In this document: positions 1 through 64,000 of the stretch, piece by piece | Layout of the letters: each line of letters opens with the position of its first letter | Numbering within the stretch: the first letter of the stretch is position 1 | Source of the DNA: a virus | Lineage: Duplodnaviria; Caudoviricetes | Virus record (IMG/VR): IMGVR_UViG_3300047160_003616 | Coordinates: 1 to 64,000 of that record | DNA length: 64,000 nucleotides | Strand: one strand, 5' to 3' | Made by a program: the position numbers and the translations under genes | The notes under the pieces: generated by a model | Seen by the model: the letters and a program-made list of their open reading frames with translations, nothing else | What the model was told of the DNA's origin: nothing | Database searches by the model: none

Positions 1-1
1 G

Positions 2-2290
2 GTGGGCCAGGTTGAACTCGCGCTCGACGGCGTTCTTGTCGTAGTAGGCCCCCAGGTCGTCGGCCAGGTGGTTTTTGCGGTCCACCAGGGCGTCGAGGAA
101 CTGGCCGGGGTCATTGGGATGGAAGTTAGGCGGGTGCAGACCACGGTTGGGATCGGCCTGGTAGTGCATGAACTGGCTGTGGCCGTACTTGCCGGTGCCC
201 AGCATCCCGGCATTGGCCGCCGCGAAGGCGTAGGGCGCGAACATCTGGCGCAGCTTGAGGTCGGGGATGTCCTGCAGGCCTTTGACGAACTCCCCCAGCT
301 CGCCCTCGCGGGGATCGAGCATCTCCCCGGGCCTGCCTTTGGCGAAGTCTTTCCACAGCCGGTTATAGACCGGGGGCTTGGCGTAATAGTTGGGATGGAA
401 CTTGTAATCGAGGTCGTCCTGGCCGAAATACTTCATCGCCTGGCCCTTGTCGATGCCCACCAGGCCGTGATCGGTGTCCAGCCAATTGCCGATGTGGGCA
501 TCATGATTGGCGATCAGCCAGTCCAAGGCATGGTGCTTCTGCAACACCAGCTGCTCCTGTGGGGTCATCTGGGAAAGCCGGGGAGACCAGTTCTTGTTGT
601 GCTCCTGGCCCGGCGGCGGTGACCAGCGCTCCGGGGCTATTGGCTCACCGTGCGGGCCCTTGTACAGCTTGATGGCGGTGGCCATTCCGCCCTGCCACGG
701 CATCGCGTAGGTCTCCGGGGTTTCCAGCCCGCTCATCGCCTGCAGATCGGCGGTGGCCTTGTCCAGCGGGGTGAGAAACTCGTTGCCGGGGTTGGGTACC
801 TTGACGATCCAGCGGCCCTGCGGGTCGCGGTAGAACTTGGAGCCGTGCGAACCCGCCTCACCGGGCTCGTGCGGCAGTTCGATCATCTCGTCCGGGTTGG
901 GCATGGCCATGGCCAGCAGCGTGATCGAAGCGGGCACCTCGGCGATGCGGGCCACCCGGGCGATCTTCATCCCCATCATCCGGTGCGCCATGGCCTTGTC
1001 GTAGAGATCACCGAAGTCGTGCATCAGAGCGTTTTTGCGCTCAATAGCGTATTGCAGGAAGGCATCTGAATCATTGGACGGGAAGCGCTGTGGAGCGTGA
1101 CCACTGTAGTTGGTGAAGTTCTTGGCCAGGCTGCCCGCAGCGGCGGCCTGCTCGGCGTAGGGCCGCAGGGTGTCGGCGAACTCATCATCAGGGATGTCCT
1201 GCAGCCCCTGGATGAACTGGCCCAAGTCACCCTGACGGGGGTCGTTGAGGATGCGCCCGCCGCGGGCCATGTTGCGATACAGGCCGTTGTAGACCGGCTC
1301 GGTCTCGCTATAGACCGAGTTGGGGTGATAGTTCCAGTCCAGTTTGTCCTGGCCGTAGTGCTTGAACGCCTGGCCTTTGTCGATGCCGATCAGCTGGCCG
1401 GTCTGGTCGCGGATGAACTGGTTGCCGTGCGAGTCGTGGTTGCCGATCAGCCAGTCCAGCGCGTGATGTTTCTGCAGGGTCATCAGATCAGGGTCGGAGA
1501 GCTTCTCCGGGTCGGGCTTCTTGGAGGGGAAGGCGTTCTTGGCGTCGAACATCAGCTGTGCCGATGCCGGGACATCCTTGGTGCCGCCCTCGGGGATGCC
1601 GTGATCGAGGAAGGTGGGCGGGGTGACCAGCCCCGAGGTCTGCTGAAGGGCACTGGCGGCCTGGTCCGCGGCGGCCATGAACGGGGCGTTGAAGGCCCCG
1701 CCATTGGCGATGTCGGGGGTGAACTTGGCCAGCCAGCGTTCCCCGGTGCTCGGATGGACATGCACCTCGGTCCCGGCGTGCGTGGACCCGGTGTGCTCCC
1801 CGGTGGGCTGCAGCTGGTTCAGGCCGGGAAACTGGTGTTGCCCAGTGGAGTCCAGCGCACCCTCGATGTCACGGTGCGGATGGGCCCGTCCCCAGTGCTC
1901 GTCATCGCCCAGACCATGCTGGGTCCAGTCGTGGTCTTCCAGGCTCATCAAGTACTGCAGCCAGGGCAGCGGCAGGACATTGTCGGGCGGAGGTTCCTCG
2001 GGCTGGTTGGCCTGCCGCTTCCACGGCAGGTCGGAGTACTTCTCCGGGTCGTACTCGGCGATGGGACCGATATGCGGGGCGGCACTGGCGAGATGCTCGA
2101 TTTCCGGGGCCACCCGTTTGCCGCATTCTGAGCAGCGACCCATCAGGGTGCCGCAGTGCTCGGGGTCCTCGCAGGGTTCCCCGCGCCAGCCCTGCGCCTG
2201 ATGCTCCTGGCGCTCCTCGGGGGTCAGTTCCCGATGCGCCTCGCGGAAGATGGCCCCGCTGTCGTTGGCGGAGATGATCGACTTAGCCAT
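2..2290 (-). CDS. Large protein with two tandem HipA/PI3-4-kinase-like domains (runs off the window edge, no stop)
   Basis: Absent from the ORF track. Manual translation from ATG 2290 (MAKSIISANDSG...), which overlaps the upstream stop; the stretches I translated stay open to position 2. Motifs LDWLIGNHDSHGNQ...IGIDKGQAF (~1370-1470) and LDWLIANHDAHIGN...VGIDKGQAM (~440-530). Confidence 0.8.
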   Translation of the reverse strand, partial: MAKSIISANDSGAIFREAHRELTPEERQEHQAQGWRGEPCEDPEHCGTLMGRCSECGKRVAPEIEHLASAAPHIGPIAEYDPEKYSDLPWKRQANQPEEPPPDNVLPLPWLQYLMSLEDHDWTQHGLGDDEHWGRAHPHRDIEGALDSTGQHQFPGLNQLQPTGEHTGSTHAGTEVHVHPSTGERWLAKFTPDIANGGAFNAPFMAAADQAASALQQTSGLVTPPTFLDHGIPEGGTKDVPASAQLMFDAKNAFPSKKPDPEKLSDPDLMTLQKHHALDWLIGNHDSHGNQFIRDQTGQLIGIDKGQAFKHYGQDKLDWNYHPNSVYSETEPVYNGLYRNMARGGRILNDPRQGDLGQFIQGLQDIPDDEFADTLRPYAEQAAAAGSLAKNFTNYSGHAPQRFPSNDSDAFLQYAIERKNALMHDFGDLYDKAMAHRMMGMKIARVARIAEVPASITLLAMAMPNPDEMIELPHEPGEAGSHGSKFYRDPQGRWIVKVPNPGNEFLTPLDKATADLQAMSGLETPETYAMPWQGGMATAIKLYKGPHGEPIAPERWSPPPGQEHNKNWSPRLSQMTPQEQLVLQKHHALDWLIANHDAHIGNWLDTDHGLVGIDKGQAMKYFGQDDLDYKFHPNYYAKPPVYNRLWKDFAKGRPGEMLDPREGELGEFVKGLQDIPDLKLRQMFAPYAFAAANAGMLGTGKYGHSQFMHYQADPNRGLHPPNFHPNDPGQFLDALVDRKNHLADDLGAYYDKNAVEREFNLAH

Positions 2291-5200
2291 AGACCGCCGC
2301 CACGTACTGACCGGCCGCCGGGGCGGAGCCAAACTCGATGGCGATGTGGTTGGCGTCGATGGCGCTCACCCCGGCCACCACCAGGACATTGGCGCTGGCA
2401 TCCCAGATGCTCACCGCCGGGCGGAAAGTGTTCAGGTTGTGCGTCAGGGTGGCCACGGTGGCCCCGCCGGGCACCGGGACGAGGATCTTCTTGCATACGA
2501 TGGAGGGGTCCACCGACAGCCCTGCGGTGGTGGCCAGCATCCCGCCCCCGGTGGCCGGGTTCACCGCGATGGTGCTGCCCGAGACCGCAATGCCATTGCC
2601 CTGCACCGGATTAAACGGTGGGGCACACCAACCGATGCGCGCCCACCGGTTGGTGGAGGTGTCGATGGTGCCGCCCGGGTCGGTCATCTGCCAGATGGTG
2701 TACGGGTTGGTGGCACCACCCGCGGCGGTGGTGGTGTTGGACACCACCACGATGGTGTCCTTGGACACGAAGTTGCCGGTGGCGAAGTCGGCCGGGCGGG
2801 TCCAGGCCCCGGCCGCCACCACCCACAGGCCGTTGTTGACCGAGGAGGCCTGGGCGGTGAGCAGCACGGTGGCCCCCACCGGGGCCACCACGCCGTCCAC
2901 GCTCTGCGGGGCGGACAGGCTGGCCACCGAGGTGGTGGCCACATAGTCGGCGTGCTTGGTCAGGCTGGACTGGTACAAGAAGGTATTCAGCTGGCCCTGC
3001 AGCCCGGTGACCGAACCGACCGGGATGGTGGCATTGGCCGCCATCGCCCCCACGTCGGTGTAGGTCAGGTTGACCACCGGGCCGGGGTAACCGTTGACGC
3101 TGGTGATGGTGCCGATGGCCGAGGAGCCCGGCAGTGCCACCCAGTTGGCCAACTGGGTGGGGTCGCTGCTGTTGAGCACGTAGGTGCCCGCGGCCGAGGT
3201 GCCGGTGATCACACAGATGGTGCCCTGGTGCGCGGTGCTGGTGGGCAGCGCCAGCATGGCCGCCTGGTTGGCCACCTGCACCACGTTGGTGATGGCGGCG
3301 GCCGGGATCTCGGCGAGCGGCACGTGCGCGGTGCCGTCCAGGTCGGCCTTGGCCGCCAGGGCGGCGTTCAGTCCGCCCACCTGAGCCATGGTCACCGGCA
3401 GCCCGGCGGTGTTGGTCAACTTGGAGGCATCGAAGGTGCCGGTGGTCGGGTTGAGGTTCTGTAGGTACGGCGTCAGCCCGGCGACGTAGCCAATCGGGAT
3501 GTTCTGCGGGGTCTCGGTCAGCGGCAGCTTGCCTGCGGTCAGATCGGCCTTGGTGGGCATCTGGTTCTGCAGCGCGGTGATGTTGGTCTGCGCCGTAGTC
3601 ATGTCCGACTGGGCCGCCTTGGTGCCCACCGTGGTACTCAGCGCCGCCAGATCGGTCTGGTTGGCCTTGGTGGCCACCGTGGCGTTGGTGGTGCTCAGCG
3701 CCGACGCGGTGGCGTAGTTGATCATCGAGTTGGACAGGTTGGTCAGATCGGCGGCGTTGGCCTTGGTGTCCACCGTGGCCGACAGCGCGGCCAGCTGGGC
3801 GGTGGTGGCCGTGTTGGCCATCTGGGTGTTCAGCGTCTGAACTTCGGATTCCAGCGCATAGACCGGATCGGCGGCACCCGCCTCGTTCCAGCGGTGCAGC
3901 TGCAGATGCCCGTTGGCGGTGATGACGGGGTAGGCCGCGTCGGCATCACGCACCCCGGAGTGCAGGTAGTACTTGGCCCCCACGATGCCCGCAATGGTGC
4001 CGTCGGAGTCGATGCCCCACGGGCTGTGCAGGGTCACCTGGGTGGAGAAGTCGCTCAGTCCACTGATCGGAGTGGTGAGGTTAGCGCTGGCCCAAAATGT
4101 CGTAATGGACGGCGTACCACCGCCCCCGGTGCCGCCGCCCGCCACCTGGGTTTCCAGGGCCGAGATCCGATTGATGGCGTTGGAGGTGCCGGTCAGCTGA
4201 TTACCCGAGATCAGCGTCGACAGTCCGGTCACCTGGCCCTGGGACACGGTGATCGGGTCCGACCCGGCCGAGGCGTGGCTGGCCGCGTGCGGCAACGGAG
4301 TGCGGGCATTGGTGACACTGGGATCGCTGATGAGCAGCCGGTTGGCCAGGTCGGTGGTCAGCCCGCTCACCTGGCCCTCAAAGATGGTGCCGCCGTAAGC
4401 GGCCACGTCGGACAGGGTCAGGTTCACGATGGGGGTGCTGTGGCCGTTGATCTGGCTGATGCCCCCGCCACCGCCGCCGCCCGACGCCACCACCAGGCCG
4501 CTCTTGTTGGTGACCTGACCGGAGGCGTTGATCAGCGCGATGTCGGCGGGCATCAGCGGGTCGGGGATCAGCCCGCTCACGGTGTGCACCAGCGTGGGGT
4601 CGTTCTTGTTGGCGGTGACCGTGGCCTGCAGCGCGGTCAGATCGGTGGCGTTGGCCTTGCCCAACAGTGCGGTGGCAAGGCCGGTGACCTGGCTCATGGC
4701 CACCGAGCCGCCCACCGGGATGGCCCCCACGTCGGCAGCCGCGAGGACCACCGCCCCGGTCTTGTCGTTGACCGAGAGCACCTCATTGAGCAGATACCAA
4801 CTCGTCAGGTGGCCGGGATCGGGGGCGATCAGCCCGTAGACCCCCTGCGGGGTCAGCACGATGTCACCGGGCTGCACCTGTGCCGGGTACTGCAGGGAGA
4901 GCATGGCGGTCTGGTCGGGCACCTGAATCCAGTTGGTGATCGCCGCCGGGGGGATCTGGGCAATCGGGATGTGTCCGCTGCCGTCCAGCGTGGGCGTGTT
5001 GGTCAGCGTGGTGTTGATGCCACTGACCTGAGTGGTGAGAGTGTCGATCTCGGACTGCAGGTGGGCGTCAGCGGCCTGGAAGTTAGTGGTGACGCTGGCG
5101 TCCCCATTCGCCCGCAGCGAGGCCTCCGCCGACACCGAGAGGTTCACGTCGGCGATCTTGTTGTCGGTATAGCCCTGTGCCGCAGTGGTGGTGGCATTGA

Positions 5201-5789
5201 TCTGAGATTCCAGCTCGGCTTCTAAAGTGGAGCGCAGCGCGGTGTCGGCGGCCTGGCGGGCGTTGGTCTCCACGGTCAGGTCGTTCATCAGCGCGGTGAT
5301 GTCGACCTGGGTGGCACAGATGTTGCCGAAGGCGTCGATCACGTTGCCGTTCTGGTCGATCTGGGCCACCCCGTTGATCACGCCCAGATCGGACTGCTGC
5401 ACGTAGCTGAAGGTGCCGATCATGTTCTCGGGCCCGGCGATCAGCTGATCCCAGGTCAGATCCTCGTCGGGCATGGCGAAATCGGTGGTCTCGGTGCGCC
5501 CGGTCAGCCCGGCCCGCCACATCACCCGATAGTTGATCTGGGTGGCCAGCCCGGGCGAGTTGGACGGGATCAGCTCGAAGGAGACCGTATTGATCAGCCC
5601 GGACAGTTCCAGCTCGGCGGTCTTTAAGCCCCCGGCAAACGTGGTCGCCGCGGCCACGTCGGTGGCCGCGTTCAACGGCAGGATGGCGATTTCCAAGATG
5701 TCGGGCAGCCCGGTGAGGGTGGAGACCGACTGATCGAAGTTGAAGGTGAGCGTGCGGGTCAGAACCTGCGTCGGAGCGGGGGCCGTCAT
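2283..5789 (-). CDS. Tail-fibre-like / minor virion protein (1168 aa)
   Basis: Repeated fibre motifs (VLSVNDKTGAVVLAAADVGA, ITSVNGYPGPVVNLTYTDVGA, ISQINGHSTPIVNLT), HAASHASAGSDPI, a duplicated DG.GH.P.A.IP.AAITN unit, and a long A/T-rich helical shaft. Confidence 0.75.
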   Translation of the reverse strand: MTAPAPTQVLTRTLTFNFDQSVSTLTGLPDILEIAILPLNAATDVAAATTFAGGLKTAELELSGLINTVSFELIPSNSPGLATQINYRVMWRAGLTGRTETTDFAMPDEDLTWDQLIAGPENMIGTFSYVQQSDLGVINGVAQIDQNGNVIDAFGNICATQVDITALMNDLTVETNARQAADTALRSTLEAELESQINATTTAAQGYTDNKIADVNLSVSAEASLRANGDASVTTNFQAADAHLQSEIDTLTTQVSGINTTLTNTPTLDGSGHIPIAQIPPAAITNWIQVPDQTAMLSLQYPAQVQPGDIVLTPQGVYGLIAPDPGHLTSWYLLNEVLSVNDKTGAVVLAAADVGAIPVGGSVAMSQVTGLATALLGKANATDLTALQATVTANKNDPTLVHTVSGLIPDPLMPADIALINASGQVTNKSGLVVASGGGGGGGISQINGHSTPIVNLTLSDVAAYGGTIFEGQVSGLTTDLANRLLISDPSVTNARTPLPHAASHASAGSDPITVSQGQVTGLSTLISGNQLTGTSNAINRISALETQVAGGGTGGGGTPSITTFWASANLTTPISGLSDFSTQVTLHSPWGIDSDGTIAGIVGAKYYLHSGVRDADAAYPVITANGHLQLHRWNEAGAADPVYALESEVQTLNTQMANTATTAQLAALSATVDTKANAADLTNLSNSMINYATASALSTTNATVATKANQTDLAALSTTVGTKAAQSDMTTAQTNITALQNQMPTKADLTAGKLPLTETPQNIPIGYVAGLTPYLQNLNPTTGTFDASKLTNTAGLPVTMAQVGGLNAALAAKADLDGTAHVPLAEIPAAAITNVVQVANQAAMLALPTSTAHQGTICVITGTSAAGTYVLNSSDPTQLANWVALPGSSAIGTITSVNGYPGPVVNLTYTDVGAMAANATIPVGSVTGLQGQLNTFLYQSSLTKHADYVATTSVASLSAPQSVDGVVAPVGATVLLTAQASSVNNGLWVVAAGAWTRPADFATGNFVSKDTIVVVSNTTTAAGGATNPYTIWQMTDPGGTIDTSTNRWARIGWCAPPFNPVQGNGIAVSGSTIAVNPATGGGMLATTAGLSVDPSIVCKKILVPVPGGATVATLTHNLNTFRPAVSIWDASANVLVVAGVSAIDANHIAIEFGSAPAAGQYVAAVYG

Positions 5790-5843
5790 GAGAACCTCCT
5801 GTCGCGGCTACCTACTTCTTATTGGCAGCTCGCGGCTCGGGTT

Positions 5844-6476
5844 CTAGTCGCTGGCCTCCGGGTTCAAAAACAGCGCGGCGTCGTCCATCTTCTCGGCCTG
5901 CTTCTTCTCCAACGGGGTGAGGTTGACGAACGGGCCCCCGTCGGGGGCCTTGGCCTGGGTGTCGACAAACTCCGGGGTGCCCGGCGTGATCACCTTGGGG
6001 CCCCGGCGGCTCAAATCCTTGGGCGGCACCCGCAGCGGCTTGCCGACCGGCTCAAATTCCTTCACCGCCGGGCGGCGGGCCTCGCCCTCGATGCGGGCCA
6101 CCACCTCCGGAGTGATCTTGGCGATGTGGTCCACCAGGTCTTGGTGGGTGACCTCGGCGCGCAGCGGGTTTTCGGCGGGGTTTCCGCCCTCCTCGATCCA
6201 CTTGCGCCCGGCGGCCACCCGCTCCTCGGCCTCACTGCGGCGTTTGGCCAGCAGGTCGGTGTACTCGTCGCTGGCGGCCAGGGTCTCGCCATAGGCCGCG
6301 GCCACCTCCTTGCGCCATTGCAGCTCGGCGGTGAAGGCGGCCTGCTCGCCCACGTCCCCGTTGTGCCCGGGACAGATCATCCCGTAGGGGCCGGGACCGG
6401 GCTCCTCGTGGCGCGGCTGCCCGCAGAACAACGGGCACAGCTTGGGTTCTTTGGCCGCGAGATCCCGGTCGGTCAT
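5844..6476 (-). CDS. Hypothetical protein with N-terminal Cys/His cluster (CPLFC...CPGH)
   Basis: Restarted at ATG 6476 (MTDRDLAAKE), which forms an ATGA overlap with the upstream stop. Confidence 0.65.
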   Translation of the reverse strand: MTDRDLAAKEPKLCPLFCGQPRHEEPGPGPYGMICPGHNGDVGEQAAFTAELQWRKEVAAAYGETLAASDEYTDLLAKRRSEAEERVAAGRKWIEEGGNPAENPLRAEVTHQDLVDHIAKITPEVVARIEGEARRPAVKEFEPVGKPLRVPPKDLSRRGPKVITPGTPEFVDTQAKAPDGGPFVNLTPLEKKQAEKMDDAALFLNPEASD

Positions 6477-6736
6477 TCGGCCACCGGCACCTTCTCGATG
6501 GCCTCCCGCCCGTAGATGCCCAACCGGGACAAGATGATGGACACGAACGGGGGATGGGTTTTGGTGAACCGGGCCTTGTCGGCCTCGCATTCGCGCACCC
6601 AATTGATGAACACCGACAGATCGGCGATCATCGGGCGGGTCAGCTCGACGTGGTGATGAGCCAGGATGCGCTTGAGCGCGTCCTCCTCGTCTATCGGCAA
6701 CAGATGATTAGCGGGCATCGTGGATGTCCTCTCCAT
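6473..6736 (-). CDS. Hypothetical protein (87 aa)
   Basis: Start MERTSTMP with RBS TAGGAGGAAG. Confidence 0.7.
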   Translation of the reverse strand: MERTSTMPANHLLPIDEEDALKRILAHHHVELTRPMIADLSVFINWVRECEADKARFTKTHPPFVSIILSRLGIYGREAIEKVPVAE

Positions 6737-6822
6737 GGCACTTCCTCCTATGGTAAAGGTGAAAGGCCAAACGCCGGTAACCGCAGGGGGGCCACGGTCA
6801 CCGGCGCTTGACGGCTCGGGGA

Positions 6823-7248
6823 TTACTCGGACGGCTCGGTCGGCAAGAAGGGTACCGGCTGCATCTCCTGGTAGTGGACGAACACCTGGGCCAACTGGTC
6901 CAGGTAGAGCGTCTTGGTCGCCGCCGGGTCCTCGGCGGCGTCCAGGTCGATCAGCCCGGCCTCCCCGGCCCAGCGCACGAAGCGTGCACCCGGCTCGTTG
7001 TCCCAGAAGTGGGCCACGATCACCGGCAGGATGAAGCCCTCGGCGGCAAAGCTGAGCTTGGCCAGCTCGTCCAGCACCGCGTGCACCTTCTCCCGGTCCA
7101 CCGGGTAGAGGTCGGAACGGTACCCCTTGGCGCACAGGCCCTCGCCCGCCACCATCTGGATCTCGCGGACGTTAGTCACCCGGCCGAGCCGTGCCCGATT
7201 GCACAGGAACTCCATAATCACTTCAACTTTTTGTTCATGCGTACTCAT
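6823..7248 (-). CDS. Hypothetical protein (141 aa)
   Basis: ATG preceded by CAACCAGGAGGAATCG. Confidence 0.75.
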   Translation of the reverse strand: MSTHEQKVEVIMEFLCNRARLGRVTNVREIQMVAGEGLCAKGYRSDLYPVDREKVHAVLDELAKLSFAAEGFILPVIVAHFWDNEPGARFVRWAGEAGLIDLDAAEDPAATKTLYLDQLAQVFVHYQEMQPVPFLPTEPSE

Positions 7249-7324
7249 GCGATTCCTCCTGGTTGATGTTTCGCTATTTCACTTATGCTACACCTTTTCT
7301 ACAGGTGCTTTCTCATGTCTCTCA

Positions 7325-7765
7325 TCACAGCTCCTTTCCGCGGTGTCGGCCGTCGAAGAACTCGCCCATCAGGATGAGCACCTCGTCCATGTCGGCCTCG
7401 GGCAGCGCATCTAGGCCCAGTGCCTCGGCCACCTTGCGCAGGCCCTCGTCAACCTCGTGCCCGCCGATGGCCTTCCAGTTGGAGCCCACCGCCTTGGTCA
7501 GCTTGATCATCCCCTCGCGGACCTTGACCAGCTCGGCCCAGTCGGCCTTCTGCTGCTCATAGTCGGGGTGGTCCTCGTCGTCGGCATAGGGGCCCAGCAG
7601 CCGGTCGGTCAGCTCGTGAAAGCGCCGGTGCAGCCGGTTGTTGAGGGCCAGCGCGGTCATGTGCTGGCGGGCGGTCTGGCCCGAGCGCACCACCGGGGCC
7701 CGCTGCGCACTCTGCGAGGCGGTCATGCCGTACTGGCGGTCCCGACGACGGCCCTTCTTAGCCAT
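7325..7765 (-). CDS. Hypothetical protein (146 aa)
   Basis: ORF with a stop/start overlap with the upstream gene. Confidence 0.65.
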   Translation of the reverse strand: MAKKGRRRDRQYGMTASQSAQRAPVVRSGQTARQHMTALALNNRLHRRFHELTDRLLGPYADDEDHPDYEQQKADWAELVKVREGMIKLTKAVGSNWKAIGGHEVDEGLRKVAEALGLDALPEADMDEVLILMGEFFDGRHRGKEL

Positions 7766-8013
7766 CAGTCGTCCAGGGTCTTGGGGTGACCGGTCACCCG
7801 GCCGTCGGCGTCAAAGCCGGTATAGACCTGGGTGGCCAGGTTCAGCTCGGCCTCGGCGTTCTCCTCGGGGGTCTGGCAACCCGGGCACAGATGGGCCACG
7901 ATGCGCCCGGATTTGGTCTCGCAGTTCCACTCCCCGCGCCCGCGGTAGCGTTTGCCACAGCGCGAGCAGCGGATCACCTGGGAAGCCTGGCGGTGTCGGC
8001 CTTCATACTTCAT
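7765..8013 (-). CDS. Zinc-ribbon protein (CSRC...CPGC)
   Basis: Start MKYEGR downstream of the CAACCAGG motif; two CxxC pairs. Confidence 0.65.
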   Translation of the reverse strand: MKYEGRHRQASQVIRCSRCGKRYRGRGEWNCETKSGRIVAHLCPGCQTPEENAEAELNLATQVYTGFDADGRVTGHPKTLDD

Positions 8014-8082
8014 GAACTGCTCCTCGATTCCTGGTTGATGGGTCCATGCTAGCAACCCTATAGCATTTGTGAAATATCCCCT

Positions 8083-8433
8083 CTAGCTGTGCACACCGTG
8101 AGTCATCACCACCAAGATCAAAATCCCGATGACCACGCCGACGAAGAACCCGCCCACAATCCAGGAGGACCACGAGGTGGAGTTCAGCCACGCCATGAAC
8201 GAGGACTGCGCCAGAGCCCGATGGGCGGGAACCTTCTTCCGGCGCACCACCCGGGTGTCCCGATAGGAGAGCCCGGTGCCGGGCAACCCGGCCGAGAGCG
8301 TCCGGTAGCCCTTGCTGTTGTAGGTCGCGTGCGCCCCGCGCACGCCGGTGGTCACCGACAGGCTCTGCTTGTTGACGTTGACCTTGACGCCCGGGGCGAC
8401 CTTGAATGACCTGCGAAATCTGAACGATCCCAT
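8083..8433 (-). CDS. DUF4236-like membrane protein
   Basis: MGSFRFRRSFKVAPGVKVNVNKQSLSVTTG...SAGLPGTGLSYR pattern plus a C-terminal TM helix; start motif upstream. Confidence 0.75.
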   Translation of the reverse strand: MGSFRFRRSFKVAPGVKVNVNKQSLSVTTGVRGAHATYNSKGYRTLSAGLPGTGLSYRDTRVVRRKKVPAHRALAQSSFMAWLNSTSWSSWIVGGFFVGVVIGILILVVMTHGVHS

Positions 8434-8455
8434 GACTGGATTCCTTCCTGGTTGT

Positions 8456-8590
8456 TTACTTGGTACGGCGCGATTTGACCGGCGCAGCGCCACTTCTGCG
8501 AGGAAGCTTCTTGGGGACGTAGGTCCCCGATTGGCGCTGGTGGGCAGTGCGCTGTTTGCGGTAGGGGTTGGATACTTTGGGTTGTGCCAT
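8456..8590 (-). CDS. Small basic protein (44 aa)
   Basis: Manual translation MAQPKVSNPYRKQRTAHQRQSGTYVPKKLPRRSGAAPVKSRRTK; perfect CAACCAGGAGGAATCG just upstream. Confidence 0.6.
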   Translation of the reverse strand: MAQPKVSNPYRKQRTAHQRQSGTYVPKKLPRRSGAAPVKSRRTK

Positions 8591-8623
8591 GTCGATTCCT
8601 CCTGGTTGTGAAGGGGTAGCCGG

Positions 8624-9658
8624 TCAGGCTACCCCTTCGGTGTAGGGCTTCTCGCCCAGTTCTTCAAATAACACCTCGACATCGAGTGCCTCGGTGTCGG
8701 GCTGGTCGACCGCGGCAAACATCTCGCGTAGCACCGCGGTATCGAGCGCCTCGATCTCGTCGTACCCCAAATTGGGGTAGTTGGCGTAGATCTCGGCCTC
8801 CAGGTCCAGCCGTTCCCGGTCGGCCTGGATGGCCGCCAGGGACACGCTGGGCTCGTCAGACTCCATGCGGGCTAAAGCGCCCTGCACGCCGTCGTCGCGG
8901 CCCTCCCAGCGGTCGTAGGTGCCCCAGCCGTACTCATCGGCCCACCGGCTGGTTCCGGCCGGGCGATGGGTGCCCTGGGTCTTCTCCCAGTGCCCGTTCT
9001 CCCACTTGCCATTGACCCAACTGCCGTTGACCCAGCGCTCGCCCTTGTGCGGGCCGCTGTGGGGCGTGTAATAGCTCAGGCCGTAGTCGCCGCCGTAAGC
9101 CACCGGTGCCCGGTAGCTGTAGCTGGTTTCCAGCAGGTCGAACTGCGTCGGGTCGGCGAAGTGGGTCTGCGCCCAGTGCTTCCACATGGCGATGACGAAC
9201 TCGTTGTCGTCGGCCGCGGCCACGATCTTGTAGAGCCCCATGTCCTCAAAGCCCTGCGCCAGCTCGCGCTTGAACTCGCTGGCGTAGCGCGGGTCGTCCT
9301 TGGCCCGGCAGAACGGGCCGATGAAGACCGAGGGCACGTGCTCGTGCAGCCAGTCGAAGCTGCGCTCGTAATCATGCTGGTGGGTCCTTGCGGTGATGAC
9401 CAACCAGACCATGTCCGGGTAGCGCTTCTCCACGGTCTCCATCCAGTCCAGCACCTTCTGATTGGGCTTGGACCAGTCCATCAAGGTCCCGTCGATGTCC
9501 AAAATTCCGGCGTACATCGGCGTGCCCTTCGGGCCCGCGAACTCATTGTGGGTCAGCGGGGTGCGGAATATCTTCGCGCCATACGGCGTCGTGTTATCAG
9601 TGCTCGCCACCGGGGTAACCGGCAGCCCATAGCGGGTTTTACGTGTCTTTTTCGCCAT
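8624..9658 (-). CDS. HAD-family phosphatase (PNKP 3'-phosphatase-like) with G/W-rich and acidic C-terminus
   Basis: HAD motifs LDIDGT, ITAR, FKRE, AADDN; RBS GAGGAGG before MAKKTRK. Confidence 0.75.
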   Translation of the reverse strand: MAKKTRKTRYGLPVTPVASTDNTTPYGAKIFRTPLTHNEFAGPKGTPMYAGILDIDGTLMDWSKPNQKVLDWMETVEKRYPDMVWLVITARTHQHDYERSFDWLHEHVPSVFIGPFCRAKDDPRYASEFKRELAQGFEDMGLYKIVAAADDNEFVIAMWKHWAQTHFADPTQFDLLETSYSYRAPVAYGGDYGLSYYTPHSGPHKGERWVNGSWVNGKWENGHWEKTQGTHRPAGTSRWADEYGWGTYDRWEGRDDGVQGALARMESDEPSVSLAAIQADRERLDLEAEIYANYPNLGYDEIEALDTAVLREMFAAVDQPDTEALDVEVLFEELGEKPYTEGVA

Positions 9659-9738
9659 AAGTGACCACCTCCTCGATCTGTGTCTTTTCCTCGTCACACC
9701 CCCTATAACAGCTAGGGCTAGTAAAAAATTCCCGAGCG

Positions 9739-9939
9739 CTAGTGATGAGGGTATCGCCACGGATCATGCCGGTGGATATAGTCCTCCCGGGCTCGGCGCA
9801 GGCGTTCCTGGACCTGCCACTGCTGGTGCCAGTCGGAGGAGTACAGGTTGGCCAAGATGGCGAACTCCACGGCCAGCTCGGCCTTGGCCTCCTCGGACAG
9901 CTCGTCATGGATCGGGTCCGGGCGCTTGGTCGGTTCCAT
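9739..9939 (-). CDS. Hypothetical protein (66 aa)
   Basis: ORF with AAGG RBS and phage-like codon use. Confidence 0.55.
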   Translation of the reverse strand: MEPTKRPDPIHDELSEEAKAELAVEFAILANLYSSDWHQQWQVQERLRRAREDYIHRHDPWRYPHH

Positions 9940-10006
9940 ACCTTTTTATCCCAGCTCAGAACGCAGAAAACCGCCGCCCAGGGGGCGACGGCTCTGCTAT
10001 CGAAGG

Positions 10007-10516
10007 TTAGACCGGACCTTTGCGCCCGGCCCGTACCGCGGCACGCCGCCTCTGCTCACGCTTGCGCGTGTTCTTCAGCAGCCCCTCGGCGTCGGCCAGT
10101 GCGGGCTTGAGGAACTCGCCGCGGGCCTCGGCCAGCTTGACGGCCACCTGCTTGAGCGCCGAAGGGTTACGCCGGGCGTTCAGCCGGGTGGTCGCCTTAC
10201 GGTTCTTGGTCAGCTCGCACTGGATCATGCCGACCGTCATCGCCAGCTGATTGGTGTTGAGCCGCTCGGTGATGCGATAGCCGTCGGCCTCGGTCCACAC
10301 CCAGACATGGCCCTTGCACTTGGGCAGCTTCTCGACCTCCTCGTCACCGAAGGCAGTCAGCGCGTTGCCCACGGTCTCCCCGGAGACCACGCCGATTTCG
10401 TCGGCCAGATCCTCCTGGCTCATCAGCGGGCAGCCCGCCTCCTGCCACTCCCAGATGGCCTTGATCGCCGCCCGGGCGATTTCCCGCCGGGTCAACGGGA
10501 CCTGCGGGGTGCTCAT
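10007..10516 (-). CDS. Putative winged-helix DNA-binding protein
   Basis: MSQEDLADEIGVVSGETVGNAL HTH-like segment, beta-wing (VWVWTEADGYRIT) and helical tail; ATGA overlap. Confidence 0.55.
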   Translation of the reverse strand: MSTPQVPLTRREIARAAIKAIWEWQEAGCPLMSQEDLADEIGVVSGETVGNALTAFGDEEVEKLPKCKGHVWVWTEADGYRITERLNTNQLAMTVGMIQCELTKNRKATTRLNARRNPSALKQVAVKLAEARGEFLKPALADAEGLLKNTRKREQRRRAAVRAGRKGPV

Positions 10517-11325
10517 GAGGACACCTGCTCAAAGGTGAAGACCTCCGCGGCGATGGCCAGATCGGTGGTGAAACGCTGGATCTTGCGCACCACCCTCAGC
10601 TCGTGAGGATCTCCGGTCTGGCCCCACTGCTCGACCAGCTCGGCCATCTTGTGCGCGGCCAGCTTGACGTGAGTACGGACCCCCACCAGGGCGTCGTAAC
10701 GTGCCACCGACTCGGCACCCTGCCCGAGAAGGTTGCCCGACTCGGAGTCGTCCAGCTCGTCGTACTCGTCCTCGTAGTCGTCTACGAAGTCCTCCTCGTC
10801 GGCCCCGTCGGCGATGGCCTTCTCCTTGGCCGCCTTGGCCAGGGCTGCGGTGTAGCGGCGCAATGCCTGCACGGCGATCTTGGCCAGCTCGGGATTGGCC
10901 TGCAGGGCGTCCTCCATGAGGTGGTCCAGCACGGCCTCAGCCTTGGTCGGGTCGTTGTCGACGGCCTCGATGACCTCCTTGAGCCCGGCCTGACGCTTGG
11001 ACACCTTCTTGCCGTCGGCGCGGGTGTAGCGCATGTCCTCGTACAGCTCGTCCCACACCTTCTGGGTCAGCCCCACGGCGTCGAAGTCGTACTCGGTCTC
11101 CGCGGTGAACTCCTTGACCGCGACGATGTATCCGGCGTCGGCCGCCAGATTCAGCGTCTTGACGTAGCGGTCCACCGTGGCCAGACTGCAGCCGATGGCC
11201 TCGGCCGCGCCTTTGCGGCCCAGCTGGGCGAACACCCGCCCGTAGCGCAGGGCGATGTCGCGCACCCCACCCTTGTTCTCGTACTCGCGGATGACCGCGA
11301 TGTCCTCTGCAATGGTGTGACTCAT
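10513..11325 (-). CDS. Hypothetical protein, possible HTH (AAEAIGCSLATVDRY)
   Basis: 270-aa ORF downstream of a TATACT -10 and the CAACCAGG motif. Confidence 0.7.
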   Translation of the reverse strand: MSHTIAEDIAVIREYENKGGVRDIALRYGRVFAQLGRKGAAEAIGCSLATVDRYVKTLNLAADAGYIVAVKEFTAETEYDFDAVGLTQKVWDELYEDMRYTRADGKKVSKRQAGLKEVIEAVDNDPTKAEAVLDHLMEDALQANPELAKIAVQALRRYTAALAKAAKEKAIADGADEEDFVDDYEDEYDELDDSESGNLLGQGAESVARYDALVGVRTHVKLAAHKMAELVEQWGQTGDPHELRVVRKIQRFTTDLAIAAEVFTFEQVSS

Positions 11326-11468
11326 GTTGCTGAGCTTACCTCGATTCTGCCCTCACGGGCCTGGTTGTTGTAGAAGGTAACCGCAGTATAGCACCTATAA
11401 TTCCCTCCTAATCGAGCCTCTTTTGACGGGGTTAACCTATCATGTTAATTTCGCTGGTCAGCGGGCCG

Positions 11469-11858
11469 TCAATCCGGCCACTGACCCTCCCAGACATGCT
11501 GCTCGGCCAGGTAGCGCCCGATGCGATACACCACGGTGCAGTTGTCGGCAGCGATCCGCAGTAGGGCATCCCGGAAACAGAAGGGCGTCCGTGCCCAGGT
11601 GCAACAATGCCCATAGTCCTCATCGGGCGGCAGCAGCCCGCAGTGCTGAGTGGTCCCGTGGGTCAGGGTCAGGCTGATCGCCGGATTGACCGTGAAGCCG
11701 GGGGCCGGATACGCGCAGTGCTCCAGAAACTCGGGCGAGATCCAGATCTTAGGGTCGGCGCGCTCGATAGTGCAGCCCTTGCCGCCCTCGCCGATCCACC
11801 AGAACACCTGGCACACTCCTCCTGGGCCGCCGCCGATGTTTTGGTGACAGGCGATCAT
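11469..11858 (-). CDS. Cys-rich hypothetical protein ending WPD
   Basis: Restarted at MIACHQ, which overlaps the upstream stop. Confidence 0.55.
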   Translation of the reverse strand: MIACHQNIGGGPGGVCQVFWWIGEGGKGCTIERADPKIWISPEFLEHCAYPAPGFTVNPAISLTLTHGTTQHCGLLPPDEDYGHCCTWARTPFCFRDALLRIAADNCTVVYRIGRYLAEQHVWEGQWPD

Positions 11859-12049
11859 CAGTCCTCGCAGTGACACAGCGCCGGGCACACCAGCTGGTGC
11901 AGGCAGATCCAGATCTCGGCGCGCAGAGGGGTCAGCGGGGGGTCGGTCTCCGCGGTGAAGATGCACCGCTGCCCGCACATGCCACAGCCGACCTGATCCA
12001 GCTGAGCGTCTTCGGGGATGTGCACGGTGACCTCCTTGCCTACAGACAA
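11858..12049 (-). CDS. Small Cys-rich protein
   Basis: CGMC and CLHQLVC motifs; TGATG overlap with the next gene. Confidence 0.5.
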   Translation of the reverse strand: MSVGKEVTVHIPEDAQLDQVGCGMCGQRCIFTAETDPPLTPLRAEIWICLHQLVCPALCHCED

Positions 12050-12151
12050 ATTCTAACGTGCGGGCCGACGACCCGAACGCACCGGCGGTATCGGATCTGT
12101 GATAAAACCAGGGGATTCGACCAGCCTCCCCTCCCACCGAAAGGCTTCAGT

Positions 12152-12331
12152 GTGCCCGTCATCGACAACCAGATGATCACCGACCTGCGCGGCCTGGCCC
12201 GGGAGGTTCGGGAGCTGGCCTATACCGGGCACCACGACAAGGAGGCGGCCCTCCTGTCGCTGAGCAACCGGCTCAACGAACAGGTGGGCCGCATCGAGGC
12301 GTGCGCGCTGATCTCTTCGATGCCGCGCTAG
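12152..12331 (+). CDS. Rare plus-strand small protein (59 aa)
   Basis: GTG start after GAAAGG; strong GC3 bias; stop overlaps the convergent gene stop (CTAG). Confidence 0.5.
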   Translation: MPVIDNQMITDLRGLAREVRELAYTGHHDKEAALLSLSNRLNEQVGRIEACALISSMPR

Positions 12332-13029
12332 AGCACGAGCAGGGCCAACAGGGCCCCCACACACGTACCTACGCCACTGCCGACCAGACCGCACAGCCAT
12401 CGCGGTGGCCAGTCCCGGCCTCCGCCCCCGCCGGGGGCCTGCACGGCATTGGAGGTGTCCTCGTCCAGCTCGTCGCCGGGCATCCAACTGCGCGCCCTCA
12501 TGACCGGGCCGAACTGCAACTCGCGGGCCAGCCGGTCGTGATATTCGGCCTCTAGTCGCCGGGCATGCAGGGCGTCCTGGCGGTCACGCCGCTCATAGTC
12601 GCGGGCCAGTGTGCCGTTGTAGCTGTTGGTCAGCCGCTGGGAGCGCGTCGGGGAGCAGTAGCAGTACCAGTCACGGTCGCCGTAAGTGCTGTAGTAGCGG
12701 CTGCGCTCCTCGTAGCGGCGCAGTTGAGCCAGTCGCCTGGCCTGTTCCAGGGTCTCATCGGCCCACTCACGGGTCGGGGCCGGGGGGATCACCGCGGGTG
12801 CAGCCAGCCGGGCCCGGCCGAAGGCCTCGGCACACTCGGGGCAGCGGCCGACTTCGCCGTCATGGGGCTTATCGCAATCCCAGCAGATGGCCTTGTGCTC
12901 GGTCGGGGTAAAGACAATCGGGCCCACCGTGATGCGCTCCTGGGGCACCAGCAGCAGATTGCCGTCGTGCTCGATCTCAGGGGTTGGGAAGTCCAGCTCC
13001 TCTAGTTCTCGATCAGGCGCGATGGTCAT
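12328..13029 (-). CDS. Hypothetical membrane protein with CxxC motifs
   Basis: CWDC/CPEC motifs and a C-terminal hydrophobic helix. Confidence 0.65.
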   Translation of the reverse strand: MTIAPDRELEELDFPTPEIEHDGNLLLVPQERITVGPIVFTPTEHKAICWDCDKPHDGEVGRCPECAEAFGRARLAAPAVIPPAPTREWADETLEQARRLAQLRRYEERSRYYSTYGDRDWYCYCSPTRSQRLTNSYNGTLARDYERRDRQDALHARRLEAEYHDRLARELQFGPVMRARSWMPGDELDEDTSNAVQAPGGGGGRDWPPRWLCGLVGSGVGTCVGALLALLVL

Positions 13030-13071
13030 GGCACTCCTCTCAAATTGGTGGGGTGCCTCATTGTAAAACTT

Positions 13072-13269
13072 CTACAGCGGTTCCACGATGGCGAATACCG
13101 CGGCCATCGGCCGCGGTGGTTTGGCCCCGTTGAGTACCTTGCGCAGCGCCTTGTCCAGGTGCGCCGCACAGCACACCAACGGCTCGGCGGTCCCGGCCTG
13201 CCGGGTGGTCCAGGTGGCCGCCCGCTTGCACACCGGCAAGAAGCACTCCGCTACCCCGTTGTCCCCCAT
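13072..13269 (-). CDS. Small Cys/His protein
   Basis: MGDNGVAECFLPVC...CCAAH. Confidence 0.5.
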   Translation of the reverse strand: MGDNGVAECFLPVCKRAATWTTRQAGTAEPLVCCAAHLDKALRKVLNGAKPPRPMAAVFAIVEPL

Positions 13270-13439
13270 ATCGCCTCCCTGGCCGCCGTGTAGTGCGTCT
13301 GGCACAGGTCCAGATCGCTCGGGTCCTCATCGTAGAAGGTGACTCGGCCCCAGCCGTGCGCACTGCGGGGCACGTCGGGAACCAGCTCGATCATGGCCGT
13401 ACAGCCGGGGGCGTCACAGTGCAGTTCCATTGGCCTCAT
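13251..13439 (-). CDS. Small Cys/His protein (CDAPGC...DLCQTH)
   Basis: Common phage zinc-binding pattern. Confidence 0.55.
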   Translation of the reverse strand: MRPMELHCDAPGCTAMIELVPDVPRSAHGWGRVTFYDEDPSDLDLCQTHYTAAREAIWGTTG

Positions 13440-13641
13440 CTATCCAGCGAACCGTGGTCGCCCCGTCATGGCCGTGGATCGCCTCCATGGCCGCGATGTT
13501 GTCGTAGAACGCGGAGGAGGATAGCGCGGTCTTCCAGCGCAGCGCCACCGTCCCGTCATAGAATTGCACACCCTCGGCCACCTCCCCGGTGCCACTGGTG
13601 CCGCTGATGTCCTCCGCACGGTCGAGCACAAAACGTCGCAT
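13414..13641 (-). CDS. Conserved phage hypothetical protein
   Basis: GTGEVAEGVQFYDGTVALRW...IHGHDGATTVRW pattern typical of a widespread phage family; CAACCAGG upstream. Confidence 0.75.
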   Translation of the reverse strand: MRRFVLDRAEDISGTSGTGEVAEGVQFYDGTVALRWKTALSSSAFYDNIAAMEAIHGHDGATTVRWIDEANGTAL

Positions 13642-13705
13642 AGGGGTACCGCCCTGGTTGTAGGTCCCCGCCCCGCGCACAGCATACTATTAGGTATGTG
13701 TTGAG

Positions 13706-13888
13706 TTAAAGTCCCGTACTGTTGGAATCTTTTTCGCCGTCAATGGCTTCCAGAATCGCAGTGAAATGGTCGCGCAACGTGGCGAACAGCGGTCCCTTGT
13801 CGGCCAGCATAACGGTGATCATCAGGCCCTCAAAGGCCCGCAGGCGGGCCTGGGCGATCAGCTCCTCATCGGTGTGGACTTCGCTCAT
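13706..13888 (-). CDS. Hypothetical protein (60 aa)
   Basis: ATGA overlap at MSEVHTDEE. Confidence 0.55.
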   Translation of the reverse strand: MSEVHTDEELIAQARLRAFEGLMITVMLADKGPLFATLRDHFTAILEAIDGEKDSNSTGL

Positions 13889-14271
13889 GCCTCGATCACC
13901 CGGGTGCGCCGCGGACGGCCGATGCGCACGTAGAACACCTCGCCGTCGGGGCTGGGGTGAATCCCGGAGGCGGTGATCACCAGACAGCCCGGCTCGTCCA
14001 GGGTGATCGGCTCGGAGAGAGGCAGCTCCAGGGTGCCCAGCCAGAGCACGTCGTAGGTGCCCGCGGACAGGTCCACGGTGTAGGCCCGACCGACCGGGCC
14101 GTCCACCCGGATGGCGTTGGGAGCCATCCGCCCGGAGTCGAAGCGGGTGGGCACACACTCCGGGCAGATGCACTTGCCGCCCTTGAGGGATTGGTGGGAG
14201 GACCGCCAGTAATGCGCGTCCTCGCCGCCGTGCAGCTGCCAGTCGACTAGGGCATCAATGTCCTTCAGCAC
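13885..14271 (-). CDS. Hypothetical protein (128 aa)
   Basis: ORF in the operon chain with a CICPEC motif. Confidence 0.55.
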   Translation of the reverse strand: MLKDIDALVDWQLHGGEDAHYWRSSHQSLKGGKCICPECVPTRFDSGRMAPNAIRVDGPVGRAYTVDLSAGTYDVLWLGTLELPLSEPITLDEPGCLVITASGIHPSPDGEVFYVRIGRPRRTRVIEA

Positions 14272-14809
14272 CTTGTCTTCGGGCCTGGGTTTTTTCCTGA
14301 CAGTCAGGACACACCTCGATTCTCTGCACCGAGGCTATCGCGGCCAGATGCCAGATGCACCCAGATGCACAATCCCAGCCGTAGTACCAGTTCGGCCCGA
14401 ACAGCCGGTGATCGTGATGATAGGGCGTGATGATCAGGCCGTCGTAGTCGGCGACGACCTTGCGCCAGTCGATGGGCCAGTGACGGCGGAGGTGAGTCTC
14501 CTCACCAAGGATGCCCGCCATCCGGCGCTCGTACTCGGTCTCCACGGCATAGGCGAACTGGAAGGCCGCCAGCTCGGCATCGGTGCCGACGTAGCGGATA
14601 TTGGCGTCCTCGCGCAGGTGGATCTGAGAAGCGTGGGTCAGCCCGTCGGTGCAGAAGTCCTCGGCCACACACCAGTGCCACCAGTCGTCCTCGCCGGTGA
14701 CCGAGACCCACAGGCCACTGGGCTTATGGTGCAGCCAGGGCATGGTCTGGATGTAGACGCGGTTGGGGTTGTAATCCCATGGGGTCTCGCTGTAGTGGAT
14801 CAGTTCCAT
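14255..14809 (-). CDS. Conserved phage hypothetical protein
   Basis: KPSGLWVS, IDWRKVVADYDGLIIT and YGWDCASGCIW motifs; restarted at MELIHYS. Confidence 0.65.
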   Translation of the reverse strand: MELIHYSETPWDYNPNRVYIQTMPWLHHKPSGLWVSVTGEDDWWHWCVAEDFCTDGLTHASQIHLREDANIRYVGTDAELAAFQFAYAVETEYERRMAGILGEETHLRRHWPIDWRKVVADYDGLIITPYHHDHRLFGPNWYYGWDCASGCIWHLAAIASVQRIEVCPDCQEKTQARRQGAEGH

Positions 14810-14814
14810 TGGGT

Positions 14815-15627
14815 CTAGTAAACCAAATTGGGTGTCGCCCCACTGGGATACCAGGCCCGCACGTAGTCCACCAGGAACTGACTCGGGAACGACGACGGGT
14901 AGGGCCCCTGCAAGCCGTGGTTGAACATCACGTACTGCGGCTGGCCGGTGTCCTGCTGCGCGCCGCTGTCGCTGGTTCCGCACGGGAACTGCTTGTAGAG
15001 CTTCCCGTCGATATAGATGATGTTATTCGGCGGCGCGTAGTGAAAGGTCCACACGTGGAACGCCCCGCCCAGGTAGCCGGGGTAGTTGAAGCTCTCGCTC
15101 AACTCGGCGGGCATCCCATAGCCCACGTGGTAGTTGGTCCCGATCACCCCGCTCCACACCTCGGCGATGTCCATCTCCACGGTGACGCTGGGTTCCGGCC
15201 GCTGGCGCAGCACCCAGAACGCGGGCCAGTTGAGATGGTGCGTGCCGTCGCCGGGGAAAAGGCAGCGGGCCTCCCACACGCACTCCGCGCCGATGGCGAA
15301 CCCCTTGCCGGGGCCCGTCGGGTAGGTGGACACCAGCGAGCCGGTCTTGGCGTCGGAGAGCGTGAGCACCAGATTGCCGTTGGCGACGGCGACATTGGAC
15401 GACGGGATGGCGACATCGTTCATGGAGGTGCCAGTGGGCCACGGCTGATAGGACCACAGGTTGGTGTTCAGTGACGAGCCGTTGAAATCGTCGCTCATGG
15501 CCAGCGTCCAGCTGCCGGGAACGCCGAGAGGTTGCGGGGTGGTGGGCGCGGTGTTGATCACCGGGGCGGGCACTGTGAGGGAGCTGGTGGCCCCGTCGGC
15601 CGCGACCAGGTTGACGGTGAGGCTCAT
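14815..15627 (-). CDS. Glycoside hydrolase family 16 protein
   Basis: W.L..SDDFNG..L...W, WPAFW, catalytic ExDxxE (EMDIAE), FHVW, VDYVRAW. Confidence 0.8.
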   Translation of the reverse strand: MSLTVNLVAADGATSSLTVPAPVINTAPTTPQPLGVPGSWTLAMSDDFNGSSLNTNLWSYQPWPTGTSMNDVAIPSSNVAVANGNLVLTLSDAKTGSLVSTYPTGPGKGFAIGAECVWEARCLFPGDGTHHLNWPAFWVLRQRPEPSVTVEMDIAEVWSGVIGTNYHVGYGMPAELSESFNYPGYLGGAFHVWTFHYAPPNNIIYIDGKLYKQFPCGTSDSGAQQDTGQPQYVMFNHGLQGPYPSSFPSQFLVDYVRAWYPSGATPNLVY

Positions 15628-15938
15628 GCGACGGCCGTCGCGGAGAGGCCGTTGGAGGCCACCGTCCACACCCGCCCGCTGGGGTCGGTGACGCCGGTGA
15701 TCTTCACCGACTCGGGCGTGCTGGCCGTGGTGGTGGTGGCCACCGTGGCACTGGACGCGGTGATGCTCTGAGTGGACCCGTCGGCGGCGGTCACGTTGAC
15801 CACAAGGCCGGTCACCGGCTTGGTCGTGGTGGTGCTGGTGGTCAGCACATCCCCACCGGAGATGGTCAGGGTCATGGTGTCCCCGGCGTTGTAGGAGGCT
15901 TTGTCGAGCGTGGCGGTGACGTTCCAGGTGTCAGGCAT
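15624..15938 (-). CDS. Thr-rich beta-sandwich-like protein (possible virion accessory)
   Basis: MPDTWNVTATLDKASYNAGDTMTLTI; ATGA overlap with GH16. Confidence 0.65.
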   Translation of the reverse strand: MPDTWNVTATLDKASYNAGDTMTLTISGGDVLTTSTTTTKPVTGLVVNVTAADGSTQSITASSATVATTTTASTPESVKITGVTDPSGRVWTVASNGLSATAVA

Positions 15939-16010
15939 GCCCTGACGGTACCCATACTCGGCAGTCTGCAAGGTGACGCCACGCCGTACAGAAAGTTTCT
16001 TTTTCTCGTT

Positions 16011-16376
16011 TTAGTCTGGCCAAATTCCCAGCCGCAGGCTGCGCTTGTGGTGCCACTCGGCCAGCTCGTCGGTGAGCACCCAGACCTTGATCTCCTCGGT
16101 GTCCCAGTCGTGCCAGCGCATCCGGGCGTTCACCAACAGGTTGCAGCCCAGCTTCCATTCCTCGGGGAAGGGTGGCTCGGGGACGGCCAGATCCAGCGTC
16201 CAGCGCCCGGCCCGGGTGTTGCCCGCATCGTCGGTTTTCAGCACGGTGTACTGGTGAGCCAGCGGGGAGCACATGAGCATGTGCACCATGGGCATCTCAT
16301 CGAAGTAGAGCCGCGGCTCATCCGGCGGCGGGGCCGCGAAGAAGTAGCACGGGGTGGACTCGTTGACCTCGGTCAT
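16011..16376 (-). CDS. Hypothetical protein ending WPD
   Basis: Restarted at MTEVNES just after the upstream stop. Confidence 0.6.
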   Translation of the reverse strand: MTEVNESTPCYFFAAPPPDEPRLYFDEMPMVHMLMCSPLAHQYTVLKTDDAGNTRAGRWTLDLAVPEPPFPEEWKLGCNLLVNARMRWHDWDTEEIKVWVLTDELAEWHHKRSLRLGIWPD

Positions 16377-16377
16377 G

Positions 16378-16530
16378 TCACCAAGTGCACAGCCCGGACA
16401 GCTCACGTAACCGCGCCGCATAACGGCGTCCAAGCTGGGCCTGTTCGCTCATCTCGCGCAGCACGTTGCCGGGCACCTCAAAGAGGCCCCCGCATTCGGC
16501 CTCGCAGTCGTGGACCTGGGTCTGGCTCAT
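16378..16530 (-). CDS. Small protein (50 aa)
   Basis: Manual translation MSQTQVHDCEAECGG...; ATGA overlap. Confidence 0.5.
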   Translation of the reverse strand: MSQTQVHDCEAECGGLFEVPGNVLREMSEQAQLGRRYAARLRELSGLCTW

Positions 16531-16838
16531 ATCGTCCATTCCGGGGCCTCCTGGCCCATCGGCGTCGGCCTGGTGTAGGGCCGGGGGTGTTTGCGCAGCT
16601 TCATCTTGGACACGTCATAGCCGCGCTCGGCTTCATCAGCCAGCTCCTCGATGGTCTTGCCGTAACGCTTCTCGGCCTCGGCCACATCGGCCGGGGTGGC
16701 ATCGGCGACCGGGGTGCGCTCGCGGTCTAACTCCTCGGGGGTGTAGCGGGCATGATCGCGCACCCGCTCATGATCGGCCTGGCACTCAAACAGGGTCATG
16801 CCGGGATGCCAGGGGCATTGCATGTCGCCGATCTTCAT
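16527..16838 (-). CDS. Hypothetical protein
   Basis: ATGA overlap at MKIGDMQC. Confidence 0.6.
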   Translation of the reverse strand: MKIGDMQCPWHPGMTLFECQADHERVRDHARYTPEELDRERTPVADATPADVAEAEKRYGKTIEELADEAERGYDVSKMKLRKHPRPYTRPTPMGQEAPEWTI

Positions 16839-17056
16839 CGCAGCGGCTCCTTCAGTCGGGCCTTGGTGAGCATCATCGAGACCTCCTGTTTGATCTGGTC
16901 GACGGTGAAGCCGTCGGGACAAGAGGTGAAGAAGTCCCAGGCGATGGCCTTCTCCCGGTCGGTCTCGGGCACCAGTAATGTGTTCTCCTCCACCGGCCTG
17001 CCCTCCTCATCACGCTCGGTCATCCAGGGTGGCATTCCCTCAGTCCTCATGCTCAC
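16835..17056 (-). CDS. Hypothetical protein (start may be 17035)
   Basis: ORF in the operon chain. Confidence 0.5.
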   Translation of the reverse strand: MSMRTEGMPPWMTERDEEGRPVEENTLLVPETDREKAIAWDFFTSCPDGFTVDQIKQEVSMMLTKARLKEPLR

Positions 17057-17300
17057 CTCGCGGGATGGCGTCGATCAGCCGGTCCAGCGTCATCGCCAGC
17101 GCGATGCGCAGGAAATCCTCCTCCAACGGGCCGCCGCCGAAGATCCGGTCTAGGTCTGCCAGCAGGGCAGGGACACCGGGCAACTGCCCATGCCAGCGCA
17201 TCAGGGCCAGATTGCCCAGCAGGCCATCCAGGTTGAACTGGGCCTCAAACTCGGCGAAGCGGCGGTCGTCGTCATCGGCGATGTTCTCGGGCATGCTCAT
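17040..17300 (-). CDS. Hypothetical protein
   Basis: ATGA overlap at MSMPENIA. Confidence 0.55.
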   Translation of the reverse strand: MSMPENIADDDDRRFAEFEAQFNLDGLLGNLALMRWHGQLPGVPALLADLDRIFGGGPLEEDFLRIALAMTLDRLIDAIPRGEHED

Positions 17301-17413
17301 GACACACACTCCTCGTGACATAGCTCGTCGTCCTCATAGGTCACCTCGTCGCCGGGCTCAATAGGCTCGCCACACGCCGCACAGGTGCCGGGGTAGCGGG
17401 CCTCAAAGCTCAC
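17297..17413 (-). CDS. Small zinc-binding protein (38 aa)
   Basis: Manual translation VSFEARYPGTCAACGEPIEPGDEVTYEDDELCHEECVS; GTGA and ATGA overlaps. Confidence 0.6.
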   Translation of the reverse strand: MSFEARYPGTCAACGEPIEPGDEVTYEDDELCHEECVS

Positions 17414-17688
17414 GGGGTGCTCCGATGGTGCCCGTCGCCGGTCTGCGGGTGATACAGCGTCATCTCATTGGGGTGGCGGCGGAACAGCTCGGTGATCACC
17501 GCGGCCTGGTTGGCCTTGACCAGCTCGTCCAACTGGGCCAGCTCGGCCGCGGCTTCGGGGTGGCACTTGCGCAGATGCTCGGTGATCTCGGCGGCCCAGC
17601 CGCCGACGAGGCGCTCGCCTTCCCGGTGCGGGCCCTCCTCGCTGGGCGGCTGATACCCGCACAGCTTGCAGGTGACTTTGTCGGTCAT
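17410..17688 (-). CDS. C2H2-like zinc-finger protein
   Basis: CKLC...HLRKCH; TATAAT and CAACCAGGAGG upstream. Confidence 0.65.
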   Translation of the reverse strand: MTDKVTCKLCGYQPPSEEGPHREGERLVGGWAAEITEHLRKCHPEAAAELAQLDELVKANQAAVITELFRRHPNEMTLYHPQTGDGHHRSTP

Positions 17689-17738
17689 GTTCGGGACCTC
17701 CTGGTTGTAGGTTCACCGATTATAACTCTTCTATAGGG

Positions 17739-18137
17739 TCACCAATTCCTGGCGAAATAAATCCAACATTTGCGCATCTCGGCGTTGGCGTGGGCGCGGA
17801 TCAAGGCCGGGGTGGTCAACGTGGCCCACTCGGCATCGCCATAACGAATACGAACAGCTGTTCGATAACCGTCGCCGACCTCGCCGGTCTTGGCGTTGCG
17901 CACCAGGCAGGCCAGCAGCGGCTCGTCGTGGCACCGGTTGATCTCGGCCACTGCGCAGCACATGCCGTCCACGGTGTTACACCAGTTGAACCCGTTCCCC
18001 GGCTCGGAGGCCCCGCAGGACACCCCGTAGCGCGCCACCAGCACCTGTCGCCAGATCGAGCCGTAGTGGGTGAACGTCCGGTCACTGGCGGTGGTGCTCA
18101 GCATGCCGTAGGCCACGATGCCCAGGTCGACCTTCAT
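17739..18137 (-). CDS. Hypothetical protein (132 aa)
   Basis: CAACCAGGAGGAAT upstream. Confidence 0.7.
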   Translation of the reverse strand: MKVDLGIVAYGMLSTTASDRTFTHYGSIWRQVLVARYGVSCGASEPGNGFNWCNTVDGMCCAVAEINRCHDEPLLACLVRNAKTGEVGDGYRTAVRIRYGDAEWATLTTPALIRAHANAEMRKCWIYFARNW

Positions 18138-18178
18138 TCAAATTCCTCCTGGTTGATTAGCCTGGGCCTTTTATAGCT

Positions 18179-18237
18179 CAATGCGCTCGGCCCGCAAAGC
18201 TAAGCCGAGCGTAGCATCCTTGTCAAGTTTGCTGTGA
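18179..18237 (-). promoter_or_regulatory. SigA-like promoter TTGACA-N18-TAGCTT overlapped by a hairpin
   Basis: Minus strand CTTGACAAGGATGCTACGCTCGGCTTAGCTT. A similar CTTGACAAGAATG occurs near 18730-18743. Confidence 0.5.
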
Positions 18238-18429
18238 CCAGCGGAACCCGAGCCCGGTGCGCGGGGGCATGACGGCCACGTGGATGGTGTCCCCGTGTTC
18301 GGGGTGAAACTCCACCCCGGCGATGGACCACTGGTCCATACCCTTCTCGTCGGTGCCCTCGTGGATCAACTCGCAGTCGATCACCGTGCCGTCACCGCGG
18401 CAGATCTGCACGCCTTCAGGACGGCCCAT
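18223..18429 (-). CDS. Hypothetical protein
   Basis: Restarted at MGRPEGV. Confidence 0.5.
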   Translation of the reverse strand: MGRPEGVQICRGDGTVIDCELIHEGTDEKGMDQWSIAGVEFHPEHGDTIHVAVMPPRTGLGFRWSQQT

Positions 18430-18685
18430 GGCGCATCCTCTGGCATTCGATGCACAGCAGCTTCTCGGGCTGCAACAGATCGGCTCCATTCCACTCGGGC
18501 ATGAAGCGTCGGCACTGCGCGCAGCGGTACTCCTGGGGCGGGTAGTCGCCCCAGGACAGCAGCCCGGTATTGATCTGCACCGGCTCATTGGGGTAGCGCA
18601 GCCCGGCACGGAACGTGGTTTGCTGGCCCGGTGGGCCCTCTTTGCCGTAGTCGGCCAGCTCATTTGCCAGGTCGATTTCAGCCAT
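18416..18685 (-). CDS. Zinc-ribbon protein (CAQC...CIEC)
   Basis: Two CxxC pairs. Confidence 0.6.
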   Translation of the reverse strand: MAEIDLANELADYGKEGPPGQQTTFRAGLRYPNEPVQINTGLLSWGDYPPQEYRCAQCRRFMPEWNGADLLQPEKLLCIECQRMRHGPS

Positions 18686-18785
18686 GATGGTGATCTTTCA
18701 CGGCCCCGCAAGGCTCTGGCCGTGAGCCTAACATTCTTGTCAAGTCGGCCTCACCTCTTCTGCAGCTTGTAATACAAGCCGGGCC

Positions 18786-19247
18786 TCAGCCATAGCCCTG
18801 CGCCCGAAACTTCACCTGCAGGGCTTCGGTCGCCTGGATGACGGCTACCCAGCGCGGGTAGAAGAACAGCTTGGCCTCGGTAGTCAACGGGTGGTGACAG
18901 TGCCCGCAGACCAGACAGACCTCACTGGCCAGCCCTTCTTCGCCATTCTGGTCACGGTAGTGTCCAGAATCGTAGATAGTGTGCTGTATGCCGTAGTGAT
19001 CTACTCGCATTAGCGGGCGGTGACAGCCGGGGCAGTCGGGGGGATTGTCGATGGTCACTGTGAACCCCAATTCCGTTGGGATCGGTAGCCGGGGTGGCGG
19101 CCTAGAACAGGGCATGAACACCATCGAAGTGCCTGTTGTGGCCGCCTGGGACAAGTTGTGCACGCACCCCGCGGGGCCGGTCTTATTGGCCGCCGCGGAG
19201 GCGGCGGCGCTGCTGGATCTGATCGTGGCCTGGCACTGGGAGCGCAC
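18786..19247 (-). CDS. Zinc-ribbon protein (true start uncertain, probably downstream of 19247)
   Basis: CPGC...CGHC in the C-terminal two-thirds. Confidence 0.5.
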   Translation of the reverse strand: MRSQCQATIRSSSAAASAAANKTGPAGCVHNLSQAATTGTSMVFMPCSRPPPRLPIPTELGFTVTIDNPPDCPGCHRPLMRVDHYGIQHTIYDSGHYRDQNGEEGLASEVCLVCGHCHHPLTTEAKLFFYPRWVAVIQATEALQVKFRAQGYG

Positions 19248-19697
19248 CTAGTCATGCGGCAGCAATTCGCTTAATGCCTGCTCAGAGGGCGTGACGTGGT
19301 GGCGCATCTGCTCGATCATGGCGGCTCTGGTGTCCACGGCCCGGACGAACTGCAGGGCCGCAGTGCACACCTGGGTACGCTTGTGCGCGGTCGGCCACTC
19401 CTGATAGTCGGCGACGGCGGTTTTCAGCTTATCGAAGAGATTGGGTTCGGTCACGTTTGCAGCCTCCTGAGAGCCTCTGTGCGCCACGAGACTGCGCCGA
19501 TGACTCACCATGTCATTCAGGTCTTCAAATTCGATTGTGGTGCGATTCCAGCCGCTGTAGAGGGCATATCTGGCCAGGTGCTCCACCGTGGTCTGGCGGG
19601 AAACGGCATAGCTGCTGGCCCACCAGGTCTGCCCGAGCGGGTCGGTGTAGCCCCAGGAGGACCCGTCGGGGGCCATGCCGTGCAGGGTCCAGGTCAC
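19248..19697 (-). CDS. Hypothetical protein (possibly two fused genes)
   Basis: An internal CAGGAGG-N8-GTG suggests a second start. Confidence 0.55.
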   Translation of the reverse strand: MTWTLHGMAPDGSSWGYTDPLGQTWWASSYAVSRQTTVEHLARYALYSGWNRTTIEFEDLNDMVSHRRSLVAHRGSQEAANVTEPNLFDKLKTAVADYQEWPTAHKRTQVCTAALQFVRAVDTRAAMIEQMRHHVTPSEQALSELLPHD

Positions 19698-19819
19698 GAC
19701 AGCAGCCCTATCGTCAACCCGATACTCAGGCCCAGCAACACCCCAGACAGGAAGAACAGCGTGATGACTAGGGCGAATCCGCCCCAGGTGGCGCTGTAGC
19801 CAATGCGAGGCTCGGTCAT
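19694..19819 (-). CDS. Small membrane protein
   Basis: MTEPRIGYSATWGGFALVITLFFLSGVLLGLSIGL; GTGA overlap. Confidence 0.55.
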   Translation of the reverse strand: MTEPRIGYSATWGGFALVITLFFLSGVLLGLSIGLTIGLLS

Positions 19820-20216
19820 ATCCAGGTCTTCCTGTCTGGGGCCATGCCGTGCAGCGTCCAGCTCACTGGTGGGGCTCCTGGGTGAACGCTTTGACCTGGG
19901 CAAGGGCTTCCTGAGCCATGTCCTTGTAATGGCGGGCCAACAACGCGAAGCCGCCCGACACCAGTGCCGCAGTGGCCGCAAATGCCGCGCAAACCCAGCT
20001 GGCCGCGGTCATGACGCGGCCCCCCGAGGGGGCCGCCAGTCCTGGGGCACCACCGGGGTGAACAGGGGTTTGTCGCTCATTGGCGTTCTCCGTAATTGAC
20101 CGGGGCCAGTGGGGCTATCGGGGGGTGGATGTCGGGGTGGGCCTGGTCGTCCAGGGCGATGACGGCCCCGAGGACGATGCCCGCGGCCACCACCCAGAAC
20201 ACCACCCTCCACCAGG

Positions 20217-20405
20217 TCACGGGCCGATTTCGTCACCGTTGGCGATCTCGGACAGCAGGGCGTCGAGCACATTGGCCAGTGCCAGGATCATCTGCCAGGC
20301 CCCGGCCGGGGTTTTGCTCGCCGCTTGCAGCTCGGTGTAGTCGCGCAGGGTGTCGCGCAGACCCCGCAGCTTGTCCTTGTCCACCATGACCAGGCGTTCA
20401 CCCAT
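20217..20405 (-). CDS. Hypothetical protein
   Basis: Start follows a hairpin-embedded GGAGG. Confidence 0.55.
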   Translation of the reverse strand: MGERLVMVDKDKLRGLRDTLRDYTELQAASKTPAGAWQMILALANVLDALLSEIANGDEIGP

Positions 20406-20607
20406 GCACCGTCGCCCCCTCCGGGGGCGAGGGCGGACGCTGGGCAACCAGCAGCCCGCACAGCGCGTCCAGAAGGCCCGACAACAGCAGCTGAGTGCCC
20501 AGGGGATGGTCGCAGTCGTCCTCCCACTGCTGCAGCGCCGTGCGGGCCCGGAGGTAGTGATACAGGGCGGTTTCCTGCGTGATCGAGGGCCGCGGCATGA
20601 AGCTCAT
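20398..20607 (-). CDS. Hypothetical protein
   Basis: ORF in the operon chain. Confidence 0.55.
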   Translation of the reverse strand: MSFMPRPSITQETALYHYLRARTALQQWEDDCDHPLGTQLLLSGLLDALCGLLVAQRPPSPPEGATVHG

Positions 20608-20610
20608 GGT

Positions 20611-20910
20611 CTACGATCCCATGTTCGCCAGCTCGGCGACGGGGCAACGGACGGTGACTTCGTTGCCGTCGGCCCTGGTCATCTGCACGGTGCGGTGCCA
20701 GTGCAGCGACCCCTGTGAGGTCATCTGGCACAGCGGGCAGGTGTAGGAGGGGGCCCCCTCCGGGGGCCCGCTCGACAGCTCGACGGGGGCGCGCAGGTCG
20801 TCGGAAATGCGCTCGGACAGCTCCACCAGGGCGCGGGCCTCGTCGGGGTGGCCGCCCTGCAGGTACATGGCCGCGGTCAACAGCAGCTCGACATCGTGGC
20901 CGGTCATCAT
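20611..20910 (-). CDS. Hypothetical protein with CPLC motif
   Basis: ORF in the operon chain. Confidence 0.55.
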   Translation of the reverse strand: MMTGHDVELLLTAAMYLQGGHPDEARALVELSERISDDLRAPVELSSGPPEGAPSYTCPLCQMTSQGSLHWHRTVQMTRADGNEVTVRCPVAELANMGS

Positions 20911-21397
20911 CTCAGCGGTCCTTGTACAAGAGCCAAAAGGCCAGGTAGGAGAGGGCGAGGATGATCAGAAGCACGATGATCGTGGCCCCCACCGAGGTCA
21001 TTATTCCTGCTCTTGGGGGCGCTGTCGTGACGGGCGAAACGGGCTCGGCGTGTCACTAGATAGCCTTTCTATGAACCTCAAAAAATACTGCGCATTGGGG
21101 GATGACCACCCCGGTGCCCTCGCCTCGGCGACCGGAGTCCCAAAAGGACAGGGGCTTTCGGGAAACGAGGGGTGATCGGAGGGCCGGGGGTGTGGGTGCG
21201 GAGGGCCGCCAGCAAAGACTGTTTTCCCAGGACATGCGAACTAGCTGAAAAAGAGTTCGTTCAGCAAACTTTTGCGTTTTCATGTGTTGATCATCCAGCA
21301 AACATTTTTGGATGGTGCCCATCTTCTCTGGGCTGACCTGCATAAACAGTGTTTCGACATGAGTCGAAGAGAACTATATATAAAGGGCCCGAAACGC

Positions 21398-22030
21398 TCA
21401 TGCCGACTGACTTCCAGCAAGCTGGCGCTCCTTGAGCAGGTGCCAGGTACTCAGCTTCAGCTCGGTCCAGAGGCTGGGATCGGGGGTGAACTCGGGCGAG
21501 GCCCCCGCCGGGGGCCAGCCGACAAAGGCCAGGACGGCGTCCCCGGGGCGGCGCAGGTGCACCGGATACGCCTTGTCGTAGGTCCACAGGGTATCGGGCA
21601 TGCCGGGCACGTAGCGCACGGCACTGGGGATCTCCCGGCACCGGCCGAATAGCTTGTTGACCTCGGAGTTCTTCTCCATCAGGGTGTAGCGCCGCGGGAC
21701 CAGGATGCCCTGCTTGTTCAGCCGCCACCACCGTGGCGGGGCTCCCATGTTCCTGGGCGGGACCAGTCCCACCAGGTAGGCATCGCCCAGGGAGGACACT
21801 CGGATGGACTCGGCGCGGTTGGCGTGCCGGGTGCGCTTGGGCAGCCCGGAGATCCGGTAGAGCTTGTCCATCCGGTTGCGCCAGGCCTTGTGGTCGCGCT
21901 GAAAAGCGTCCCAGCCTGCGAGAACCTCGGGGGCAATGGAGTACCACCAGGCCGCGGGGGTGTCCCCGGGCGGTAAGGGGCCGATCATCTCGGCCAGGTC
22001 GGCGAGGTTGTCGGTGAGCGGCAGCGTCAT
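21398..22030 (-). CDS. Hypothetical protein (210 aa)
   Basis: Long ORF with RBS GGAAGAG. Confidence 0.7.
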   Translation of the reverse strand: MTLPLTDNLADLAEMIGPLPPGDTPAAWWYSIAPEVLAGWDAFQRDHKAWRNRMDKLYRISGLPKRTRHANRAESIRVSSLGDAYLVGLVPPRNMGAPPRWWRLNKQGILVPRRYTLMEKNSEVNKLFGRCREIPSAVRYVPGMPDTLWTYDKAYPVHLRRPGDAVLAFVGWPPAGASPEFTPDPSLWTELKLSTWHLLKERQLAGSQSA

Positions 22031-22051
22031 TCAACTCTTCCTTAGCGCTAG

Positions 22052-22256
22052 TCTTAAATCCCTTATAGCACAAGGGATTTAAGATCTATTGCGGCACAAC
22101 GGATTTCATCCGTTGCCGCAAGCTCCTCTCTCCTGGCGTCAAATCCCTTGCGGCGCAAGGGATTTCGTTTCTCAATTGTGTTGTGGGACAACACAATTGA
22201 GAGCAGCCCCTCCGGGGCTGCCAGCGACTGAAAATGCGCCGTGCGCATCGCCAGTC
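22052..22256. repeat. Cluster of 5-6 consecutive inverted repeats, including two AAATCCCTT-N7-AAGGGATTT palindromes
   Basis: Stems at 22052-22084, 22089-22121, 22141-22165, 22170-22202 and 22203-22221 read directly. Confidence 0.85.
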
Positions 22257-22287
22257 GGCGGGGACTCGGGCGTGTTGCATTGGAGTG

Positions 22288-22659
22288 TCATAAGCGCTCC
22301 GGGGGGTCTTCCCCGAACAGTAAGCGATGTCCTTCAGCAATACGCTCGCGTTGTTCCTGGTCAGCACGTCCGCGGGGGATAGGGACATTGGCGTCGTCCA
22401 GGGCGTATTCCAGGTCCTTAATGCGGTTCTCCATGAGGTTGAACAGGTCGTGTGCTGCTAAGAAGCGGTGTTCAATGCCTTCGGCCGAATTTGTGTCGTG
22501 GTGTAAGAACCAGATGCCACTGCCTACGGCCACTCCGGTCATCAGGCCAATGGCGAAGCTCACGAGCAGGGACGGCACCAGGTGCAACTGCCACAGCTGC
22601 CAGGTGGCCAGTGTGGCGATGCCGCTGCAGGTCAGCCACCAGGCCTGTTTTCGGCTCAT
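22288..22659 (-). CDS. Membrane protein
   Basis: Two N-terminal hydrophobic helices; ATGA overlap. Confidence 0.65.
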   Translation of the reverse strand: MSRKQAWWLTCSGIATLATWQLWQLHLVPSLLVSFAIGLMTGVAVGSGIWFLHHDTNSAEGIEHRFLAAHDLFNLMENRIKDLEYALDDANVPIPRGRADQEQRERIAEGHRLLFGEDPPERL

Positions 22660-22901
22660 TGGAATGCCGCCGGGGGGTCGTCGGGGTTGGGGTGAGGATT
22701 GTCGGCCAGCCAGTCGGAGAGGGGATAGGCCCAGGCCATGTCATCGGTTTCGGGCTTGGGGTTCTCGGCCCGAATCTGGGTAAGGAGTGCTTCCATCCGC
22801 CGCCGTTGTGCGCGGGTGTAGAGCGCACCGGCGAGGGTGATCAGGGTGGCACCGGTGGCGATCCAAATGACGATCCAGTCGACGCTACTCAGGGCGCTCA
22901 T
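22656..22901 (-). CDS. Membrane protein
   Basis: N-terminal TM followed by RRRMEALL. Confidence 0.65.
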   Translation of the reverse strand: MSALSSVDWIVIWIATGATLITLAGALYTRAQRRRMEALLTQIRAENPKPETDDMAWAYPLSDWLADNPHPNPDDPPAAFQ

Positions 22902-23054
22902 GTGATCCGCCCCCCTTCGGGGGGCCAGTGGCCAGGGCTGACAGCAGTGCCTTCATGGCGGTGATGTCCTTGGTGATGCGGTCCAGGTAGAAGGCCATGA
23001 TCCAGACGCTGACCAGGATGATGACGGCCACGATGAGGGTCAGGACGGTGGTGC

Positions 23055-23291
23055 TCACAGGCTCATCTCCCCGGCTGCCAGGGTGGCGGTGATGAAGTGA
23101 CTGATCCAGCGCAAGGTGGTCTCGGCCAGGTGCCGGGCCTCCACCGCGGTGCGACTGTCGGTGAGAAAGGCTTGGGTGAGGGCAATGGTGGCCATCTCAA
23201 AGGCGTGCTTCTGCTCGGTGAGGGCGTGCTGTTTGGCCTTGTCGTAGTAGCTCTCTAAGGCCTTGTCGAGAGCATCGGGGTGCTCGGTCAT
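23055..23291 (-). CDS. Hypothetical protein
   Basis: ORF in the operon chain. Confidence 0.6.
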   Translation of the reverse strand: MTEHPDALDKALESYYDKAKQHALTEQKHAFEMATIALTQAFLTDSRTAVEARHLAETTLRWISHFITATLAAGEMSL

Positions 23292-23481
23292 TTACGGCTC
23301 CCGATGGGGTCGTTGGTGGTTGTCGGCCGCGGTGTCATCGGCCGCCCAGAAGCGCTGTTTGGCCAGCTCGTAGGCCTTCTCACTGAACCGGGTGGAATCC
23401 CGGCTCTTAGCATCGAGGATGCCGATCTCGATACCCACCTGGCGGATCAGCTGGTCGATCCGCTCGTGCAGGTAGGACTCT

Positions 23482-23694
23482 TCAGATGTCTTCGGCGAGG
23501 TCATCGTCCTCCAACTCTTCCTCCTCGGCGACAAAGGCGCGCAGGGATTCGGCGATGTCGATCAGGGCATGGGCGATGGCCGCCAGGGGACCGGTGTCAA
23601 CGATCAGGGCCCTTTTGGCGGCGGCGAGATGATCATCGGTGGTCACCGCCTGTAGTTGACGCTTTATCTCGGTGAAGTCCTGCTGACGAGTCAT
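23482..23694 (-). CDS. Hypothetical protein with acidic tail
   Basis: RBS AGGAAA before MTRQQDF. Confidence 0.55.
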   Translation of the reverse strand: MTRQQDFTEIKRQLQAVTTDDHLAAAKRALIVDTGPLAAIAHALIDIAESLRAFVAEEEELEDDDLAEDI

Positions 23695-23816
23695 TTTTCT
23701 CCTATCGCCGCTTGCGGTACGCATTGCGTCCCCAGATCGCCAGCTGGGTCATGATCGCCCCGAACAGGCCGCCCACCAGAAACTCTGCCCAACTCATAGC
23801 ACTCCCTGTCTGGCCG

Positions 23817-24218
23817 TCATGCGGGTAGCGCCGGTCTGCTGGGGGCCGGGCAGCCGTTGGTGTACTGCACCAGGGCAATGGCCAGGCACAACCCGCCCAG
23901 AACGAGGCCCAGGACGAACAGCGCCCAGAGCACATACACGAAGCGCTTGCGCCAGCGGATCAGCTCCTGGTGCTGGGCATCCTCAGTGGGAGTATCGGCG
24001 GCGATCAGGTCGTTCAGCTCGTCGGCCATGGTCTCGGTCAATTCCTGGGCCGGGGTCTTGGGCAGCACGTCGGTGGCGTGCGGGTCCGGGCCGTAGTACA
24101 TCCGCTGGTGGTCGCGCAGCTGCTCATGGCGGCCCAGCGGCGCATCCTCGGGCACCTCGATCACGTCGATCACGGTGTCGGTGTCGTCCTGTTCGACGGG
24201 GACGCTATGTCTGCCCAT
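23817..24218 (-). CDS. Membrane protein
   Basis: MGRHSVP start; C-terminal TM FVYVLWALFVLGLVLGGLCLAIAL. Confidence 0.65.
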   Translation of the reverse strand: MGRHSVPVEQDDTDTVIDVIEVPEDAPLGRHEQLRDHQRMYYGPDPHATDVLPKTPAQELTETMADELNDLIAADTPTEDAQHQELIRWRKRFVYVLWALFVLGLVLGGLCLAIALVQYTNGCPAPSRPALPA

Positions 24219-24472
24219 TAGCCGGGGCCCCCTCCGGGGGCCCGAGAGCGGTGCTGTCCATCCTCGTTGGCCTCCTGGGCTTCTAACATCTCGGCCAGAT
24301 TTCTCAGCCGGGCCTTGGTCTCCTTGTCGGCACCCTCCCAGTCGGCCTCGATGACCAGGGCGCACTGGTAGCGCTCGCCTGCGCGATAACGGCGCATGCT
24401 GCGGTCGCCACCGTCGTAGACCACGTAGTTATCCCTGGTCAGCACGATGGGACGGTCGTCGGGGGTGCTCAT
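24218..24472 (-). CDS. Hypothetical protein
   Basis: ATGA overlap at MSTPDDR. Confidence 0.6.
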   Translation of the reverse strand: MSTPDDRPIVLTRDNYVVYDGGDRSMRRYRAGERYQCALVIEADWEGADKETKARLRNLAEMLEAQEANEDGQHRSRAPGGGPG

Positions 24473-24774
24473 GCCGCGGCCAGCTCCTCTTTCCACTTGC
24501 TGATCTCCATGCTGACCGGGTCCTCGCCGCTTTGCGCCTCGTCCAGCTCGGCGGTGACCTGCTCCAACTCGGCATGCCCGATGGTCTCGGCGATCACCTC
24601 GCCCTCGATGTCGGGGAGGGTGATGGTGGGGTCGTGACCGGTCATGTCCAGGTCGATCACCTTGCGGTGCACGCGGGACATGGCGATGCGCAATAGCTGC
24701 AGCTCCTCGGTGAAAAACTGCCGGTCGGCATGCTCAGGGGTATTGGCGGGCAGGTTGTCAGCAGTGTCGGTCAT
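24469..24774 (-). CDS. Hypothetical acidic protein
   Basis: CAACCAGAAGGAATCG upstream. Confidence 0.7.
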   Translation of the reverse strand: MTDTADNLPANTPEHADRQFFTEELQLLRIAMSRVHRKVIDLDMTGHDPTITLPDIEGEVIAETIGHAELEQVTAELDEAQSGEDPVSMEISKWKEELAAA

Positions 24775-24798
24775 TCGATTCCTTCTGGTTGTGTTGTT

Positions 24799-25188
24799 TC
24801 ACGTGAAACCCTTCAGAACTGCCTCACGCAGTCGATAGCCTATGGTTCCCGGCACAAGATTGTGGATGTCATTGGTGGCTAATGCCAGCATCGACTCCAT
24901 ACCGCCAATGATGTGCTGAGCTGCAGTTATCGCCTCCTCGTAGACAACATCGGTGAACCACTCCCGGCCGCCGGTGAGCGGCTCACCATGACGAGTGGCC
25001 CAGGTGATGAGCTGCTCCTCAGTCCTCTCAGTGCTGTCATGGGGCTCGGAGACCCAATGACGCAACATCGTGAAATGACCAAGGTTCTTGGCCTCCTTAC
25101 GCAGCACTGCAAAGCGGGTGGAGGGGTTGTTAGTGCGGCCCACTTTGGTCACACCATCGGCAAACGCTGCCACATACAGGTGGCCCAT
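24799..25188 (-). CDS. T5orf172/GIY-YIG-like domain protein
   Basis: HLYVAAF...TKVGRTNNPSTRF...E..L...GREWF pattern. Confidence 0.75.
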   Translation of the reverse strand: MGHLYVAAFADGVTKVGRTNNPSTRFAVLRKEAKNLGHFTMLRHWVSEPHDSTERTEEQLITWATRHGEPLTGGREWFTDVVYEEAITAAQHIIGGMESMLALATNDIHNLVPGTIGYRLREAVLKGFT

Positions 25189-25684
25189 TCTATTGCCCTT
25201 CCCGCGCCGAGGAGTGATGGACTCATTTTACATGCTCCACAGGGTGTGGCGTGAACAGATGGGGCAGATGGGATGCGTGATAAAGATGACATCTGGAACA
25301 CTTGCTATAACTTTTCTACACGCTGTGGCTCGTGCTGACGGGACAGTCGGTTAGAGGGATGAGTGGGTGGGCCGGTGGTGCCTGCGTGAGAGTCGTGCTT
25401 GTGGGTGCGGTACTCATAGGCCAGCTGGGTGAGGATCTGCAGCAGGATGATCGGCTCAAAGCGATGGTTGAGCGGGTCCGCCAGGATCTCCTCGGCCTGA
25501 GCCAGCAAGGAGTCCAGGGAGTGTGGATCGTGCTGGGGTGCCACGGGCATCGGTCGGGTTCCTTTGGCAGTAGTCGGCCAGGACTAGGGCCACCAGGGAC
25601 AGGTCTTCGGGCCCTGAGTGCTCCACGGTGCCCCGAACCGGGGGGTGGTGGGGTGAGAGGACTTCGTAGGCATAGACCGGGTCT

Positions 25685-25900
25685 TCACGGGGCAGCTGGG
25701 ACAGGCGGCGAATAGAGAGGGAGCACATCGGTGACCCCTGCCGCATCACATCGCAGTACAAGCTCATTGAACTGGTGGCGCAGCTTGGCCTGCTCCCAGG
25801 CCAGCAACGCGATGTCGGCGCGGTAGGTGTCCACCGGGCACTGGTGCAGATGCTCCACCCGATAGAACCGGCGGTAGTAGTCGGCCAGAGTGGCATCCAT
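25685..25900 (-). CDS. Hypothetical protein
   Basis: TGATG overlap. Confidence 0.55.
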   Translation of the reverse strand: MDATLADYYRRFYRVEHLHQCPVDTYRADIALLAWEQAKLRHQFNELVLRCDAAGVTDVLPLYSPPVPAAP

Positions 25901-26190
25901 CAGGCATCAGCGGGTTCGGGGGTCTTGGCCGTAGCCTTCTTGGCGGGTTCCTCCTTGGGGGTGCGCATGGAGGCGTGGATCTTGCCGATGACCTGTTCGT
26001 AGTCCTCCATCACGTTGAAGGTGACACCAGAGGGCAAAGTGATCTGCGAGCCCGACCAGGCGATGCTCACCGACACCCCCTGGGTGGCCACATCGGGGCG
26101 CATGGACTTGCGCGGTTTGACGGCCACGATGGCCCCGGGGTTGATGGCCACCGGGGGGTTGCCGGTGTCGGCCAGGGTCAGCTGAATCAT
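25900..26190 (-). CDS. FlbD-like small beta protein
   Basis: MIQLT...VAINPGAIVAV...V.EDYEQV resembles the FlbD family pattern. Confidence 0.5.
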   Translation of the reverse strand: MIQLTLADTGNPPVAINPGAIVAVKPRKSMRPDVATQGVSVSIAWSGSQITLPSGVTFNVMEDYEQVIGKIHASMRTPKEEPAKKATAKTPEPADA

Positions 26191-27038
26191 TGGCGCTGTC
26201 TCCATGCTCGTTTGATGTTGGCCTGCAGGATGTTAACCAAGTCTTCGGCGTCATCGGGATCGAGGTTGAGGTTGCCGCCCGCGTCCAGCTCAAAGCCGCG
26301 CAGCTGCACCCAGCCGTTGTCCACGGCCACCGCGGGCAACGGTGAGGGCACCCGGGGCAAAAACTCGGTGAGGGAGGAACCCTTGTGCAGGGCATACCAC
26401 TTGTCGGCCAGCTCCTCAGCCGGGGTGCTGGCCTGGGCATTGGCGAGGTCGCGGTGCAGCTGGTCGATGTCGATGTCGGATGACATGTAATCGGAGGCTC
26501 CCGGCATCTGCTGGGGCTCATCGGTCAGCTCGATGCCGCCGGGCGGGGTAAGGGTGGTGGTCTCGGTCACCGTCCAGCCCTCGGGCAGCTGGACCGCGGT
26601 GACTTTGGCCCCCGGGGTGGCTTCGCCTTCGCTCATCATCTCCACCGGGTTGACCTCCATCGGCAGATCGCCCACCGAGCGCACCCCGGCGGCGGCGGCC
26701 AGCCCACCCAACAGCGAAGGGTCGCCGGTGTCGGCCGGTGCCGGGCCGCCGGGGCGCGTTTCTAGCGGAATGGAGCCCATCACCGCGTCCCGCTCGCTGG
26801 TGTAGTCCACGGGCCCTCCGGGCCCGCCCTGATCTATTCGCTTGACCATTTGCAGCCTCTTCTCGCGTTCCTTTTCCTGCACTCGGGCGTGGTAGGCATC
26901 ACAACAGCGTTTGTGCCCGACCCGCGGGCCGCCCAGCACGATGGTGCCGATGGCCTCGCCCTCGTTGATCTGTTTGCCGCAGATGCTGCCCGCGGCGTCG
27001 GGGATCGTGCAATTGCCCATGCCCTTATCCCAGCTCAC
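26187..27038 (-). CDS. Hypothetical protein with N-terminal Cys/His cluster
   Basis: 283-aa ORF; ATGA overlap. Confidence 0.7.
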   Translation of the reverse strand: MSWDKGMGNCTIPDAAGSICGKQINEGEAIGTIVLGGPRVGHKRCCDAYHARVQEKEREKRLQMVKRIDQGGPGGPVDYTSERDAVMGSIPLETRPGGPAPADTGDPSLLGGLAAAAGVRSVGDLPMEVNPVEMMSEGEATPGAKVTAVQLPEGWTVTETTTLTPPGGIELTDEPQQMPGASDYMSSDIDIDQLHRDLANAQASTPAEELADKWYALHKGSSLTEFLPRVPSPLPAVAVDNGWVQLRGFELDAGGNLNLDPDDAEDLVNILQANIKRAWRQRQ

Positions 27039-27231
27039 ATTTCACCCCTTGCCTGGATTAGAGGTTGGCTGTAGGTAGCCTAGTGCACCCGGTCGGGGTG
27101 CCGCGTCAGTTCCTGGCGGTGCTTTTCGCACGCCCAGTACGGCTTGCCGCCGATCATGATTAGCATGGTCCCGGCGAACGGGCAGCCCGGGGCCACGCAG
27201 TCGGCCTGATGCGGGTGCTTGTCGGAGTAGT

Positions 27232-27657
27232 TCACCTCACCTCCTCGACGGCGGTCTCATAGCCCATCTTCTGAAAGATGGCGGTCAGCGTGTCCACGGC
27301 CTCGGGGGTGGTGCAGTGCACCCGGATGGAGCGGCCCTCGGGCTTGTGCGCGACGAAGTAGGTGCCCGGCTCGCCGAGCGGGGAGGGTTGCGGCAGCCTG
27401 GCGGCCCCCTGGGCCTCCTCGCGGGTGGGATGCACGCCGATCAGCTCCCAGCCGCCGTCGGGGCCTTTGGCCCAGTACTGCCAGCCGTCCTCGCCGTCGT
27501 GGGTGAGCACCACGTGCTCGCGGTCCTCGGTGGCCCACAGCTCCTTGAGCCCGGCATAGGAGAACCGGTGACCCTCGATCTCGGGCCGGGTGGCCCGGGT
27601 GGAGGCCCGCAAGGTGCGCGCCATGCCTTGGTTGAGCGGGTGCTTCAGGAAGCGCAC
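27232..27657 (-). CDS. Hypothetical protein
   Basis: 141-aa ORF with GAGAGG RBS. Confidence 0.6.
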   Translation of the reverse strand: MRFLKHPLNQGMARTLRASTRATRPEIEGHRFSYAGLKELWATEDREHVVLTHDGEDGWQYWAKGPDGGWELIGVHPTREEAQGAARLPQPSPLGEPGTYFVAHKPEGRSIRVHCTTPEAVDTLTAIFQKMGYETAVEEVR

Positions 27658-27726
27658 TACGGCCTCTCGGGATCGTAATGCCGGATCAGCCAGGCCAGGA
27701 TGAACAGGGCGATCAGCGAGGCGGCC

Positions 27727-28215
27727 TCACCCGGTTCCATGCGCCTCGCCCTGATCGTGAGCGGACTCGGTGGGCCTGGGTTGGTCGTCCTCGGTCTCGG
27801 CCTCGGTGGGGGCGGCCTGGTCGTCCACCTGGTGCACCCGGTAGGGTAGCTGCTCCTCCTCGGTGGGCTGGCGCTCGTTGGCCTCCTCGGCCAGCGCCTT
27901 CTTGGCCTCCTCATCGCGCACCTGCTCGCGCCATTCGGCCACCCTGACGATGTTGTCCTGGTAGTCCTTGAGGATCAGTCCGAAGGCGGCCACCCACGCG
28001 AGCACGGCATTGATCCACTTCTCGGTCGCCGCGTTGATGCCGGGCATGGTGACCACGGTGTTGGCCAGCACGATGCCCATGGTGAACAACGCCAGAAACA
28101 GGCTCCAGTGCTCGGCGAGCCAATATGGGGGCGGGCCTTTGGTGGCGAACCATTTGGGCAGCTGGTGGTTACCGATGTCCCCGCCCTCGTCATCGGCGCG
28201 GTGGGTCACCGGCAC
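27727..28215 (-). CDS. Two-TM membrane protein (holin-like topology)
   Basis: Two hydrophobic helices followed by a charged tail. Confidence 0.55.
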   Translation of the reverse strand: MPVTHRADDEGGDIGNHQLPKWFATKGPPPYWLAEHWSLFLALFTMGIVLANTVVTMPGINAATEKWINAVLAWVAAFGLILKDYQDNIVRVAEWREQVRDEEAKKALAEEANERQPTEEEQLPYRVHQVDDQAAPTEAETEDDQPRPTESAHDQGEAHGTG

Positions 28216-28384
28216 ACCACCTCGGGGTCACTGGTGGTGTCCACCAGGAACCGGCCCAGCAGGAAGTAGATGGTCACGAAGCTGACGCCCCAAGCGGCAG
28301 CGAGGATGCCCAGCCCGATGATCAGGTCTTTGAGCATGGCCGCCTCCTCACCTTTTCTGTGGGCTCGGAGGCTGTTTTGCAGGG

Positions 28385-28531
28385 TTAATTCCGATAGAAG
28401 ATATGCACGAGATGAGTGGGGTGGTGGGCCTCATGAAATGCCGCATAGTCTTCCAGCCGGTCGACGCTGTAGCTGCGCCAGTCCCAGCCGCAATCGAGAC
28501 AGACAGCATCGTTCAGGGGTAGTTCCCTCAT
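28385..28531 (-). CDS. Small CxxC/His-rich protein (48 aa)
   Basis: Manual translation MRELPLNDAVCLDCGWDWRSYSVDRLEDYAAFHEAHHPTHLVHIFYRN. Confidence 0.5.
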   Translation of the reverse strand: MRELPLNDAVCLDCGWDWRSYSVDRLEDYAAFHEAHHPTHLVHIFYRN

Positions 28532-28567
28532 ACCCGGAAAGAACGGCGCACCTCATGAGTTTGTCCA

Positions 28568-29296
28568 CTACGGCATGGTGATGCCGTGTGGCACGATCAC
28601 GTCGCCCTGGGTCATCAGCAGGGTCTCGAAATCGCTGAAGCTCACATCGAATTGGCCCCTGCGCCCGAAATCCGGGCCCCAACTGGTCAGACAGGTGACC
28701 AGCTGAGTGCTGTAGTTGATACCCAGGGCCAGGTACTCATGTCCCCCGGCCACGTTCTCATCAGTCAGCGCCCCGATATGCACCAGCCCGGAGGGGTCCG
28801 GGTTGAACATAGAGCGCGTCCATAATGTGCCCACCAAACATGGCGTGACCTGCAAAGCGGCACGAAATTCAGCGAAGCCGAAACAATGCTGGTATCTGTC
28901 GGCCCAATTCAACTCCACGGCGGCCTTAGCTATATCCAATCCATCGCTGCCCCCATCATGGGGCGGATAAAAATACTCCGGGTCGCCCTCCTCGTGGGTG
29001 GCCACCGAGTAGAACTGCAGCGCCAGGGACTCGGTGCACCAACTCACCTTCTTGGCCCGCCGCACCGGGGCGGCGAAGTCGGTATTAAAAAATCCGGCCA
29101 TCGCATTGCCGGTGCAGGCGTTGGTGTTCCATTGATTCAAAATTGGCTGGGTATAAGACCACAGCGTCGTTACGTCACGTGACGGTTTGTCGGCCGCAAA
29201 GGCGTAGTTAAGCGAGCGCGTGTCGTGATGGATGTGACGCCCCAACCGGTAGGGCGCATCGGTGGGCACCGGCAATTTATGAATGATCTCGGCCAT
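28568..29296 (-). CDS. Papain-like (C1A) cysteine peptidase
   Basis: ILNQWNTNACTGNA (Gln and catalytic Cys), GGHEY (His), and LTSWG where NSWG is usual. Confidence 0.75.
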   Translation of the reverse strand: MAEIIHKLPVPTDAPYRLGRHIHHDTRSLNYAFAADKPSRDVTTLWSYTQPILNQWNTNACTGNAMAGFFNTDFAAPVRRAKKVSWCTESLALQFYSVATHEEGDPEYFYPPHDGGSDGLDIAKAAVELNWADRYQHCFGFAEFRAALQVTPCLVGTLWTRSMFNPDPSGLVHIGALTDENVAGGHEYLALGINYSTQLVTCLTSWGPDFGRRGQFDVSFSDFETLLMTQGDVIVPHGITMP

Positions 29297-29329
29297 AAAA
29301 AACCTCCTCTTCTTCGGAGGAGGTTTTTT
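29297..29329 (-). terminator. Intrinsic terminator closing the guide array; its 3' arm is the peptidase RBS
   Basis: A6-CCTCCTC-CGAAGAA-GAGGAGG-T6 followed directly by ATG. Confidence 0.85.
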
Positions 29330-29332
29330 GGG

Positions 29333-29427
29333 TAAAGCCCCTGCCTTGCCGAGCCCGGCCTAGCCACGCCCAACCTGGCCTTGCCAGGCCTTGCCGAGCC
29401 CAGCCTTGCCCGGCCGCGCCGCGCCAA
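29333..29427 (-). ncRNA. Putative guide unit U6 (17 pentamers, one GGT)
   Basis: Perfect 5-nt register from 29343 to 29427. Confidence 0.65.
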
Positions 29428-29465
29428 GATCTAGCCTCCTCACCTATTAGGTGGGGAGATGAAGG

Positions 29466-29566
29466 TAAAACCCCTGCCCTGCCCCGCCGGGCCGAGCCAG
29501 GCCGTGCCCGGCCTTGCCGATGCCGCGCCGCGCCAAGCCACGCCCTGCCTAGCCATGGCAAGTCTG
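29466..29566 (-). ncRNA. Putative guide unit U5 (16 pentamers, one 1-nt insertion)
   Basis: Shares 5' CAGACTTGCCATGGC with U4. Confidence 0.65.
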
Positions 29567-29585
29567 TTGAAAAATTGAGTTGTGA

Positions 29586-29720
29586 TAAAGCCCCTGCCCT
29601 GCCATGCCGCGCCTTGGCTAGGCGAGCCACGCCGTGCCATGCCGTGCCAAGCCTAGCCACGCCTAGCCGGGCCTAGCCGCGCCGGGCCACGGCCTGCCGA
29701 GCCCTGCCATGGCAAGTCTG
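29586..29720 (-). ncRNA. Putative guide unit U4 (23 pentamers)
   Basis: Perfect register 29596-29710, with three GCC-for-GGC variants. Confidence 0.65.
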
Positions 29721-29730
29721 AAGTTGTGTG

Positions 29731-29820
29731 TAAAACCCCTGCCCTGCCTAGCCCAGCCGTGCCGGGCCGAGGCCAGCCACGCCGCGCCTAGCCATGCCAG
29801 GCCATGCCTCGCCACGTCAA
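29731..29820 (-). ncRNA. Putative guide unit U3 (15 pentamers)
   Basis: Register 29741-29815. Confidence 0.65.
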
Positions 29821-29836
29821 GTCATGAAATTATTGT

Positions 29837-29911
29837 TAAAGCCCCTGCCTTGCCTAGCCTCGACACGCCACGCCCAGGCCCGCCCGGCCATGCCAGGCCT
29901 CGCCGAGTCCG
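29837..29911 (-). ncRNA. Putative guide unit U2 (12 pentamers)
   Basis: Register 29847-29906. Confidence 0.62.
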
Positions 29912-29931
29912 TGAAAGATTTGAATTGTAGG

Positions 29932-30022
29932 TAAAGCCCCTGCCTCGCCGAGCCGAGCCCCAGCCTTGCCTTGCCTCGCCGTGCCACGCCACGCCATGGC
30001 TTGCCAAGCCGCGCCCTGCCAC
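29932..30022 (-). ncRNA. Putative guide unit U1 (16 pentamers, one 1-nt insertion)
   Basis: Begins 2 nt after the stop of the wHTH gene. Confidence 0.65.
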
Positions 30023-30024
30023 GA

Positions 30025-30582
30025 TTATTTGTCGCCGAGCAGCCCTTCCAGTCGTGTCAGCCGTTCCTGCACTTTATCCAGCTCGGTGGTGGTGTGCTCC
30101 TTGGTGCTGCGATGATCCTGCTGAATCAGTTGCATCGCTGCGGCCAACTCACGCTGTTGCACGTCCAGGCGGCGGCAGAAGTCCACCTGGGCGGCGAATG
30201 CCGCCCCCACCACCTCAAAGGCTTGCCGGGCGATGGGGTCCAGGGCCAACCAGTCCACATGAGTCACCGCGTTTTGCCCGCGCACCAGAGCCTTGGAGGA
30301 CTTGCGCTGATGCCGCCGGGCCAGCCGCATGTGCTCGGGGGCCTGAAGCACGCGATAACCCGTGTTAATCACCGCGTCAATAGCACGGTTGTCGACACGT
30401 TCAAACTCGCGGGCGGCCCGCTGGGTGGCCTGTTGCAGCACCCGGCGATCCTTATCCCCGTCGAGACCCAGCGCCTCACCCATCGCCTCGTAGGTCAGTG
30501 TCCCATCCACGGGGGTGGTCCTGAGCAGGTCGTAGATGACCCGCCAGCGGGCTCGCTCGTTGAGCGGGGAGAACGGGCTCAT
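30025..30582 (-). CDS. Winged-helix/coiled-coil partner of the RAMP gene
   Basis: LTYEAMGEALGL...VINTGYRVL wHTH-like segment and helical C-terminus; ATGA-coupled to the RAMP gene. Confidence 0.7.
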   Translation of the reverse strand: MSPFSPLNERARWRVIYDLLRTTPVDGTLTYEAMGEALGLDGDKDRRVLQQATQRAAREFERVDNRAIDAVINTGYRVLQAPEHMRLARRHQRKSSKALVRGQNAVTHVDWLALDPIARQAFEVVGAAFAAQVDFCRRLDVQQRELAAAMQLIQQDHRSTKEHTTTELDKVQERLTRLEGLLGDK

Positions 30583-31154
30583 GACTGCTTGACCCCCATC
30601 ACCTCAAAGCGACCGTAGAGGGGACGACGCTCGCCCAGTCCGATCAACAGCCCCGCCGTGGTGGCGATGCGTTCGATGTCCACCAACTCCAGCAGGGCCG
30701 TGTCCAGGGTGCCGTTGACCTCCACCGCCCACTCGGGGAACCACGGGCGCACTCGCATCACCCGGCTGGCCCCCACCTTGACGCTGGCCCGGTAGTAGAA
30801 CGTGGCCGCGTACAGCTCCTCGACGGTGCGCGGGCCCTTGTAGCCCAGCGCGATCACGTCGTCCTTGATCAACACGCCCTGCTCCACCTGCTTGCCCTGT
30901 TTGGTCTTGCGACCACCCTCGATCAGGCACTTGAAGATGTTGGCACCGGGGATATAGGGGCCCTCCACTTCATCGAAGTAGATCCCGCCGAAAAACTCGG
31001 TGCGGGCCAGCAGGTGATGGTCCTCGTCGGTCTTGTTGCGTTTTCGGGTCAGGCGCTTGACCTCTTTGGCCGCGGGATCGAGCGGATCGGCCAGCCGGGC
31101 ACTGTGCATGATCAGCGGACGGGTTCCCCGAAGGGTGAGGGTGAAATCAATCAT
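30579..31154 (-). CDS. Minimal Cas7/Csm3-like RAMP protein (Vipr-like effector, 191 aa)
   Basis: FTLTLRGTRPLIMH (RRM beta1), PYIPGANIFKCLIEGG (cf. Csm3 P.IPGSSlKG), RVRPWFPEW, and G-rich loop AGLLIGLGERRPLYGRFEV. Confidence 0.82.
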   Translation of the reverse strand: MIDFTLTLRGTRPLIMHSARLADPLDPAAKEVKRLTRKRNKTDEDHHLLARTEFFGGIYFDEVEGPYIPGANIFKCLIEGGRKTKQGKQVEQGVLIKDDVIALGYKGPRTVEELYAATFYYRASVKVGASRVMRVRPWFPEWAVEVNGTLDTALLELVDIERIATTAGLLIGLGERRPLYGRFEVMGVKQS

Positions 31155-31161
31155 GGCGTAG

Positions 31162-31200
31162 ATGCTATAGGACTGTCACGAGGCGTGCAATATATTCCAC
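31162..31200 (-). promoter_or_regulatory. SigA-like promoter TTGCAC-N17-TAGCAT (leaderless) with a near-palindrome over the -35
   Basis: -35 at 31185-31190, -10 at 31162-31167, ATG 7 nt after the -10, no SD; GTGGAATATATTGCAC at 31185-31200. Confidence 0.65.
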
Positions 31201-31284
31201 GATTAAGGTCACAGTGCAAACACAACCACATAGCGTGGCGGTCGGACCACACCATCAGGCAGCCGCAGCGACAGCGGTCGTCGG

Positions 31285-31488
31285 TCATGGGGCGGGGAAT
31301 ATGGGGTTGTCGGCCACCTTGACGGCCTTCAGGTTGAACCTCGTGACCGTTGCCCGCACGTCCTCAATCCATCGCTGAATCGGGCCGACATTCATTGGAT
31401 GGTCGGAGCGAAACGTGCTGGCATTGATGTCACTAAGCACGTCAAGGCGTTCAAGAATGATTGCCGCCAGTTCGTCCGCAGCGTCCAT
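31285..31488 (-). CDS. Hypothetical protein
   Basis: 67-aa ORF with a GAAGGAG-like RBS. Confidence 0.55.
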   Translation of the reverse strand: MDAADELAAIILERLDVLSDINASTFRSDHPMNVGPIQRWIEDVRATVTRFNLKAVKVADNPIFPAP

Positions 31489-31509
31489 GTGTGTAACTCC
31501 CTTCTTCGG

Positions 31510-31719
31510 TCATGTCGGGGCTCCGTGCCAACCCTTCTCGGGCGGCAGCGTGTGCTGCTCGCGGGAGTAGTCCAGGGCCAGGTCGGCGATCAGCTGCCCG
31601 TCGGCGTAGACGACCACGTGCTTGCCGTCCACCGCCGCCTGGTGCATGGCATCGGTGATGCGCTTGAGCCGGTTGGCCATCCCGATCACCGCCCAGACGC
31701 CGTCGTCGGTCACTCCCAT
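31510..31719 (-). CDS. Hypothetical protein
   Basis: ORF in the operon chain. Confidence 0.55.
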   Translation of the reverse strand: MGVTDDGVWAVIGMANRLKRITDAMHQAAVDGKHVVVYADGQLIADLALDYSREQHTLPPEKGWHGAPT

Positions 31720-32000
31720 ATCGCCAGCGCCATCAGCCGGGCCAGCCGGGTGATCGCCAGCGCCTCACTGCTGGAGTGCGCCCAGCCCTGGTGGTCGGGG
31801 TGCAGGTCGCAGGCGTACACCTCACCACGGATGGCGAGTCGGCCTTCACATATCGGCTCGTGCCGCCCGTGCCGGGCGATGTCACCTCGGCCATGCTCGA
31901 TGATGTCAGCCACCTCTGTGCCGAAGATCGCTTCCATAGAGTGATGGCCCACCACGCCTGCCTCACCCAACGCGAAACGAGGGACCATCTGATCGCTCAT
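31710..32000 (-). CDS. Hypothetical protein
   Basis: Restarted at MSDQMVP. Confidence 0.5.
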   Translation of the reverse strand: MSDQMVPRFALGEAGVVGHHSMEAIFGTEVADIIEHGRGDIARHGRHEPICEGRLAIRGEVYACDLHPDHQGWAHSSSEALAITRLARLMALAIWE

Positions 32001-32109
32001 GGATACCACACCGTCCCGCAACTGCAGCTGACCCGCCAGGGGCGCGTCTGGCCGTGGCTGCACACGTAGTGCCCGGCACGGTAGTGCGTCCAGATCACGT
32101 GCCACACAT

Positions 32110-32313
32110 TCACGCCAGGCCCTTGGACAGGTAGTCACGGTCGTAAAGCATCCGGGCCAATGCCTTGTCGCGGGCCTCCTCTTCGGTCTTGCGCAGCGCC
32201 CAGCCGGTGTGGCCCCGCCCGTCATTGACGGTGACCGAGAACTGGCCCTCGCCCTGATCCACATGCCAGATCAATCCACCGGGCCAGGGCTGATCACAAG
32301 TCGGGCACTTCAT
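32110..32313 (-). CDS. Hypothetical protein (CPTC)
   Basis: ATGA overlap. Confidence 0.55.
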   Translation of the reverse strand: MKCPTCDQPWPGGLIWHVDQGEGQFSVTVNDGRGHTGWALRKTEEEARDKALARMLYDRDYLSKGLA

Positions 32314-32708
32314 AGGATGTCCTTCTTTCGTGGGTCCTCGGTCTTGCGGCCATCCTCACGGATGTACCCCGGCTCGCCCCCGTCCAGGCCGTGCACGATG
32401 CCGTAGCGCATGCGGTCGTGATCGGTCTCGGTCTCCTTGTTGGTGCGCCCGATGGGTTCGACATTGGGTATCCACACCCCGGTCTCCGCCTCAGTGCCGT
32501 CCTCGCCCTTGCGGATGATCTCCTGCCAGTTGATGGCGATCTCGATGCCGATGCGGGCGAACTCCTCATGCGCGGCGATGTCGAAAATGGCCTTGTTGGT
32601 GTCGGTGAAGTGAGTGAAGTCGAAGGCGGCCGACAACCGGTTCATGGCGTAGGCCATCTTGGGCACCTCGTCGGGGTATGGGACGAAGTCGGGGATGGGC
32701 CGGTTCAT
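32310..32708 (-). CDS. Hypothetical protein
   Basis: 132-aa ORF; ATGA overlap. Confidence 0.65.
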   Translation of the reverse strand: MNRPIPDFVPYPDEVPKMAYAMNRLSAAFDFTHFTDTNKAIFDIAAHEEFARIGIEIAINWQEIIRKGEDGTEAETGVWIPNVEPIGRTNKETETDHDRMRYGIVHGLDGGEPGYIREDGRKTEDPRKKDIL

Positions 32709-32875
32709 AAGCGCCTGGCCTGGTGCCGAGTAGAACTTTTACGCTCGGTGTCCACATGCTCCAAAAACTCGCTCCCACCCGGATCGGTAGCGCGATAGAC
32801 CTTGCCGCCGCAGGTCTTGCAGCGCCGCATGCCCTGCGCCGACCACAGCGCGAGCCTGGTGTTGTAGTCAGACAT
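32705..32875 (-). CDS. Small zinc-ribbon protein
   Basis: MSDYNTR...CKTC. Confidence 0.55.
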   Translation of the reverse strand: MSDYNTRLALWSAQGMRRCKTCGGKVYRATDPGGSEFLEHVDTERKSSTRHQARRL

Positions 32876-33043
32876 AGGCCCCCTCCGGGGGCCGCCAGGC
32901 ACGCGCCTCATCGAAGCTGCGCAGCTGCACGCAGGGGATGTACTCACGGGGCTTCCAGATCCACCACCAGTTGTTGCGCTTGCGGCACAGCCATTTGGTG
33001 GGGTCATTGGGCCCGACGAAGCCGGGACGGGGCCGGGTGGGGG

Positions 33044-33517
33044 TCATACGCGGTCCAGGTCATTATGGGTGAACAGCTCATTGCGTTTGGCGATCACAGC
33101 CGCTTCGGCCTCGGGGATGGTGGGAAAACGGCCCGCATGGATGTACTTGCCATTGTGCTTAACCTGAGCCCTCCATGCCCCCCTAGCCTTATCCCAAATC
33201 ACTCCCCGCACACCCGATGTACCAGCCGAATTGGGGCCCGACCGATTCTCCTTGTTCTGCTTACTGGTCACCAAGCGCAGATGAGCAGGGTTGACACAAT
33301 GCTTGGGACAGGTATGACGATGGTCTAACTCCCGATCATCGGGAATAGGCCCATGTGCCCACTCGTAAGCAATCCGGTGCCCATACTTCATCGTGCCGCC
33401 GAGATAGAACTCGGCATATCCCTTGCAGGTGCGGCCCGCCGTCCACAGCCAACAATCACCTGAGCGATCTACTTTGCTCCAAAACCGCTCCTCGGTGGTC
33501 AATGACCATCTGGGCAT
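33044..33517 (-). CDS. HNH homing endonuclease with AP2 domain
   Basis: RFWSKVD..GDCWLW, HRIAY, LDH..CVNPAHL, and SGVRGV.W...WRAQ. Confidence 0.9.
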   Translation of the reverse strand: MPRWSLTTEERFWSKVDRSGDCWLWTAGRTCKGYAEFYLGGTMKYGHRIAYEWAHGPIPDDRELDHRHTCPKHCVNPAHLRLVTSKQNKENRSGPNSAGTSGVRGVIWDKARGAWRAQVKHNGKYIHAGRFPTIPEAEAAVIAKRNELFTHNDLDRV

Positions 33518-34510
33518 TTACAGCAGCCGCTCACATTGAACACAGCGATGAATGGCTTGCTCAGCATTGAAAGCCAGATGGCCTCCCACGGTTTGCAACC
33601 TCATCATCGTGGCGTAGCGAGCATCGTTGGCGACTTCGGTGAACGCATTTTGCACATCCCAGATCGAGACCGGCTCGGGCAACTGATTGACAATATCGAG
33701 AATGCTGTCGAGCACCTTGCGGCTGAGGTTGGCTTCCCTGGCCAATTGTGCAGCAAAAGCTTGGGGACTGCCGGGAGGGGTCATGTCACGGGTCGCAGCC
33801 AGGCGATTCAGATAATCGTCCAACTGGCTCAGGACGAGACCTGCAGCCTCTTCCATACTGGCAATGACCTCATCGACTGTGCGACCCTTCAGACTGATCT
33901 GACCCAGCTTCTCCTCGGTCGTCATCCCATTGGTGCATTCCAATCGCTCGGCGTACACGCCCACCGAAGGCGGCTTGGACTGATAGGGGTAGCTCAAAAT
34001 ACGGAAGCCCGCTTCAGTGATGTCGCCTACATGAGCTTCGCTCTTGCTGGGGAAGCTGATCTGGTGCTCCGCCGTCGTAGCGTCGAGATGAAATCTGGTT
34101 TCATCGGTGAGGAGTCGTCTGATGGTGTCCTGGGGGTCAAGCATCTTGATTACAACTTCGGCGACCCGCGCTAGGGGAAGCATCGTTTGACTGGGCTGAT
34201 GAATCGCAATGATTTCATCGTTCAAAGACTCGATGACTGTGTCAGCATCCTGATGGCGCTCCAGCTTGTACCGAAGCAATGTGGCCCGGAACTCAGGAGT
34301 GAGGTCTTCGTAGAACCCAGCGGGTATTTTCAAATAGCCGGTCAGCGCCTTGTTGGCCGCGGCGTCGAGGGCGAAATGCTTCTGGGAGCCGTTGGTGATG
34401 GTGAGCACGGTGGCGTCGTCGGTGACGGTGAAACCGGAGAGCTTGGCGGTAATGGTGCCCTCCTGTCGCTTGGCCAGATGATCGTGGAGTTCGGCCACTC
34501 TGAGTTGCAT
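33518..34510 (-). CDS. DUF932-like protein
   Basis: ERLECTNGM motif and ...W.V.NAFTE pattern. Confidence 0.6.
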   Translation of the reverse strand: MQLRVAELHDHLAKRQEGTITAKLSGFTVTDDATVLTITNGSQKHFALDAAANKALTGYLKIPAGFYEDLTPEFRATLLRYKLERHQDADTVIESLNDEIIAIHQPSQTMLPLARVAEVVIKMLDPQDTIRRLLTDETRFHLDATTAEHQISFPSKSEAHVGDITEAGFRILSYPYQSKPPSVGVYAERLECTNGMTTEEKLGQISLKGRTVDEVIASMEEAAGLVLSQLDDYLNRLAATRDMTPPGSPQAFAAQLAREANLSRKVLDSILDIVNQLPEPVSIWDVQNAFTEVANDARYATMMRLQTVGGHLAFNAEQAIHRCVQCERLL

Positions 34511-34550
34511 GAAGGAAGCCTTTCACTTTTGCTGTAGGGATACGTTTAGT

Positions 34551-35612
34551 CTATACCTGCAGCAAGGCCCATGTATTCAGAAGGGTAGACGAACTTCCGG
34601 CGGTGCTCTTGGTCCACACCACATAGGGGAAGGCCGCCCGGCCGGTCACCAGCGTGGGGTTGGCATTCAGCAGCGGCATGAGGTGGATGCCGCCACCCAG
34701 ATATGAGCCGTCGGCGTCATTGCCCAACGCCACCGCGGGACCCAGCTTGGCAAAGGTGGCCCCGGCGTTGCTCACCCAGCACTGCCCGGTGTAAACCCCG
34801 GAGGCCACGCTCACCGTAGTGGCCAGTACCTGCTTCTGGTAGGCGGCGAAGCTCATCGCCCGCACAGTGGTCAGGCCCCCGACGGGGGCCAGCTCACTGG
34901 GATCGGAGGAGTAGCCATTGCCGGTGTGGTACTCCCAGCCCGCCTGGGTGCCCACCACGCCGGGATGAATCTGCGGGCTACTCAACAGCTGGACGTTGGA
35001 GCCTATCCGAGCCCAGGGCTTGCGGATGCGGTAGACGTTTCCGCTGGCGTCCGAGCCGTACACCAGCAGGTAGGGCGTCTGGTATTGCACTCCGCGGTCG
35101 AACACGACCGAGCCCACCACCGGCAACAGCTCCTCACCGGATAACGTGATGGCCCCGTTGGGCATGGCGGTGAAGTGCTGCAGCAGCCCGCCCAGCACCC
35201 CGGCGATGCTCACCGCGTGCAGCAGGTAGAGGAACTCGGGTGGCCTCGACGCCCCGCCGATCAGCGTGGCCGAGTCCACCGCGGTGTTCATCGGGATGAC
35301 CGGCTGGGTGTGCCCGGTGGTGCTGGGCACCTGGACCCGGGTGCCCCGGGTGTCGAAGATGACCCAGGACGGCGTGGTGTCCTCGGTGTAGGCGGTGTAG
35401 GCCCCCGGCGTGGTGCCATCGGCAGTGGCGGCATACCAGCGGCGCTGAGAGGCCATCAGATAGCGCCCGTCGATCAGCGGGTGCACCCACACCGGGGCGG
35501 CAGCGGCCAGGGTGGAGGGATCGTACAGCGCGCTGGGAGTCTTGGTCAGCACGCTCACCCCGGCGATGTCCAGGGCAGCCGGGGAGACCTGGGGTGCGGG
35601 AGAGGTGGCCAC
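34551..35612 (-). CDS. Hypothetical beta-rich protein, possibly virion structural
   Basis: 353 aa, rich in aromatic residues, Gly and Thr. Confidence 0.6.
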   Translation of the reverse strand: MATSPAPQVSPAALDIAGVSVLTKTPSALYDPSTLAAAAPVWVHPLIDGRYLMASQRRWYAATADGTTPGAYTAYTEDTTPSWVIFDTRGTRVQVPSTTGHTQPVIPMNTAVDSATLIGGASRPPEFLYLLHAVSIAGVLGGLLQHFTAMPNGAITLSGEELLPVVGSVVFDRGVQYQTPYLLVYGSDASGNVYRIRKPWARIGSNVQLLSSPQIHPGVVGTQAGWEYHTGNGYSSDPSELAPVGGLTTVRAMSFAAYQKQVLATTVSVASGVYTGQCWVSNAGATFAKLGPAVALGNDADGSYLGGGIHLMPLLNANPTLVTGRAAFPYVVWTKSTAGSSSTLLNTWALLQV

Positions 35613-35614
35613 GG

Positions 35615-36355
35615 TTAGGTGAACTCGTCACCCTCGTCGTGGCGGGCCGGGATGAACTCGCGCACGGTGGGCGAGACCGGTTCGGCCTCGATGACGCCCT
35701 TGGGGATGGGCTTGCCCTCCACCCGGGCCATGAAGGCCTCCTGCAGCTCCTCGGGCACGAACTCCTGGGCGGCGCGGATCAGCCGGTCCACGGTGTAGAC
35801 CATGTCAGCCATCTTGCGCCCGGAGGCATCACGTGCGGTCATGTCGTGCAGGCGGGAGGCGGCTTCCATCGCCTGCTGCACGGTGATGGTGGTGTTCTCG
35901 TCGGTGACGGTGCCAAAACCCTTGGCCATCACCGATTCCAGCAGCGCGTACTCGGTAACGATGTTGTCGATGCCGTTGATGTGGTCAAGGTTGGCCTCTT
36001 CGGCCCGGCGCTCCAAGATCCGCCGCAGCGCGGCCTGGGCGGGCTTTTGCACGTTGAAGTGCCAGCGCCGATGCTGGCGCACGCTGTAGGACTCGATGAG
36101 GCGCTTGTCGCCGCCCGCCGCCCGGCGGGCGTTGATGCTCATGCAGGCCTCGGTGACCTCCCGGTTGGACAGCCCCTTGGCGATCAGCTTGTTGACCAGG
36201 CTCATGGACTCTTCCTCGCAGCAGACATAGCAGCGCGAGACAATCTTGGGATTGCCGATCTCCCCGGCGTCCCGGGCGGCCTCGATCTCGGCGAGCGCGG
36301 CAGCACTGAGCGTCAGGGCCCGCTCCTCGATCTCGGCTCGGGAGAGTGTCATCAT
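35615..36355 (-). CDS. Hypothetical DNA-binding protein (CxxC...H)
   Basis: 246-aa ORF with an RCYVC motif. Confidence 0.6.
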   Translation of the reverse strand: MMTLSRAEIEERALTLSAAALAEIEAARDAGEIGNPKIVSRCYVCCEEESMSLVNKLIAKGLSNREVTEACMSINARRAAGGDKRLIESYSVRQHRRWHFNVQKPAQAALRRILERRAEEANLDHINGIDNIVTEYALLESVMAKGFGTVTDENTTITVQQAMEAASRLHDMTARDASGRKMADMVYTVDRLIRAAQEFVPEELQEAFMARVEGKPIPKGVIEAEPVSPTVREFIPARHDEGDEFT

Positions 36356-36658
36356 CTACCCCTCGTCGTGGTGGAAGTGCTTACCCGGCCGGTGGCCGAA
36401 GTTGGCGTTGAACGCCCGGCGAAACATCCCGCAGCGAATCGACTCGTCGGAGAACCCGTTGGTGGGCAGGATCTCCTTGGAGGCTCTTAACAGCAGTTGG
36501 TCGCGGGTCAGGTAGTCGCGTTTATCCCGCAGGGCGGTGACCCCCTCACGCCCCTTGGCGAGCCAGGCCGCGGCCTGCTCCTCGATCCCGTAGTCCTCCC
36601 CGCTCTTGAGTCGCAGCACCTGGGGTGGGCCCAGATACTCAAAGTCGAAGACAGACAT
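36356..36658 (-). CDS. Hypothetical protein
   Basis: 100-aa ORF abutting its neighbours. Confidence 0.6.
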   Translation of the reverse strand: MSVFDFEYLGPPQVLRLKSGEDYGIEEQAAAWLAKGREGVTALRDKRDYLTRDQLLLRASKEILPTNGFSDESIRCGMFRRAFNANFGHRPGKHFHHDEG

Positions 36659-36664
36659 GAGGAT

Positions 36665-37303
36665 TCACCCGGCTGCGGCTAGTTCTTTGGCCATCTCTTG
36701 CAGATCCGGTTTGCCCTCGGGCCGGGTGATGGGCTCCGGGGCAGATGCCGCCGGTGGCGCGGGCTGCTTGGGCGAAACCAGCCCCAGCATCTCGTCGCAC
36801 TGGTTGAGGGCCACCTTGAGCCCCTCCATCTGCACAAGGATGTCCTTGCGGGCGGCCTCTAAGTGGCGCTTGAGCAAGGGGTGCAGCGTATTGGTCACGA
36901 TCAGCCTCCCGTTTTTATCTTTGGTGGGTTTGATGAGTTCCAGCGGGGGCCAGAACCCGTTTTGCTTGGCGTCGTAGTGGTCCACCATACGGACCAGTCC
37001 TGAATCGGCGTATTGCTGCACCGGAGTGCTCGACGCCGAGTTGGGCAGCAGCTCATCACGGGCCGCGGCCTCGGTGTAGCCCTGCATGCAGATCAAAACG
37101 AAGGCCTCCCGTTGCCGTTTGGGCAAATACGGGAGGCCCACCATGAGATCACCGAGGAAGACATCCTCCCCCTCCGGGGTGACCATCACATCACTCATGC
37201 CCCGATCCTCCATCAGGGCATGCCAATGGTCCAAGTGCTGGAACATGCGCTTAAAATATTGAAGTCTGCGCTTGACTGGGTCGTCGGGCAGTCGACGTGT
37301 CAT
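36665..37303 (-). CDS. Sigma-70 region 4-like transcription factor
   Basis: LPKRQREAFVLICMQGYTEAAARDEL matches the region 4 HTH pattern. Confidence 0.65.
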   Translation of the reverse strand: MTRRLPDDPVKRRLQYFKRMFQHLDHWHALMEDRGMSDVMVTPEGEDVFLGDLMVGLPYLPKRQREAFVLICMQGYTEAAARDELLPNSASSTPVQQYADSGLVRMVDHYDAKQNGFWPPLELIKPTKDKNGRLIVTNTLHPLLKRHLEAARKDILVQMEGLKVALNQCDEMLGLVSPKQPAPPAASAPEPITRPEGKPDLQEMAKELAAAG

Positions 37304-37311
37304 GGCGTCCC

Positions 37312-37980
37312 CTACGGGGGCGGATGCATCATTTTTGTGTCCTGATCTGCCACCAGTTGAATAATTCCGCGTGTCTGAAGTTCACTGATTAGCTTAAATT
37401 CGCGTCCACGACGTAAGTTGCACCCACAACAACTCGGTACCAAATTAGTCGGGTCATTGTTGGCTTTGTCGTGATCAAGGTGATCGACACAGATTCCATC
37501 GAGTCCGCCCCAATGAAGATCGGTCTTACCGCAGTCATATACGAAGTGCCAATGACATTCGTGTGGTCCAGAACCGATCTTGTCATACAGCACCGCTCGA
37601 TGCTCCATCACAATCGCACCGGTTGTAGCAAGAGGATGATCGTACTGCATGGTTCGACCGTGATACCCCGACTCAGAAACAAACCGCCCCATCGCAGGAA
37701 GGCCCCACTTTTTCCCACGCAAGGACGCTGATTTCTTCGCCCGTGCCTCTGGGGTGTGCAACCTATCAACTGTTGCTCTCACCGCAGCACGCTGCTCATC
37801 AGTCCATCTTCCTTTATGCCCTTCCGATACCGCCGCCAGAAACGCAGCCATGACTTCCGGCTGTTCCCGTCGTTGTACCCACTCAGCCTTCATCCTAAAT
37901 GAGGTCTGCTCTCGCATTTCAGCCGTCCTCATATAAGAAGAATGTCGGCCACATTGGCAACCCGGAGCACATTTACTCAA
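37312..37980 (-). CDS. HNH homing endonuclease with NUMOD3-like N-terminus
   Basis: EHRAVLYDKIG...VDHLDHDKANNDPTNLVPSCCGCN; lower GC. Confidence 0.85.
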   Translation of the reverse strand: MSKCAPGCQCGRHSSYMRTAEMREQTSFRMKAEWVQRREQPEVMAAFLAAVSEGHKGRWTDEQRAAVRATVDRLHTPEARAKKSASLRGKKWGLPAMGRFVSESGYHGRTMQYDHPLATTGAIVMEHRAVLYDKIGSGPHECHWHFVYDCGKTDLHWGGLDGICVDHLDHDKANNDPTNLVPSCCGCNLRRGREFKLISELQTRGIIQLVADQDTKMMHPPP

Positions 37981-38681
37981 TGTTGGCTCCTAACTTGCCA
38001 ATAGCGAATATCATTCAGGAGTTTGCAAAATGCGTTGACCTCTTTGAGGAAGCTGTCGGCCTGGCTGAACAGATAGAACCGGAAGTAGGCGTGGTAGCGA
38101 TCCTTCTGGCTCTTGCGGTTAGCCGTGGCCTGCTTGTCTCCTTGGGTACCGTCCAGCACGCCCAACCAGCCGTCGTCGGAGATGTCCCCGGCGATCTGGC
38201 GGGCGTAGATGGCTTCCAGCATCAGTTTGTTGACCTGGGGCACCAGGCTCAACTTGACCCGTTCCAAGTTGACCAGGGTTTCCTCAATATCCTGACCGGT
38301 GAGTTGGGTCCACCGCTCGATGACGCCGCGCTCGTCGGTGAGCCACACAGTGCGGCCCGCGGCATCCTTGACCACGATCCCTTCGCGCTGCACGGGCACG
38401 CGCAGACACTCATAGAAGCGGTCGATCACCTGGATGGTCGCCTCAAAGGCTTCGGCGAACATTCCCTCGGCGCTCATTCTGATACGTTCCAGAGCGGCGC
38501 GGTCTTCGGGACGCCAGGAGAATCGGATCTTTTGGAAGAGGTTGTTCTCGGAGGCCAACGCGGCCTCCTCGGTGATCGCGGTGGCCTCGGCCACCGGTTG
38601 TAAAGTCTCGGTGATCATTTGCTGAGCGAGGCGCTCCGCGAAGTCACCGAGGGGTCCACCACCTACAGAGGGATTCAACAT
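37977..38681 (-). CDS. Conserved hypothetical helical protein
   Basis: Start MLNPSV with GGAGGA RBS. Confidence 0.7.
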   Translation of the reverse strand: MLNPSVGGGPLGDFAERLAQQMITETLQPVAEATAITEEAALASENNLFQKIRFSWRPEDRAALERIRMSAEGMFAEAFEATIQVIDRFYECLRVPVQREGIVVKDAAGRTVWLTDERGVIERWTQLTGQDIEETLVNLERVKLSLVPQVNKLMLEAIYARQIAGDISDDGWLGVLDGTQGDKQATANRKSQKDRYHAYFRFYLFSQADSFLKEVNAFCKLLNDIRYWQVRSQH

Positions 38682-38739
38682 TCCTCCAAATCGGATTCTG
38701 ACGGCAGAATAACATGAATGAAACATTCGGGTTTGGTTG

Positions 38740-39180
38740 TCATGTCTCGGGTTTCTCCTCCCAGACCTTGATCTGCACGCCCAGCTCCTCGCCGATCTCG
38801 GCAACCCGCTTGCTCGCCAGCAGCGTGGTGACCTGGGCGTCGTCCTGATAAACCACCCCCGTCATGGCGTCCAGACAGGCCCGGGAGAGCTTGTCGATGT
38901 CGGGGGCCTTGGTGGCCGGTGGGGTCTTGGTCTTGGGAGCGCCCTTGGGCCGGTAGAGCACGAAGGATAGCGTCATGGCCACGGGCCCCCGCAGGGGGCC
39001 CTGCCCGCGGCCCTCCACGCCTTCGGGGTAGGCCCCGGCTTCGATCAGCGCGTGGTGGGCGGCCAGCGCCACCCGTTCACGCCAGGGGGCCAGCTCTTTA
39101 TTGGATTCGCGCACACCCCACTGGGTGCGCACTTTGGAGCCCTGACTCTGCGGTTTGCCGGGCACAAAAAACTGGATCAT
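38740..39180 (-). CDS. rusA: RusA-like Holliday junction resolvase
   Basis: G.P.SQGSK...PDIDKL.RA.LDAMT.VVY.DDAQV. Confidence 0.9.
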   Translation of the reverse strand: MIQFFVPGKPQSQGSKVRTQWGVRESNKELAPWRERVALAAHHALIEAGAYPEGVEGRGQGPLRGPVAMTLSFVLYRPKGAPKTKTPPATKAPDIDKLSRACLDAMTGVVYQDDAQVTTLLASKRVAEIGEELGVQIKVWEEKPET

Positions 39181-39938
39181 TCCTCCTGGCCTTTCAGCCA
39201 ACATTGGAAGCGTGCCGGGCATTTGTCGATGATGTCCTTATCCCCTGGCCCACAACAGTATTTGGGCGGCTCGTTGGCCTCGATGGCCGCTCGCACCCGG
39301 TCGAATTTGGCATAGATCGAATCCAGGAGTTGGCGGTCGCGTTTCACGTGGAACTCACGCAGCCGATAGGGAAAGCCCGCCTCGGCCATCAGTAGCACGC
39401 CCAGGTCGGCGTCCTGGGAGTCCAGGCCCAGATTGAGCTGGGCGATCCAGGAGGGCTCGGGCTCGTCCTGGAACTTCCACTTGTAGTGGGTGCGGGTTTT
39501 GAACTCCACCGGCAGCACAGATCCGTTGGGGTGATGCGCAATCCAGTCGATCCGGCCGCGCACGTGGTGCGCGGCGTTGACGTATTCGACCTCGATGTCC
39601 TCCTTGGTGACCAGCTTGCACATCTCCATCTGGGTCTGGATCACCCCGTGCAGGGCGGAGCCCATGGCCAGCGTCATCTGGCGCTGCACGCTGTTGCGCT
39701 CCCAGACCATCAGCGGGGCGGTGGCCGGATGGAACATGTAGAACAGCTGGCGCTCGCCCATTAGAGCGTGCGTGGAGGGGTGGAAATACCCATCGCCGAG
39801 GCCGTAATAGGGGCGCGAATCAATGCGGATGTCGTAGTGCTCGGGCCAGTCGTCGGCCAACATCCCGGCCTCAAAGAACGGGGTGATCAGGTCGCGCTGA
39901 CCCAGACTCTTGAGCAGGGAATCAAACCCGGTAGCCAT
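39177..39938 (-). CDS. Cas4-like / PD-(D/E)xK exonuclease
   Basis: GSALH...IEVE...GRIDW...VEFKT...QL..Y-like motif and C-terminal CC..C..C cluster. Confidence 0.75.
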   Translation of the reverse strand: MATGFDSLLKSLGQRDLITPFFEAGMLADDWPEHYDIRIDSRPYYGLGDGYFHPSTHALMGERQLFYMFHPATAPLMVWERNSVQRQMTLAMGSALHGVIQTQMEMCKLVTKEDIEVEYVNAAHHVRGRIDWIAHHPNGSVLPVEFKTRTHYKWKFQDEPEPSWIAQLNLGLDSQDADLGVLLMAEAGFPYRLREFHVKRDRQLLDSIYAKFDRVRAAIEANEPPKYCCGPGDKDIIDKCPARFQCWLKGQEE

Positions 39939-40272
39939 CGAGCAACTCCTTGAAGTCGTGGAATGACAGCACAACGTAGTCCTCGCCCCCGACATGCAGG
40001 CCATTGCGCAACGCGAAGCGCAGCGGGAGGATGAACCGTTTGCCTAAAGCCATTGCAGTCTCGCCCATCTGGCGCAGATCGGCAGATCTGAGACTGAAGG
40101 AGTGCGATTCGGTGTACTTGCAGTCAGCCAGTAGCGGAAACGGACCCTCGTTGCCGCGGGTCACCGCATCGCCGGGGTCGAAAAACCTGATCCCGGAGTG
40201 GATGGTGGTGTCCAGGCCCAGGTGCTGGGCCACCTCGTCCTCCCAATGCTGCCAATGCTCACGCCTGGTCAT
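39922..40272 (-). CDS. Archaeal-type HJ-resolvase-like PD-(D/E)xK nuclease
   Basis: WEDEVA...SG....GD...ADCKYT..SFSL. Confidence 0.65.
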   Translation of the reverse strand: MTRREHWQHWEDEVAQHLGLDTTIHSGIRFFDPGDAVTRGNEGPFPLLADCKYTESHSFSLRSADLRQMGETAMALGKRFILPLRFALRNGLHVGGEDYVVLSFHDFKELLDGYRV

Positions 40273-41383
40273 GAAACAACACCTTGTCCTGATAGACCTG
40301 GGTGAGGTTGACGTTCACCTCGGTCTCATCGGGGTCGGACATCGGGGCCACCTGGGCACCGATGCTGGCGATGGTGGCCATCACCTGCTCGGCGAGCTTC
40401 TTCTGCACCGGCTTATCGGATTTGACGGCCTCCATGAACCGCTCAAAGCCCTGCACCTTGCTGCCGGGCAGCAGGTCGTGGTGATACCAGCCGCCCTTCT
40501 TGGCGACCACGCCGGATAACGGTGCCAGCCTTGTGATCTCATCCAGCGAGTCGATGCCGAAGCCGTGCTCGTCGGTGGGCACGTTGTAGAACCAATACAT
40601 CGCCGTGCGGCCCTCCGGGCCGACACCGTTCTTGCGCACCTTGGCGTGCACGTCGTAGCCGATGCGCATCCGCTCCCCGTTGATGGTGGCTTCCTTCTTC
40701 TCCCGGCCTCGCACCAGCTCGATACGCAAGGTGCACAGATGCCGCCAAGACCAGCCACCGGGGGTGTCCACCAGGCCGGGGATGCGGGTATTGAGCACGG
40801 CGCGCACCTGGTTGACCCCGATGGTCAGGCAGTTGTAGATGGAGGCATGCGTGGTGGCCGCTCGGGAGAACTCGCTGACCCCCGCGGCATTGCCGGTGAC
40901 CGTGCGCACCTCGGCGTCGTCACTGGTGCGCACCGTGGGTGCCCCGCCAATGGAATCCAGGATGGCACAACAGACTTGGCCGCTGGCGGCAGCGGTGCGG
41001 TACATGTTGGTGGCGCGCTCGATGCTCGACGGCTGCATGTAGAAGATGCGGCTAGTCAGCAGGTCGGGACCGACGATCATCTCCAACCAGTCCTTGTCCA
41101 GCTTGTGCTCCACGTCCATGATCAGCCCGAAGCGATCCGGGTAGCGGTCCAGCGCATTGAGCATGGCGTGCAACGCCAGCGTGGTCTTGCCGGTGCCCTC
41201 CTTGCCGAAGATTTCCACCACGCGGTTGGACGGGAAGCCACCGAAGTCGGTGGCGTAGTCCAGCGCCAGGGAGCCGGTGGAGATCGGGTCTCCGACCGGG
41301 ATCTTGTTGGCCATCATGATCTCGTCCTCGCCGAACTCCTTCTGCATACCGGCGAGCAGGGTCTCGGCTTTGGGATTGGGCAT
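40259..41383 (-). CDS. recA: RecA/UvsX recombinase
   Basis: ISTGSLALD...RVVEIFGKEGTGKTTLAL, DVEHKLD, LDSIG, NQVR, TPGG. Confidence 0.96.
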   Translation of the reverse strand: MPNPKAETLLAGMQKEFGEDEIMMANKIPVGDPISTGSLALDYATDFGGFPSNRVVEIFGKEGTGKTTLALHAMLNALDRYPDRFGLIMDVEHKLDKDWLEMIVGPDLLTSRIFYMQPSSIERATNMYRTAAASGQVCCAILDSIGGAPTVRTSDDAEVRTVTGNAAGVSEFSRAATTHASIYNCLTIGVNQVRAVLNTRIPGLVDTPGGWSWRHLCTLRIELVRGREKKEATINGERMRIGYDVHAKVRKNGVGPEGRTAMYWFYNVPTDEHGFGIDSLDEITRLAPLSGVVAKKGGWYHHDLLPGSKVQGFERFMEAVKSDKPVQKKLAEQVMATIASIGAQVAPMSDPDETEVNVNLTQVYQDKVLFHDQA

Positions 41384-44300
41384 CAGGGCAGTCCTTCCCG
41401 GTCGTAGAGATGATCAAGGCGGTCTACATGCTCTAAGCAGCAGCCGTTGTCCAGGCGCTTGACGGTCAGCGCCACCGGAGCCCCCAGCTGCAATAGGTCT
41501 TTGGCCAGCGCCCAGGCCTCGGGGAAGCACACCACCCGGAAGTCGGCCTCGTTCCACTCCACGGTGATATGCGCCATCTCCGCGCCGGGCGTGCGGCCCG
41601 ACTTGGTCACGGTGAGCCGGATGTTGGTGAGCTGGCCGCCCACGCAAAACTGTTGTCCCCGAGTGAAATTGATCATGTCCATCGGGTCACGTAGGGCCAG
41701 CTTGTCCAACGCGGTGACGTAGCGTTCCAGTGGGTCCACGGTGACGTAAGTGCCCACCAACGTCTTTTCGATCTCATACATCACCTTGGGATCGGCGAAG
41801 TCGGGCACCTCGACGCGCCACTGGTCGTTGCCGCTGGCCAGGCGGCGCTCCACCACGGTGTTCAGCTTGACCGGGTCGACCAGGGTGGAGTCGGCCAGCC
41901 CGCGGGCGGCCCGATACCGTGCCAGCCGCCTCAGCATCTCCTCCCGGGTGCCCATCTCGTTGAAGGCCCCGATGTAGATCAGGTTGACGGCCACGCCCTT
42001 GTCAGCCCCGTCCTTGGAGCGCGACAGGTAGTCCTCCAAGGAGGTGTACGGCCGGGCGGCCATGATGCCCTTGCAGGAGGCCGCGCCCACCCCGCGCACG
42101 GTGTCCAGCCCGTAGCGGATGTCGTCGCCCTCGATGGTGAATTTGGGCTCGCTCTTGTTGATGTCAGGCGGCAGGATGGTGATCTTGCGCCGCCGGGCCT
42201 CGCGCACGTAGCTGTTGATGTGCTTGGCGTCGGTGGCCATCAGCGCCACCAGGAACTCCTGCGGATAGTAGAACTTCAGCCAGATCTCCCAGGTGGCGAT
42301 GAACGCCCCGTACTCCACGGCGTGGCTCCAGTTGAAGGCGTAGCGCCCGGACGCCTCGATGGAGGTCCAGATCTTCTCGGCGATCCTGGTGGCCTCGGCC
42401 TCGTCTAGCGCCTTGGAGTTCTGGTAGTGGGTGAACTCCCAGTTGGCCAGGCAGCCGGTGAGGAACTTCTCCTTGAGCGCCACCAGCTGGTCCATGTACT
42501 TCTTGCCCACCGCGGTGCGCACGTCATCGGCTTCATCGGCGGTGAAGGAGGCCAGCAGCTGCACGGCCTCCATGATCTGTTCCTGGTAGACCAGGATGCC
42601 GAAGGTGTTGGTGGACCAGCCCGGCCCTACGATGCGCTCCATCAACGGGTGGTCGTAGAGCACCGGTTCCAGCGCCGCACGGCGGCGCAGGTAGGTCTCC
42701 TTGAGCCCGGCGTCGGCCACGCCGGGCCGGATGATGGAGGTGAGATCGGCGATGTCGCGGTGGCTTTGAGGCTTGAACTCGATGCAGGCCTGGGTGCAGT
42801 TGGAGGTCTCTACCTGGAAGATACCCAAGGTCTGGCCGTCGGCGAGCTGTGGCCAAATGTCCGGGTCGGTGAAGTGCTCGTCGCCGAAGGTGAGCACATT
42901 GGTGCAGCCCTTGGGCACCGAGAGCCCGGTGCGGTCGAAGTCGATCCACACCCCGTGGCGCTCATAGATCAAGCGGCGGGCGCGGGAAATGGTGTCCAGA
43001 TGGCGCAAGCCCAGCCAGTCGAACTTCACCCCGCCCAGGCGCTCCACGTCGTGCATGTCCAGCTGGGTGGTCGCGCCTTTGGTCGGGGAGTCCCGTAGTG
43101 GCACCCGGCCCAGGATGGGCTCAGCGGAGATCAGGATGCCCGAGGGGTGCACCCCGGAGTGCCGGGCCAGCCCGGTCAGCTCACCCATGAACTGAAACAC
43201 CTTGGGGTACTTGGCCGCATAGGGAGCCAGCGCATGGCCCTTGCGCTCCACCAGCTCGGTGTAGGTCAGCTCCTCCTCGTCGGGGTTGTTGGGGTCCTTG
43301 AGCCGCTCCACCTCCTCGATGTGCTTGGAGATGGCGTCAACATCCAGACGACCCTCGGTGGTCTCGGAGACCTTGTAGGCCCGGGCCAGATCGCGCAGCG
43401 TGGCCTTGGGCCCGCTGCGGTTGAAAGTCCCGATGGCACAGACATTCTCCTCGCCGTAGCGCTTGCGCAGATACTTCAACACCAGCGGGCGCTCGGACTG
43501 CGGCACGTCCACGTCGATGTCGGGCAGGCCTTTGCGGCCGGGGGAAAGGAACCGGGAAAACAGCGTGCCGTATTTGAGCGGGTCGATCAGGGTGATGTTG
43601 GTCAGGTAGGCCACCAGACACCCCCCGGCCGACCCGCGGCCGGGGCCCACCAACAAGGGCTCCTTGATCGCTCCCTTTTTGACGAACTGCGACCAGGAAC
43701 CCGAGCGGAAGGCCATCGCCGAGTCGCGCACGATGTTGAAGTAGCCCGCGAAGTGCCGGTCGCGGATCAGCTTCAGCTCCTCCTCTAGCCGGGCCAGATA
43801 GGGCCCTTGGTCGAGTCCCTCATCCACCACGTAGCGCTGAAAACCCTCCCCGCAGGCCGCCACCAGGGAGGCGAAGTCCTCGTCCTCGCTGACGGCCAGC
43901 CGCGGCATGCTCATGGTGGGCTGGATCGTGACGTGGCACTGGGTGGCGATGTCGGCGGAGTTCTTGATGGCCTCGGCGATCACCTCGGCCGGGATGCCGT
44001 GTTTGCCCATCCACAGATAGATCTCGTCCTCGCCCATCAGGTGATCGGCGATCTGGCTCATGGTGGCCAACGTGCTGCGCATCTTGTCGGAGTCCTCGCC
44101 GGTGTTGAACAACCACACCAACTCCTTGTTGATCCACTTCTCCGGGGCGGCGTGATGGGAGTCGTTGACCACCACCATCGGCACCGACATCTCTTGGGCG
44201 AAGCGCATTTTGGCGTGATTGAGGCGGCGCATCTTGGCGTTCATCGCCATGTGCTCAGGCTTGGAGTCGTTCATGTACTGCCAGGTATGCAACTCGATAA

Positions 44301-44832
44301 AAAATCGGTCCCGGTAGATGTGGCGCAGCGTGCCCAGCAGTTGGCGGGCGGTGTCCTCCTGGCCGTCCTGGATGGCCTCGTAGAACTGGGTCATCATGCA
44401 GCCATCGGAGGCCCAGATGCCCTCGGCGTACTTGGCCAGCAGCTCGGGGGTGGCGATGGGTTTGTAGTCGAAGTACGGGGCCTGATAGGCCTCGCTCGAC
44501 AGCGCCCACAGATTGGACAGGCCCTCGTTAGTCATCGCCAGCAGGCACAGGTGACTGGGCGAGGGACGGCGCAGCTTGCCCTTCTGCTTCCGATGCCAGG
44601 CCACCTGCTCACCGAACATCCAGTAACCTTCAATCCCCGGGACGAACCCAAGACCCGCCGCGCCCGCGGCGCGGCTCATGGCCAGGTGCTGGTTGCACTC
44701 GCCGTGATCAGTGAGCGCGACATGGCTCATGCCCAGGGCCACGGCGCGGTCGACCACCTCCTGGACCCGGGCCTCCCCGTCGAGGAAGGAGCCCTCGGTG
44801 TGCTGGTGGAAATTGACTTGCAGAGTCATCAC
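41383..44832 (-). CDS. dnaE: DNA polymerase III alpha subunit
   Basis: PHP domain (HTEGSFLDG, LTDHG), GRGSAGGCLVAY, LPDIDVD, HPSGI, GILVYQEQIM; no intein seen. Confidence 0.97.
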   Translation of the reverse strand: MMTLQVNFHQHTEGSFLDGEARVQEVVDRAVALGMSHVALTDHGECNQHLAMSRAAGAAGLGFVPGIEGYWMFGEQVAWHRKQKGKLRRPSPSHLCLLAMTNEGLSNLWALSSEAYQAPYFDYKPIATPELLAKYAEGIWASDGCMMTQFYEAIQDGQEDTARQLLGTLRHIYRDRFFIELHTWQYMNDSKPEHMAMNAKMRRLNHAKMRFAQEMSVPMVVVNDSHHAAPEKWINKELVWLFNTGEDSDKMRSTLATMSQIADHLMGEDEIYLWMGKHGIPAEVIAEAIKNSADIATQCHVTIQPTMSMPRLAVSEDEDFASLVAACGEGFQRYVVDEGLDQGPYLARLEEELKLIRDRHFAGYFNIVRDSAMAFRSGSWSQFVKKGAIKEPLLVGPGRGSAGGCLVAYLTNITLIDPLKYGTLFSRFLSPGRKGLPDIDVDVPQSERPLVLKYLRKRYGEENVCAIGTFNRSGPKATLRDLARAYKVSETTEGRLDVDAISKHIEEVERLKDPNNPDEEELTYTELVERKGHALAPYAAKYPKVFQFMGELTGLARHSGVHPSGILISAEPILGRVPLRDSPTKGATTQLDMHDVERLGGVKFDWLGLRHLDTISRARRLIYERHGVWIDFDRTGLSVPKGCTNVLTFGDEHFTDPDIWPQLADGQTLGIFQVETSNCTQACIEFKPQSHRDIADLTSIIRPGVADAGLKETYLRRRAALEPVLYDHPLMERIVGPGWSTNTFGILVYQEQIMEAVQLLASFTADEADDVRTAVGKKYMDQLVALKEKFLTGCLANWEFTHYQNSKALDEAEATRIAEKIWTSIEASGRYAFNWSHAVEYGAFIATWEIWLKFYYPQEFLVALMATDAKHINSYVREARRRKITILPPDINKSEPKFTIEGDDIRYGLDTVRGVGAASCKGIMAARPYTSLEDYLSRSKDGADKGVAVNLIYIGAFNEMGTREEMLRRLARYRAARGLADSTLVDPVKLNTVVERRLASGNDQWRVEVPDFADPKVMYEIEKTLVGTYVTVDPLERYVTALDKLALRDPMDMINFTRGQQFCVGGQLTNIRLTVTKSGRTPGAEMAHITVEWNEADFRVVCFPEAWALAKDLLQLGAPVALTVKRLDNGCCLEHVDRLDHLYDREGLP

Positions 44833-45332
44833 TGCGTGACAGGGATAGGGAGTCCCTCGGAAAGAGACTCATCGAGGCGGCGAAGCTGGTCTCGGGTCAT
44901 CACGTAGCAATCGCCGTGCCCGACATTTTTGAGGTTGGCCGGGGTGATGAAATCCCCAGACCGCACCCAGCCCAGCAAGGTGACTTCGGCACCGCACACC
45001 AGGGCCAGCACGTAGAGATCGCAGGAGTCGACCTGCTTCCAGCGCGGGGCGATCAGCCGGTGGTCGGAGTGGGTCACCGCCTTGATGTCCACCCGCACCC
45101 CGTCATGCAGCACGTCATAGGAATGCGCCGTGGCCGGGGCGGTGAGATCGGGGAAGACGTTGGCCCACTTGGCGTAGGCGATCTCGGCGGTGACCCCGGC
45201 CACCTTGTCCCCGAACGGGTCGGGGGAGAAGTGCGGGTCGGTCAGCTTGGCCGCCGCACAGGCGAGTTCACGGTAGGCGGCGATCATCCGCACACACGCC
45301 AGTTCGCCGGGGTCCAGACTGATCGTGACCAT
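44829..45332 (-). CDS. Restriction-endonuclease-like hypothetical protein
   Basis: G..AE.A...YDV...VDIKA...D.YVL...GW pattern. Confidence 0.55.
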   Translation of the reverse strand: MVTISLDPGELACVRMIAAYRELACAAAKLTDPHFSPDPFGDKVAGVTAEIAYAKWANVFPDLTAPATAHSYDVLHDGVRVDIKAVTHSDHRLIAPRWKQVDSCDLYVLALVCGAEVTLLGWVRSGDFITPANLKNVGHGDCYVMTRDQLRRLDESLSEGLPIPVTQ

Positions 45333-45354
45333 CAGTGGTCCTCCCCTGCTTGAG

Positions 45355-46311
45355 TTACTTGCTCTTGGCCGCCGCGATCAACTGCTCCTGCAGGGTGGCG
45401 AAGTTGGTGCCCGAGGTCGGGGCACTCACCGGGGCGTTCGCTTGCGCCTCGTCATTGTGGGTGGTGTCCGGGTGGTACTCATCCATCCCGGACGGTGTGG
45501 TGGTGGCCGTGGCCGTGGCAGCCCCGTCGGCGGTCAGCCAGAACTTGTAGCGGTCCTCACCGGAGTAGTAGGCCACGTACTCCTTGGTGGTGGTGGGGCA
45601 CTTCAGGAAGCGGTTGGGGTCCTTCTCGTCCCACGGCTCGCCGTAGCCATAGAGCTTCTTGACCAGCTCCACATCGGTCAGCTCCTCCACCGCGGGCAGC
45701 GGGATGATGGAGTAGGCGGTGTCGAAGCCCTCGCCGGTGCGAGTGATCTCGTAGTCGCGGTCGCACAACGTGCCATAGCGGTTGTAGCAGGAGACCGCCA
45801 GCGTCTTCCAGAAGTTGTTCAGGCTCTGCTGCACCACGCCGAAATAACGGGCGGGCATCGCGGTGCCCTCTACATCCTTGTCGTAGAAGTAGTCCTCGAT
45901 GACCAGCTTGCCGTCGCGCTGCACCTCCTGGCGCAGCACCGCGATGGCCATGGAGATCTGCCGCGGTGCACCGTCACCCTTGACGTTGGGGCCGGGGGCC
46001 TGCGGCTTGACGATGGGGCCGTTGGGCTTGCGCTGCCAGCCGATGCCCGGGGACGGGCTCACGTAGCGCAGCAGCCGGTCGGGGTCGGCCGGGTCGACCA
46101 TAAAGTTCTTGGTGGTCCCGGACTTGTCCAGGATGAACTCGTGAATCCACTGGGTCTCGTAGTCATCGGCCAAAAACCGGATGATCTTCTTGTCGCCGTT
46201 CTTCCAGTTGATGTACTGGATGTTGCGCCCGGCGGCGGCCCCGCGGGCCGCATCGGCCTTGCGCTGGCCCTCAGTGATAGCTTGCTGCATTGCTTGCATG
46301 CCAGATGTCAT
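45355..46311 (-). CDS. gp32-like single-stranded DNA-binding protein
   Basis: KKIIRFL...RDYEITRTGEGFDTAYSI pattern; sits in the replication module. Confidence 0.75.
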   Translation of the reverse strand: MTSGMQAMQQAITEGQRKADAARGAAAGRNIQYINWKNGDKKIIRFLADDYETQWIHEFILDKSGTTKNFMVDPADPDRLLRYVSPSPGIGWQRKPNGPIVKPQAPGPNVKGDGAPRQISMAIAVLRQEVQRDGKLVIEDYFYDKDVEGTAMPARYFGVVQQSLNNFWKTLAVSCYNRYGTLCDRDYEITRTGEGFDTAYSIIPLPAVEELTDVELVKKLYGYGEPWDEKDPNRFLKCPTTTKEYVAYYSGEDRYKFWLTADGAATATATTTPSGMDEYHPDTTHNDEAQANAPVSAPTSGTNFATLQEQLIAAAKSK

Positions 46312-46410
46312 GTGCGTGTACGTGCTTTCTGTGTGCGTGTGTCGTATTGCGTGGGACTGAATTACCAGTCAATTTGAACTTTACTACATGGTTAGGACAA
46401 GGAGGGCATT

Positions 46411-46677
46411 TCAGCACACCGTTTTTTCCGGCGGCACCGCGGGGGCGGCCTTCTCGGCGGCCTGCTTGACCGCGATGCGTTCCTGCAGCGCGGCCTGCTG
46501 CTGGGCCTGCCGGGTCAGACAGTCCGGGATGGCCTCGTTGAGGCGCACACATAGCGGGGAGGTCGAGTCGTCGGCCAGCAGCCTCATCTTGCCCTCGGGA
46601 TGCGCCTCGTCGGCCGGGTAGTGGCGCACCTTCTCACCCGAGGGCAGGGTGCGGATGGACACGCGCTTGTCACCCAT
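46411..46677 (-). CDS. Hypothetical protein
   Basis: Start MGDKRV overlaps the primase stop. Confidence 0.6.
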   Translation of the reverse strand: MGDKRVSIRTLPSGEKVRHYPADEAHPEGKMRLLADDSTSPLCVRLNEAIPDCLTRQAQQQAALQERIAVKQAAEKAAPAVPPEKTVC

Positions 46678-47734
46678 AATGACCTCCCATTTTCTGCTGA
46701 AAATCGTACTCACCCAGTCGGACATAAGCGGGCATTGTGTGGAAGGAGGTGTAGCGGCAGAACTCATCGAGGTCGGCGACATCCCCCAGATCCTTGCCCT
46801 TGGAGGGCCGCACCCGGAACACCTCGGCATACCGGGTCAGCCCTTCCAGCAGGGTGCGCTCACCCTTTTCCCCGCTGTGGTCGGCATCGAACCACACCAC
46901 CACCTTGTCCAGACAGCGCAGCAGGGCCAGCTGGCCCTCGGTGACCGCGGCCCCGAAGGTGGCCACCACGTTGCGCATCCCGATGGAGTAGGCCTTGGCC
47001 ACGCTCATCGGCGACTCCACCACGAGCGCTACGCGCTCGTCGTCCAACAGGTCGTAGGCATACAGGCTCTCGGCCTTGGGGAAGCCCGGCGAGTTGCGGT
47101 ACTTGGGGAACTCGGGGTAGGTCTCCCCGGGCACCACCCGCTTCTGCCAGCCCACCAGGGTGTCGTTGATGAAATGCGGGAACACGATCCGGCGCTCGGT
47201 GGGGTCATAGCCCAGCTTGAGCAGCTGCTGGGTCTCGTGGGTGATGCCGCGGTGATCCCAGTAGACGTGCGGATGATCGAAGGCCGCCAGCACCGAGGGG
47301 TCGTAGGCGGGCAGGTTCAGTGCGTAGACCCCGGGCCCGGCCAGTGCGGCGGCCAGCTCGTCCTGCAGGATCTTGGCCTCGACCACCGCCCCTTCCAGCA
47401 ACTCGCCCACCGTGGGCAAGATGTCGGCGAAGGCCTCCACACCCTCCATGCGCATCATCAGATGGAACAGGTCCCCCGACCATCCCCCGGCATAGCAGAC
47501 GTAGAGCTTCTTCTCGATATTGCAACAGGCACTGGGGTTTTCGTCGCCGTGGCTGTGGTGCGGCTCGACGCGGTCCAGCAGGCAGCTGTGCAGGATCTCG
47601 GTGGTGCCGTCGCGGTTGGGCACTTCCGACTGGTTCTCCGCGCCGTAGTGATCCAGCAGGGCCCGGGCGTCCAGGCGCTGCAGATACTGCGTGTAGATCT
47701 CCTTGGTGGCGATCTGGCCCAGGTCGAGTCTCAT
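46670..47734 (-). CDS. dnaG: DNA primase (Zn domain + TOPRIM)
   Basis: Zn-binding C..H.D..PS..C, RIVFP, KYRNSP, VVESPMSV, WFDAD..G. Confidence 0.88.
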   Translation of the reverse strand: MRLDLGQIATKEIYTQYLQRLDARALLDHYGAENQSEVPNRDGTTEILHSCLLDRVEPHHSHGDENPSACCNIEKKLYVCYAGGWSGDLFHLMMRMEGVEAFADILPTVGELLEGAVVEAKILQDELAAALAGPGVYALNLPAYDPSVLAAFDHPHVYWDHRGITHETQQLLKLGYDPTERRIVFPHFINDTLVGWQKRVVPGETYPEFPKYRNSPGFPKAESLYAYDLLDDERVALVVESPMSVAKAYSIGMRNVVATFGAAVTEGQLALLRCLDKVVVWFDADHSGEKGERTLLEGLTRYAEVFRVRPSKGKDLGDVADLDEFCRYTSFHTMPAYVRLGEYDFQQKMGGHYG

Positions 47735-47889
47735 GGCTCGGCCACCGGCTGGCTGGGGTCCTGATGGCAGTGCAGGCTGGTGACCCGGGAGACCAGCGGG
47801 TTGGCATGCCACCACTGCTTACCCTCTTGAAACTCAAACTCCATGATCTGCTCGTGGCAGTGACGGCAGACCTCGATCTCCCGCTTCAT
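47731..47889 (-). CDS. Small CxxC protein (52 aa)
   Basis: Manual translation MKREIEVCRHCHEQIMEF...; ATGA overlaps at both ends. Confidence 0.6.
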   Translation of the reverse strand: MKREIEVCRHCHEQIMEFEFQEGKQWWHANPLVSRVTSLHCHQDPSQPVAEP

Positions 47890-49130
47890 AACGCGGCCTG
47901 CCTCAGCTCGTGGCTGCCAGTGATCGAGGTGAAGTTGGTCAGCTCCCAGTTGAGCATGAAGGTGGTGATGTCGGAGCGCCGCGAGCCCAGGATGGTGGCC
48001 TTCATCTGACCGTTGCGGCGGATCTCGGCGTTACGCGACAGGGCCAGCGCCAAGTCCACTTCGCGCTCCACCTCGGCGGCGTCGGCGAAGGATTCCAGGG
48101 TGGGCTCGTCGTCCCCGCGGCGCATCTGACACGCCAGCATGCACGGGATCTCAGACCCGCCCCGGGAGATCTCGGAGTGCAGCCGGTCTAACACGATGGC
48201 CCGGGTCTGCTTGGTGCTCACGGTGTCACGGCCGGGTTCCAGCCGGGAGAGCTGGTCGATGAGCAGGAAGTCTGCGCCCAGCTGGCGGGTACGCCCGATG
48301 AGCGAGGGCACCGTGCGGTCGCCGGGCTCGGGGCGCTCCACGAACACCCCGCCCAGGGAGCGCAGCTGGTTCTGGGCCTCCCAGAGCGTCTGGATGTCGT
48401 GGATGGGCAGCTCGTCACGCAGCAGCTTGTCGTAGCTGACCCCAGAGAAGAAGGCATCCAGGCGCTGCTGGATGTCTTTGAGGCTGACCTCCAAGGTGAA
48501 GATCACCGGCCGGAAGCCCTCGCGCACCGCGGCGATGGCGGCGTTGCAGAGGAACATGGTCTTGCCGGTCTTGGCCACCGCACCGATGGCGGCCAGCTCG
48601 CCGGGGCGGATGCGCCCGGTGAACTCGTCCAGCATCTGTACGCCGTAGGGGGCGGCCCCGGCCGTCGGGCCCGCATCGGCCTGGCCGTACCAGCCCCGGC
48701 GTTCCTCGATGTTGTCGGCCATGTTGACCCTCGTCAGTCGCGGAGTGATGATCTCGGAGGCCGCGTAGGCCTCGGCGTAAAGAATCTTGAGCGCGCCCTC
48801 GGGGTCCAGATGCGAGTCCCCGGCGGCCTTGCGCAGCATGTCTTGGAGCTGGTTGGTGATGAAGCGCCGTCGCAGCAGCGCCACCAACTCAAAGGTCTCC
48901 TCCTCGACGTTCTCCGCGGGCTTGTAACCGCCGCCGAACTCCTGCTCCAACACCCAGGCCGTGGGCGCGGCCCGGCGGCGCGAGTCGTCCCAGTAGCCGT
49001 GGGTGAAGACGTAGACGGCCTGATAGATCGGCTCCTCAAACCACTCCGGGCGCACGCCCATCTGATCGGCCTCGGCAATGGCCTCGGCGGACAGCATCTT
49101 GCCCAGCAAGCGGCGCTCGACATCGCTCAT
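47886..49130 (-). CDS. dnaB: DnaB-like replicative helicase
   Basis: GELAAIGAVAKTGKT, FTLEVS, LIDQL, ACQMRR, EREVD. Confidence 0.9.
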   Translation of the reverse strand: MSDVERRLLGKMLSAEAIAEADQMGVRPEWFEEPIYQAVYVFTHGYWDDSRRRAAPTAWVLEQEFGGGYKPAENVEEETFELVALLRRRFITNQLQDMLRKAAGDSHLDPEGALKILYAEAYAASEIITPRLTRVNMADNIEERRGWYGQADAGPTAGAAPYGVQMLDEFTGRIRPGELAAIGAVAKTGKTMFLCNAAIAAVREGFRPVIFTLEVSLKDIQQRLDAFFSGVSYDKLLRDELPIHDIQTLWEAQNQLRSLGGVFVERPEPGDRTVPSLIGRTRQLGADFLLIDQLSRLEPGRDTVSTKQTRAIVLDRLHSEISRGGSEIPCMLACQMRRGDDEPTLESFADAAEVEREVDLALALSRNAEIRRNGQMKATILGSRRSDITTFMLNWELTNFTSITGSHELRQAAL

Positions 49131-49198
49131 GGGGCCCCTGGTTGACCTATAGAAGAAGTGAAAAGCTCAGTCTACCAGAGGGGTCCGACAAAAAACCG

Positions 49199-49813
49199 TT
49201 ACGACACGCTCTCCGCGCCGACATTGGCGAAGGCCTTCTCGCCGAACTCCTCCAACAGGATCTTGGCCATGATCGAGTGCAAGTCATCCTCGCGCAAGTT
49301 GCCGCGGCGATAACAGGAGAGGGCGATCTCGCGGATGATGGGCAGGGTGAACCGGCGCTTGCCCAGCGTGCCCTCGGCGCGCTCGGGCTGGATCGGGGAG
49401 CCGTCCTTGTAGGTGAAGATGTTCTTGCGCAGCCCCCAGTAGAGCCACTGGTTGGACTTGCCGAAGAAGTTGGCGGCCTGGGAGGTGGAGTACACCTTCT
49501 CCACGCCGGTCATCAGCACGTCGTCATCGAACTGCTCGGCGATGGCGATGCGCTTGAACTCGTCCCACTGGCGCTGCACCTCCGCGGGGGTCTCCCGCGG
49601 GGTCTGCGACCACTCGTAGCCCCAGTCGTCGTCGCGGTAACCGTTGTACTGTGCCGGGTCCTCGGGGCCCCCTTCGGGGGCCCGGGGCTCTGGGTGGTAG
49701 TCCTTCTCGGGCCAGTCGCCGTAGACCGGGTTGCCCTCGGCGTCGGTGCGCAATGGGACCTCGACGGCCTCCCCGGCCTCGCCGGGGACCGTGTCATCAA
49801 ATTGGACGGTCAT
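49199..49813 (-). CDS. MerR-like HTH protein with acidic N-terminus
   Basis: YSTSQAANFFGKSNQWLYW...GKRRFTL. Confidence 0.7.
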   Translation of the reverse strand: MTVQFDDTVPGEAGEAVEVPLRTDAEGNPVYGDWPEKDYHPEPRAPEGGPEDPAQYNGYRDDDWGYEWSQTPRETPAEVQRQWDEFKRIAIAEQFDDDVLMTGVEKVYSTSQAANFFGKSNQWLYWGLRKNIFTYKDGSPIQPERAEGTLGKRRFTLPIIREIALSCYRRGNLREDDLHSIMAKILLEEFGEKAFANVGAESVS

Positions 49814-49826
49814 GCTCACTCCTGGG

Positions 49827-50480
49827 TCACCTGATGTGGAAGGACGAAGGGGTGTGGCCCACCGAGATGATCGAGGCACGCACGGCCTCCATCACGTTGG
49901 GGTCTTTGACCACCAGCTTGGTCAGGGCCTTTTCGTCCAGCTTGGTCTCGGTCTTGACCACCTGCTTGAACACCTTGGCCGAGTACTCGTCGCCGAGTAG
50001 TTTGCGCAGCTTGTCGTAGTCCAGGTTGAGCTTGGGCTTGCCGCCCTCCCGGGTGAACTTCTTACCCAGCGCGGGCACCTCGGCCTCCCCGGCGGCATAG
50101 CCGGGGTCGGGCACCGCGTCGGCGATGTTGGCCGCGGTGATGTGCGCGAACACCCGGGCCCTCCGCGCCTCATAGCGCAGCTTGATCAGGTCCACCAGCT
50201 CCTGAAAGTCCAGCTGCTCGGTCATCATGGCGGCCAGCTGCTCCTCGGTACAGGGCTCCTCGGACTCGGCGTCAATCGGGTTGGCCAGCATGGTCTCCAC
50301 CAGCCCGGAGAGCTTTTTGGTCAGCTCGGCCAGCCGCACGATGTCGACCTTGTCCAGGGCATTCTGCAGCTCGGTGCGGCGCTGCTCGGCCGAGAGCTGT
50401 TTCTCCGGTGCCGCGGCGGCCTCCTCGGCCAGCGCCTCGTAAGCGTCGACCACGGCTTCCAGTTCTTCATTGATGGTCAT
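49827..50480 (-). CDS. Hypothetical protein (217 aa)
   Basis: RBS GAGAAGAGG. Confidence 0.7.
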   Translation of the reverse strand: MTINEELEAVVDAYEALAEEAAAAPEKQLSAEQRRTELQNALDKVDIVRLAELTKKLSGLVETMLANPIDAESEEPCTEEQLAAMMTEQLDFQELVDLIKLRYEARRARVFAHITAANIADAVPDPGYAAGEAEVPALGKKFTREGGKPKLNLDYDKLRKLLGDEYSAKVFKQVVKTETKLDEKALTKLVVKDPNVMEAVRASIISVGHTPSSFHIR

Positions 50481-50580
50481 CAGTTATTACCTCTTCTCGT
50501 TTCTTATTCTACGTCACAGAGCTATAGAACATTCCAAGAAGAGGGGTATGGAACAAGTCACACAGGTGTGAGCCGGGTCA

Positions 50581-50871
50581 TCATCGTCCTCCCCGGCGGG
50601 TCTCGTCCAGGCGTTTGCGCACCTCCACGATGACCTGCTCCAACACTAGCGAGGTCACCTTGGACAGGTCTTCGTAACGCAGCACCACCTCGGCCTCGGT
50701 GGGCACCCCGTTCCACCACACCGCGGCCTCAGAGCCGGGTTTCAACCAATCCGTGGCCTGGCCGGTGGCGTCATAGACGGTCACCGTGGCGTCCATGCGC
50801 AGGCGTAGCTCCATGCGCTGCACCTGGACGGGTTCCAGGTTGTCGGGGATGCTCACGACGAGCGTTCCCAT
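50581..50871 (-). CDS. Hypothetical protein
   Basis: 96-aa ORF. Confidence 0.55.
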   Translation of the reverse strand: MGTLVVSIPDNLEPVQVQRMELRLRMDATVTVYDATGQATDWLKPGSEAAVWWNGVPTEAEVVLRYEDLSKVTSLVLEQVIVEVRKRLDETRRGGR

Positions 50872-51023
50872 TCAGGACGACCCTTGTTGTCCAGCCAGTG
50901 ATTCTGACGGTGATTGTGTAGCCAGAGCTTGGTTTTCTTGTCCTCGCGGGGGCCGGTGTAGCGCTCCTTGCAGGTGGAGCATTCAAACATCTCCACCGGC
51001 CCCAGGTGCTTGATATTGCCCAT
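50853..51023 (-). CDS. Small C2H2-like protein (56 aa)
   Basis: Manual translation MGNIKHLGPVEMFECSTC...HRQNH; TAATG overlap. Confidence 0.5.
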   Translation of the reverse strand: MGNIKHLGPVEMFECSTCKERYTGPREDKKTKLWLHNHRQNHWLDNKGRPEWERSS

Positions 51024-51382
51024 TACTGGCCTCGGTGCGAGGTGTCGCCGTCCACCGCGTCGAACACCGGTGTGCTGCGCTGATCGCCGAAGATGACGCC
51101 CACCAGGAAGCCCTCCATGTAGGCGCTGGCCAGGTTGGTCAGCTTGCTTGACTCGACCCCGGCCGGGCCGTCGGGGTTGGTGCCCTCCCAGTCCATGTGC
51201 TCGCGCATCACCTTGGCCCGCTGGATGGCCCAGGCGAATGCCGCGTCCTCGTTGATGCGCAGCGCGGCCAGCACCTGGGGCAGGGTGGCGTTGTCGGGCA
51301 TGGAGTCCTTGGCCGCGTGGATGCGGTGATAGTCCGGGTGATCGGACTGATCGGGGACACTGATCTTCTTGGACTCGGCCAT
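51023..51382 (-). CDS. Hypothetical protein
   Basis: TAATG overlap; GAAGGAG RBS. Confidence 0.65.
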   Translation of the reverse strand: MAESKKISVPDQSDHPDYHRIHAAKDSMPDNATLPQVLAALRINEDAAFAWAIQRAKVMREHMDWEGTNPDGPAGVESSKLTNLASAYMEGFLVGVIFGDQRSTPVFDAVDGDTSHRGQ

Positions 51383-52299
51383 TACAGCTCCTTCATCCGG
51401 TGCTGGCCGCAATCGCCGAACACCTGCTCCCACAGCTCATCCATGGCCGAGGGCACGGCGGCCGAGGCCCAGCCGCGGGCGTTGGCGATGGGGCCCGCCA
51501 CGTCCTCGGGGCCGATCACCAGCCCACCCAGGTCGACGGCCTTACCCGCCTTAAGGGCCTCGCGCATCTGACCCTGGGCGGCCACCGTCTTCATCTGGAA
51601 CTCCCACTGCTCCTTCTCGGTCAACAGGACCGCGCCCTTGTCGATCAGGGCCTGCGGCATGTGCTCCTTGGCCTTCAGGAAGGCGCTGACGAACCAGTCG
51701 GGCACATCGGTGTCCCGCTGCTCGATGGGGGCCCCCAGGACCAGCACAGGCCCACACAAGGGGTCCTCGGTGTCATGGGTGACCCGGTACATCGCAGTGG
51801 CGATAGGGTTACGCGGGCGCTCGTAGAGCGCCTGACCATAGCAGTAGTACACCACCTCGCCGACATCCGACCAGTCCATGTCGGTGGCACCGATGGCGTC
51901 GTGCATGTCGTCTAACCCGCGAATGTCGCGGAACTCGTAGCTGCCGTTGGGCTGGATGAGCAGCCCGCAGACGCCCTCGTACTCCTTGGCCTCGGTGGTG
52001 AACTGCTGGGTCTCGATGTTGAACGCCGTCAGCGGCCGGTTGGGCTCACCGTCGTCGCGCACCGGCTCGCGCTCATCGACCTGCCGCCAATACGCCTGGG
52101 CCTCCTCGTCGGAGGCAAAGCGGCGGGCCTCGCGCCAGGTGGGGGAGACCACCAGATGACACTTGGGCAGCGGGATGTCGGTGCCCGGCACCACGCCGGG
52201 ACGGCTGGGGTCATACTCCACCACGTACTGGCCGTCGACCAGCGACTTCTCGGTGCCGCTGACTAGGCTGAGCAGCTGGATCACCCAGAACTCACTCAT
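51382..52299 (-). CDS. Two-domain protein with C-terminal DUF3846-like domain
   Basis: LDDMHDAIG...PRNPIAT...LCGPVLVLG. Confidence 0.65.
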   Translation of the reverse strand: MSEFWVIQLLSLVSGTEKSLVDGQYVVEYDPSRPGVVPGTDIPLPKCHLVVSPTWREARRFASDEEAQAYWRQVDEREPVRDDGEPNRPLTAFNIETQQFTTEAKEYEGVCGLLIQPNGSYEFRDIRGLDDMHDAIGATDMDWSDVGEVVYYCYGQALYERPRNPIATAMYRVTHDTEDPLCGPVLVLGAPIEQRDTDVPDWFVSAFLKAKEHMPQALIDKGAVLLTEKEQWEFQMKTVAAQGQMREALKAGKAVDLGGLVIGPEDVAGPIANARGWASAAVPSAMDELWEQVFGDCGQHRMKEL

Positions 52300-52463
52300 C
52301 GAGTACCCCCTGATATTCCAGCAGCTCGCCCAGGCCCTGGGCCATCTCGATGGCCTCGGGGTGCTCAGTGAAGAAGTGCCGCCCCAGCTCGGTGTCTAAC
52401 ACCAGCTCACCGGCCTTGGGCACCGGGAACTCCCGGTGGCACAGGTTGCAGTGCGCCCGGCGC

Positions 52464-52844
52464 TCAGCCATTGGGGGCCGCCTTGATGGCCTGGGAGATC
52501 TCCCAGAGCGTCTTGGCGTCGGCGAACAGGTTCTGCTCGATGGTGGTCAGCGAGTCATAGAACGCCTCACGGTTGTCGATGGGGGCCCAGTAGGCACACA
52601 GCAACAGCAGCGCCTGACCGACGAAGCCGATGGTCAGGTGCTCGGTGCGCTCCTCGGTCTGGCGCAGCGTGCTGCGCAACGCCACGATGGGGGTCTCACC
52701 ACCACGGCGGGCCAAAAACTCCTCGGCGCTCTCAGCCCAGACCTCGGTGAACCGCAGCAGCTTGTCGGCTTCGGGGGCCGGGTCGGCGGCAAAGGCCGCC
52801 CGCTGCAGCTGCCACTCGGCCTGATCATGCACTCTCATCGTCAT
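52464..52844 (-). CDS. Hypothetical protein
   Basis: AGAGGAGG RBS. Confidence 0.65.
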   Translation of the reverse strand: MTMRVHDQAEWQLQRAAFAADPAPEADKLLRFTEVWAESAEEFLARRGGETPIVALRSTLRQTEERTEHLTIGFVGQALLLLCAYWAPIDNREAFYDSLTTIEQNLFADAKTLWEISQAIKAAPNG

Positions 52845-52980
52845 CCTCCTCTTGGGGCACGGTCACGACATGGTCGGGATTGCCGTCGATATGGCGGTCG
52901 ACGGCAGTCTCGACAAACTCCGCGCTCGATGACACCACCATCCACTGACAGGTGGTGCAATCGGCACGGAAGGTATTCAT

Positions 52981-53199
52981 TTACTCAGCCTTCGGCCAGA
53001 TGGGGTCGGTGTGCAGGTTCTTCCCGAGGCGCTTGCCGCCGCGGGCCCCGCCACACGCCATACAGGCCGCATAGATCGGCATGCCGTTCACGAACTCGTG
53101 CGTCTTGGGCACGTTGCCCTCAAACACACTCGGGTCGCGGAACAGCTCAAAGCCTTCGTTGGCCATCCGGCGCAAGAAGACATCAGATGATGCACTCAT
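52981..53199 (-). CDS. Hypothetical protein (CMAC)
   Basis: Start motif and promoter motif upstream. Confidence 0.65.
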   Translation of the reverse strand: MSASSDVFLRRMANEGFELFRDPSVFEGNVPKTHEFVNGMPIYAACMACGGARGGKRLGKNLHTDPIWPKAE

Positions 53200-53498
53200 G
53201 ATTCATTCCTCCTGGTTGTTGGTCCTGCCATCCTAGCAGGTCTAACCTATAGCGTTTGTGAAATTATTCCTCACCTAGGCGTTCCTCCGCCCACCAGCCA
53301 TCAAAGCAGCACTCGCACAAGATCCCGATGCCACCGACGTGGGCGAAGCCGGTGTCATTGCAGCGCACACAGGGGTGCGCGCTGGCCAACGCCCGGGCGG
53401 CATGGCGGAACCGGCGGTCCTCCTTGGGACCGTGGTGCCATTCCCGCGGACGCTTCTTGTGCTTGGGTTTTTGGTGAGACAATCTCAACCCACCTCGG

Positions 53499-53711
53499 TC
53501 ATCGTCCCCACCCCGGCGTGCCCGGTGGCGGCGGCTGGTTGGTCTGCCACGGGCCCCAGCCCGGTTGATTGGCCGGGGGGTACGGGGCACAGATCTGGTG
53601 CGCCGGGTCGTAGAACTGCCCGGGGTCGCAGGCATAGGCCTTGGCAGCCAGTATTCCGGCCAGGAAGGCCAGCAGGATCGGCAATACAACCACGATGAGA
53701 TGACGCTTCAT
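53499..53711 (-). CDS. Small secreted protein with signal peptide
   Basis: MKRH, hydrophobic core and AYA cleavage site; Cys pair and Pro/Gly tail. Confidence 0.65.
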   Translation of the reverse strand: MKRHLIVVVLPILLAFLAGILAAKAYACDPGQFYDPAHQICAPYPPANQPGWGPWQTNQPPPPGTPGWGR

Positions 53712-53908
53712 TCGTTCTCCTCCTCTAGATAGCGCCGGTAGTCCTCGGCCTCGGTGGCCAGCTGCTCGACACTCTGCACGATGGTGGTGGTGGACAGATC
53801 CAGTGCGGGCTCGTCCACAATGACCGCCCGGATCGCGTCAGCGATCCGGTCCTCAGCCATCACCATCTGATCGAAGCCGTCGTCCTCCTGCAACAGGATC
53901 ACCCTCAT
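53708..53908 (-). CDS. Hypothetical acidic protein
   Basis: ATGA overlap. Confidence 0.6.
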   Translation of the reverse strand: MRVILLQEDDGFDQMVMAEDRIADAIRAVIVDEPALDLSTTTIVQSVEQLATEAEDYRRYLEEENE

Positions 53909-54249
53909 GACTCACCCTCCTCCGGGCCCCCTTCGGGGGCCCCCCAGTCGGTGTCCTCGTCCCAGTCGGGGATGTCGAAGTCCAGCCCGGCCAGGGTGTC
54001 GGGCACCGGGCTGTAGTCGGCCATCTTGGCCAGCCGGTCCACCGCGGCGGCGGCCATGGTGATTACCATGCGCGGGGAGCTGTGTGCCATCCGAGACAGC
54101 AGGTCGGTAAAGGCCGCGGCGGGGTCGAACTTCTCGCCGTGACGCTCGGCCTTGCGGCCGAGGGACGCCCGCCAGTCATTGACGACCTCGTCCAGGCTCT
54201 CCTGCAGCAGGGCGTAGCCCTGGTCCAGGGAATCGGTGTTTTTGGCCAT
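53905..54249 (-). CDS. Hypothetical protein
   Basis: GAGAGG RBS. Confidence 0.65.
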   Translation of the reverse strand: MAKNTDSLDQGYALLQESLDEVVNDWRASLGRKAERHGEKFDPAAAFTDLLSRMAHSSPRMVITMAAAAVDRLAKMADYSPVPDTLAGLDFDIPDWDEDTDWGAPEGGPEEGES

Positions 54250-54250
54250 G

Positions 54251-54499
54251 TCAGGCCTCTTTCTCTTTCTTCAGCTCTTTGATGACCTTGAACAGCCCCC
54301 AGCCGATGACCTCATCTTCGGGGGTGGCGGCGACATCTATCGCCTCCAAGGTCGTTCGGAAGGCCGATTCGGTCAGTGCCTCGCCCTGCTCGGGGGTTCC
54401 CCCCAGGGAGTCCAGCAGGTCGGTGTTGGCCGACGTGATCAGCCGGGCGAACTTGGTTTCGTTGGCTACCCGAACGAACTCGGGTGGTGTGGTGCTCAT
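54251..54499 (-). CDS. Hypothetical protein
   Basis: Restarted at MSTTPP after CAACCAGAAAGGAATCG. Confidence 0.65.
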   Translation of the reverse strand: MSTTPPEFVRVANETKFARLITSANTDLLDSLGGTPEQGEALTESAFRTTLEAIDVAATPEDEVIGWGLFKVIKELKKEKEA

Positions 54500-54548
54500 G
54501 TCGATTCCTTTCTGGTTGGGGTGGCCGCTGTAGCGCGGCACCGATTGT

Positions 54549-54941
54549 CTAACTATCGAGATCGCGGGAGGAGAACGACGGGCAGAAGTGGAACTCCGCG
54601 CCGCCCAGCATGGCGACCTGCTGATGGACGGTGTAGCCGTCCGGGCTTTGTTCGAGATGCCAGAGCACCTGACGTTGGGTGTAGCCCAAAGCCCGCTCGG
54701 CGCACAGCCGTCCTGAGAGATCTCTGGCGTTGTGCACGTCCTCGTGGTTGAGCCCGGCCATCCTCAGCTCATCCCGGTAGGCGAACGGGTCACCGTCGCC
54801 CTTGTACCCGTAGATGGCAAAGTCTTCCGAGTCGGCGTGCGCCGTGCCGATGGTGCCGAGGCCGAGGCCGCCGACGAGTCCAGCGATCAGGGGTGCCGCG
54901 AGCACGATCTTGCGCCATGTGAACGGTGAGGCAATTTTCAT
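54549..54941 (-). CDS. DUF732-like secreted protein
   Basis: Signal peptide ending AHAD; Y..EL...G...A..L...LC...G...A...FCP pattern of mycobacterial DUF732. Confidence 0.7.
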   Translation of the reverse strand: MKIASPFTWRKIVLAAPLIAGLVGGLGLGTIGTAHADSEDFAIYGYKGDGDPFAYRDELRMAGLNHEDVHNARDLSGRLCAERALGYTQRQVLWHLEQSPDGYTVHQQVAMLGGAEFHFCPSFSSRDLDS

Positions 54942-55080
54942 TTCGATTCCTTTCTCACGTCCCGCTTCCAGGCGGAACGGTTTCCCTTACCGGGCCTGGT
55001 GAGTTCCCGATGGCGATTGCGGTGGGGCACCGCCGCATTGCTGCGGCGCAGTTCTTGTCGTGCCCGCAGGCGTTCGGTGG

Positions 55081-55629
55081 TCATTTCGCTTCCTTCTTGG
55101 TCTCGGCCATGGCCTCCTGCAGAATCCCGCGGGCAATGCCCGAGACACTCAGCCCGTCCTTGGCCAGCTCCACGGCCACCCGCAGCGCCTTGCGCGCCTC
55201 GTAGTAGCGGCCATGGTTGGTGGAAAACAGCACGTCGTACTTGTCCTCGCCGCCATAGGGGCCGTAGTCCTTGGCCTCGCCGGTGGGGCAGCCCTCGATG
55301 CAGAGGGCGTCGGAGTTGCGATGCTCGTAGGCGCAGAACGTCCAGTTGCCCACGGTCACGGTCAGCCCGTATTCGCGGCAGTTCTCAAACGTACCGAACT
55401 CCACGGCGTCGGGGTTCTTGTAGAACCAGTCGCAGACCCCGCACTCGCCGAACAGCTTGTCGGCGATGTGGAAATTCTCCCGGCTGGTAGCCACCTGATC
55501 ACGGGTGTCGGGCAGGAAATCGGGCTGATGGCCCAACACCGCCGCGTGATTCCTGGTGCTGATGGCGTACTGCTCGTCAATCGCCGCGCTCAGCGCGACG
55601 GCGTACTTCTGCATGATTTTGTTGCTCAT
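55081..55629 (-). CDS. Hypothetical protein (182 aa)
   Basis: GAAAGGA RBS and an upstream promoter. Confidence 0.7.
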   Translation of the reverse strand: MSNKIMQKYAVALSAAIDEQYAISTRNHAAVLGHQPDFLPDTRDQVATSRENFHIADKLFGECGVCDWFYKNPDAVEFGTFENCREYGLTVTVGNWTFCAYEHRNSDALCIEGCPTGEAKDYGPYGGEDKYDVLFSTNHGRYYEARKALRVAVELAKDGLSVSGIARGILQEAMAETKKEAK

Positions 55630-55668
55630 GATCGTGGTCCTTTCGTAGTTCCTAGTCTATACAACAGT

Positions 55669-55692
55669 AACTAGGGCTAGTTTGTTCCCTAC
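55669..55692. promoter_or_regulatory. Palindromic operator AACTAG-GG-CTAGTT, copy 1
   Basis: Near-identical 24-mer at 56372; variant near 9710. Confidence 0.6.
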
Positions 55693-55889
55693 TCCGCCCG
55701 CTCTATCGGGAGGGCGACGGTCTTCATGTAGTCGCCGTTGCGCTTGAGGGCGAACTCGATCTCCTCGCCCCAGATCCGACGGGAGATGACCGGGCGGTTA
55801 TTGAGGTCCCAGCCGACCCAGCTCACGCCGTCCTTCTCGATCTCGCGCTTCTGCGCATCGCTGAGCCGACGGCCCTTCTGGCGGCTCAT
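55689..55889 (-). CDS. Hypothetical protein
   Basis: ATGA overlap. Confidence 0.6.
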   Translation of the reverse strand: MSRQKGRRLSDAQKREIEKDGVSWVGWDLNNRPVISRRIWGEEIEFALKRNGDYMKTVALPIERAE

Positions 55890-56329
55890 GACGCCAACAC
55901 CACCCGCTCGTCCCAGGCCGCCTCGATGTAGGAGCCGTTGGGGCCGTGGATGCGCAGTACGCCCGCGCCGGTGACGGCGTTGACCAGGCCCAGGTTGGCG
56001 AGGAAGTCACCCGGCATGACGTTGTTGGCCTGCCGGGTGCGCAGAGTGACGGTGGCCGCGGGCTCGGTCAGGTTTTCTAGCTCGGACTCGTAGTAGGTCG
56101 GGTCGTAGTCGACGGTGACGATGTGGCCCAGCTTGGCGTCCTGGTAGTTGCCGCCGTCGGGGAAATGCACGGTGTAGCGGTCAGAGTCGTAAGGGTTGGC
56201 GACAACCTCGCCGCACTGCATGAAGCCGACGGTGCCGATGTTGCCGTGAACGACGCGCACGGTGTCACCGATGTGGATGCGCCCGCAGTTGAGCGCCTGG
56301 CAGTTGGTGGGGGTGTGGATTGCGTTCAT
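55886..56329 (-). CDS. SH3-like/beta-rich hypothetical protein
   Basis: Start MNAIHT after CAACCAGGAGG. Confidence 0.65.
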   Translation of the reverse strand: MNAIHTPTNCQALNCGRIHIGDTVRVVHGNIGTVGFMQCGEVVANPYDSDRYTVHFPDGGNYQDAKLGHIVTVDYDPTYYESELENLTEPAATVTLRTRQANNVMPGDFLANLGLVNAVTGAGVLRIHGPNGSYIEAAWDERVVLAS

Positions 56330-56371
56330 GGTGGTCCTCCTGGTTGAAGCGTTCATAACAAGTAGAACAAG

Positions 56372-56395
56372 AACTAGGGCTAGTTTATTCCCTAG
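56372..56395. promoter_or_regulatory. Palindromic operator AACTAG-GG-CTAGTT, copy 2
   Basis: Matches the 55669 copy at 22 of 24 nt. Confidence 0.6.
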
Positions 56396-56412
56396 CCCTA
56401 GCCTCATTCTTA

Positions 56413-56757
56413 TTAGTCGCCGTAGAGGTCGCGGATGACCTTGTTCAGCCCGCCCGGATTGGCCAGGGCGGCCTCAGCGACCTTTTTGGCCGCCGCGGCC
56501 AGGGCCGCGGCCACGGACTCGACGCCCTCCATGTCGGAGAACAGCTGCCACTCCTGGGCGGTGGCCGGGATGGCCTTGAAGGTGAAGTTGCCCCGGTGGT
56601 CGCGGATGTCGTAGAGCATCTGGCCGAAGTTGGCGCGGGGCTCGGTGTCGCACGCCCCGAACTCGGAGAACTCCTCGGTGACGGCGAAGAACTCGTCTAC
56701 GACTGCACGCACGGAGGGGCGGTTGAAGGGGATGACGTTATTGGGGGTCTTTTTCAT
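56413..56757 (-). CDS. Hypothetical protein
   Basis: Start motif and promoter motif upstream. Confidence 0.7.
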   Translation of the reverse strand: MKKTPNNVIPFNRPSVRAVVDEFFAVTEEFSEFGACDTEPRANFGQMLYDIRDHRGNFTFKAIPATAQEWQLFSDMEGVESVAAALAAAAKKVAEAALANPGGLNKVIRDLYGD

Positions 56758-57428
56758 GGTGGTCTCGATTCCTGGTTGGTGTCGTACCTACTATGTAACA
56801 ACCTATAGCGAAATTATATTCCAGGCTTCCCGTGGTGTCTCTAGCTGCTGATTCTTTTCTTACCACGGGGTACCGACAGATCCTGAGAGTGGTCTGGGGG
56901 CCTCTTCCGGCGGGGGAGGGAAGGGAGCAGAACTGTCCCTGTAAAGGAGGGACAGCTGCTGCGACTTCCGTTTGGGGTATGGGACCTACACGGGGGACCA
57001 GACCGGCCCAGGATCAATTCTGGCGGTATCTGTCAACGAGGTTTGGCTACCTCATCCCCACTTGACTGCTTGTAGGCGGTCACAGCCTGTCGGGCTACGG
57101 GTATTACTCGCTTGCCCCAGGACCGGGAGAGCCATGAAGGACTCCATCAGATCTTCTGTTGCACGCCCGGGTCTGCCTTGATCGTGCTGTCTGATGGAAC
57201 GGGAAGAAGGTCGTCCCTCTAACGGACTACGCCATCTGCTTGTGGGGCAGAGACCCATTGTTTTAAGATGCGGGTAGACATCTTGCCAGAGATGCTGCTT
57301 TGAGATTCCCCCGGTTCTGATCCGCCGGGGGTTTCTGTTTGTAGGAGGAACGGTAATCCTCCGAATCACACTGGTGCAACCAGCAATTCGTCAACGCTAG
57401 ATGTGGGGCCCCCGGAGGGGGCCCACCC

Positions 57429-58010
57429 CTAGATCTTGTTTCTCCCTTCGATGTGATGGCGCAGCTGCTCGGCCTGCATACGCTGAGCACGCTCCCACGG
57501 GTCCTCCGGGGGAGGCATTCGCTCCTCCGCGGAGACCACCCGTAGCTGCGGCTTGTCGTGGCCCATCACCATGACGTAGGTGGTGTCGGGCCGGAACAAC
57601 AGGTTGCCCCGCAAGTACCCGGCACCGGCCTCGGCGGACTCGATTCCATGCCGGATCAAGTAGGCGTGGGTGAGATGGCGGGTCCTGGTCGGGTGGGTCT
57701 GCTCATGGGCGGGCAGCTCGATCCAGATCACCTCGTGATCCCGATGGGCCTCATCGCAGCGCCGCCGCACTGAGTCGGGCACCTTCTGAGCAAGGAATGA
57801 ACTTCCTCTGCGGCCCACGTCCTGCCACTCACGGGCGGTCATCCAGATGATGGGGCCACGGTCGCGCTCCCTGCGCTCCCAGACCACCCGCAAGGCGGCC
57901 CGAATGGCACGTGCCTCCTCCGCGGCGGCTCGGGCCCCGTCTTCCTCGGAGGCCGATCCCTCCCCGTGGGTGTGCGAGCGGATGAAGTCGTCGTCAGGCG
58001 GCTGAGTCAT
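57429..58010 (-). CDS. Hypothetical protein
   Basis: 193 aa; ATGA overlap with the helicase. Confidence 0.6.
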   Translation of the reverse strand: MTQPPDDDFIRSHTHGEGSASEEDGARAAAEEARAIRAALRVVWERRERDRGPIIWMTAREWQDVGRRGSSFLAQKVPDSVRRRCDEAHRDHEVIWIELPAHEQTHPTRTRHLTHAYLIRHGIESAEAGAGYLRGNLLFRPDTTYVMVMGHDKPQLRVVSAEERMPPPEDPWERAQRMQAEQLRHHIEGRNKI

Positions 58011-59860
58011 AGCAATCGGTTTCCGAAAATCAACCAGGGAATGTTGTCCTGCTCAGACCGTAGCGCCCGCTCCCGACGATCCCCGTAGCTCAGCAGCTCC
58101 TCGGTGCCCTGAGTGACAGCGGAGATCACCCGGCGGTCCTGCTGGATATTCCAGACGCGCTCCTCCACCGAGTCTTCTGTCACAAATACATAGTTTGTCA
58201 AACCATCCAGATGGCTGTCGGCCCGGTCGATCCGGGAGGCCCGTTGCATGGCGTCATCGAAGGAATATGGCGGCTCATACTGTACGACGTAGCGGGCGCA
58301 CTGCAGGTTGAGCCCATGGCTCCCGGCATCGGAGGTCAGGAAACAGGTCACGTCCGGGTCGGTCATGAACCGCTCCTTGGCGGCCTGGCTGTCCCTATCG
58401 GACTGACCCACGCCATAGTGCACCACGTGTGGCACCTCGATGTGCGGGGCGATCAGATGCAGGGTCAGGTTGGTCCACTTGGTGAAGACGGCCACCTTGT
58501 CGCCGGATTCCCGGATGGATTCCAGCATCTCGTTGAGCTTGGTCAGCTTGGTCGAGGAGGCGTCGGCGATCAGATGCCCATAGTCGGCCAACAGTTCCTG
58601 GCCCACCTCGTGCTCGGTGTGGCGCAGCGCCTCGGGGGTGTTGCACAGGTAGCGCAGTAGGGCGTAATAGGGCCCCAGGTTCACGCTGCGGCCCCGATTG
58701 TCGCACCAGAGGTTCCAGGCCTTGTCGATGATGATGTCGGCCAGCTCGGCCTCCTCATCGGACGGCTGCACCGGCTCCTTGAGGGTCGCCATGCCGCGGA
58801 AGAACTCGCGCACCCCGGGATCGGTTTTGCGCACCGCCTGGGTGTAGCCCTCCACCCGGTGGCGGATCTCGGTCAGGGCGGGCAGGTCCCACTCGATGAC
58901 GGTGAGCGGAAAGGACCGATGGTTTTTGGTCTCGATGTCCAGCGTCTTGACCTCCGCCGCGTAGCGGCGGAGAAACTCTCGGGTGGTGTCCAGCGGGTTG
59001 GGCCCGCCCGCCAGGCTGAACACGTCCTTGAAGCGCAATGGGTTACCATTGACCACCGACGCGCTCATCGGCCAGACGATGGGCCGACAGATCTTGGTGA
59101 GGCGCTCAAAGGCCCGCCGCGCCTTGTTGGGCAGACTGTTGTTGATGCCGCTGCACACGATGCGGTGACACTCGTCAAAGACGAACAGCACCCGCAGCCC
59201 GTGACAGAGCAGTTCCAGCTCGGCGTAGTCCACCCAGAGCTTCTCGTAGTTGCAGATGTAGGCCTGGTGCTCGGCCGCATAGCCCTTGCGCCGTTTGGCC
59301 TTGGTGCCGTCGTTGATTATTGCGTCCAGCTTGGCGTCGTCGGCGAAGAACCGGCACAGGTCAATCTTGGACTTGGAGACCGTGCAGGCGATCACCAGGT
59401 CGATGCGGTCTTGTTCAAACAGATGGGCCGCTCCCGCGGCCGAGCAGAAACTCTTGCCTGATCCTGTCGCCCAATTGAAAAAGAAATACTCAGATTCCAG
59501 GGCACGATTGAGTGCGAATTGTTGGAACCGATGTAGGTCATATCCCTCGACTTTTAAAGGCAACTGCCAGCGCATCATATTAACGAGAATTTCTTCACAG
59601 GATGGACCAAAGACTGGCTCATAACCGTCTTTACATAATTGATCAATGAAAGAGGGTAAATTGAATAATTCCATCAGCACCAGGTGATGCGAGATCCACT
59701 GATGGTAGTGGTTGAAAAAGTCCTGGCGATCCTGCGGCTGGAACAGCAAAGTGCCAGGGTAGTCGGGACTCTCTTCTACAACAATAAGTTTGTCGAGGTC
59801 GATCTCGCCACGTTCTACCTGGCCCACCAATGAGGTGAGGTCATCAGTGATTGCGTACAT
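58007..59860 (-). CDS. SNF2-like superfamily 2 helicase
   Basis: ATGSGKS, FDECHR, SAS, KVAVFT, GSHGLNLQ, QRASRIDR. Confidence 0.9.
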   Translation of the reverse strand: MYAITDDLTSLVGQVERGEIDLDKLIVVEESPDYPGTLLFQPQDRQDFFNHYHQWISHHLVLMELFNLPSFIDQLCKDGYEPVFGPSCEEILVNMMRWQLPLKVEGYDLHRFQQFALNRALESEYFFFNWATGSGKSFCSAAGAAHLFEQDRIDLVIACTVSKSKIDLCRFFADDAKLDAIINDGTKAKRRKGYAAEHQAYICNYEKLWVDYAELELLCHGLRVLFVFDECHRIVCSGINNSLPNKARRAFERLTKICRPIVWPMSASVVNGNPLRFKDVFSLAGGPNPLDTTREFLRRYAAEVKTLDIETKNHRSFPLTVIEWDLPALTEIRHRVEGYTQAVRKTDPGVREFFRGMATLKEPVQPSDEEAELADIIIDKAWNLWCDNRGRSVNLGPYYALLRYLCNTPEALRHTEHEVGQELLADYGHLIADASSTKLTKLNEMLESIRESGDKVAVFTKWTNLTLHLIAPHIEVPHVVHYGVGQSDRDSQAAKERFMTDPDVTCFLTSDAGSHGLNLQCARYVVQYEPPYSFDDAMQRASRIDRADSHLDGLTNYVFVTEDSVEERVWNIQQDRRVISAVTQGTEELLSYGDRRERALRSEQDNIPWLIFGNRLL

Positions 59861-60359
59861 CACACACCCAGTCAATAGGATTCCCGGCTAAGCCACGCCG
59901 GAAATTGCAGAGCCAACAGGCGGGGACTAAATTCTCTGGATCATTGTTAAGTCTATCTCCATCCAGATGGTCGACATGGATGCCGTCGTTTTGTCCTTCG
60001 CCCCATGTCAATAGCGTGCCGCATTGCCAGTGACACAGATGTAGCCCCGTGCCGATCTTGTCGTAGAGCACAGCTCGGTGTTCACCAAGCTGATGATTGT
60101 CTTGAGCCAGTGGATGCTCCTGTTGGCCGGTCAGAATGCGATATCCTGCGCCGTCGATGAAGAACCCAGTGGCCAGTTGGTTGTCCTTGAGTCGCTTACC
60201 CCGGCGGACCTGTGACATCTGCTCTAGCACCTCGGGTGATCTAACATACCGTCCACTATTCCCCTGTCGATGACCACCGTCCGGGTCGGCCCACTTTGCT
60301 CTCAGCGCAGCCGACATTCGGGCCCGGTATTCGGGGGTGCGCTCATAGCTTCCGGCCAT
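59844..60359 (-). CDS. HNH homing endonuclease with NUMOD3-like N-terminus
   Basis: EHRAVLYDKIG...VDHLDGDRLNNDPENLVPACWLCN; paralog of 37312. Confidence 0.88.
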   Translation of the reverse strand: MAGSYERTPEYRARMSAALRAKWADPDGGHRQGNSGRYVRSPEVLEQMSQVRRGKRLKDNQLATGFFIDGAGYRILTGQQEHPLAQDNHQLGEHRAVLYDKIGTGLHLCHWQCGTLLTWGEGQNDGIHVDHLDGDRLNNDPENLVPACWLCNFRRGLAGNPIDWVCDVRNH

Positions 60360-60374
60360 GTGGAAAATACTACA

Positions 60375-60394
60375 GGGGCCCCCGCAGGGGGCCC
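60375..60394. terminator. GC hairpin downstream of the tRNA-like element
   Basis: GGGCCCCC-GCA-GGGGGCCC; no clear U-tract. Confidence 0.4.
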
Positions 60395-60396
60395 AG

Positions 60397-60463
60397 CGCC
60401 GCGCCCCGGTAACGATCCGGGCTGGTTGAGGGTTAGGGCCTCACCTGTCCCACGACTCGCGGC
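60397..60463 (-). tRNA. Compact tRNA-like element with CUA anticodon (Pyl-like architecture)
   Basis: Acceptor GCCGCGA/GCGCGGC, D arm GTC-GTGG-GAC, anticodon arm TGAGG-CC CTA AC-CCTCA, T arm CCCGG-ATCGTTA-CCGGG; no encoded CCA, and C at position 33. Confidence 0.45.
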
Positions 60464-60522
60464 TGATGGGGGCGGGAGGGTTCGGGCCTCCTGACGGGTA
60501 CAAGTACCCCGCCCCCGGGTCT

Positions 60523-60888
60523 TTATGCCATGGCGAACTCCTTGAGGGCCAAGGGATAACCGGCACACATCCGCTTGGCGAACAGGCTGGGTTCTAACGC
60601 GATGGCGGTGGCCTGATCGCCGATGTCGGGTTCGATGACCAGATGGTGCTTGAGACCCAGCGAGAAGGCCAGTGAGTCGAGCACCATCAACGCGGCCTCG
60701 TCGGGCACGCCGAGGATCACCACGTTGTTGGAGTCGTGGTGCCAGCGCTGAATGAGACCGGGGAATTTCAGGGTGAACTCGATACCTGCGTGCAGCGCCT
60801 GGGCCATGGCCAGACCTGGAGACAGATCAGCCCGAACAGCCACATATAGCTTGTCCGGGCCGGGGGTGACGGGATGTTCTACCTACAT
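60523..60888 (-). CDS. Pth2-like peptidyl-tRNA hydrolase; in-frame TAG at codon 2 if translated from ATG 60888
   Basis: KLYVAVRADLSPGLAMAQALHA...VVILGVPDE...EPDIGDQATAIALEP; the family motif extends upstream of the GTG called in the track. Confidence 0.8.
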
Positions 60889-60908
60889 GCGGCTCAGCCT
60901 ACATTAGA

Positions 60909-60943
60909 ACCGCCCTCGGCGGAATCGAATCACCGAGGGCGGT
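60909..60943 (-). other. 13-bp helix capped by a T-loop (TTCGATT) upstream of pth2
   Basis: ACCGCCCTCGGTG-A TTCGATT C-CGCCGAGGGCGGT. Confidence 0.55.
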
Positions 60944-61007
60944 CTATGGCGGGATTGGCTATTACCTACGCCCCAACCAGGAGAGCGGCAAATGTCCCTA
61001 CCGCCTT

Positions 61008-61202
61008 CTAGCTTATCTCGGGGCATTCGCGTTTGTGAACGATGGCGTCACTCATAGCCACGAACAGCGGTGCGGGGGCCAGCCCACCCTCCCCGCACCG
61101 CGGGCAGGTCCAGTAATAGTGCCCGTTGCGGGCCGCGGCGTGCGGCTTGCCGTCGGCGATCCAGCGGGCGTTGAGCTGCTGTAGGGCCTCGGTCTCGCTC
61201 AT
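61008..61202 (-). CDS. Small zinc-binding protein
   Basis: ATGA overlap; CPRC...H..EC. Confidence 0.6.
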   Translation of the reverse strand: MSETEALQQLNARWIADGKPHAAARNGHYYWTCPRCGEGGLAPAPLFVAMSDAIVHKRECPEIS

Positions 61203-61510
61203 AGCTTCTTCCCCCGATGCCGCCCGGTGTCGAAGTCCCACAGCTCGATCACCACGGCCAGCTTTCGCTCCAAGCTGGTGCGCTCGCCGTCCTTCCACTG
61301 GTAGCCCAGCTTGTCGGCCAGCGCGTCCAGCTCGTCGCTGATGATCTCGCCTATCGACTTGGCCACCAGCAGCCCGGCCAGCTGCTTGACTTCGGTGTCG
61401 GAGGGCTTTGGCTCCCCGGTGCCCTCCATGACGGTGATCAGCGCCTTGATCACCTTGAGGTGATCCTGGGGGTCCAGCTGTATGCCCTTGGTGATGGGGC
61501 CCTCGATCAT
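61199..61510 (-). CDS. Hypothetical protein
   Basis: ATGA overlap at MIEGPIT. Confidence 0.6.
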   Translation of the reverse strand: MIEGPITKGIQLDPQDHLKVIKALITVMEGTGEPKPSDTEVKQLAGLLVAKSIGEIISDELDALADKLGYQWKDGERTSLERKLAVVIELWDFDTGRHRGKKL

Positions 61511-61854
61511 GAGCCGAACTCCTCGTCCACCCGCGGCGCATACCAGGCCCACTCCCGCTTCCAGGTGGGGCCCTTGGCCTTGAGCATGTCCCTGATGGCG
61601 TCGAGGATGTAGAGCTGCTTGCGGGTGCTCGCTCCCTCGGTGCGGATGGCCACTTCCAGGTCATTCAGCCCCAGCCCCAGCTGGCGCTCGCGTTCCTTCA
61701 GCTCGGCGCGCTTGTCCATCACCGCGGCCCCACCCTCGATCTCGACCAGGGCCTGCACGGCGTGATCACACAGCGCCAGGGCCTGGTCCCGGGTGAGGAA
61801 CTCGCCCGCCTTGACCTGCTTGCGCAGCAGCAAGACCTTGTCCCGGGTCATCAT
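61507..61854 (-). CDS. Hypothetical coiled-coil protein
   Basis: ATGA overlap at MMTRDK. Confidence 0.6.
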   Translation of the reverse strand: MMTRDKVLLLRKQVKAGEFLTRDQALALCDHAVQALVEIEGGAAVMDKRAELKERERQLGLGLNDLEVAIRTEGASTRKQLYILDAIRDMLKAKGPTWKREWAWYAPRVDEEFGS

Positions 61855-62201
61855 GTGCGCACCACCGAGGCCTGGTTCACCCGCTCGATCAGCCGGATGT
61901 AGGCGTTGAGAATATCCATGACCTTGTCGTCCCACTCGTTCTCGTCTACGACGCCGCCGACCTCCACGGTCTTGCGCAGCTCCACCAGCTCCTTGATGGA
62001 GAAGCCGCCGTCATTGAAGTCGGCCACGTCGGCATCCACCAGCCGGGCCAGGGATCGCTTCATGGACAGCGCGGCGTCGTGGGAGAGCAGCACCTTGACG
62101 GTGTGGATGCCCTCGCTGACCTGCAGCTGTGCCCCCCGGCCCCCGGGGCCGGGGTTGAGCTGGTAGCCATTGTCGGCACTGATCTCGGTGGTAATTCTCA
62201 T
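61851..62201 (-). CDS. Hypothetical protein
   Basis: ATGA overlap; GGAAGGA RBS. Confidence 0.65.
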   Translation of the reverse strand: MRITTEISADNGYQLNPGPGGRGAQLQVSEGIHTVKVLLSHDAALSMKRSLARLVDADVADFNDGGFSIKELVELRKTVEVGGVVDENEWDDKVMDILNAYIRLIERVNQASVVRT

Positions 62202-62890
62202 GGCGTGTCCTTCCGTAGTGTCTCCACCACGATGTCCAGGTAGTTGGCGATGCCGTCCAGCTCGATGGCGATCCGGGTTTGTTCCTCCACGATCTGGGCC
62301 AGCCAGGCGCTGGTCTTGGCCAAGTCGGGAGACAGCGCGTCCCCCACCAGCGCCAGCTCCTTCTCGATGTCGCGGACCAGCGCGGCCAGCGCCAGCCGCA
62401 CACCGCGGTCATTGGCGTGGTAGCGCACCGACTTGTAGACGCGCTCCAACCGGTCGGCCACGCCCCCGGAGGGGGCGACCTTGTAGGCCGCTTCCGCCTC
62501 GGTGGAGAGCCGGGACTCCTCGGCCTGCGCGGTGACGGCGTCGACAATGAACTTGTCGGCCCCCGGACTGTTGCGCACGATGATGCGGGCCCCGGACTTG
62601 GCCAGGGTGGCCACATCGGTCTGGTAGTAGCGGGTGCGCACCCCGCCGTTGTAGTGCACCCGGGCCGAGCCGTCCTTGCCCTCGTCGGGCACCTCGTCCA
62701 CCGGCACCAGGTAGCACAGCGGCCAGGACTCCTTGCGCGAGCCCACCTTGGCCACTCGCCATACGGTGTCGGATAAGGCCTCGCCCTCGGGGAAGACGAT
62801 GATGGAATTGCGACTCGGCCAGCCCTCGCCGCTGTAGCGGTTCTTGGAGACCGGGATGCTCCGCATCCCAGGCGGCAACGTGATGGTCAT
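62198..62890 (-). CDS. Hypothetical protein (230 aa)
   Basis: GAGGAG RBS; ATGA overlaps. Confidence 0.7.
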   Translation of the reverse strand: MTITLPPGMRSIPVSKNRYSGEGWPSRNSIIVFPEGEALSDTVWRVAKVGSRKESWPLCYLVPVDEVPDEGKDGSARVHYNGGVRTRYYQTDVATLAKSGARIIVRNSPGADKFIVDAVTAQAEESRLSTEAEAAYKVAPSGGVADRLERVYKSVRYHANDRGVRLALAALVRDIEKELALVGDALSPDLAKTSAWLAQIVEEQTRIAIELDGIANYLDIVVETLRKDTP

Positions 62891-63120
62891 CGTGACTCCT
62901 CTCGGTCCAGCTTGCGGAGAAACCAGTCCCAGCCCTCGTCGCCGTGGGTGGGCCGGTCACAGCCGTTCCAGATCTCGTGCTCGCGCTCCCACTTGTGGGG
63001 CTTCTCAAAGAAGTACAGGGCGTCCTGAATATCATTCAGGTGCCCGGCGTCGGTCAGAACATGGGCGAACGCCAGCACCTCGGTGCTGTCATTGACCCAG
63101 ACCCCAAAGGTAGTGCTCAT
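62887..63120 (-). CDS. Hypothetical protein
   Basis: Perfect start motif and promoter motif upstream. Confidence 0.7.
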   Translation of the reverse strand: MSTTFGVWVNDSTEVLAFAHVLTDAGHLNDIQDALYFFEKPHKWEREHEIWNGCDRPTHGDEGWDWFLRKLDREESR

Positions 63121-63176
63121 TCGATTCCTCCTGGTTGTGTGTACAGACTAACCTATAGCGTTAGTGAAATGTTCCC

Positions 63177-63377
63177 TTAGCCGTCGTCGCCGACATGGGT
63201 GCGGGCCGCGGCCTTGGCCGCGGCGATGTTGGGGTATTCGCCCAGGCACTCCTGACGTTCCCGCGACCAGTACCACAGCTCCACTCCGCCCTTGGAGAGG
63301 TGAAAGATCTGGTAGGAGGCCCCGCTCCCCAGCGGGGCCTCGTCCCGCTCGTTCCAGACCAGCTCGGGGATGCTCAT
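63177..63377 (-). CDS. Hypothetical protein
   Basis: ATGA overlap at MSIPEL. Confidence 0.6.
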   Translation of the reverse strand: MSIPELVWNERDEAPLGSGASYQIFHLSKGGVELWYWSRERQECLGEYPNIAAAKAAARTHVGDDG

Positions 63378-63589
63378 TGCGGGCCCCTGTGGTGGCCGTC
63401 CAGCTGCGCGGTGAGCCGGTCCAGCTCGTCCTGCAGCTCCTCCCAGGTCTCGTATTTGACGATCACCGCGGCGGGCTTGCCCGCCTTCTGGATGACCACG
63501 ATGTCGTCGTCCTCGATGGCCTTGCTCATCATCTCGGTAAGCGCCTTCTCGGCGAGCTTGTTGGCCTCGTCGGTCAGTCTGTCGGTCAT
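63374..63589 (-). CDS. Phd/YefM-family antitoxin-like protein
   Basis: EMMSKAIEDDDIVVIQKAGKPAAVIVKYETWEEL matches the Phd pattern. Confidence 0.75.
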   Translation of the reverse strand: MTDRLTDEANKLAEKALTEMMSKAIEDDDIVVIQKAGKPAAVIVKYETWEELQDELDRLTAQLDGHHRGPQ

Positions 63590-63996
63590 AGCTTGTTCCC
63601 TCGGTGTTGGGTGTCGGTGAACTCGTCCAGCACGATCTCGCCGGGCAGTGGCGTGGAGCGCCCGTCGCCGACCTTGAGCCCGGCCAAAAAGCCGTCCACC
63701 CAGCCCGATGCCATGTTGGCCACCGCGTCGGTCTTATTGGCCGGGGTGCCCAGGGCACCGATCAGCCGGGCCCCGCGCTGGTTGGCCATGTAGATCACCG
63801 AGTCGGCGTCCATCTGGGCCAGGTCGAATACGTCACGGATGGTCTTGCCCGAGTCGATGTAGCCGTCATTGGACTTCACCGCCTCCGAGAGCGCCCAGAA
63901 GTGCGGGTGGTTGGGCCGGTCAGGGAAGTCGGGGTCTACCGGCTTAGGTTCTAGCTGGGCCAGCTCCTCGGGGCTCATGCGCAAGATCTCGGCCAT
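63586..63996 (-). CDS. Hypothetical protein
   Basis: 136 aa; paralog of 51023-51382 (shared ...GFL.G motif). Confidence 0.65.
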   Translation of the reverse strand: MAEILRMSPEELAQLEPKPVDPDFPDRPNHPHFWALSEAVKSNDGYIDSGKTIRDVFDLAQMDADSVIYMANQRGARLIGALGTPANKTDAVANMASGWVDGFLAGLKVGDGRSTPLPGEIVLDEFTDTQHRGNKL

Positions 63997-64000
63997 GTTG

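Follow-up and report, generated by a model that had tools for sequence, protein, structure and literature searches.

Evidence for a type II-like VIPR system in an uncultured large phage, probably lytic and related to mycobacteriophage myoviruses

Systems of the Viral Interference Programmable Repeat (VIPR) kind were described in three preprints in 2026 (bioRxiv 10.64898/2026.04.26.720920,.720927 and 2026.10.15.759431; PDB 36pp). They consist of a RAMP protein, Vipr, a vap gene and vrRNAs in which GGY triplets alternate with two variable bases (NN), and they recognize double-stranded DNA by gapped pairing for deployment against competing mobile elements. The assembly of filaments, the 1-nt-skip rule, silencing of double-stranded DNA and enhancement by vap1 are documented in bioRxiv 10.64898/2026.04.26.720920 and.720927. 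Cryo-EM reported in the 2026 preprints shows one protomer per repeat, each GGY being held jointly by two adjacent protomers, and a double-stranded DNA target that is silenced rather than cleaved. In Vipr of SUSP1, which carries a type II system, the substitution D177A abolishes silencing, and W178 is the stacking residue (VIPR cryo-EM work, 2026 preprints). The published systems show no self-targeting; their targets are satellites and prophages (2026 preprints).

Here we describe a locus that is very probably a genuine VIPR system, type II-like, on an uncultured large phage that is probably lytic and related to mycobacteriophage myoviruses. The window, a stretch of 64,000 nucleotides, belongs to an IMG/VR virus record bearing phage structural and replication genes, among them a replisome of its own; the contig measures 76.6 kb and is about 51% complete. 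A megablast search of 12 kb against cultured phages gave no near relative, and the host clade is probably actinobacterial. VIPR itself having already been published in 2026, a known type of system gains one more member; what is new here is a seventh, solo vrRNA, a lineage-specific E-R G-loop in Vipr, a short unstructured tail in place of the SUSP1 pseudoknot, and the match of one guide, vr4, to a phage gene family.

A sequence-only reading had pointed, correctly, to phage VIPR systems with GGY/NN guides. Inspection of the sequence and its open reading frames confirmed every element that it had noted at 29297-31200, on the minus strand. The features are as follows.

31155..31284, minus strand: upstream intergenic region with candidate promoter of the vipr-vap-vrRNA operon (weak consensus match)
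30579..31154, minus strand: vipr, 191-aa single-RRM RAMP (phmmer, phrog_4652, AF2, Foldseek)
30025..30582, minus strand: vap, vap1-type accessory with N-terminal winged-helix-like domain and C-terminal coiled coil (homology, ESM Atlas)
29932..30020, minus strand: vrRNA 1, 16 pentamers (one 6-nt unit), tail GGGGCTTTA
29837..29909, minus strand: vrRNA 2, 13 pentamers, tail
29731..29823, minus strand: vrRNA 3, 5' handle GACTT GACGT, 15 pentamers, tail GGGGTTTTA
29586..29718, minus strand: vrRNA 4, 5' handle GACTT GCCAT, 23 pentamers, tail
29466..29564, minus strand: vrRNA 5, handle, 16 pentamers (one 6-nt unit, GGCATC), tail
29436..29459, minus strand: linker hairpin between vrRNA 5 and vrRNA 6, 9 of 10 positions paired, without T-run (sequence reading)
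29333..29430, minus strand: vrRNA 6, handle ATCTT, 17 pentamers, tail GGGGCTTTA
29297..29330, bidirectional: intrinsic terminator closing the array, hairpin 29303-29320, T-runs on both strands

No models of Vipr, Vap or vrRNA exist in Pfam, NCBIfam, PADLOC or Rfam, and blanks in those collections are therefore uninformative. Direct homology is at hand. The 191-aa product, which had been taken for a Cas7-like RAMP, is a homolog of SUSP1 Vipr over its full length (E 1e-32): a phmmer search of the PDB aligned residues 6-186 (of 191) to residues 6-188 of 36pp_D, 'SUSP1 Vipr protein', with an E-value of 9.9e-33. It also matches phrog_4652 (5e-51), and by tblastn it is 36% identical to phiSUSP1. Structure prediction by AF2 from the single sequence was unusable (pLDDT 32), and the alignment-based fold was used in its place (pLDDT 94.8). 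The model has a beta-hairpin (120-139) bearing R136, a loop GLGERRPLYG (172-181) and a helical pair (27-57) bearing K33. Its best Foldseek matches, at probability 1.0, are Cmr4/Csm3 structures (6s6b_I, 9ash_F, 6ifl_F), and the nearest solved folds are Cas7-family backbones throughout. The predicted structure can confidently be read as a minimal RAMP fold, with a single RRM core, a glycine-rich loop and a thumb.

These three elements are shared with the Cas7 proteins of class 1 CRISPR-Cas (Csm3, Cmr4), and both kinds of protein polymerize along a guide and flip bases periodically. Sequence identity to Cas7, however, is about 10%, and the present protein has just one RRM. Vipr has a period of 5 nt, sequesters three bases and reads its target with gaps, whereas Cas7 has a period of 6 nt and sequesters one. 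Profiles for Cas1, Cas2 and Cas6 found nothing on the contig, although they gave matches in control genomes, and neither a large subunit nor a CRISPR-like repeat-spacer array is present; the absence of cas genes and of such an array had been noted from the letters. The locus resembles Cas7 in fold but is not CRISPR-Cas.

The second gene, vap, encodes 185 amino acids and begins within the end of the first, its ATG overlapping the TGA of vipr as ATGA; both open reading frames are intact and translationally coupled. It had been described as a winged-helix partner, and residues 5-85 do align to PuR_N/HTH_11/ScpB winged-helix clusters in the ESM Atlas. The product is homologous to LittleE gp33 (4e-22) and to MakoManhole gp77, a 'DNA binding protein' (1e-14). 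Because the direct match to SUSP1 vap1 is weak (3e-4, over the GYRV block), the vap1-type assignment is transitive through LittleE, whose gp33 matches SUSP1 vap1 at 3e-8. Homologues of vap follow vipr in LittleE, MakoManhole and SUSP1 alike.

We call the system type II-like on the strength of pairwise identity and vap homology rather than of the authors' Vipr phylogeny. The present Vipr is 36% identical to that of SUSP1 and 41% identical to that of the Pseudomonas prophage LESphi2, while SUSP1 and LESphi2 are 38% identical to each other. Being as near to either as the two are to one another serves as a proxy for type II membership.

The array had been divided into six units of pentamers with a common end, and all six stand, with ends at 29932, 29837, 29731, 29586, 29466 and 29333. 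Some details shift. The array does adjoin vap, but its first GGC lies 4 nt after the stop codon, where a distance of 2 nt had been given; the units, put at 12-23 pentamers, hold 13-25 with the degenerate units of the 5' handle (GACTT GCCAT) included, and vr1 and vr5 each contain one 6-nt unit. The seventh, solo vrRNA lies at contig positions 73,743-73,800 and ends in GGCAAGGGTTTTA.

Across the 106 pentamers that could be parsed, G occupies the first position in 105 (99%) and the second in 89 (84%), and C occupies the third in 103 (97%). Positions four and five carry 0.08 and 0.00 bits, with 16 of 16 dinucleotides present. The variable pair is thus as free as had been supposed, but the supposed GGC/GGT scaffold is effectively GGC, with GGT in 3 of 106. 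Autocorrelation of the array peaks at lags of 5, 10 and 15 (0.56, 0.51 and 0.48, against 0.19-0.32 at the remaining lags up to 15), and the array contains 10 perfect runs of at least four GGYNN, compared to about one expected in the entire shuffled contig. All six units share the 3' end GGCAGGGG(C/T)TTTA, a 13-nt tail whose conserved motif may also be given as GGCAGGGGYTTTA, and for which prediction gives neither a pseudoknot nor any other structure.

The terminator recognized at the end of the array is well founded: the last unit and terminator fold together with a z-score of -4.0, and none of 200 shuffles folds as well. The promoter that had been placed ahead of vipr is not established. There is a match to the consensus, GTGACA-18-CATGAT, but it is the sole one, it is weak and it overlaps the start codon. 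By eye only, a TATATT box resembling a -10 element can be seen about 35 nt upstream of the vipr ATG. The same intergenic region (31155..31284) contains no vrRNA tract.

Comparison with SUSP1 reveals the same gene order (vipr, vap, downstream multi-vrRNA array), the same GGY-NN pentamers and the same form of last repeats, GGYA(G/T)GGG. Both carriers are lytic phages, probably so in the present case, with replication genes of their own, and both have solo vrRNAs elsewhere in the genome. The scaffold, however, is almost purely GGC here and mostly GGT in SUSP1. An unstructured 13-nt motif and, after it, an AU-rich linker stand where SUSP1 has a pseudoknot of about 40 nt, an element described for the SUSP1 clade only. 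In contrast to SUSP1, no vrRNA precedes vipr, vap shares only its central block with vap1, and the hosts probably belong to an actinobacterial clade.

The closest cultured Viprs, at 47-53% identity, belong to actinophages (Gordonia phages MakoManhole and Trine, and Mycobacterium phage LittleE), where they are annotated only as hypothetical proteins. These phages have the same vap type and GGC-rich tracts ending in GGCA(G/T)GG. Behind each of their tracts lies a minihelix resembling the acceptor/T-arm of a tRNA (GGTTCGAnTCC), a sign that RNase P or RNase Z may do the processing; the present array has no such element.

Targets of the guides were sought under the published standard of at least 80% NN identity by the 1-nt-skip rule. 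No guide reaches 80% in IMG/VR, in species-representative genomes or in metagenome scans. Guides other than vr4 do not rise above a shuffled-guide null, whether scanned against the contig that carries them, 1.3 Mb of VIPR-carrying related phages or exonuclease-carrying loci.

Read with the 1-nt skip, vr4 appears to be antisense to the codons of the active-site motif GYAGTLDLI in actinophage RecE-like exonuclease genes, a match at the level of the gene family with a best full-length value of 36 of 50 bases (72%), in an exonuclease gene. The motif stands in the codon context ...VNYTxGYAGTLDLI. In Frokostdame, units 2-15 match at 26 of 28 bases, and the skipped base falls on the wobble position. 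Of the seed matches in IMG/VR, 24 of 25 fall on the motif GYAGTLDLI...D(L/V)KT, and extended seeds in species-representative genomes and metagenomes lead to the same exonuclease family, at up to 34 of 50 bases. A tblastn search with the decoded peptide matched only actinophage exonuclease genes, at weak E-values (0.3 to 5), and the peptide in forward orientation gave no match. Outside the seed, the units agree at 10.9 of 26 bases on average (maximum 16 of 26), against 7.6 for permuted guides (P 0.012, borderline if corrected for five seeds), and the signal collapses on a shift of register. Seeds of 18 bases from units 8-16 had no match in IMG/VR.

The remaining guides gave little. In the same exonuclease family vr1 has a match on the codons for SVTTIL, and the motif (S/G)VTTIL is in frame; as a second guide against that family vr1 is suggestive, not established (permutation P 0.089), and it has no target at 80% or above. 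For vr2 and vr5 no target was found. Seed and local scans with vr3 are at chance level; its top four matches, which lie roughly 1 kb downstream from where vr4 matches, have scattered mismatches and were rejected. Seed scans with vr6 are likewise at chance level, its 18-base seeds (units 4-12) having no match in IMG/VR. The 16-base seeds of vr6, vr3, vr1 and vr5, which also serve as controls for the vr4 seed, produced only chance matches: identity over the remainder was 17-31%, or about 25%, the chance value.

The sequence-only reading had proposed that the guides serve against competing phages, a use to which the vr4 match lends partial support. It is improbable, though conceivable, that a functional VIPR system here regulates genes of the phage itself or of its host rather than those of rival elements. 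The searches yielded no target for six of the seven guides; with the contig only about half complete, targets of the phage's own could sit in the missing part; and the best self match of vr6, 24 of 34 bases (71%), lies in the adjacent peptidase gene at 28857. That match, however, is under 80%, and in the whole 76.6 kb no guide reaches that value or clearly exceeds the shuffled-guide null, which agrees with published reports for genuine VIPR systems. The published systems, moreover, are turned against satellites and prophages, and the exonuclease gene family matched by vr4 is absent from the contig as sequenced so far.

Whether the system is intact is a separate matter, and the G-loop of Vipr is central to it. 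The SUSP1 residues that contact GGY or target (H17, K33, R138 and R179) correspond here to H17, K33, R136 and R177; H17, R136 and R177 are invariant in 54 relatives, and K33 is present. At the G-loop, D177 and W178 of SUSP1 are replaced by E175 and R176, so that a carboxylate is retained and an arginine takes the place of the aromatic stacker; the family consensus there is GLGDWRPRFGRF. In the helix-1 pocket the protein has A71/N72, compared to E71/M72 in SUSP1. Mutation of residues essential in SUSP1, together with the one-base insertion in each of vr1 and vr5, could mark a decaying or inactive remnant. We consider this highly improbable. Both genes are intact and coupled, other members of the family have Y, H or F at position 176, and the E-R variant is common to relatives at 97% and 87% identity, which indicates that it is maintained and makes activity of the E-R protein plausible. 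In addition, conservation of the pentamer scaffold at 84-99% points to selection still exerted by a protein that binds GGC.

Homologous loci in IMG/VR bear on the nature of the repeats. Same-strand GGYNN tracts adjoin vipr/vap at 76 of 80 loci, and tracts on the same strand outnumber those on the opposite strand by 274 to 21; RAMP homologs thus do, with few exceptions, flank GGY-NN arrays, and the refuting condition set in the sequence-only reading, homologs lacking such arrays, does not hold. That no RNA-guided system exists here, the GGC-NN tract being simple-sequence DNA, a coding repeat or part of a divergent CRISPR-Cas system without an array, might be suggested by the Cas7-like fold and by the open reading frames that both strands of the array allow, but it is effectively refuted, given that those frames are low-complexity read-throughs of the repeat, that the tracts are strand-locked to vipr at 76 of 80 independent loci, that a conserved tail and a terminator close the array, that a direct homolog has solved Vipr-vrRNA structures, and that cas1, cas2, cas6 and a repeat-spacer array are all lacking.

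For a VIPR system, then, the following mode of action may be proposed. The two genes and six vrRNAs would form one minus-strand unit ending at the strong terminator. Host RNases would probably release the individual guides, cutting within the AU-rich linkers that separate each tail (GGCAG-GGGGYUUUA) from the 5' handle that comes next (GACUUGCCAU). By homology with SUSP1, Vipr protomers would polymerize on each vrRNA, one per pentamer, holding each GGC in protein pockets and presenting the two variable bases. It had been suggested from the letters that one RAMP subunit clamps each GGY and displays NN for gapped pairing; one protomer per repeat and gapped pairing both stand, but in the published cryo-EM structures the clamp is formed by two neighboring protomers. 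The filament would bind double-stranded DNA, reading one strand as NN-x-NN-x with every third base skipped, and the resulting gapped R-loop or triplex would block transcription, assisted by the winged-helix Vap (all again by homology with SUSP1).

Within this scheme vr4 would be directed against the stretch that encodes the active site in a RecE-like PD-(D/E)XK exonuclease gene, a component of the RecET module that temperate actinophages and prophages carry. Since the skipped bases lie on codon wobble positions, synonymous drift could not easily break the match; a guide placed on active-site codons with the skip at wobble is also what has been published for SUSP1 and a satellite recombinase. 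The solo seventh vrRNA would widen the guide repertoire.

A broader reading, which we hold to be possible but rather doubtful, is that the locus represents an actinophage sub-lineage of VIPR that matures and caps its guides unlike any described architecture, by means of the unstructured GGGGYUUUA tail, AU-rich linkers and the GACUUGCCAU handle, pseudoknots, ribozymes and tRNA-like elements being absent. The pocket specific for GGC would be altered (E-R G-loop, N72), and the array would disable the RecET functions of rival temperate phages through exonuclease active-site codons (vr4, possibly vr1).

VIPR, a class known for only months, recognizes DNA through RNA guides in a gapped code and has been put forward as ancestral to the CRISPR RAMPs; the present locus extends its range to a large uncultured actinophage. 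Natural variation at residues critical in cryo-EM (D177 to E, W178 to R, the Y3 pocket), along with a tail devoid of a pseudoknot, provides test cases for what vrRNA binding and capping need. If confirmed, the vr4 match would place a recombination exonuclease of the RecE-like kind among the genes of rivals that phages silence, and would repeat the published principle that conserved active-site codons are read while wobble bases are skipped. The unannotated VIPR loci of LittleE, MakoManhole and Trine, phages of the tractable hosts Mycobacterium smegmatis and Gordonia, make this biology testable.

VIPR (Viral Interference Programmable Repeat) is described in three 2026 preprints, the work of one group (bioRxiv 10.64898/2026.04.26.720920,.720927, 2026.10.15.759431; hereafter the three VIPR preprints), as the combination of a minimal RAMP protein, Vipr, with an accessory gene, vap, and with vrRNAs in which GGY and NN alternate ahead of an invariable 3' tail; the system silences transcription of rival phages, satellites and prophages. 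Vipr protomers, one to each repeat, assemble into a filament in which GGY is sequestered and NN presented, and the target is double-stranded DNA, one base being skipped per unit (bioRxiv 10.64898/2026.04.26.720920,.720927). The sequence-only reading had pointed to phage systems of this kind, and correctly so: the window carries a genuine VIPR locus, with some informative variation. Beyond the anatomy listed here, each mechanistic step would follow that of the reference system, Escherichia phage SUSP1, from which it is carried over.

31154..30579, minus strand: vipr, 191-aa ORF (ORF reading)
30582..30025, minus strand: vap, 185-aa ORF, overlapping the vipr ORF at ATGA
from 4 bases past the vap stop codon, minus strand: vrRNA array, 690 nt, six units (vr1-vr6; sequence parse)
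29303-29320: array terminator, hairpin and T-run (fold z -4.0; 0 shuffles fold equally well)
29296..28568: peptidase gene, next after the array (phrog_16701 match)

The array does lie directly behind the partner gene and is closed by a terminator, as had been proposed; the gap is four bases past the stop codon rather than 2 nt. The record (76,648 bp, its first 64 kb being the window; 63.8% GC, CheckV completeness approximately 51%) encodes a DnaE-like polymerase, primase, DnaB helicase, UvsX-like recombinase and a large virion protein. For the polymerase (45% identity) and the virion protein (39%) the nearest counterparts are in Mycobacterium phage Phrappuccino, followed by Myrna and Catera-like phages; the carrier has the appearance of a large actinobacteria-type myovirus of about 150 kb, probably with a lytic life cycle. 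Elsewhere in the window, a 157-aa ORF (33044-33517, minus strand) resembles by eye a putative HNH/AP2-type homing endonuclease (H-x-C...N-P-x-H-L, then an AP2-like RGV..W..A motif), and a 24-nt tandem repeat (49901-49968; 2.8 copies, 68% matching) within the replication-gene region is probably a coding repeat.

The pentamer pattern of the array is real. Across 106 parsed pentamers, G occupies position 1 in 105 and position 2 in 89, and C occupies position 3 in 103; the information content of positions 4 and 5 is 0.08 and 0.00 bits, with all 16 dinucleotides present. The claim that three bases are nearly fixed and two vary freely stands, except that the scaffold is in effect GGC, GGT occurring in just 3/106. 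Self-identity of the array is highest at lags of 5, 10 and 15 (0.56, 0.51 and 0.48, versus 0.19-0.32 elsewhere up to 15); 10 of the contig's 13 perfect GGYNN runs of at least four units fall within it, approximately one being expected from shuffles. Units end at 29932, 29837, 29731, 29586, 29466 and 29333, each closing with GGCAGGGG(C/T)TTTA, and an AT-rich linker of 12-35 nt separates each tail from the next 5' handle. The handle is conserved and in register in units 3-5 (GACTT G(C/A)C(A/G)T); unit 2 starts with GACTC and unit 6 with ATCTT. Single one-base insertions create 6-nt units in vr1 (GGCTG+G, 29960-29966) and vr5 (GGCATC, 29520-29525). In a filament of five nucleotides per protomer, such a unit may go with a 2-nt skip in the target. 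A further unit lies outside the window:

contig 73743-73800 (= L263:1444-1501, a piece of the same contig), plus strand: solo vrRNA-like unit, the seventh in all; 10 pentamers between handle ATCTC and a closing GGCAAGGGTTTTA

It sits among minus-strand genes, with a TAAAAT -10-like box 13 nt upstream; a search for a target of its guide found none. Solo vrRNAs are known from SUSP1-family phages and their satellites (the three VIPR preprints).

Vipr matches the SUSP1 Vipr protein (PDB 36pp) over residues 6-186 (E 9.9e-33). By tblastn, homologs occur in 130 cultured phage records, all annotated hypothetical; identity is highest in MakoManhole (53%) and Trine (47%), both Gordonia phages, and in Mycobacterium phage LittleE (48%), with SUSP1 and the Felix-O1-like group at 36%. 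An AlphaFold2 model from a 54-sequence alignment (pLDDT 94.8, pTM 0.87) bore out the proposed Cas7-like RAMP fold: its top Foldseek matches are type III Cas7-family backbone subunits only (probability 1.0, about 10% identity), led by Cmr4 6s6b_I at 4.7e-6 with several Csm3 chains. When the cryo-EM contact residues of SUSP1 Vipr were transferred through alignments, H17, R136 and R177 (R138 and R179 in SUSP1) proved invariant across 54 relatives, and K33 is present. The G-loop reads GLGERRPLYGRF against a family consensus of GLGDWRPRFGRF, with E175-R176 in place of the D177-W178 of SUSP1; since E-R recurs in its two nearest relatives, which are 97% and 87% identical to it, the pair appears to be a lineage trait, not decay. 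In helix 1, A71/N72 replace E71/M72 of SUSP1. N72 is invariant in the clade, and relatives' tracts contain 1674 GGC versus 328 GGT; we infer only that N72 may be tied to the clade's GGC preference.

Association with arrays extends across the family. A same-strand, perfect GGYNN run of at least four units is found in 76 of 80 IMG/VR loci encoding relatives, which is what the sequence-only reading had asked of homologs. Tracts in these loci number 274 on the same strand versus 21 on the opposite one, concentrated immediately upstream of vipr or immediately downstream of vap, and cultured phages behave likewise. One related IMG/VR phage (L037) has five opposite-strand tracts at 3609-4120, about 6 kb from vipr, and a same-strand array at 8690-9850; the opposite-strand group could be either a second array or an inverted solo one. 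The locus is not CRISPR: as had been noted from sequence, cas1, cas2, cas6 and repeat-spacer arrays are missing, the Cas1, Cas2 and Cas6 profiles being silent on the 76.6-kb contig (control genomes were positive) and Tandem Repeats Finder returning no repeat-spacer array there.

Searches of Pfam, NCBIfam and PADLOC place Vap in no family. Full-length homologs of it are encoded directly behind vipr in LittleE (E 4e-22) and MakoManhole (1e-14; annotated "DNA binding protein"), and these two bridge to SUSP1 vap1 (3e-8 and 2e-7, respectively); a central GYRV block is common to Vap and vap1 (3e-4). In its ESM Atlas model (pLDDT 0.82), residues 5-85 align to the winged-helix clusters PuR_N, HTH_11 and ScpB (TM up to 0.63 by target), making the suggested wHTH partner a reasonable one. 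The products of type II vap genes are predicted to bind DNA, and vap1 enhances protection (bioRxiv 10.64898/2026.04.26.720920,.720927). Given the vap1-type partner, the downstream multi-vrRNA array and the Vipr identities (36% to SUSP1 and 41% to Pseudomonas prophage LESphi2, which are 38% identical to each other), VIPR type II is probably the best fit.

Folding the locus's own vrRNA units revealed no conserved structure, and the tail is unpaired. Closest relatives have in common a short tail, GGCAnGGG-N-T-Y-TA-CC. Linker and handle, ACTTCGACTTGACGTGGCGA, are also present in a related locus (L007) and are accordingly considered conserved elements; a promoter role is ruled out because the -10 position would land in variable repeats. 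Host RNases would cut the units apart within the AU-rich linker. In 12 of 84 related loci a tRNA-like acceptor/T-arm minihelix (7-bp stem, UUCGAnU loop) follows each vrRNA tract, for example:

MakoManhole, L002:2975-3040 and 3095-3150: minihelix sites
LittleE, L003:2734-2800, 4195-4255 and 4324-4400: minihelix sites
Trine, L004:3700-3860: minihelix site; ARAGORN calls one minihelix here a tRNA of unknown identity

This suggests that arrays in these relatives are interspersed with tRNA-like elements and may be cut by RNase P or RNase Z. The architectures given in the three VIPR preprints are pseudoknot, staggered and hammerhead; "tRNA" is absent from their main text.

Guide targets were sought under the published rule (NN pairs with NN, one target base skipped per unit) against shuffled-guide nulls. 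No guide matches the contig itself at 80% or more of NN bases, in agreement with the papers' control; the best self match, vr6 at window 28857 (plus strand) in the peptidase gene (24/34, 71%; shuffled maximum 23), is probably chance. Nor did any guide match in 1.3 Mb of related VIPR-carrying phages. Because the skipped base of published targets falls on the wobble position (the three VIPR preprints), vr4 (25 units) was decoded into peptides. Its antisense peptide, LLIAFY(D/E)TVIV(K/N)YTYGYAGTL(D/E)LI(K/N), gave weak tblastn matches (E 0.3 to 5), every one in a RecE-like exonuclease gene (PHROG 298, "exonuclease"): those of a Mycobacterium abscessus prophage, Rhodococcus phage Sleepyhead and Gordonia phage Frokostdame, each adjoining a RecT-like gene. 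Units 2-15 match the Frokostdame gene at 26/28 bases, with skips at wobble.

An IMG/VR seed of vr4 units 2-10 returned 25 matches, 24 of them antisense to GYAGTLDLI...D(L/V)KT, the PD-(D/E)XK active site; two other 18-base seeds (vr4 units 8-16, vr6 units 4-12) returned none. At those sites units 11-23, which lay outside the seed, score 10.9/26 on average (maximum 16/26), versus 7.6 for permuted guides (permutation P 0.012 for the mean, 0.013 for the maximum) and 3.2-6.8 for register-shifted vr4; for four control seeds from other guides, identity of the remainder is at chance (17-31%). Extended vr4 seeds in species-representative genomes and metagenomes recovered the same family and nothing better. 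Over all searches, the best full-length match of vr4 is 36/50 (72%), below the 80% criterion. The family's (S/G)VTTIL motif lies in frame, about 110-120 codons upstream of the vr4 site, and is where vr1 matches best (17/24); that vr1 spells SVTT(I/M)(L/F)(N/K)AL of this exonuclease is not established (permutation P 0.089). The 76.6-kb contig has no homolog of the exonuclease. For the SUSP1 satellite recombinase, a guide that reads active-site codons with its skips at wobble positions has already been published (the three VIPR preprints). On balance we favor, with some reserve, a RecE-like exonuclease as the target of vr4, at the level of the gene family.

What the first reader, a model, noticed from the sequence alone, without database searches (positions are those of the whole stretch)
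29333..30022. Decoded dinucleotides read like codon positions 1-2 of foreign phage genes (wobble-skipping targets)
Seen, in plus-strand order (the strand that would pair with the guide): U1 TC GA GA (C)CA TT TT TC GT AC AC AT TT AA GC CT AC; U2 TT TA TC AC AC CA CC CG AT AG TC GA; U3 CT TA CA GT GG GA CA AC GC TA AT AG AT TC AC; U4 CT AT GC TT TA GA AC GT AT GT AA TA AC TA GG TA GC GG AC CT GA CT AT; U5 CT CC GG GA AG GT CG TT GA(T) GC GC AA AC CT TA AT; U6 TT GA CG TA AC CA TG TT AG TT GA CA TT CG GC GC AA. Inference: with one skipped base (NNx), U1 can read S-D-E-x-L-F-S-V-T-T-I-L-K-A-L-T, recalling the SVTTIL..L.KP motif of phage PD-(D/E)xK exonucleases. U4 can read ..D-T-V-I-V-N-Y-T-Y-G-Y.., recalling head-tail adaptor V.YT.GY. 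Skipping wobble positions would make targeting resistant to synonymous escape. Caveat: any dinucleotide string translates to something protein-like. I saw no self-match in the window by eye.
Basis: partly seen in the sequence, partly recalled or inferred. Interest (0 to 1): 0.85.

Follow-up and report, generated by a model that had tools for sequence, protein, structure and literature searches.

The report
Phage VIPR guide-RNA array (known kind)
The five-letter repeats are six guide RNAs of a phage VIPR system, a CRISPR-like DNA silencer first described in 2026 preprints.

Summary
All six dinucleotide strings sit exactly where stated, and 86 of 93 fixed triplets are RCC, which is GGY in the minus-strand RNA.

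The array lies directly downstream of a 191-aa gene and a 185-aa gene:
- The 191-aa protein matches the solved SUSP1 Vipr protein over its full length (E 1e-32). Its model has a Cas7/Csm3-like RAMP fold.
- The 185-aa protein is a winged-helix accessory protein.

This is a VIPR system (Vipr + vap + GGY/NN vrRNAs; bioRxiv 10.64898/2026.04.26.720920, .720927 and 2026.10.15.759431).

Here the rule holds only at skip 1:
- **U4** decodes in frame to the VIVNYTYGYAGTLDLI motif of RecE-like exonucleases of actinophages. The best DNA match is 34/46, or 31/36 over the regular repeats. It is not a head-tail adaptor.
- **U6** matches the phage's own neighbouring lysis-type cysteine peptidase gene in frame at 24/34 (0 of 1000 shuffles reach this). 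It fits a close relative's copy better.
- **U1**'s exonuclease reading has only weak support.

No full-length target at 80% or more was found. This scan has met VIPR on other DNA several times. Verdict: a new member of a known kind.

The parts
30579..31154 (-). vipr gene (191 aa): a stand-alone RAMP/Cas7-like protein that should polymerise on the GGY/NN repeats
   Evidence: phmmer against PDB 36pp_D 'SUSP1 Vipr protein' gives E 9.9e-33 over residues 6-186. The profile of 34 homologues gives E 1.8e-33. It matches PHROG 4652. The AF2 model has pLDDT 97, and the best Foldseek hits are Csm3/Cmr4. This family is present in 76 of 121 loci that carry (GGCNN)n arrays, on the GGCNN strand, ending just before the array.
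30025..30582 (-). vap-like accessory gene (185 aa): N-terminal winged helix plus long C-terminal helices. Its ATG overlaps the vipr stop codon (ATGA).
   Evidence: Sequence. BLASTP E 1e-14 to Gordonia phage MakoManhole gp77 'DNA binding protein', which sits in the same position. Weak match to SUSP2 gp039, E 3e-4. The same family occurs in 9 array loci. The AF2 model has pLDDT 80, with only weak wHTH fold hits.
29933..30022 (-). vrRNA U1: 16 GGY/NN repeats (29945-30022) plus conserved 3' tail core (29933-29944)
29838..29906 (-). vrRNA U2: 12 repeats (29850-29906) plus tail core (29838-29849)
29732..29815 (-). vrRNA U3: 15 repeats (29744-29815) plus tail core (29732-29743)
29587..29710 (-). vrRNA U4: 23 repeats (29599-29710) plus tail core (29587-29598). 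It decodes to the motif-II region of a RecE-like exonuclease.
29467..29556 (-). vrRNA U5: 16 repeats (29479-29556) plus tail core (29467-29478). The tail is followed by a hairpin.
29334..29427 (-). vrRNA U6: 17 repeats (29346-29427) plus tail core (29334-29345). It decodes to a site in papain-like phage peptidases.
29303..29320 (-). Terminator-like hairpin plus T6 that closes the array. Its 3' arm, GAGGAGG, is the ribosome-binding site of the next gene.
28568..29296 (-). Neighbouring gene, not part of the system: a papain-like cysteine peptidase (242 aa) of the kind found in actinophage lysis cassettes. It holds the 24/34 in-frame partial match to U6 at 28854-28903.

Best explanation
The tract is the guide-RNA array of a type II-like VIPR (Viral Interference Programmable Repeat) system carried by a large uncultured actinophage.

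**Layout.** The minus strand carries vipr (191 aa), then vap (185 aa), then six vrRNAs. Each vrRNA has 12-23 GGY-NN pentamers followed by a short conserved 3' tail (AGGGGYUUUAC). A terminator-like hairpin closes the array.

**Mechanism, inferred by homology to the SUSP1 system.**
- One Vipr protomer binds each pentamer.
- The GGY bases are flipped into the protein, and the two N bases are presented for pairing.
- The filament pairs with double-stranded DNA whose target strand reads NNxNNx, one base skipped per repeat.
- This forms a gapped R-loop that blocks transcription.
- Because the skipped base coincides with codon position 3, synonymous changes in the target do not break pairing.

**Predicted targets.**
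- U4, and perhaps U1, is aimed at a RecE-like exonuclease gene of rival actinophages or prophages.
- U6 is aimed at the lysis-type cysteine peptidase gene of close relatives of this phage. The phage's own copy stays below the matching threshold.

**Shown here:** the anatomy, the homology, the fold, the skip-1-specific in-frame matches, and the absence of a self-target at 80% or more.

**Inferred:** expression and processing of the RNAs, filament formation, silencing, and the identity of the true targets.
For: **Identity of the system**
- Vipr homology: E 1e-32 to the solved SUSP1 Vipr over its full length. H17, K33, R39, the thumb Arg (R136, equivalent to R138) and the last G-loop Arg are kept (with residues).
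- The fold is RAMP-like, closest to Csm3/Cmr4.
- The gene order vipr-vap-array is the same as in SUSP2 and in Gordonia phage MakoManhole.
- This protein family accompanies (GGCNN)n arrays in 76/121 IMG/VR loci, co-oriented with the array.
- The repeats fit the published vrRNA definition of GGY/NN plus an invariant 3' tail.

**Skip rule**
- U4 scores 34/46 at skip 1, against 24-25/46 at skips 0, 2 and 3. The maximum over shuffled guides is 29.
- In about 25 exonuclease loci the best U4 site is the same homologous codon-aligned site.
- The decoded U4 peptide hits only exonuclease genes in 50,697 phage records. A shuffled version hits nothing.
- Natural proteins P0047 and P0009 agree with 17 of the 18 codons under U4's regular repeats.
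- U6 scores 24/34 in frame in the adjacent peptidase gene, and 0 of 1000 shuffles reach that.
- The closest homologue, P0148, agrees in 13/17 codons, against 11/17 for the phage's own gene.

**Self-targeting**
- No self-target reaches 80%, as the paper reports for other VIPR systems.
Against: - No natural site with 80% or more NN match over a full guide was found in exact-pattern scans of IMG/VR, genome contigs or metagenome contigs.
- Those scans tolerate no mismatch and cover only 10-12 repeats each, so they are weak negatives.
- U2, U3 and U5 have no candidate target at all.
- The 31/36 figure for U4 rests on a post hoc trimming of five repeats beside non-GGY scaffold triplets.
- Two GGY-contacting residues differ from SUSP1: D177 is E and W178 is R here.
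- The tails are short, and no pseudoknot was shown.
- Nothing here shows that the RNAs are made.
Confidence: 0.88

Rival explanations
1. U6 works on the phage itself. Its partial match to the peptidase gene 450 bp downstream, together with the hairpin that buries that gene's ribosome-binding site, would let VIPR delay or tune the phage's own lysis gene, rather than attack a rival.
For: The 24/34 match is in frame, beyond all 1000 shuffles, and lies in the very next gene. The hairpin and Shine-Dalgarno sequence overlap.
Against: At 71% the match is below the 80% used for natural targets, and the paper reports no self-targets in other systems. A relative's copy (P0148) fits the guide better than the phage's own copy, 13 against 11 of 17 codons. 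That pattern is expected when a guide is aimed at kin and the self copy escapes.
Confidence: 0.06
2. The array is a protein-binding platform or sponge without guide function. The RNA (or DNA) would be bound every 5 nt by an oligomeric protein, as TRAP binds GAG repeats, and the NN positions would simply be unconstrained.
For: This was my first reading, before any homology search. The fixed triplets, free spacers and strand asymmetry fit it.
Against: The adjacent protein is a Vipr homologue with an experimentally shown guide function in the family. Free spacers would not decode to 17 of 18 codons of a natural protein, or match only at skip 1.
Confidence: 0.03
3. The units are decayed or decoy vrRNAs. 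They would be relics, or RNAs meant to divert another element's Vipr, as satellites do, and would have no live targets of their own.
For: No target at 80% or more was found for any guide. Seven scaffold triplets are not GGY, and two repeats carry 3 variable bases. Decoy and solo vrRNAs exist in the literature.
Against: An intact vipr and vap sit in cis with conserved key residues. 92% of the scaffold triplets are intact. The tails are conserved in all six units. The databases searched hold few relatives of this phage.
Confidence: 0.05
4. The tract is translated into a five-residue repeat protein (G-x-A-[RGW]-x), since a 5-nt period gives the same repeat in all three frames.
For: Long open stretches run through the arrays in several loci and fuse to downstream ORFs.
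Against: A strict 5-nt period has no codon periodicity. TAG arises wherever NN is TA, which happens 9 times here. The units are separated by AT-rich spacers containing stops. No ORF covers the array.
Confidence: 0.01

Closest known systems
Type II VIPR system of Escherichia phage SUSP1 and other Felixounaviruses (Vipr, vap1, vrRNAs; PDB 36pp; bioRxiv 10.64898/2026.04.26.720920 and .720927)
   Same: - Homologous Vipr: 36% identity to the felixounavirus proteins (tblastn), aligned over its full length to SUSP1 Vipr.
- The same gene order: vipr, a small DNA-binding-type vap, then a downstream array.
- GGY/NN pentamers with a conserved 3' tail.
- In-frame, skip-1 matches to genes of other phages.
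- No self-target.
   Different: - The host range is actinobacterial, with a 64% GC genome.
- Guides have 12-23 repeats, against 9-16 described.
- The scaffold is almost purely GGC.
- The tail is short (AGGGGYUUUAC), with no pseudoknot shown.
- The G-loop reads GLGERRP instead of GVGDWRP.
- The vap is only marginally similar (E 3e-4).
- The predicted targets are a RecE-like exonuclease and a lysis peptidase, rather than a satellite recombinase.
VIPR loci of Gordonia phages MakoManhole (gp78/gp77) and Trine (gp41), unannotated in GenBank
   Same: These are the closest cultured relatives of the Vipr protein, at 53% and 47% identity. MakoManhole has the homologous vap (E 1e-14) and a downstream GGY/NN array.
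   Different: MakoManhole has fewer and shorter units, and its tails carry a T-arm-like hairpin that is absent here.
Class 1 CRISPR-Cas backbone proteins (Cas7 family: Csm3, Cmr4)
   Same: A RAMP fold with an RRM core, glycine-rich loop and thumb (Foldseek E about 1e-5). The proteins polymerise on a guide RNA with periodic base flipping.
   Different: There is no CRISPR repeat-spacer array and no other cas genes nearby. The period is 5 nt with three bases flipped, not 6 nt with one. The target is read with a gap.

Membership tests
VIPR system | A Vipr protein: a minimal single-RRM RAMP homologous to the SUSP1 or P. fulva Vipr | tested here: met
   E 9.9e-33 to PDB 36pp_D over residues 6-186. 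RAMP fold at pLDDT 97, with best fold hits Csm3/Cmr4.
VIPR system | vrRNA genes: tandem GGY-NN pentamers (4 or more units) with a conserved scaffold and hypervariable NN, on the strand of the vipr gene | tested here: met
   Six units of 12-23 repeats. 86/93 scaffold triplets are GGY. NN entropy is 3.82 of 4 bits. The units are co-oriented with vipr.
VIPR system | An invariant 3' tail capping each repeat tract (a pseudoknot in the SUSP1 clade) | tested here: inconclusive
   A conserved GGCAGGGGYTTTA follows all six tracts. The rest of the tail varies, and no pseudoknot or common hairpin was demonstrated.
VIPR system | Residues that hold GGY: H17, thumb R138, and G-loop D177/W178/R179 of SUSP1 | tested here: inconclusive
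   The His, the thumb Arg and the last G-loop Arg are kept. Asp is Glu and Trp is Arg here (GLGERRP).
VIPR system | An adjacent vap accessory gene | tested here: met
   A 185-aa winged-helix and coiled-coil protein is translationally coupled to vipr. It is homologous to MakoManhole gp77 and weakly similar to SUSP2 gp039.
VIPR system | Targets obey the 1-nt skip rule, with the skipped base at the codon wobble position | tested here: met
   U4 and U6 exceed shuffled guides only at skip 1, and the sites are codon-aligned. However, the best full-guide match is 74%.
VIPR system | No self-target with 80% or more NN match on the source contig | tested here: met
   The best self match is 24/34, or 71%.
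VIPR system | vrRNAs are expressed, bind Vipr and repress matching DNA | not testable with these tools
   This needs small-RNA sequencing, pull-down and reporter assays.
CRISPR-Cas (class 1) | A repeat-spacer array of direct repeats about 24-48 nt long | tested here: not met
   Only periods of 5, 10, 15 and 20 nt occur in the tract. There is no Rfam match.
TRAP-like RNA-binding attenuation sites | Triplet repeats with free spacers, bound by a ring protein, upstream of a regulated gene, with no guide function | tested here: not met
   The spacers carry sequence information, decoding to natural protein motifs. The partner protein is a RAMP.

The most novel reading that the evidence does not exclude
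The guides are aimed at the most conserved, least mutable motifs of their target genes, namely the PD-(D/E)xK motif-II region VNYTYGYAGTLDLI and perhaps the N-terminal VTTIL motif of RecE-like exonucleases. On this reading one guide could silence the RecET recombination module of many different rival actinophages and prophages. A second guide, U6, would tell the lysis peptidase of sibling phages from the phage's own copy by a few codons. That would be broad-spectrum targeting and kin-discriminating targeting in one array.
Probability: 0.2. Interest if true: 0.5.

Novelty: new member of a known kind. Interest (0 to 1): 0.3.

Why it matters
VIPR is a very recent addition to RNA-guided systems, and its natural targets are known for only a few clades. 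This locus adds the following:
- an actinophage example with unusually long guides;
- predicted targets in a recombination exonuclease and in the lysis peptidase of near relatives;
- a case where the phage's own copy of a target gene sits just below the matching threshold.

These are useful data points for how such systems tell self from rival. They do not change the picture already in print.

Tried and rejected
**Searches of the tract that found nothing**
- Rfam, tRNA and megablast to phages.

**Early ideas dropped once the Vipr homology appeared**
- a TRAP-like binding platform;
- G-quadruplex or R-loop DNA;
- a centromere or iteron array;
- a pentapeptide-repeat protein.

**Exact NNx scans for targets**
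- U4: two patterns in IMG/VR found nothing. One pattern in genome contigs gave a single hit, in an archaeal MAG, that scores 25/46 over the full guide and is read as chance. The same pattern in metagenomes gave two more exonuclease homologues at 32/46 plus that chance-type site again.
- U1, U6 and U3 patterns in IMG/VR found nothing.

**Decoded-peptide searches**
- tblastn with the decoded U1 and U6 peptides found nothing at E up to 10.

**Searches that could not be run**
- Relatives cannot be drawn for a virus record, so host genomes could not be scanned with mismatches.
- No close relative of the peptidase gene is in IMG/VR by the tool's patterns.

**Guides with no signal**
- All six guides were scanned against about 1.06 Mb of other Vipr loci, and none exceeded shuffles.
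- U2, U3 and U5 show nothing above chance anywhere.

**Caveat on the typed peptides**
- They were decoded from the guides with an arbitrary choice at two-fold ambiguous codons.

Full report
**What is there**

The 728-bp gap between two minus-strand genes holds six units. On the plus strand each unit reads AAA[AG]CCCCTGCC followed by 12-23 pentamers NNGCC, then a short AT-richer spacer. 86 of 93 fixed triplets are RCC, which is GGY on the minus strand. All 16 dinucleotides occur at the variable positions, with entropy 3.82 of 4 bits. Runs of this kind are about ten times more frequent in the array than in the whole shuffled contig.

**How the identity was found**

- The pattern (GCCNN)7GCC occurs in more than 120 IMG/VR contigs, always on one strand only within a locus, in genomes from 39% to 76% GC.
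- I called ORFs around these arrays and clustered them. One protein family is present in 76 of 121 loci. It lies on the GGCNN strand and ends a few bases before the first array. The window's member is the 191-aa ORF at 30579-31154.
- A profile of 34 members, and the window protein alone, match one solved structure, PDB 36pp 'SUSP1 Vipr protein', at E about 1e-33 over the full length. The family is PHROG 4652, function unknown.
- The AlphaFold model (pLDDT 97) is most similar to the Cas7-type backbone subunits Csm3 and Cmr4.

**What the literature says**

Three 2026 preprints describe VIPR, Viral Interference Programmable Repeat systems.

- A Vipr RAMP protein polymerises on vrRNAs made of GGY/NN pentamers capped by a 3' tail. 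One protomer binds each repeat.
- The GGY bases are buried in the protein, and the NN bases pair with DNA in which one base is skipped per repeat. [quoted passage not shown] - Natural targets are satellites and competing prophages. The authors accept 80% or more NN identity as a natural target and found no self-targets.

**Membership**

- The window has vipr, then a translationally coupled 185-aa gene, then the array. That is the gene order of SUSP2 and of Gordonia phage MakoManhole.
- The 185-aa protein is homologous to MakoManhole gp77, annotated 'DNA binding protein' (E 1e-14). It is marginally similar to the SUSP2 accessory protein.
- Its model shows an N-terminal winged helix and long C-terminal helices, with only weak fold matches.
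- Of the SUSP1 residues that hold GGY, the His, the thumb Arg and the last G-loop Arg are kept. Asp is Glu and Trp is Arg.
- All six units share the tail core GGCAGGGGYTTTA, but I did not show a common structure beyond it.
- A terminator-like hairpin closes the array.
- The phage is a distant relative of the large cluster C mycobacteriophages, with 46% identity in a helicase. The contig is about half a genome.

**Testing the decoding**

I scored every guide against sequences at skips 0-3 and compared the results with guides whose dinucleotides were shuffled. This is the method the third preprint also uses.

U4:
- U4 decodes to L[IM]A[FL]Y[DE]TV[IM]V[KN]YTYGYAGTL[DE]L[IM].
- A peptide chosen from this set hit only exonuclease genes of Rhodococcus, Gordonia and Mycobacterium phages among 50,697 phage records. 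A shuffled version hit nothing.
- In about 25 of 35 exonuclease loci from GenBank, IMG/VR and metagenomes, the best U4 site is the same homologous, codon-aligned site. The best score is 34/46.
- On that set skip 1 gives 34. Skips 0, 2 and 3 give 24-25, and shuffled guides never exceed 29.
- The mismatches cluster in the five repeats nearest the tail, which are also flanked by non-GGY scaffold triplets. Over the other 18 repeats the match is 31/36. This trimming is post hoc.
- Two natural proteins, P0047 and P0009, agree with 17 of those 18 codons.
- So U4 points at the motif-II region of a RecE-like PD-(D/E)xK exonuclease, not at a head-tail adaptor.

U6:
- Its best site in the phage's own contig is 28854-28903 on the minus strand, at 24/34. 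It is in frame, inside the gene directly downstream of the array, and no shuffle of 1000 reaches it.
- That gene is a papain-like cysteine peptidase. In other actinophages it sits beside holin and lysin genes.
- In two of five distant homologues, those of phages Mufasa8 and Forza, the best U6 site is again the homologous one.
- The closest homologue in the large protein collection, P0148 (85% identical), agrees with 13 of 17 decoded codons, against 11 for the phage's own gene. From the protein I predict 28/34, or 82%.
- I read this as a guide aimed at sibling phages, with the phage's own copy held below threshold. The alternative, that the phage tunes its own lysis gene, is not excluded.

U1:
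- U1 shares only VTT[IM][FL] with the invariant GVTTIL motif of the same exonuclease family.
- The best DNA match at that site is 20/32, in one locus. At the protein level the best is 7 of 16 codons there.
- By a rough count, the chance of such a five-residue coincidence with a family chosen independently is about 1-2%. This is suggestive, not shown.

U2, U3 and U5 gave nothing above chance.

**Limits**

- Collection scans accept only exact patterns, so each tested one window of 10-12 repeats without mismatch. All were negative for a true target.
- No site with 80% or more identity over a whole guide was found, so the true targets remain unknown.
- Expression and activity are inferred from homology only.

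**Verdict**

However, it was published in 2026, and this scan has already met VIPR on several other genomes. I give that reading only 20%. This is a new member of a known kind, of modest interest.

Noticed in passing
G000:C1:73743-73800 (+), same contig, outside the window: A seventh, solitary vrRNA-like unit on the opposite strand: ten GGC/GAC-NN repeats ending in GGCAAGGGTTTTAC, the same tail as the six array units. It lies in an intergenic gap. No target above chance was found in the contig.
   Followed up: partly
window 29297-29330: The hairpin that ends the array has A6 on one side and T6 on the other, so it looks like a terminator in both directions. Its 3' arm on the minus strand, GAGGAGG, is the ribosome-binding site of the peptidase gene (ATG at 29296). 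Read-through transcripts would therefore have that site paired.
   Followed up: no
window 29599-29625 (U4 repeats 1-5 in plus order): The five U4 repeats nearest the tail are flanked by two non-GGY scaffold triplets. They match no exonuclease, while the other 18 repeats match well. They may be inactive or belong to a different register.
   Followed up: partly
L071:4922-5419, L100:8102-8563 and ten other IMG/VR loci: In 12 array loci a different protein of about 165 aa, with a PLHxxFEWDD motif and no Pfam family, sits between vipr and the array in place of the winged-helix protein. It is possibly another accessory (vap) family.
   Followed up: partly
L172 (Gordonia phage MakoManhole) about 1690-1740, 2990-3040 and 3130-3180: The unit tails of this cultured phage's array contain a hairpin with a T-arm-like GGTTCGACTCC sequence. 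ARAGORN calls no tRNA there. This suggests a different way of ending or processing the guides.
   Followed up: partly
L009-L128: 45 of 121 array-bearing loci lack a recognised member of the main Vipr cluster. Some arrays lie at contig ends, and others may belong to more distant Vipr types.
   Followed up: no

What the first reader, a model, noticed from the sequence alone, without database searches (positions are those of the whole stretch)
60397..60888. pth2 gene with ATG-TAG at its start, followed by an amber-anticodon tRNA-like gene
Seen: in frame with the Pth2 domain the sequence reads ATG TAG GTA GAA CAT CCC GTC ACC CCC GGC CCG GAC AAG CTA TAT GTG (M*VEHPVTPGPDKLYV; TAG at 60883-60885). 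The track's GTG start would cut off the conserved KLY strand. About 60 nt after the pth2 stop is a compact cloverleaf with a CUA anticodon, short D and variable loops and a non-canonical T loop, resembling tRNA-Pyl geometry. Another folded element lies between them (60467-60516). Inference: Pth2 is made only on amber read-through, forming a sensor circuit for suppressor charging or release-factor shortage. No pylS is present in the window.
Basis: partly seen in the sequence, partly recalled or inferred. Interest (0 to 1): 0.75.

Follow-up and report, generated by a model that had tools for sequence, protein, structure and literature searches.

The report
Stop-codon-gated phage tRNA-hydrolase gene
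A large actinophage-like virus puts the stop codon UAG directly after the start codon of a small tRNA-hydrolase-like (Pth2) gene and follows it with a stripped-down tRNA look-alike that could read UAG. Lab-grown mycobacteriophages and two groups of giant phages share this pairing, so the enzyme is probably made only when that stop is overridden.

Summary
ATG (60888-60886) and TAG (60885-60883) lie in frame with a Pfam-significant Pth2 domain. Homology starts upstream of the GTG at 60843.

Three other diverged loci keep RTG-TAG-GTA. They have no start codon between the TAG and the first strand of the fold, and the 13 codons after the TAG evolve as coding sequence.

Two RNAs follow the gene. One is an anticodon-less mini tRNA mimic with 4 compensatory pairs. 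The other is a 67-nt cloverleaf with CUA in a 7-nt loop, which ARAGORN (default) and Rfam do not call.

The same layout occurs in cluster C mycobacteriophages (Alice, Catera, Phabba, Myrna), where the next tRNA has a CUA-type loop (annotated 'tRNA-suppressor (cta)' in Alice, Arg or Ser in the others). Early in-frame TAGs also occur in the Pth2-like genes of XacN1-like and GAP32-like jumbo phages, where ARAGORN finds a tRNA(CUA) in all four scanned and a paper reports two in XacN1. Seven phage records whose Pth2-like gene has no early TAG have none.

TAG is otherwise an ordinary stop here, so this is not genome-wide recoding.

Best reading (0.55): Pth2 synthesis needs amber suppression by the linked RNA. 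The sensor role is untested, and the tRNA-Pyl resemblance is not supported.

This scan has already reported the same pairing on other DNA. I found no published description.

The parts
60910..60942 (-). G+C-rich hairpin followed by TTCT. Probably the terminator of the preceding gene, marking the 5' border of the unit.
   Evidence: Direct reading. An equivalent hairpin with a T-run precedes the promoter in L014.
60896..60901 (-). -10-like hexamer TAGGCT (TANNNT type), 7 nt before the ATG. The -35 is weak in this window.
   Evidence: Direct reading. L001, L013, L014, Alice, Catera and Phabba have a perfect TTGACA (Myrna has TTGACA one base offset), then 17-19 nt, a TANNNT hexamer and 6-7 nt before the RTG. 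The tool's E. coli-type scan does not call these sites.
60886..60888 (-). ATG start codon, predicted to lie at or next to the transcript's 5' end (leaderless).
   Evidence: The codon is ATG or GTG in all 8 actinophage loci. An RTG at the 5' end is necessary and sufficient for leaderless initiation in mycobacteria (PMC4633059).
60883..60885 (-). In-frame TAG at codon 2: the proposed gate.
60523..60882 (-). Pth2-like ORF: 119 codons plus TAA.
   Evidence: Pfam and PHROG matches. PDB profile matches. dN/dS about 0.2, and for the N-terminal 13 codons pN 0.09 against pS 0.5-0.6 versus L013 and L014.
60464..60516 (-). Element 1: an anticodon-less mini tRNA mimic. It has a 7-bp acceptor-like stem, a 5-bp hairpin with a CUUG tetraloop and a 5-bp T-like arm. 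Its tail is A-UCA here and A-CCA in relatives.
   Evidence: 98.5% of cells paired, 4 compensatory pairs, slid controls 0-1. (covariance model). A weak mascRNA-like Rfam match in L013.
60397..60463 (-). Element 2: a 67-nt non-canonical tRNA-like cloverleaf. CUA sits at 60436-60434 in the loop CCCUAAC, and the discriminator is G at 60397.
   Evidence: MFE folds. Alignment with L001, L014 and L013. ARAGORN calls it 'Pyl (cta)' only at relaxed thresholds.
60364..60394 (-). Intrinsic terminator (8-bp G+C stem, then a T-run) that closes the unit. The next gene (HNH endonuclease) starts at 60359.

Best explanation
The unit is a self-contained transcription unit made of a promoter, RTG-TAG, a Pth2-like ORF, a mini tRNA mimic, a CUA tRNA-like RNA and a terminator.

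Translation starts at the ATG. This is probably leaderless initiation, as is common in Actinomycetota. The ribosome meets UAG at once. Either release factor 1 ends the event after one residue, or a UAG-reading RNA inserts an amino acid and the full 120-residue Pth2-like protein is made.

The most likely decoder is the CUA RNA encoded about 60 nt after the gene on the same transcript. RNase P/Z-type processing would free it, and the mini tRNA mimic would mark the cut. Protein output then depends both on the promoter and on a matured, charged suppressor. That is a natural AND gate, or feed-forward delay.

What is shown: the architecture, its conservation in frame, coding-type evolution directly after the TAG, and co-occurrence with CUA tRNAs.

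What is inferred: the transcription start, processing and charging of the RNA, the amino acid inserted, and the purpose of the gate. The purpose could be coupling, delay, or homeostatic feedback of the hydrolase on the suppressor.
For: 1. RTG-TAG-GTA is in frame in the window, L001/L002/L012, L013 and L014, although synonymous divergence is 0.8-1.0.
2. In L001, L013 and L014 the window's GTG position is ATC or GTC. No ATG, GTG or TTG lies between the TAG and strand 1.
3. The 13 codons after the TAG show pN 0.09 against pS 0.53-0.64 (window versus L013/L014), and 0.0 against 0.48 (L013 versus L014).
4. The start codon varies only between ATG and GTG. The codon after the TAG varies only between GTA and GTG, both valine.
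5. Alice, Catera, Phabba and Myrna have the same promoter-RTG-TAG layout. The first tRNA after the gene has a UUCUAA-type loop and is annotated 'tRNA-suppressor (cta)' in Alice.
6. There are independent cases with 1-4 sense codons before the TAG: XacN1, Xoo-sp13 and CM1, and GAP32 and XbC2. CM1, GAP32 and XbC2 have no start codon after the TAG. ARAGORN finds a tRNA(cta) in Xoo-sp13, CM1, GAP32 and XbC2. XacN1's two CUA tRNAs had no known target (PMC5852040).
7. Control: seven phage records whose Pth2-like gene has no early TAG have no CUA tRNA. Six of these have an ordinary start and one (G003) has an unresolved start. Two of the seven hold 37 and 44 tRNAs.
8. Pth2 is the only RTG-TAG coding ORF in G000 and in the complete relative G002. 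TAG ends ordinary genes there.
9. G000 and G002 have no other tRNA.
Against: - Nothing is experimental.
- The window's CUA RNA is not called by ARAGORN at default settings or by Rfam. It has C instead of U at position 33, a 3-bp D stem, no T-psi-C loop and no encoded CCA. Its fold energy is no better than shuffles.
- L013's version places CUA two bases off and closes the loop with an A.C mismatch.
- TAG ends 14-17% of confidently coding ORFs in G000 and G002, with no nearer back-up stops (median 55 against 42 codons, p 0.56). A strong general suppressor would therefore be costly.
- The transcription start is only predicted, the window's -35 is weak, and the tool's promoter scan finds nothing.
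- In the mycobacteriophages the codon after the TAG is GTG, with GAAGG or GGAGG 7 nt upstream. That is a conventional start if transcripts begin further upstream.
- The loop Lys of canonical Pth2 (GKGK) is missing, so the enzyme's activity is uncertain.
Confidence: 0.55

Rival explanations
1. The TAG must be read through, but the decoder is a host tRNA (near-cognate, low-level natural read-through, favoured at a very early codon). The two downstream RNAs have other jobs: RNase P processing marks that form the mRNA 3' end, or acceptor-end decoys or substrates of the hydrolase.
For: Element 2 fails the tRNA detectors and has C33 and a non-canonical T loop. Element 1 has no anticodon at all and weakly resembles mascRNA, an RNase P processing module. 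TAG-ending genes show no back-up stops.
Against: In the records checked, an early TAG and a phage CUA tRNA occur together or not at all. CUA is kept in element 2 although its body diverges between L013 and L014 and between Alice and Catera. It is the only tRNA-like gene in a complete 127-kb genome.
Confidence: 0.17
2. RTG-TAG is a one-codon 'start-stop' ORF that loads ribosomes. The real protein starts by re-initiation at the adjacent codon (GTG in mycobacteriophages) or at another non-canonical codon.
For: Alice, Catera, Phabba and Myrna have GTG directly after the TAG, with a Shine-Dalgarno-like GAAGG or GGAGG 7 nt upstream. Their annotators call that GTG the start.
Against: The codon is GTA in all 4 window-clade loci, and ACC, AAC or AAT in the jumbo phages. 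None of these is a known start codon. The upstream RTG/ATG is in frame in every lineage, which re-initiation does not require. The GTA/GTG change is synonymous, as expected for a codon read in elongation.
Confidence: 0.08
3. The gene starts at GTG 60843 (or is decaying), and the upstream ATG-TAG is an irrelevant remnant.
For: GTG 60843 exists. Gene callers start all close homologues at or after this position.
Against: That position is not a start codon in L001, L013 or L014. It would delete part of strand 1. Purifying selection acts upstream of it. The whole gene has dN/dS of about 0.2.
Confidence: 0.07
4. The CUA RNA acts as an initiator and translation begins at the UAG itself.
For: Engineered initiator tRNAs with CUA can start at UAG (own knowledge; cf. 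PMC6393288).
Against: Element 2 has G1-C72 and only two G-C pairs next to the loop, so it lacks the initiator hallmarks. This reading does not explain why the preceding codon is always ATG or GTG. In the jumbo phages 1-4 sense codons precede the TAG.
Confidence: 0.03

Closest known systems
Cluster C mycobacteriophage (Ceeclamvirinae) tRNA-array Pth2-like gene, e.g. Alice gp150 with 'tRNA-suppressor (cta)'
   Same: The protein is homologous (45-50% identity). The promoter-RTG-TAG layout is the same, CCA-ended tRNA mimics follow the gene, and a tRNA with a CUA-type loop comes next. The PTH2-like gene is reported in about 96% of these arrays (PMC5966550).
   Different: In those phages the codon after the TAG is GTG and is annotated as the start. 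The suppressor is a detectable tRNA inside an array of 30 or more tRNAs. In the window the codon is GTA, the phage has no other tRNA, and the CUA RNA is strongly reduced. The papers I read do not mention the TAG.
Stop-codon-recoded phages with suppressor tRNAs (TAG read as Gln; bioRxiv 10.1101/2021.08.26.457843)
   Same: A phage-encoded CUA tRNA is proposed to let in-frame TAGs be translated, as a means of regulation.
   Different: In those phages many genes carry in-frame TAGs and TAG is not used as a stop. Here exactly one gene carries one TAG, at codon 2, and TAG ends 14-17% of genes.
prfB (RF2) autoregulation through an early in-frame UGA (own knowledge)
   Same: A translation-factor gene carries an early in-frame stop whose decoding outcome sets its own synthesis.
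   Different: prfB uses a +1 frameshift and senses its own product. Here the event is in-frame read-through, and any feedback of Pth2 on the suppressor is only a hypothesis.
Synthetic suppressor-tRNA feed-forward loop (PMC7969014)
   Same: One promoter drives both an amber suppressor tRNA and an amber-interrupted target gene, which gives an AND gate with low leak.
   Different: That circuit is engineered. This would be a natural case, with the tRNA and its target on one transcript.
mascRNA/MALAT1-type tRNA-like 3'-end processing modules; acceptor/T-arm minihelices
   Same: Element 1 has an acceptor stem, a T-like arm and an A-CCA tail, and abuts the next RNA's first base. L013 gives a weak Rfam RF01684 match (21 bits, E 0.03).
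   Different: The match is far below the gathering score of 42.5, so homology is not implied. Processing was not tested.
Phage lambda bar minigenes and host Pth (own knowledge)
   Same: A two- or three-codon ORF that ends in a stop is linked functionally to peptidyl-tRNA hydrolase.
   Different: bar minigenes are free-standing and toxic to pth-defective hosts. Here the mini-ORF is in frame with a phage hydrolase gene.

Membership tests
Pth2 (Pfam PF01981) | Profile match above the curated cut-off | tested here: met
   34.3 bits against a cut-off of 23. A family profile matches solved Pth2 chains 1rlk, 1q7s, 1wn2 and 2zv3 at E 4e-10 to 1e-8.
Pth2 (Pfam PF01981) | N-terminal strand (K-hydrophobic run-R-x-D-L) followed by the AQxxHA helix | tested here: met
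   Both are present only if translation starts upstream of GTG 60843.
Pth2 (Pfam PF01981) | Gly/Lys-rich loop (GKGK) with the Lys implicated in catalysis (own knowledge of archaeal Pth2) | tested here: not met
   The loop is replaced by a shorter S/P-P-G-L loop with a 2-residue gap.
Pth2 (Pfam PF01981) | Hydrolysis of peptidyl- or N-acyl-aminoacyl-tRNA | not testable with these tools
   This needs an enzyme assay.
Canonical elongator tRNA (element 2) | Recognised by ARAGORN at default settings or by Rfam RF00005 | tested here: not met
   It is called only at 60-80% ARAGORN thresholds, among spurious calls. L013's version scores 20.9 bits against the tRNA-Sec model (gathering score 47).
Canonical elongator tRNA (element 2) | Cloverleaf with a 7-nt anticodon loop, U33 and a T-psi-C loop | tested here: inconclusive
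   The cloverleaf and the 7-nt loop are the MFE structure. Position 33 is C and the T loop is non-canonical in the window, L001 and L014. L013 has a canonical T loop and U33 but no D stem. Three ARAGORN-called phage tRNAs share the same C33 loop.
Canonical elongator tRNA (element 2) | Processing, CCA addition and aminoacylation | not testable with these tools
   No CCA is encoded. The discriminator is G.
tRNA-Pyl / pyrrolysine system | PylS (class II core) and pyl genes available; tRNA without G18-G19 | tested here: not met
   PF01409 is absent from G000 and from the complete G002, although the host is unknown. The D loop keeps GG.
Genome-wide TAG-recoded phage (code 15 type) | In-frame TAGs in many genes; TAG not used as a stop | tested here: not met
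   Pth2 is the only coding ORF with an internal TAG. TAG ends 7 of 49 (G000) and 14 of 83 (G002) confident ORFs.
Leaderless actinobacterial mRNA | Transcript 5' end coincides with ATG or GTG | tested here: inconclusive
   Predicted only. A TANNNT hexamer lies 6-7 nt before the RTG in 8 loci, with a perfect TTGACA -35 in 7 of them. There are no transcription-start data.

The most novel reading that the evidence does not exclude
This is a dedicated two-part translational switch. A minimal, non-canonical CUA tRNA is the only tRNA-like gene of a phage of about 130-150 kb. Its sole target is codon 2 of the leaderless mRNA for a Pth2-like hydrolase on the same transcript. The hydrolase in turn acts on the suppressor or on the CCA-ended mimics, which sets suppression at a low, safe level. 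The same logic, reused in mycobacteriophages and two jumbo-phage groups, would explain the 'orphan' amber suppressor tRNAs of standard-code phages.
Probability: 0.2. Interest if true: 0.9.

Novelty: new variant of a known kind. Interest (0 to 1): 0.78.

Why it matters
- It would give a target, and so a reason to exist, to amber suppressor tRNAs carried by phages that use the standard code. The XacN1 authors looked for such a target and found none (PMC5852040).
- It would be a natural example of suppressor-gated, feed-forward gene control.
- It implies that the start of the 'peptidyl tRNA hydrolase' gene may be annotated one or two codons too late in the 206 Mycobacterium phage records that hold a homologue (four inspected), and that the gene is truncated in GAP32-like jumbo phages.
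- It points to very reduced tRNA-like RNAs that standard detectors miss but that may still decode.
- Alice, Bxz1-type and Myrna phages grow on M. smegmatis, so every step can be tested directly.

Tried and rejected
- **Genome-wide TAG recoding: rejected.** A GC3-only screen was confounded by antisense frames. With a GC1>GC2 filter, only stop-then-start junctions and pth2 remain. A second RTG-TAG-GTA candidate in G002 is antisense to a ParB-like gene and has no PHROG match.
- **GTAGGTA as a general regulatory motif containing the TAG: not supported.** The heptamer is enriched in the window (8 against 1.3 expected). It is not enriched in G001/G002 against a reversed control, and the window's own reversed control gives 7 against 9.
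- **DNA similarity to known phages:** none.
- **15-mer anticodon-arm scan of IMG/VR:** 32 hits, of which only L042/L047 (the same loci as L001/L002) are relatives.
- **Junction pattern scan:** noise only.
- **Start-region pattern scan:** only L001/L002.
- **GTDB genome scan:** no relatives.
- **The look-up of encoding contigs:** Their called N-termini all begin at or after the window's GTG position. That fits an upstream stop but is not proof.
- **Early rare codons matching the adjacent A34 tRNAs in ordinary-start homologues:** none found.
- **Back-up stops after TAG-ending genes:** none found.
- **Covariance model of element 1:** gives only weak matches in mycobacteriophages (E 0.006-0.2).
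- **Not attempted:** structure prediction.

Full report
**1. What is in the window**

The window is the first 64 kb of a 76.6-kb IMG/VR virus record, estimated 51% complete. Its replication genes are closest to Mycobacterium and Gordonia phages: the DnaB helicase is 40-46% identical. G+C is about 64%.

On the - strand, ATG (60888-60886) is followed by TAG (60885-60883) and GTA. The frame then stays open for 119 codons to TAA at 60525-60523.

This frame matches Pfam PTH2 above the curated cut-off, starting at residue 11, and phrog_1866 from residue 7. A family profile aligns the K-L-Y-V-A-V-R-A-D-L stretch with the first strand of solved Pth2 structures. The first canonical start after the TAG is GTG 60843, which would cut into that strand.

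**2. Is the start-TAG an accident?**

Protein searches and contig scans gave three further, mutually diverged loci:
- L001, which is the same locus as L002 and L012. L002 lies in G002, a complete 127-kb genome with terminal repeats.
- L013.
- L014.

All three read RTG-TAG-GTA in frame with the Pth2 domain. In all three, the window's GTG position is ATC or GTC. No ATG, GTG or TTG lies between the TAG and the conserved strand.

Synonymous divergence between the lineages is 0.8-1.0, and dN/dS is about 0.2. The 13 codons directly after the TAG show few or no amino-acid changes while about half of the synonymous sites differ: pN 0.09 against pS 0.53-0.64, and 0.0 against 0.48 between L013 and L014. 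That stretch is therefore translated in this frame.

Any ribosome that translates it must either start at a non-start codon or pass the TAG. The codon before the TAG is only ever ATG or GTG. The codon after it is only ever GTA or GTG, both valine.

**3. Not a recoded genome**

With a frame-composition filter, pth2 is the only coding ORF with an internal TAG in G000 and G002. TAG ends 14-17% of confident ORFs. One look-alike in G002 is antisense to a ParB-like gene.

**4. The transcription unit**

In L001, L013 and L014, and in the mycobacteriophages below, a TTGACA lies 17-19 nt before a TANNNT hexamer. That hexamer ends 6-7 nt before the RTG. In L014 a terminator-like hairpin precedes the promoter, and a similar hairpin does so in the window.

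This places the predicted 5' end at the start codon. In mycobacteria an ATG or GTG at the 5' end is necessary and sufficient for initiation, whereas CTG and TTG fail (PMC4633059).

The start site is an inference. The window's -35 is weak, and the E. coli-type scan calls nothing. A terminator follows element 2.

**5. The two RNAs**

*Element 1 (60516-60464)* has these parts:
- a 7-bp acceptor-like stem;
- a hairpin capped by a stable tetraloop (CUUG or UUCG);
- a T-like arm;
- an A-CCA tail (A-UCA in the window) that abuts the first base of element 2.

Across four sequences, 98.5% of cells pair and 4 of 17 pairs change on both sides. Only 9 of 500 shuffles reach that number, and slid controls give 0-1. 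It has no anticodon. Its best Rfam resemblance is a weak match to mascRNA, a tRNA-like RNase P processing module.

*Element 2 (60463-60397)* folds as a small cloverleaf with CUA in a 7-nt loop. The acceptor and T stems change in a compensatory way between L013 and the other loci (read). But it has C33, a 3-bp D stem and a non-canonical T loop. Its folding energy is unremarkable. ARAGORN at default settings and Rfam do not call it.

G000 and the complete G002 contain no other tRNA. No PylS-type core is present.

**6. Cultured relatives**

The protein's best matches in GenBank phages are the 'peptidyl tRNA hydrolase' genes of 206 Mycobacterium phage records, at 45-50% identity.
- Alice and Catera read TTGACA, 18 nt, TACCGT, 6 nt, then ATG-TAG-GTG.
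- Phabba and Myrna read GTG-TAG-GTG.

Annotators start the gene at the GTG after the TAG.

After the gene come unannotated CCA-ended acceptor/T mimics, which match my element-1 model only weakly. Next comes the first tRNA, whose loop contains UUCUAA. It is annotated 'tRNA-suppressor (cta)' in Alice and, in another register, as Arg(tct) in Phabba and as tRNA-Arg in Catera. L013's element 2 shares this loop type.

The tRNA body differs between Alice and Catera, yet the loop and its position are kept. PMC5966550 reports the PTH2-like gene in about 96% of cluster C arrays but does not mention the TAG.

**7. Unrelated phages**

*XacN1-like jumbo phages.* An HD-like/Pth2-like fusion gene begins with a ribosome-binding site followed by ATG-AAG-TAG (XacN1, CM1) or ATG-AAG-AAG-TAG (Xoo-sp13), in frame. 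CM1 has no start codon after the TAG before conserved residues. Xoo-sp13 and CM1 carry a tRNA(cta). The XacN1 paper reports two CUA tRNAs with no identifiable target.

*GAP32 and XbC2 (Mimasvirus).* Three to five sense codons precede the TAG, and N-E-K-T-W plus strand 1 follow it. Annotators truncated the gene. A tRNA(cta) lies 2-3 kb away.

*Control.* Seven phage records whose Pth2-like gene has no early TAG have no CUA tRNA (six with an ordinary start; G003's start is unresolved). One of them is complete with 37 tRNAs, and another holds 44.

Counted as records, the association is perfect. Counted as lineages (4 against about 5), the numbers are small.

**8. Mechanism and its weak points**

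The simplest account is that Pth2 synthesis needs UAG decoding at codon 2, and that the linked CUA RNA is the decoder. The unit then behaves as an AND gate or delay.

Weak points:
- No experiment supports it.
- The CUA RNA in this clade is degenerate-looking.
- TAG is an ordinary stop with no nearer back-up stops, so suppression must be weak or depend on context. It might be favoured at the very first elongation step.
- The mycobacteriophages have a GTG with a Shine-Dalgarno-like motif that could serve as a normal start on longer transcripts.
- The hydrolase lacks the canonical Lys loop.

**9. Relation to earlier work**

This scan's earlier agents reported amber-gated Pth2 genes with suppressor tRNAs on other DNA. 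I reached the same reading from my own searches before seeing those notes, and I do not count them as evidence.

I found no published description. The paper library is limited.

This window adds four things:
- the TAG sits at codon 2 of a probably leaderless mRNA;
- GTA in place of GTG excludes the annotated mycobacteriophage-type start;
- the phage's only tRNA-like genes are the gate's own pair;
- the control set of phages without an early TAG in the gene lacks CUA tRNAs.

Noticed in passing
window 60898-60904 (- strand): A second ATGTAGG lies 16 nt upstream of the real one, out of frame, and overlaps the -10-like hexamer. It is absent from the related loci.
   Followed up: partly
window 3461, 5809, 12366, 27071, 29927, 56785, 60880, 60963: The heptamer GTAGGTA occurs 8 times against 1.3 expected from shuffles. 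Several copies lie in 5' regions of - strand genes. It is not enriched in G001/G002 against a reversed control, and the reversed control in this genome is nearly as frequent.
   Followed up: partly
L003:2994-3030 (G003, complete 192-kb phage): This Pth2-like gene has no canonical in-frame start before strand 1. A ribosome-binding site drives a 5-codon ORF (M-K-Q-S-H-stop, TGA) in another frame that overlaps it. An in-frame ATT lies 3 codons before K-L-Y, and a tRNA-Ile(aat) lies about 500 nt upstream of the gene.
   Followed up: no
L003-L010 (e.g. L004:2707-2966, L009:2740-2893, L008:2453-2530): Ordinary-start Pth2-like genes sit directly after unusual tRNAs. These have A at position 34 (Ile-AAU, Phe-AAA twice, Asp-AUC) or 6- or 8-membered anticodon loops. 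In G007 and G009 the two Phe(aaa) genes are the only tRNAs. No matching early rare codon was found in the hydrolase genes.
   Followed up: partly
L177:1849-1968 and L179:950-1070 (Phabba, Myrna): Between pth and the CUA-type tRNA lie two hairpins of about 34 nt that end in ACCA (acceptor/T minihelices). They flank an anticodon-less tRNA mimic, and each abuts the next. Only part of this is annotated, as 'tRNA-undetermined'.
   Followed up: partly
L178:1209-1280 (Catera), L177:1971-2041 (Phabba): tRNAs annotated Arg (Arg(tct) in Phabba) have a 9-nt loop region containing UUCUAA. Read as a 7-nt loop closed by a mismatch, the anticodon is CUA, as annotated in Alice.
   Followed up: partly
L028:5506-5578, L030:7273-7346, L044:892-964: Three unrelated IMG/VR phages carry ARAGORN-called CUA tRNAs with the same CCCUAAC anticodon loop, that is C rather than U at position 33.
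   Followed up: no
G002 97-123 kb (L172-L174): A series of near-consensus promoters (TTGACA, 17 nt, TATAAT or TAGAAT) is each followed by the same leader of about 20 nt. This looks like an early-gene promoter family.
   Followed up: no
L215:9612-9686 (Stenotrophomonas phage CM1): Besides tRNA(cta), this phage has a tRNA with a UUA anticodon, which would read UAA.
   Followed up: no
L181:560-990 (LR756504, 636-kb uncultured phage): This Pth2-like gene begins ATG-ACA-TAG. I did not check whether the genome is TAG-recoded throughout.
   Followed up: no
window 59844-60359 and 58007-59875 (- strand): An HNH endonuclease gene follows the unit directly, then an SNF2-type helicase gene that overlaps it by 32 nt. 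L001 has an unrelated gene upstream of the unit, so the unit moves as a block.
   Followed up: partly
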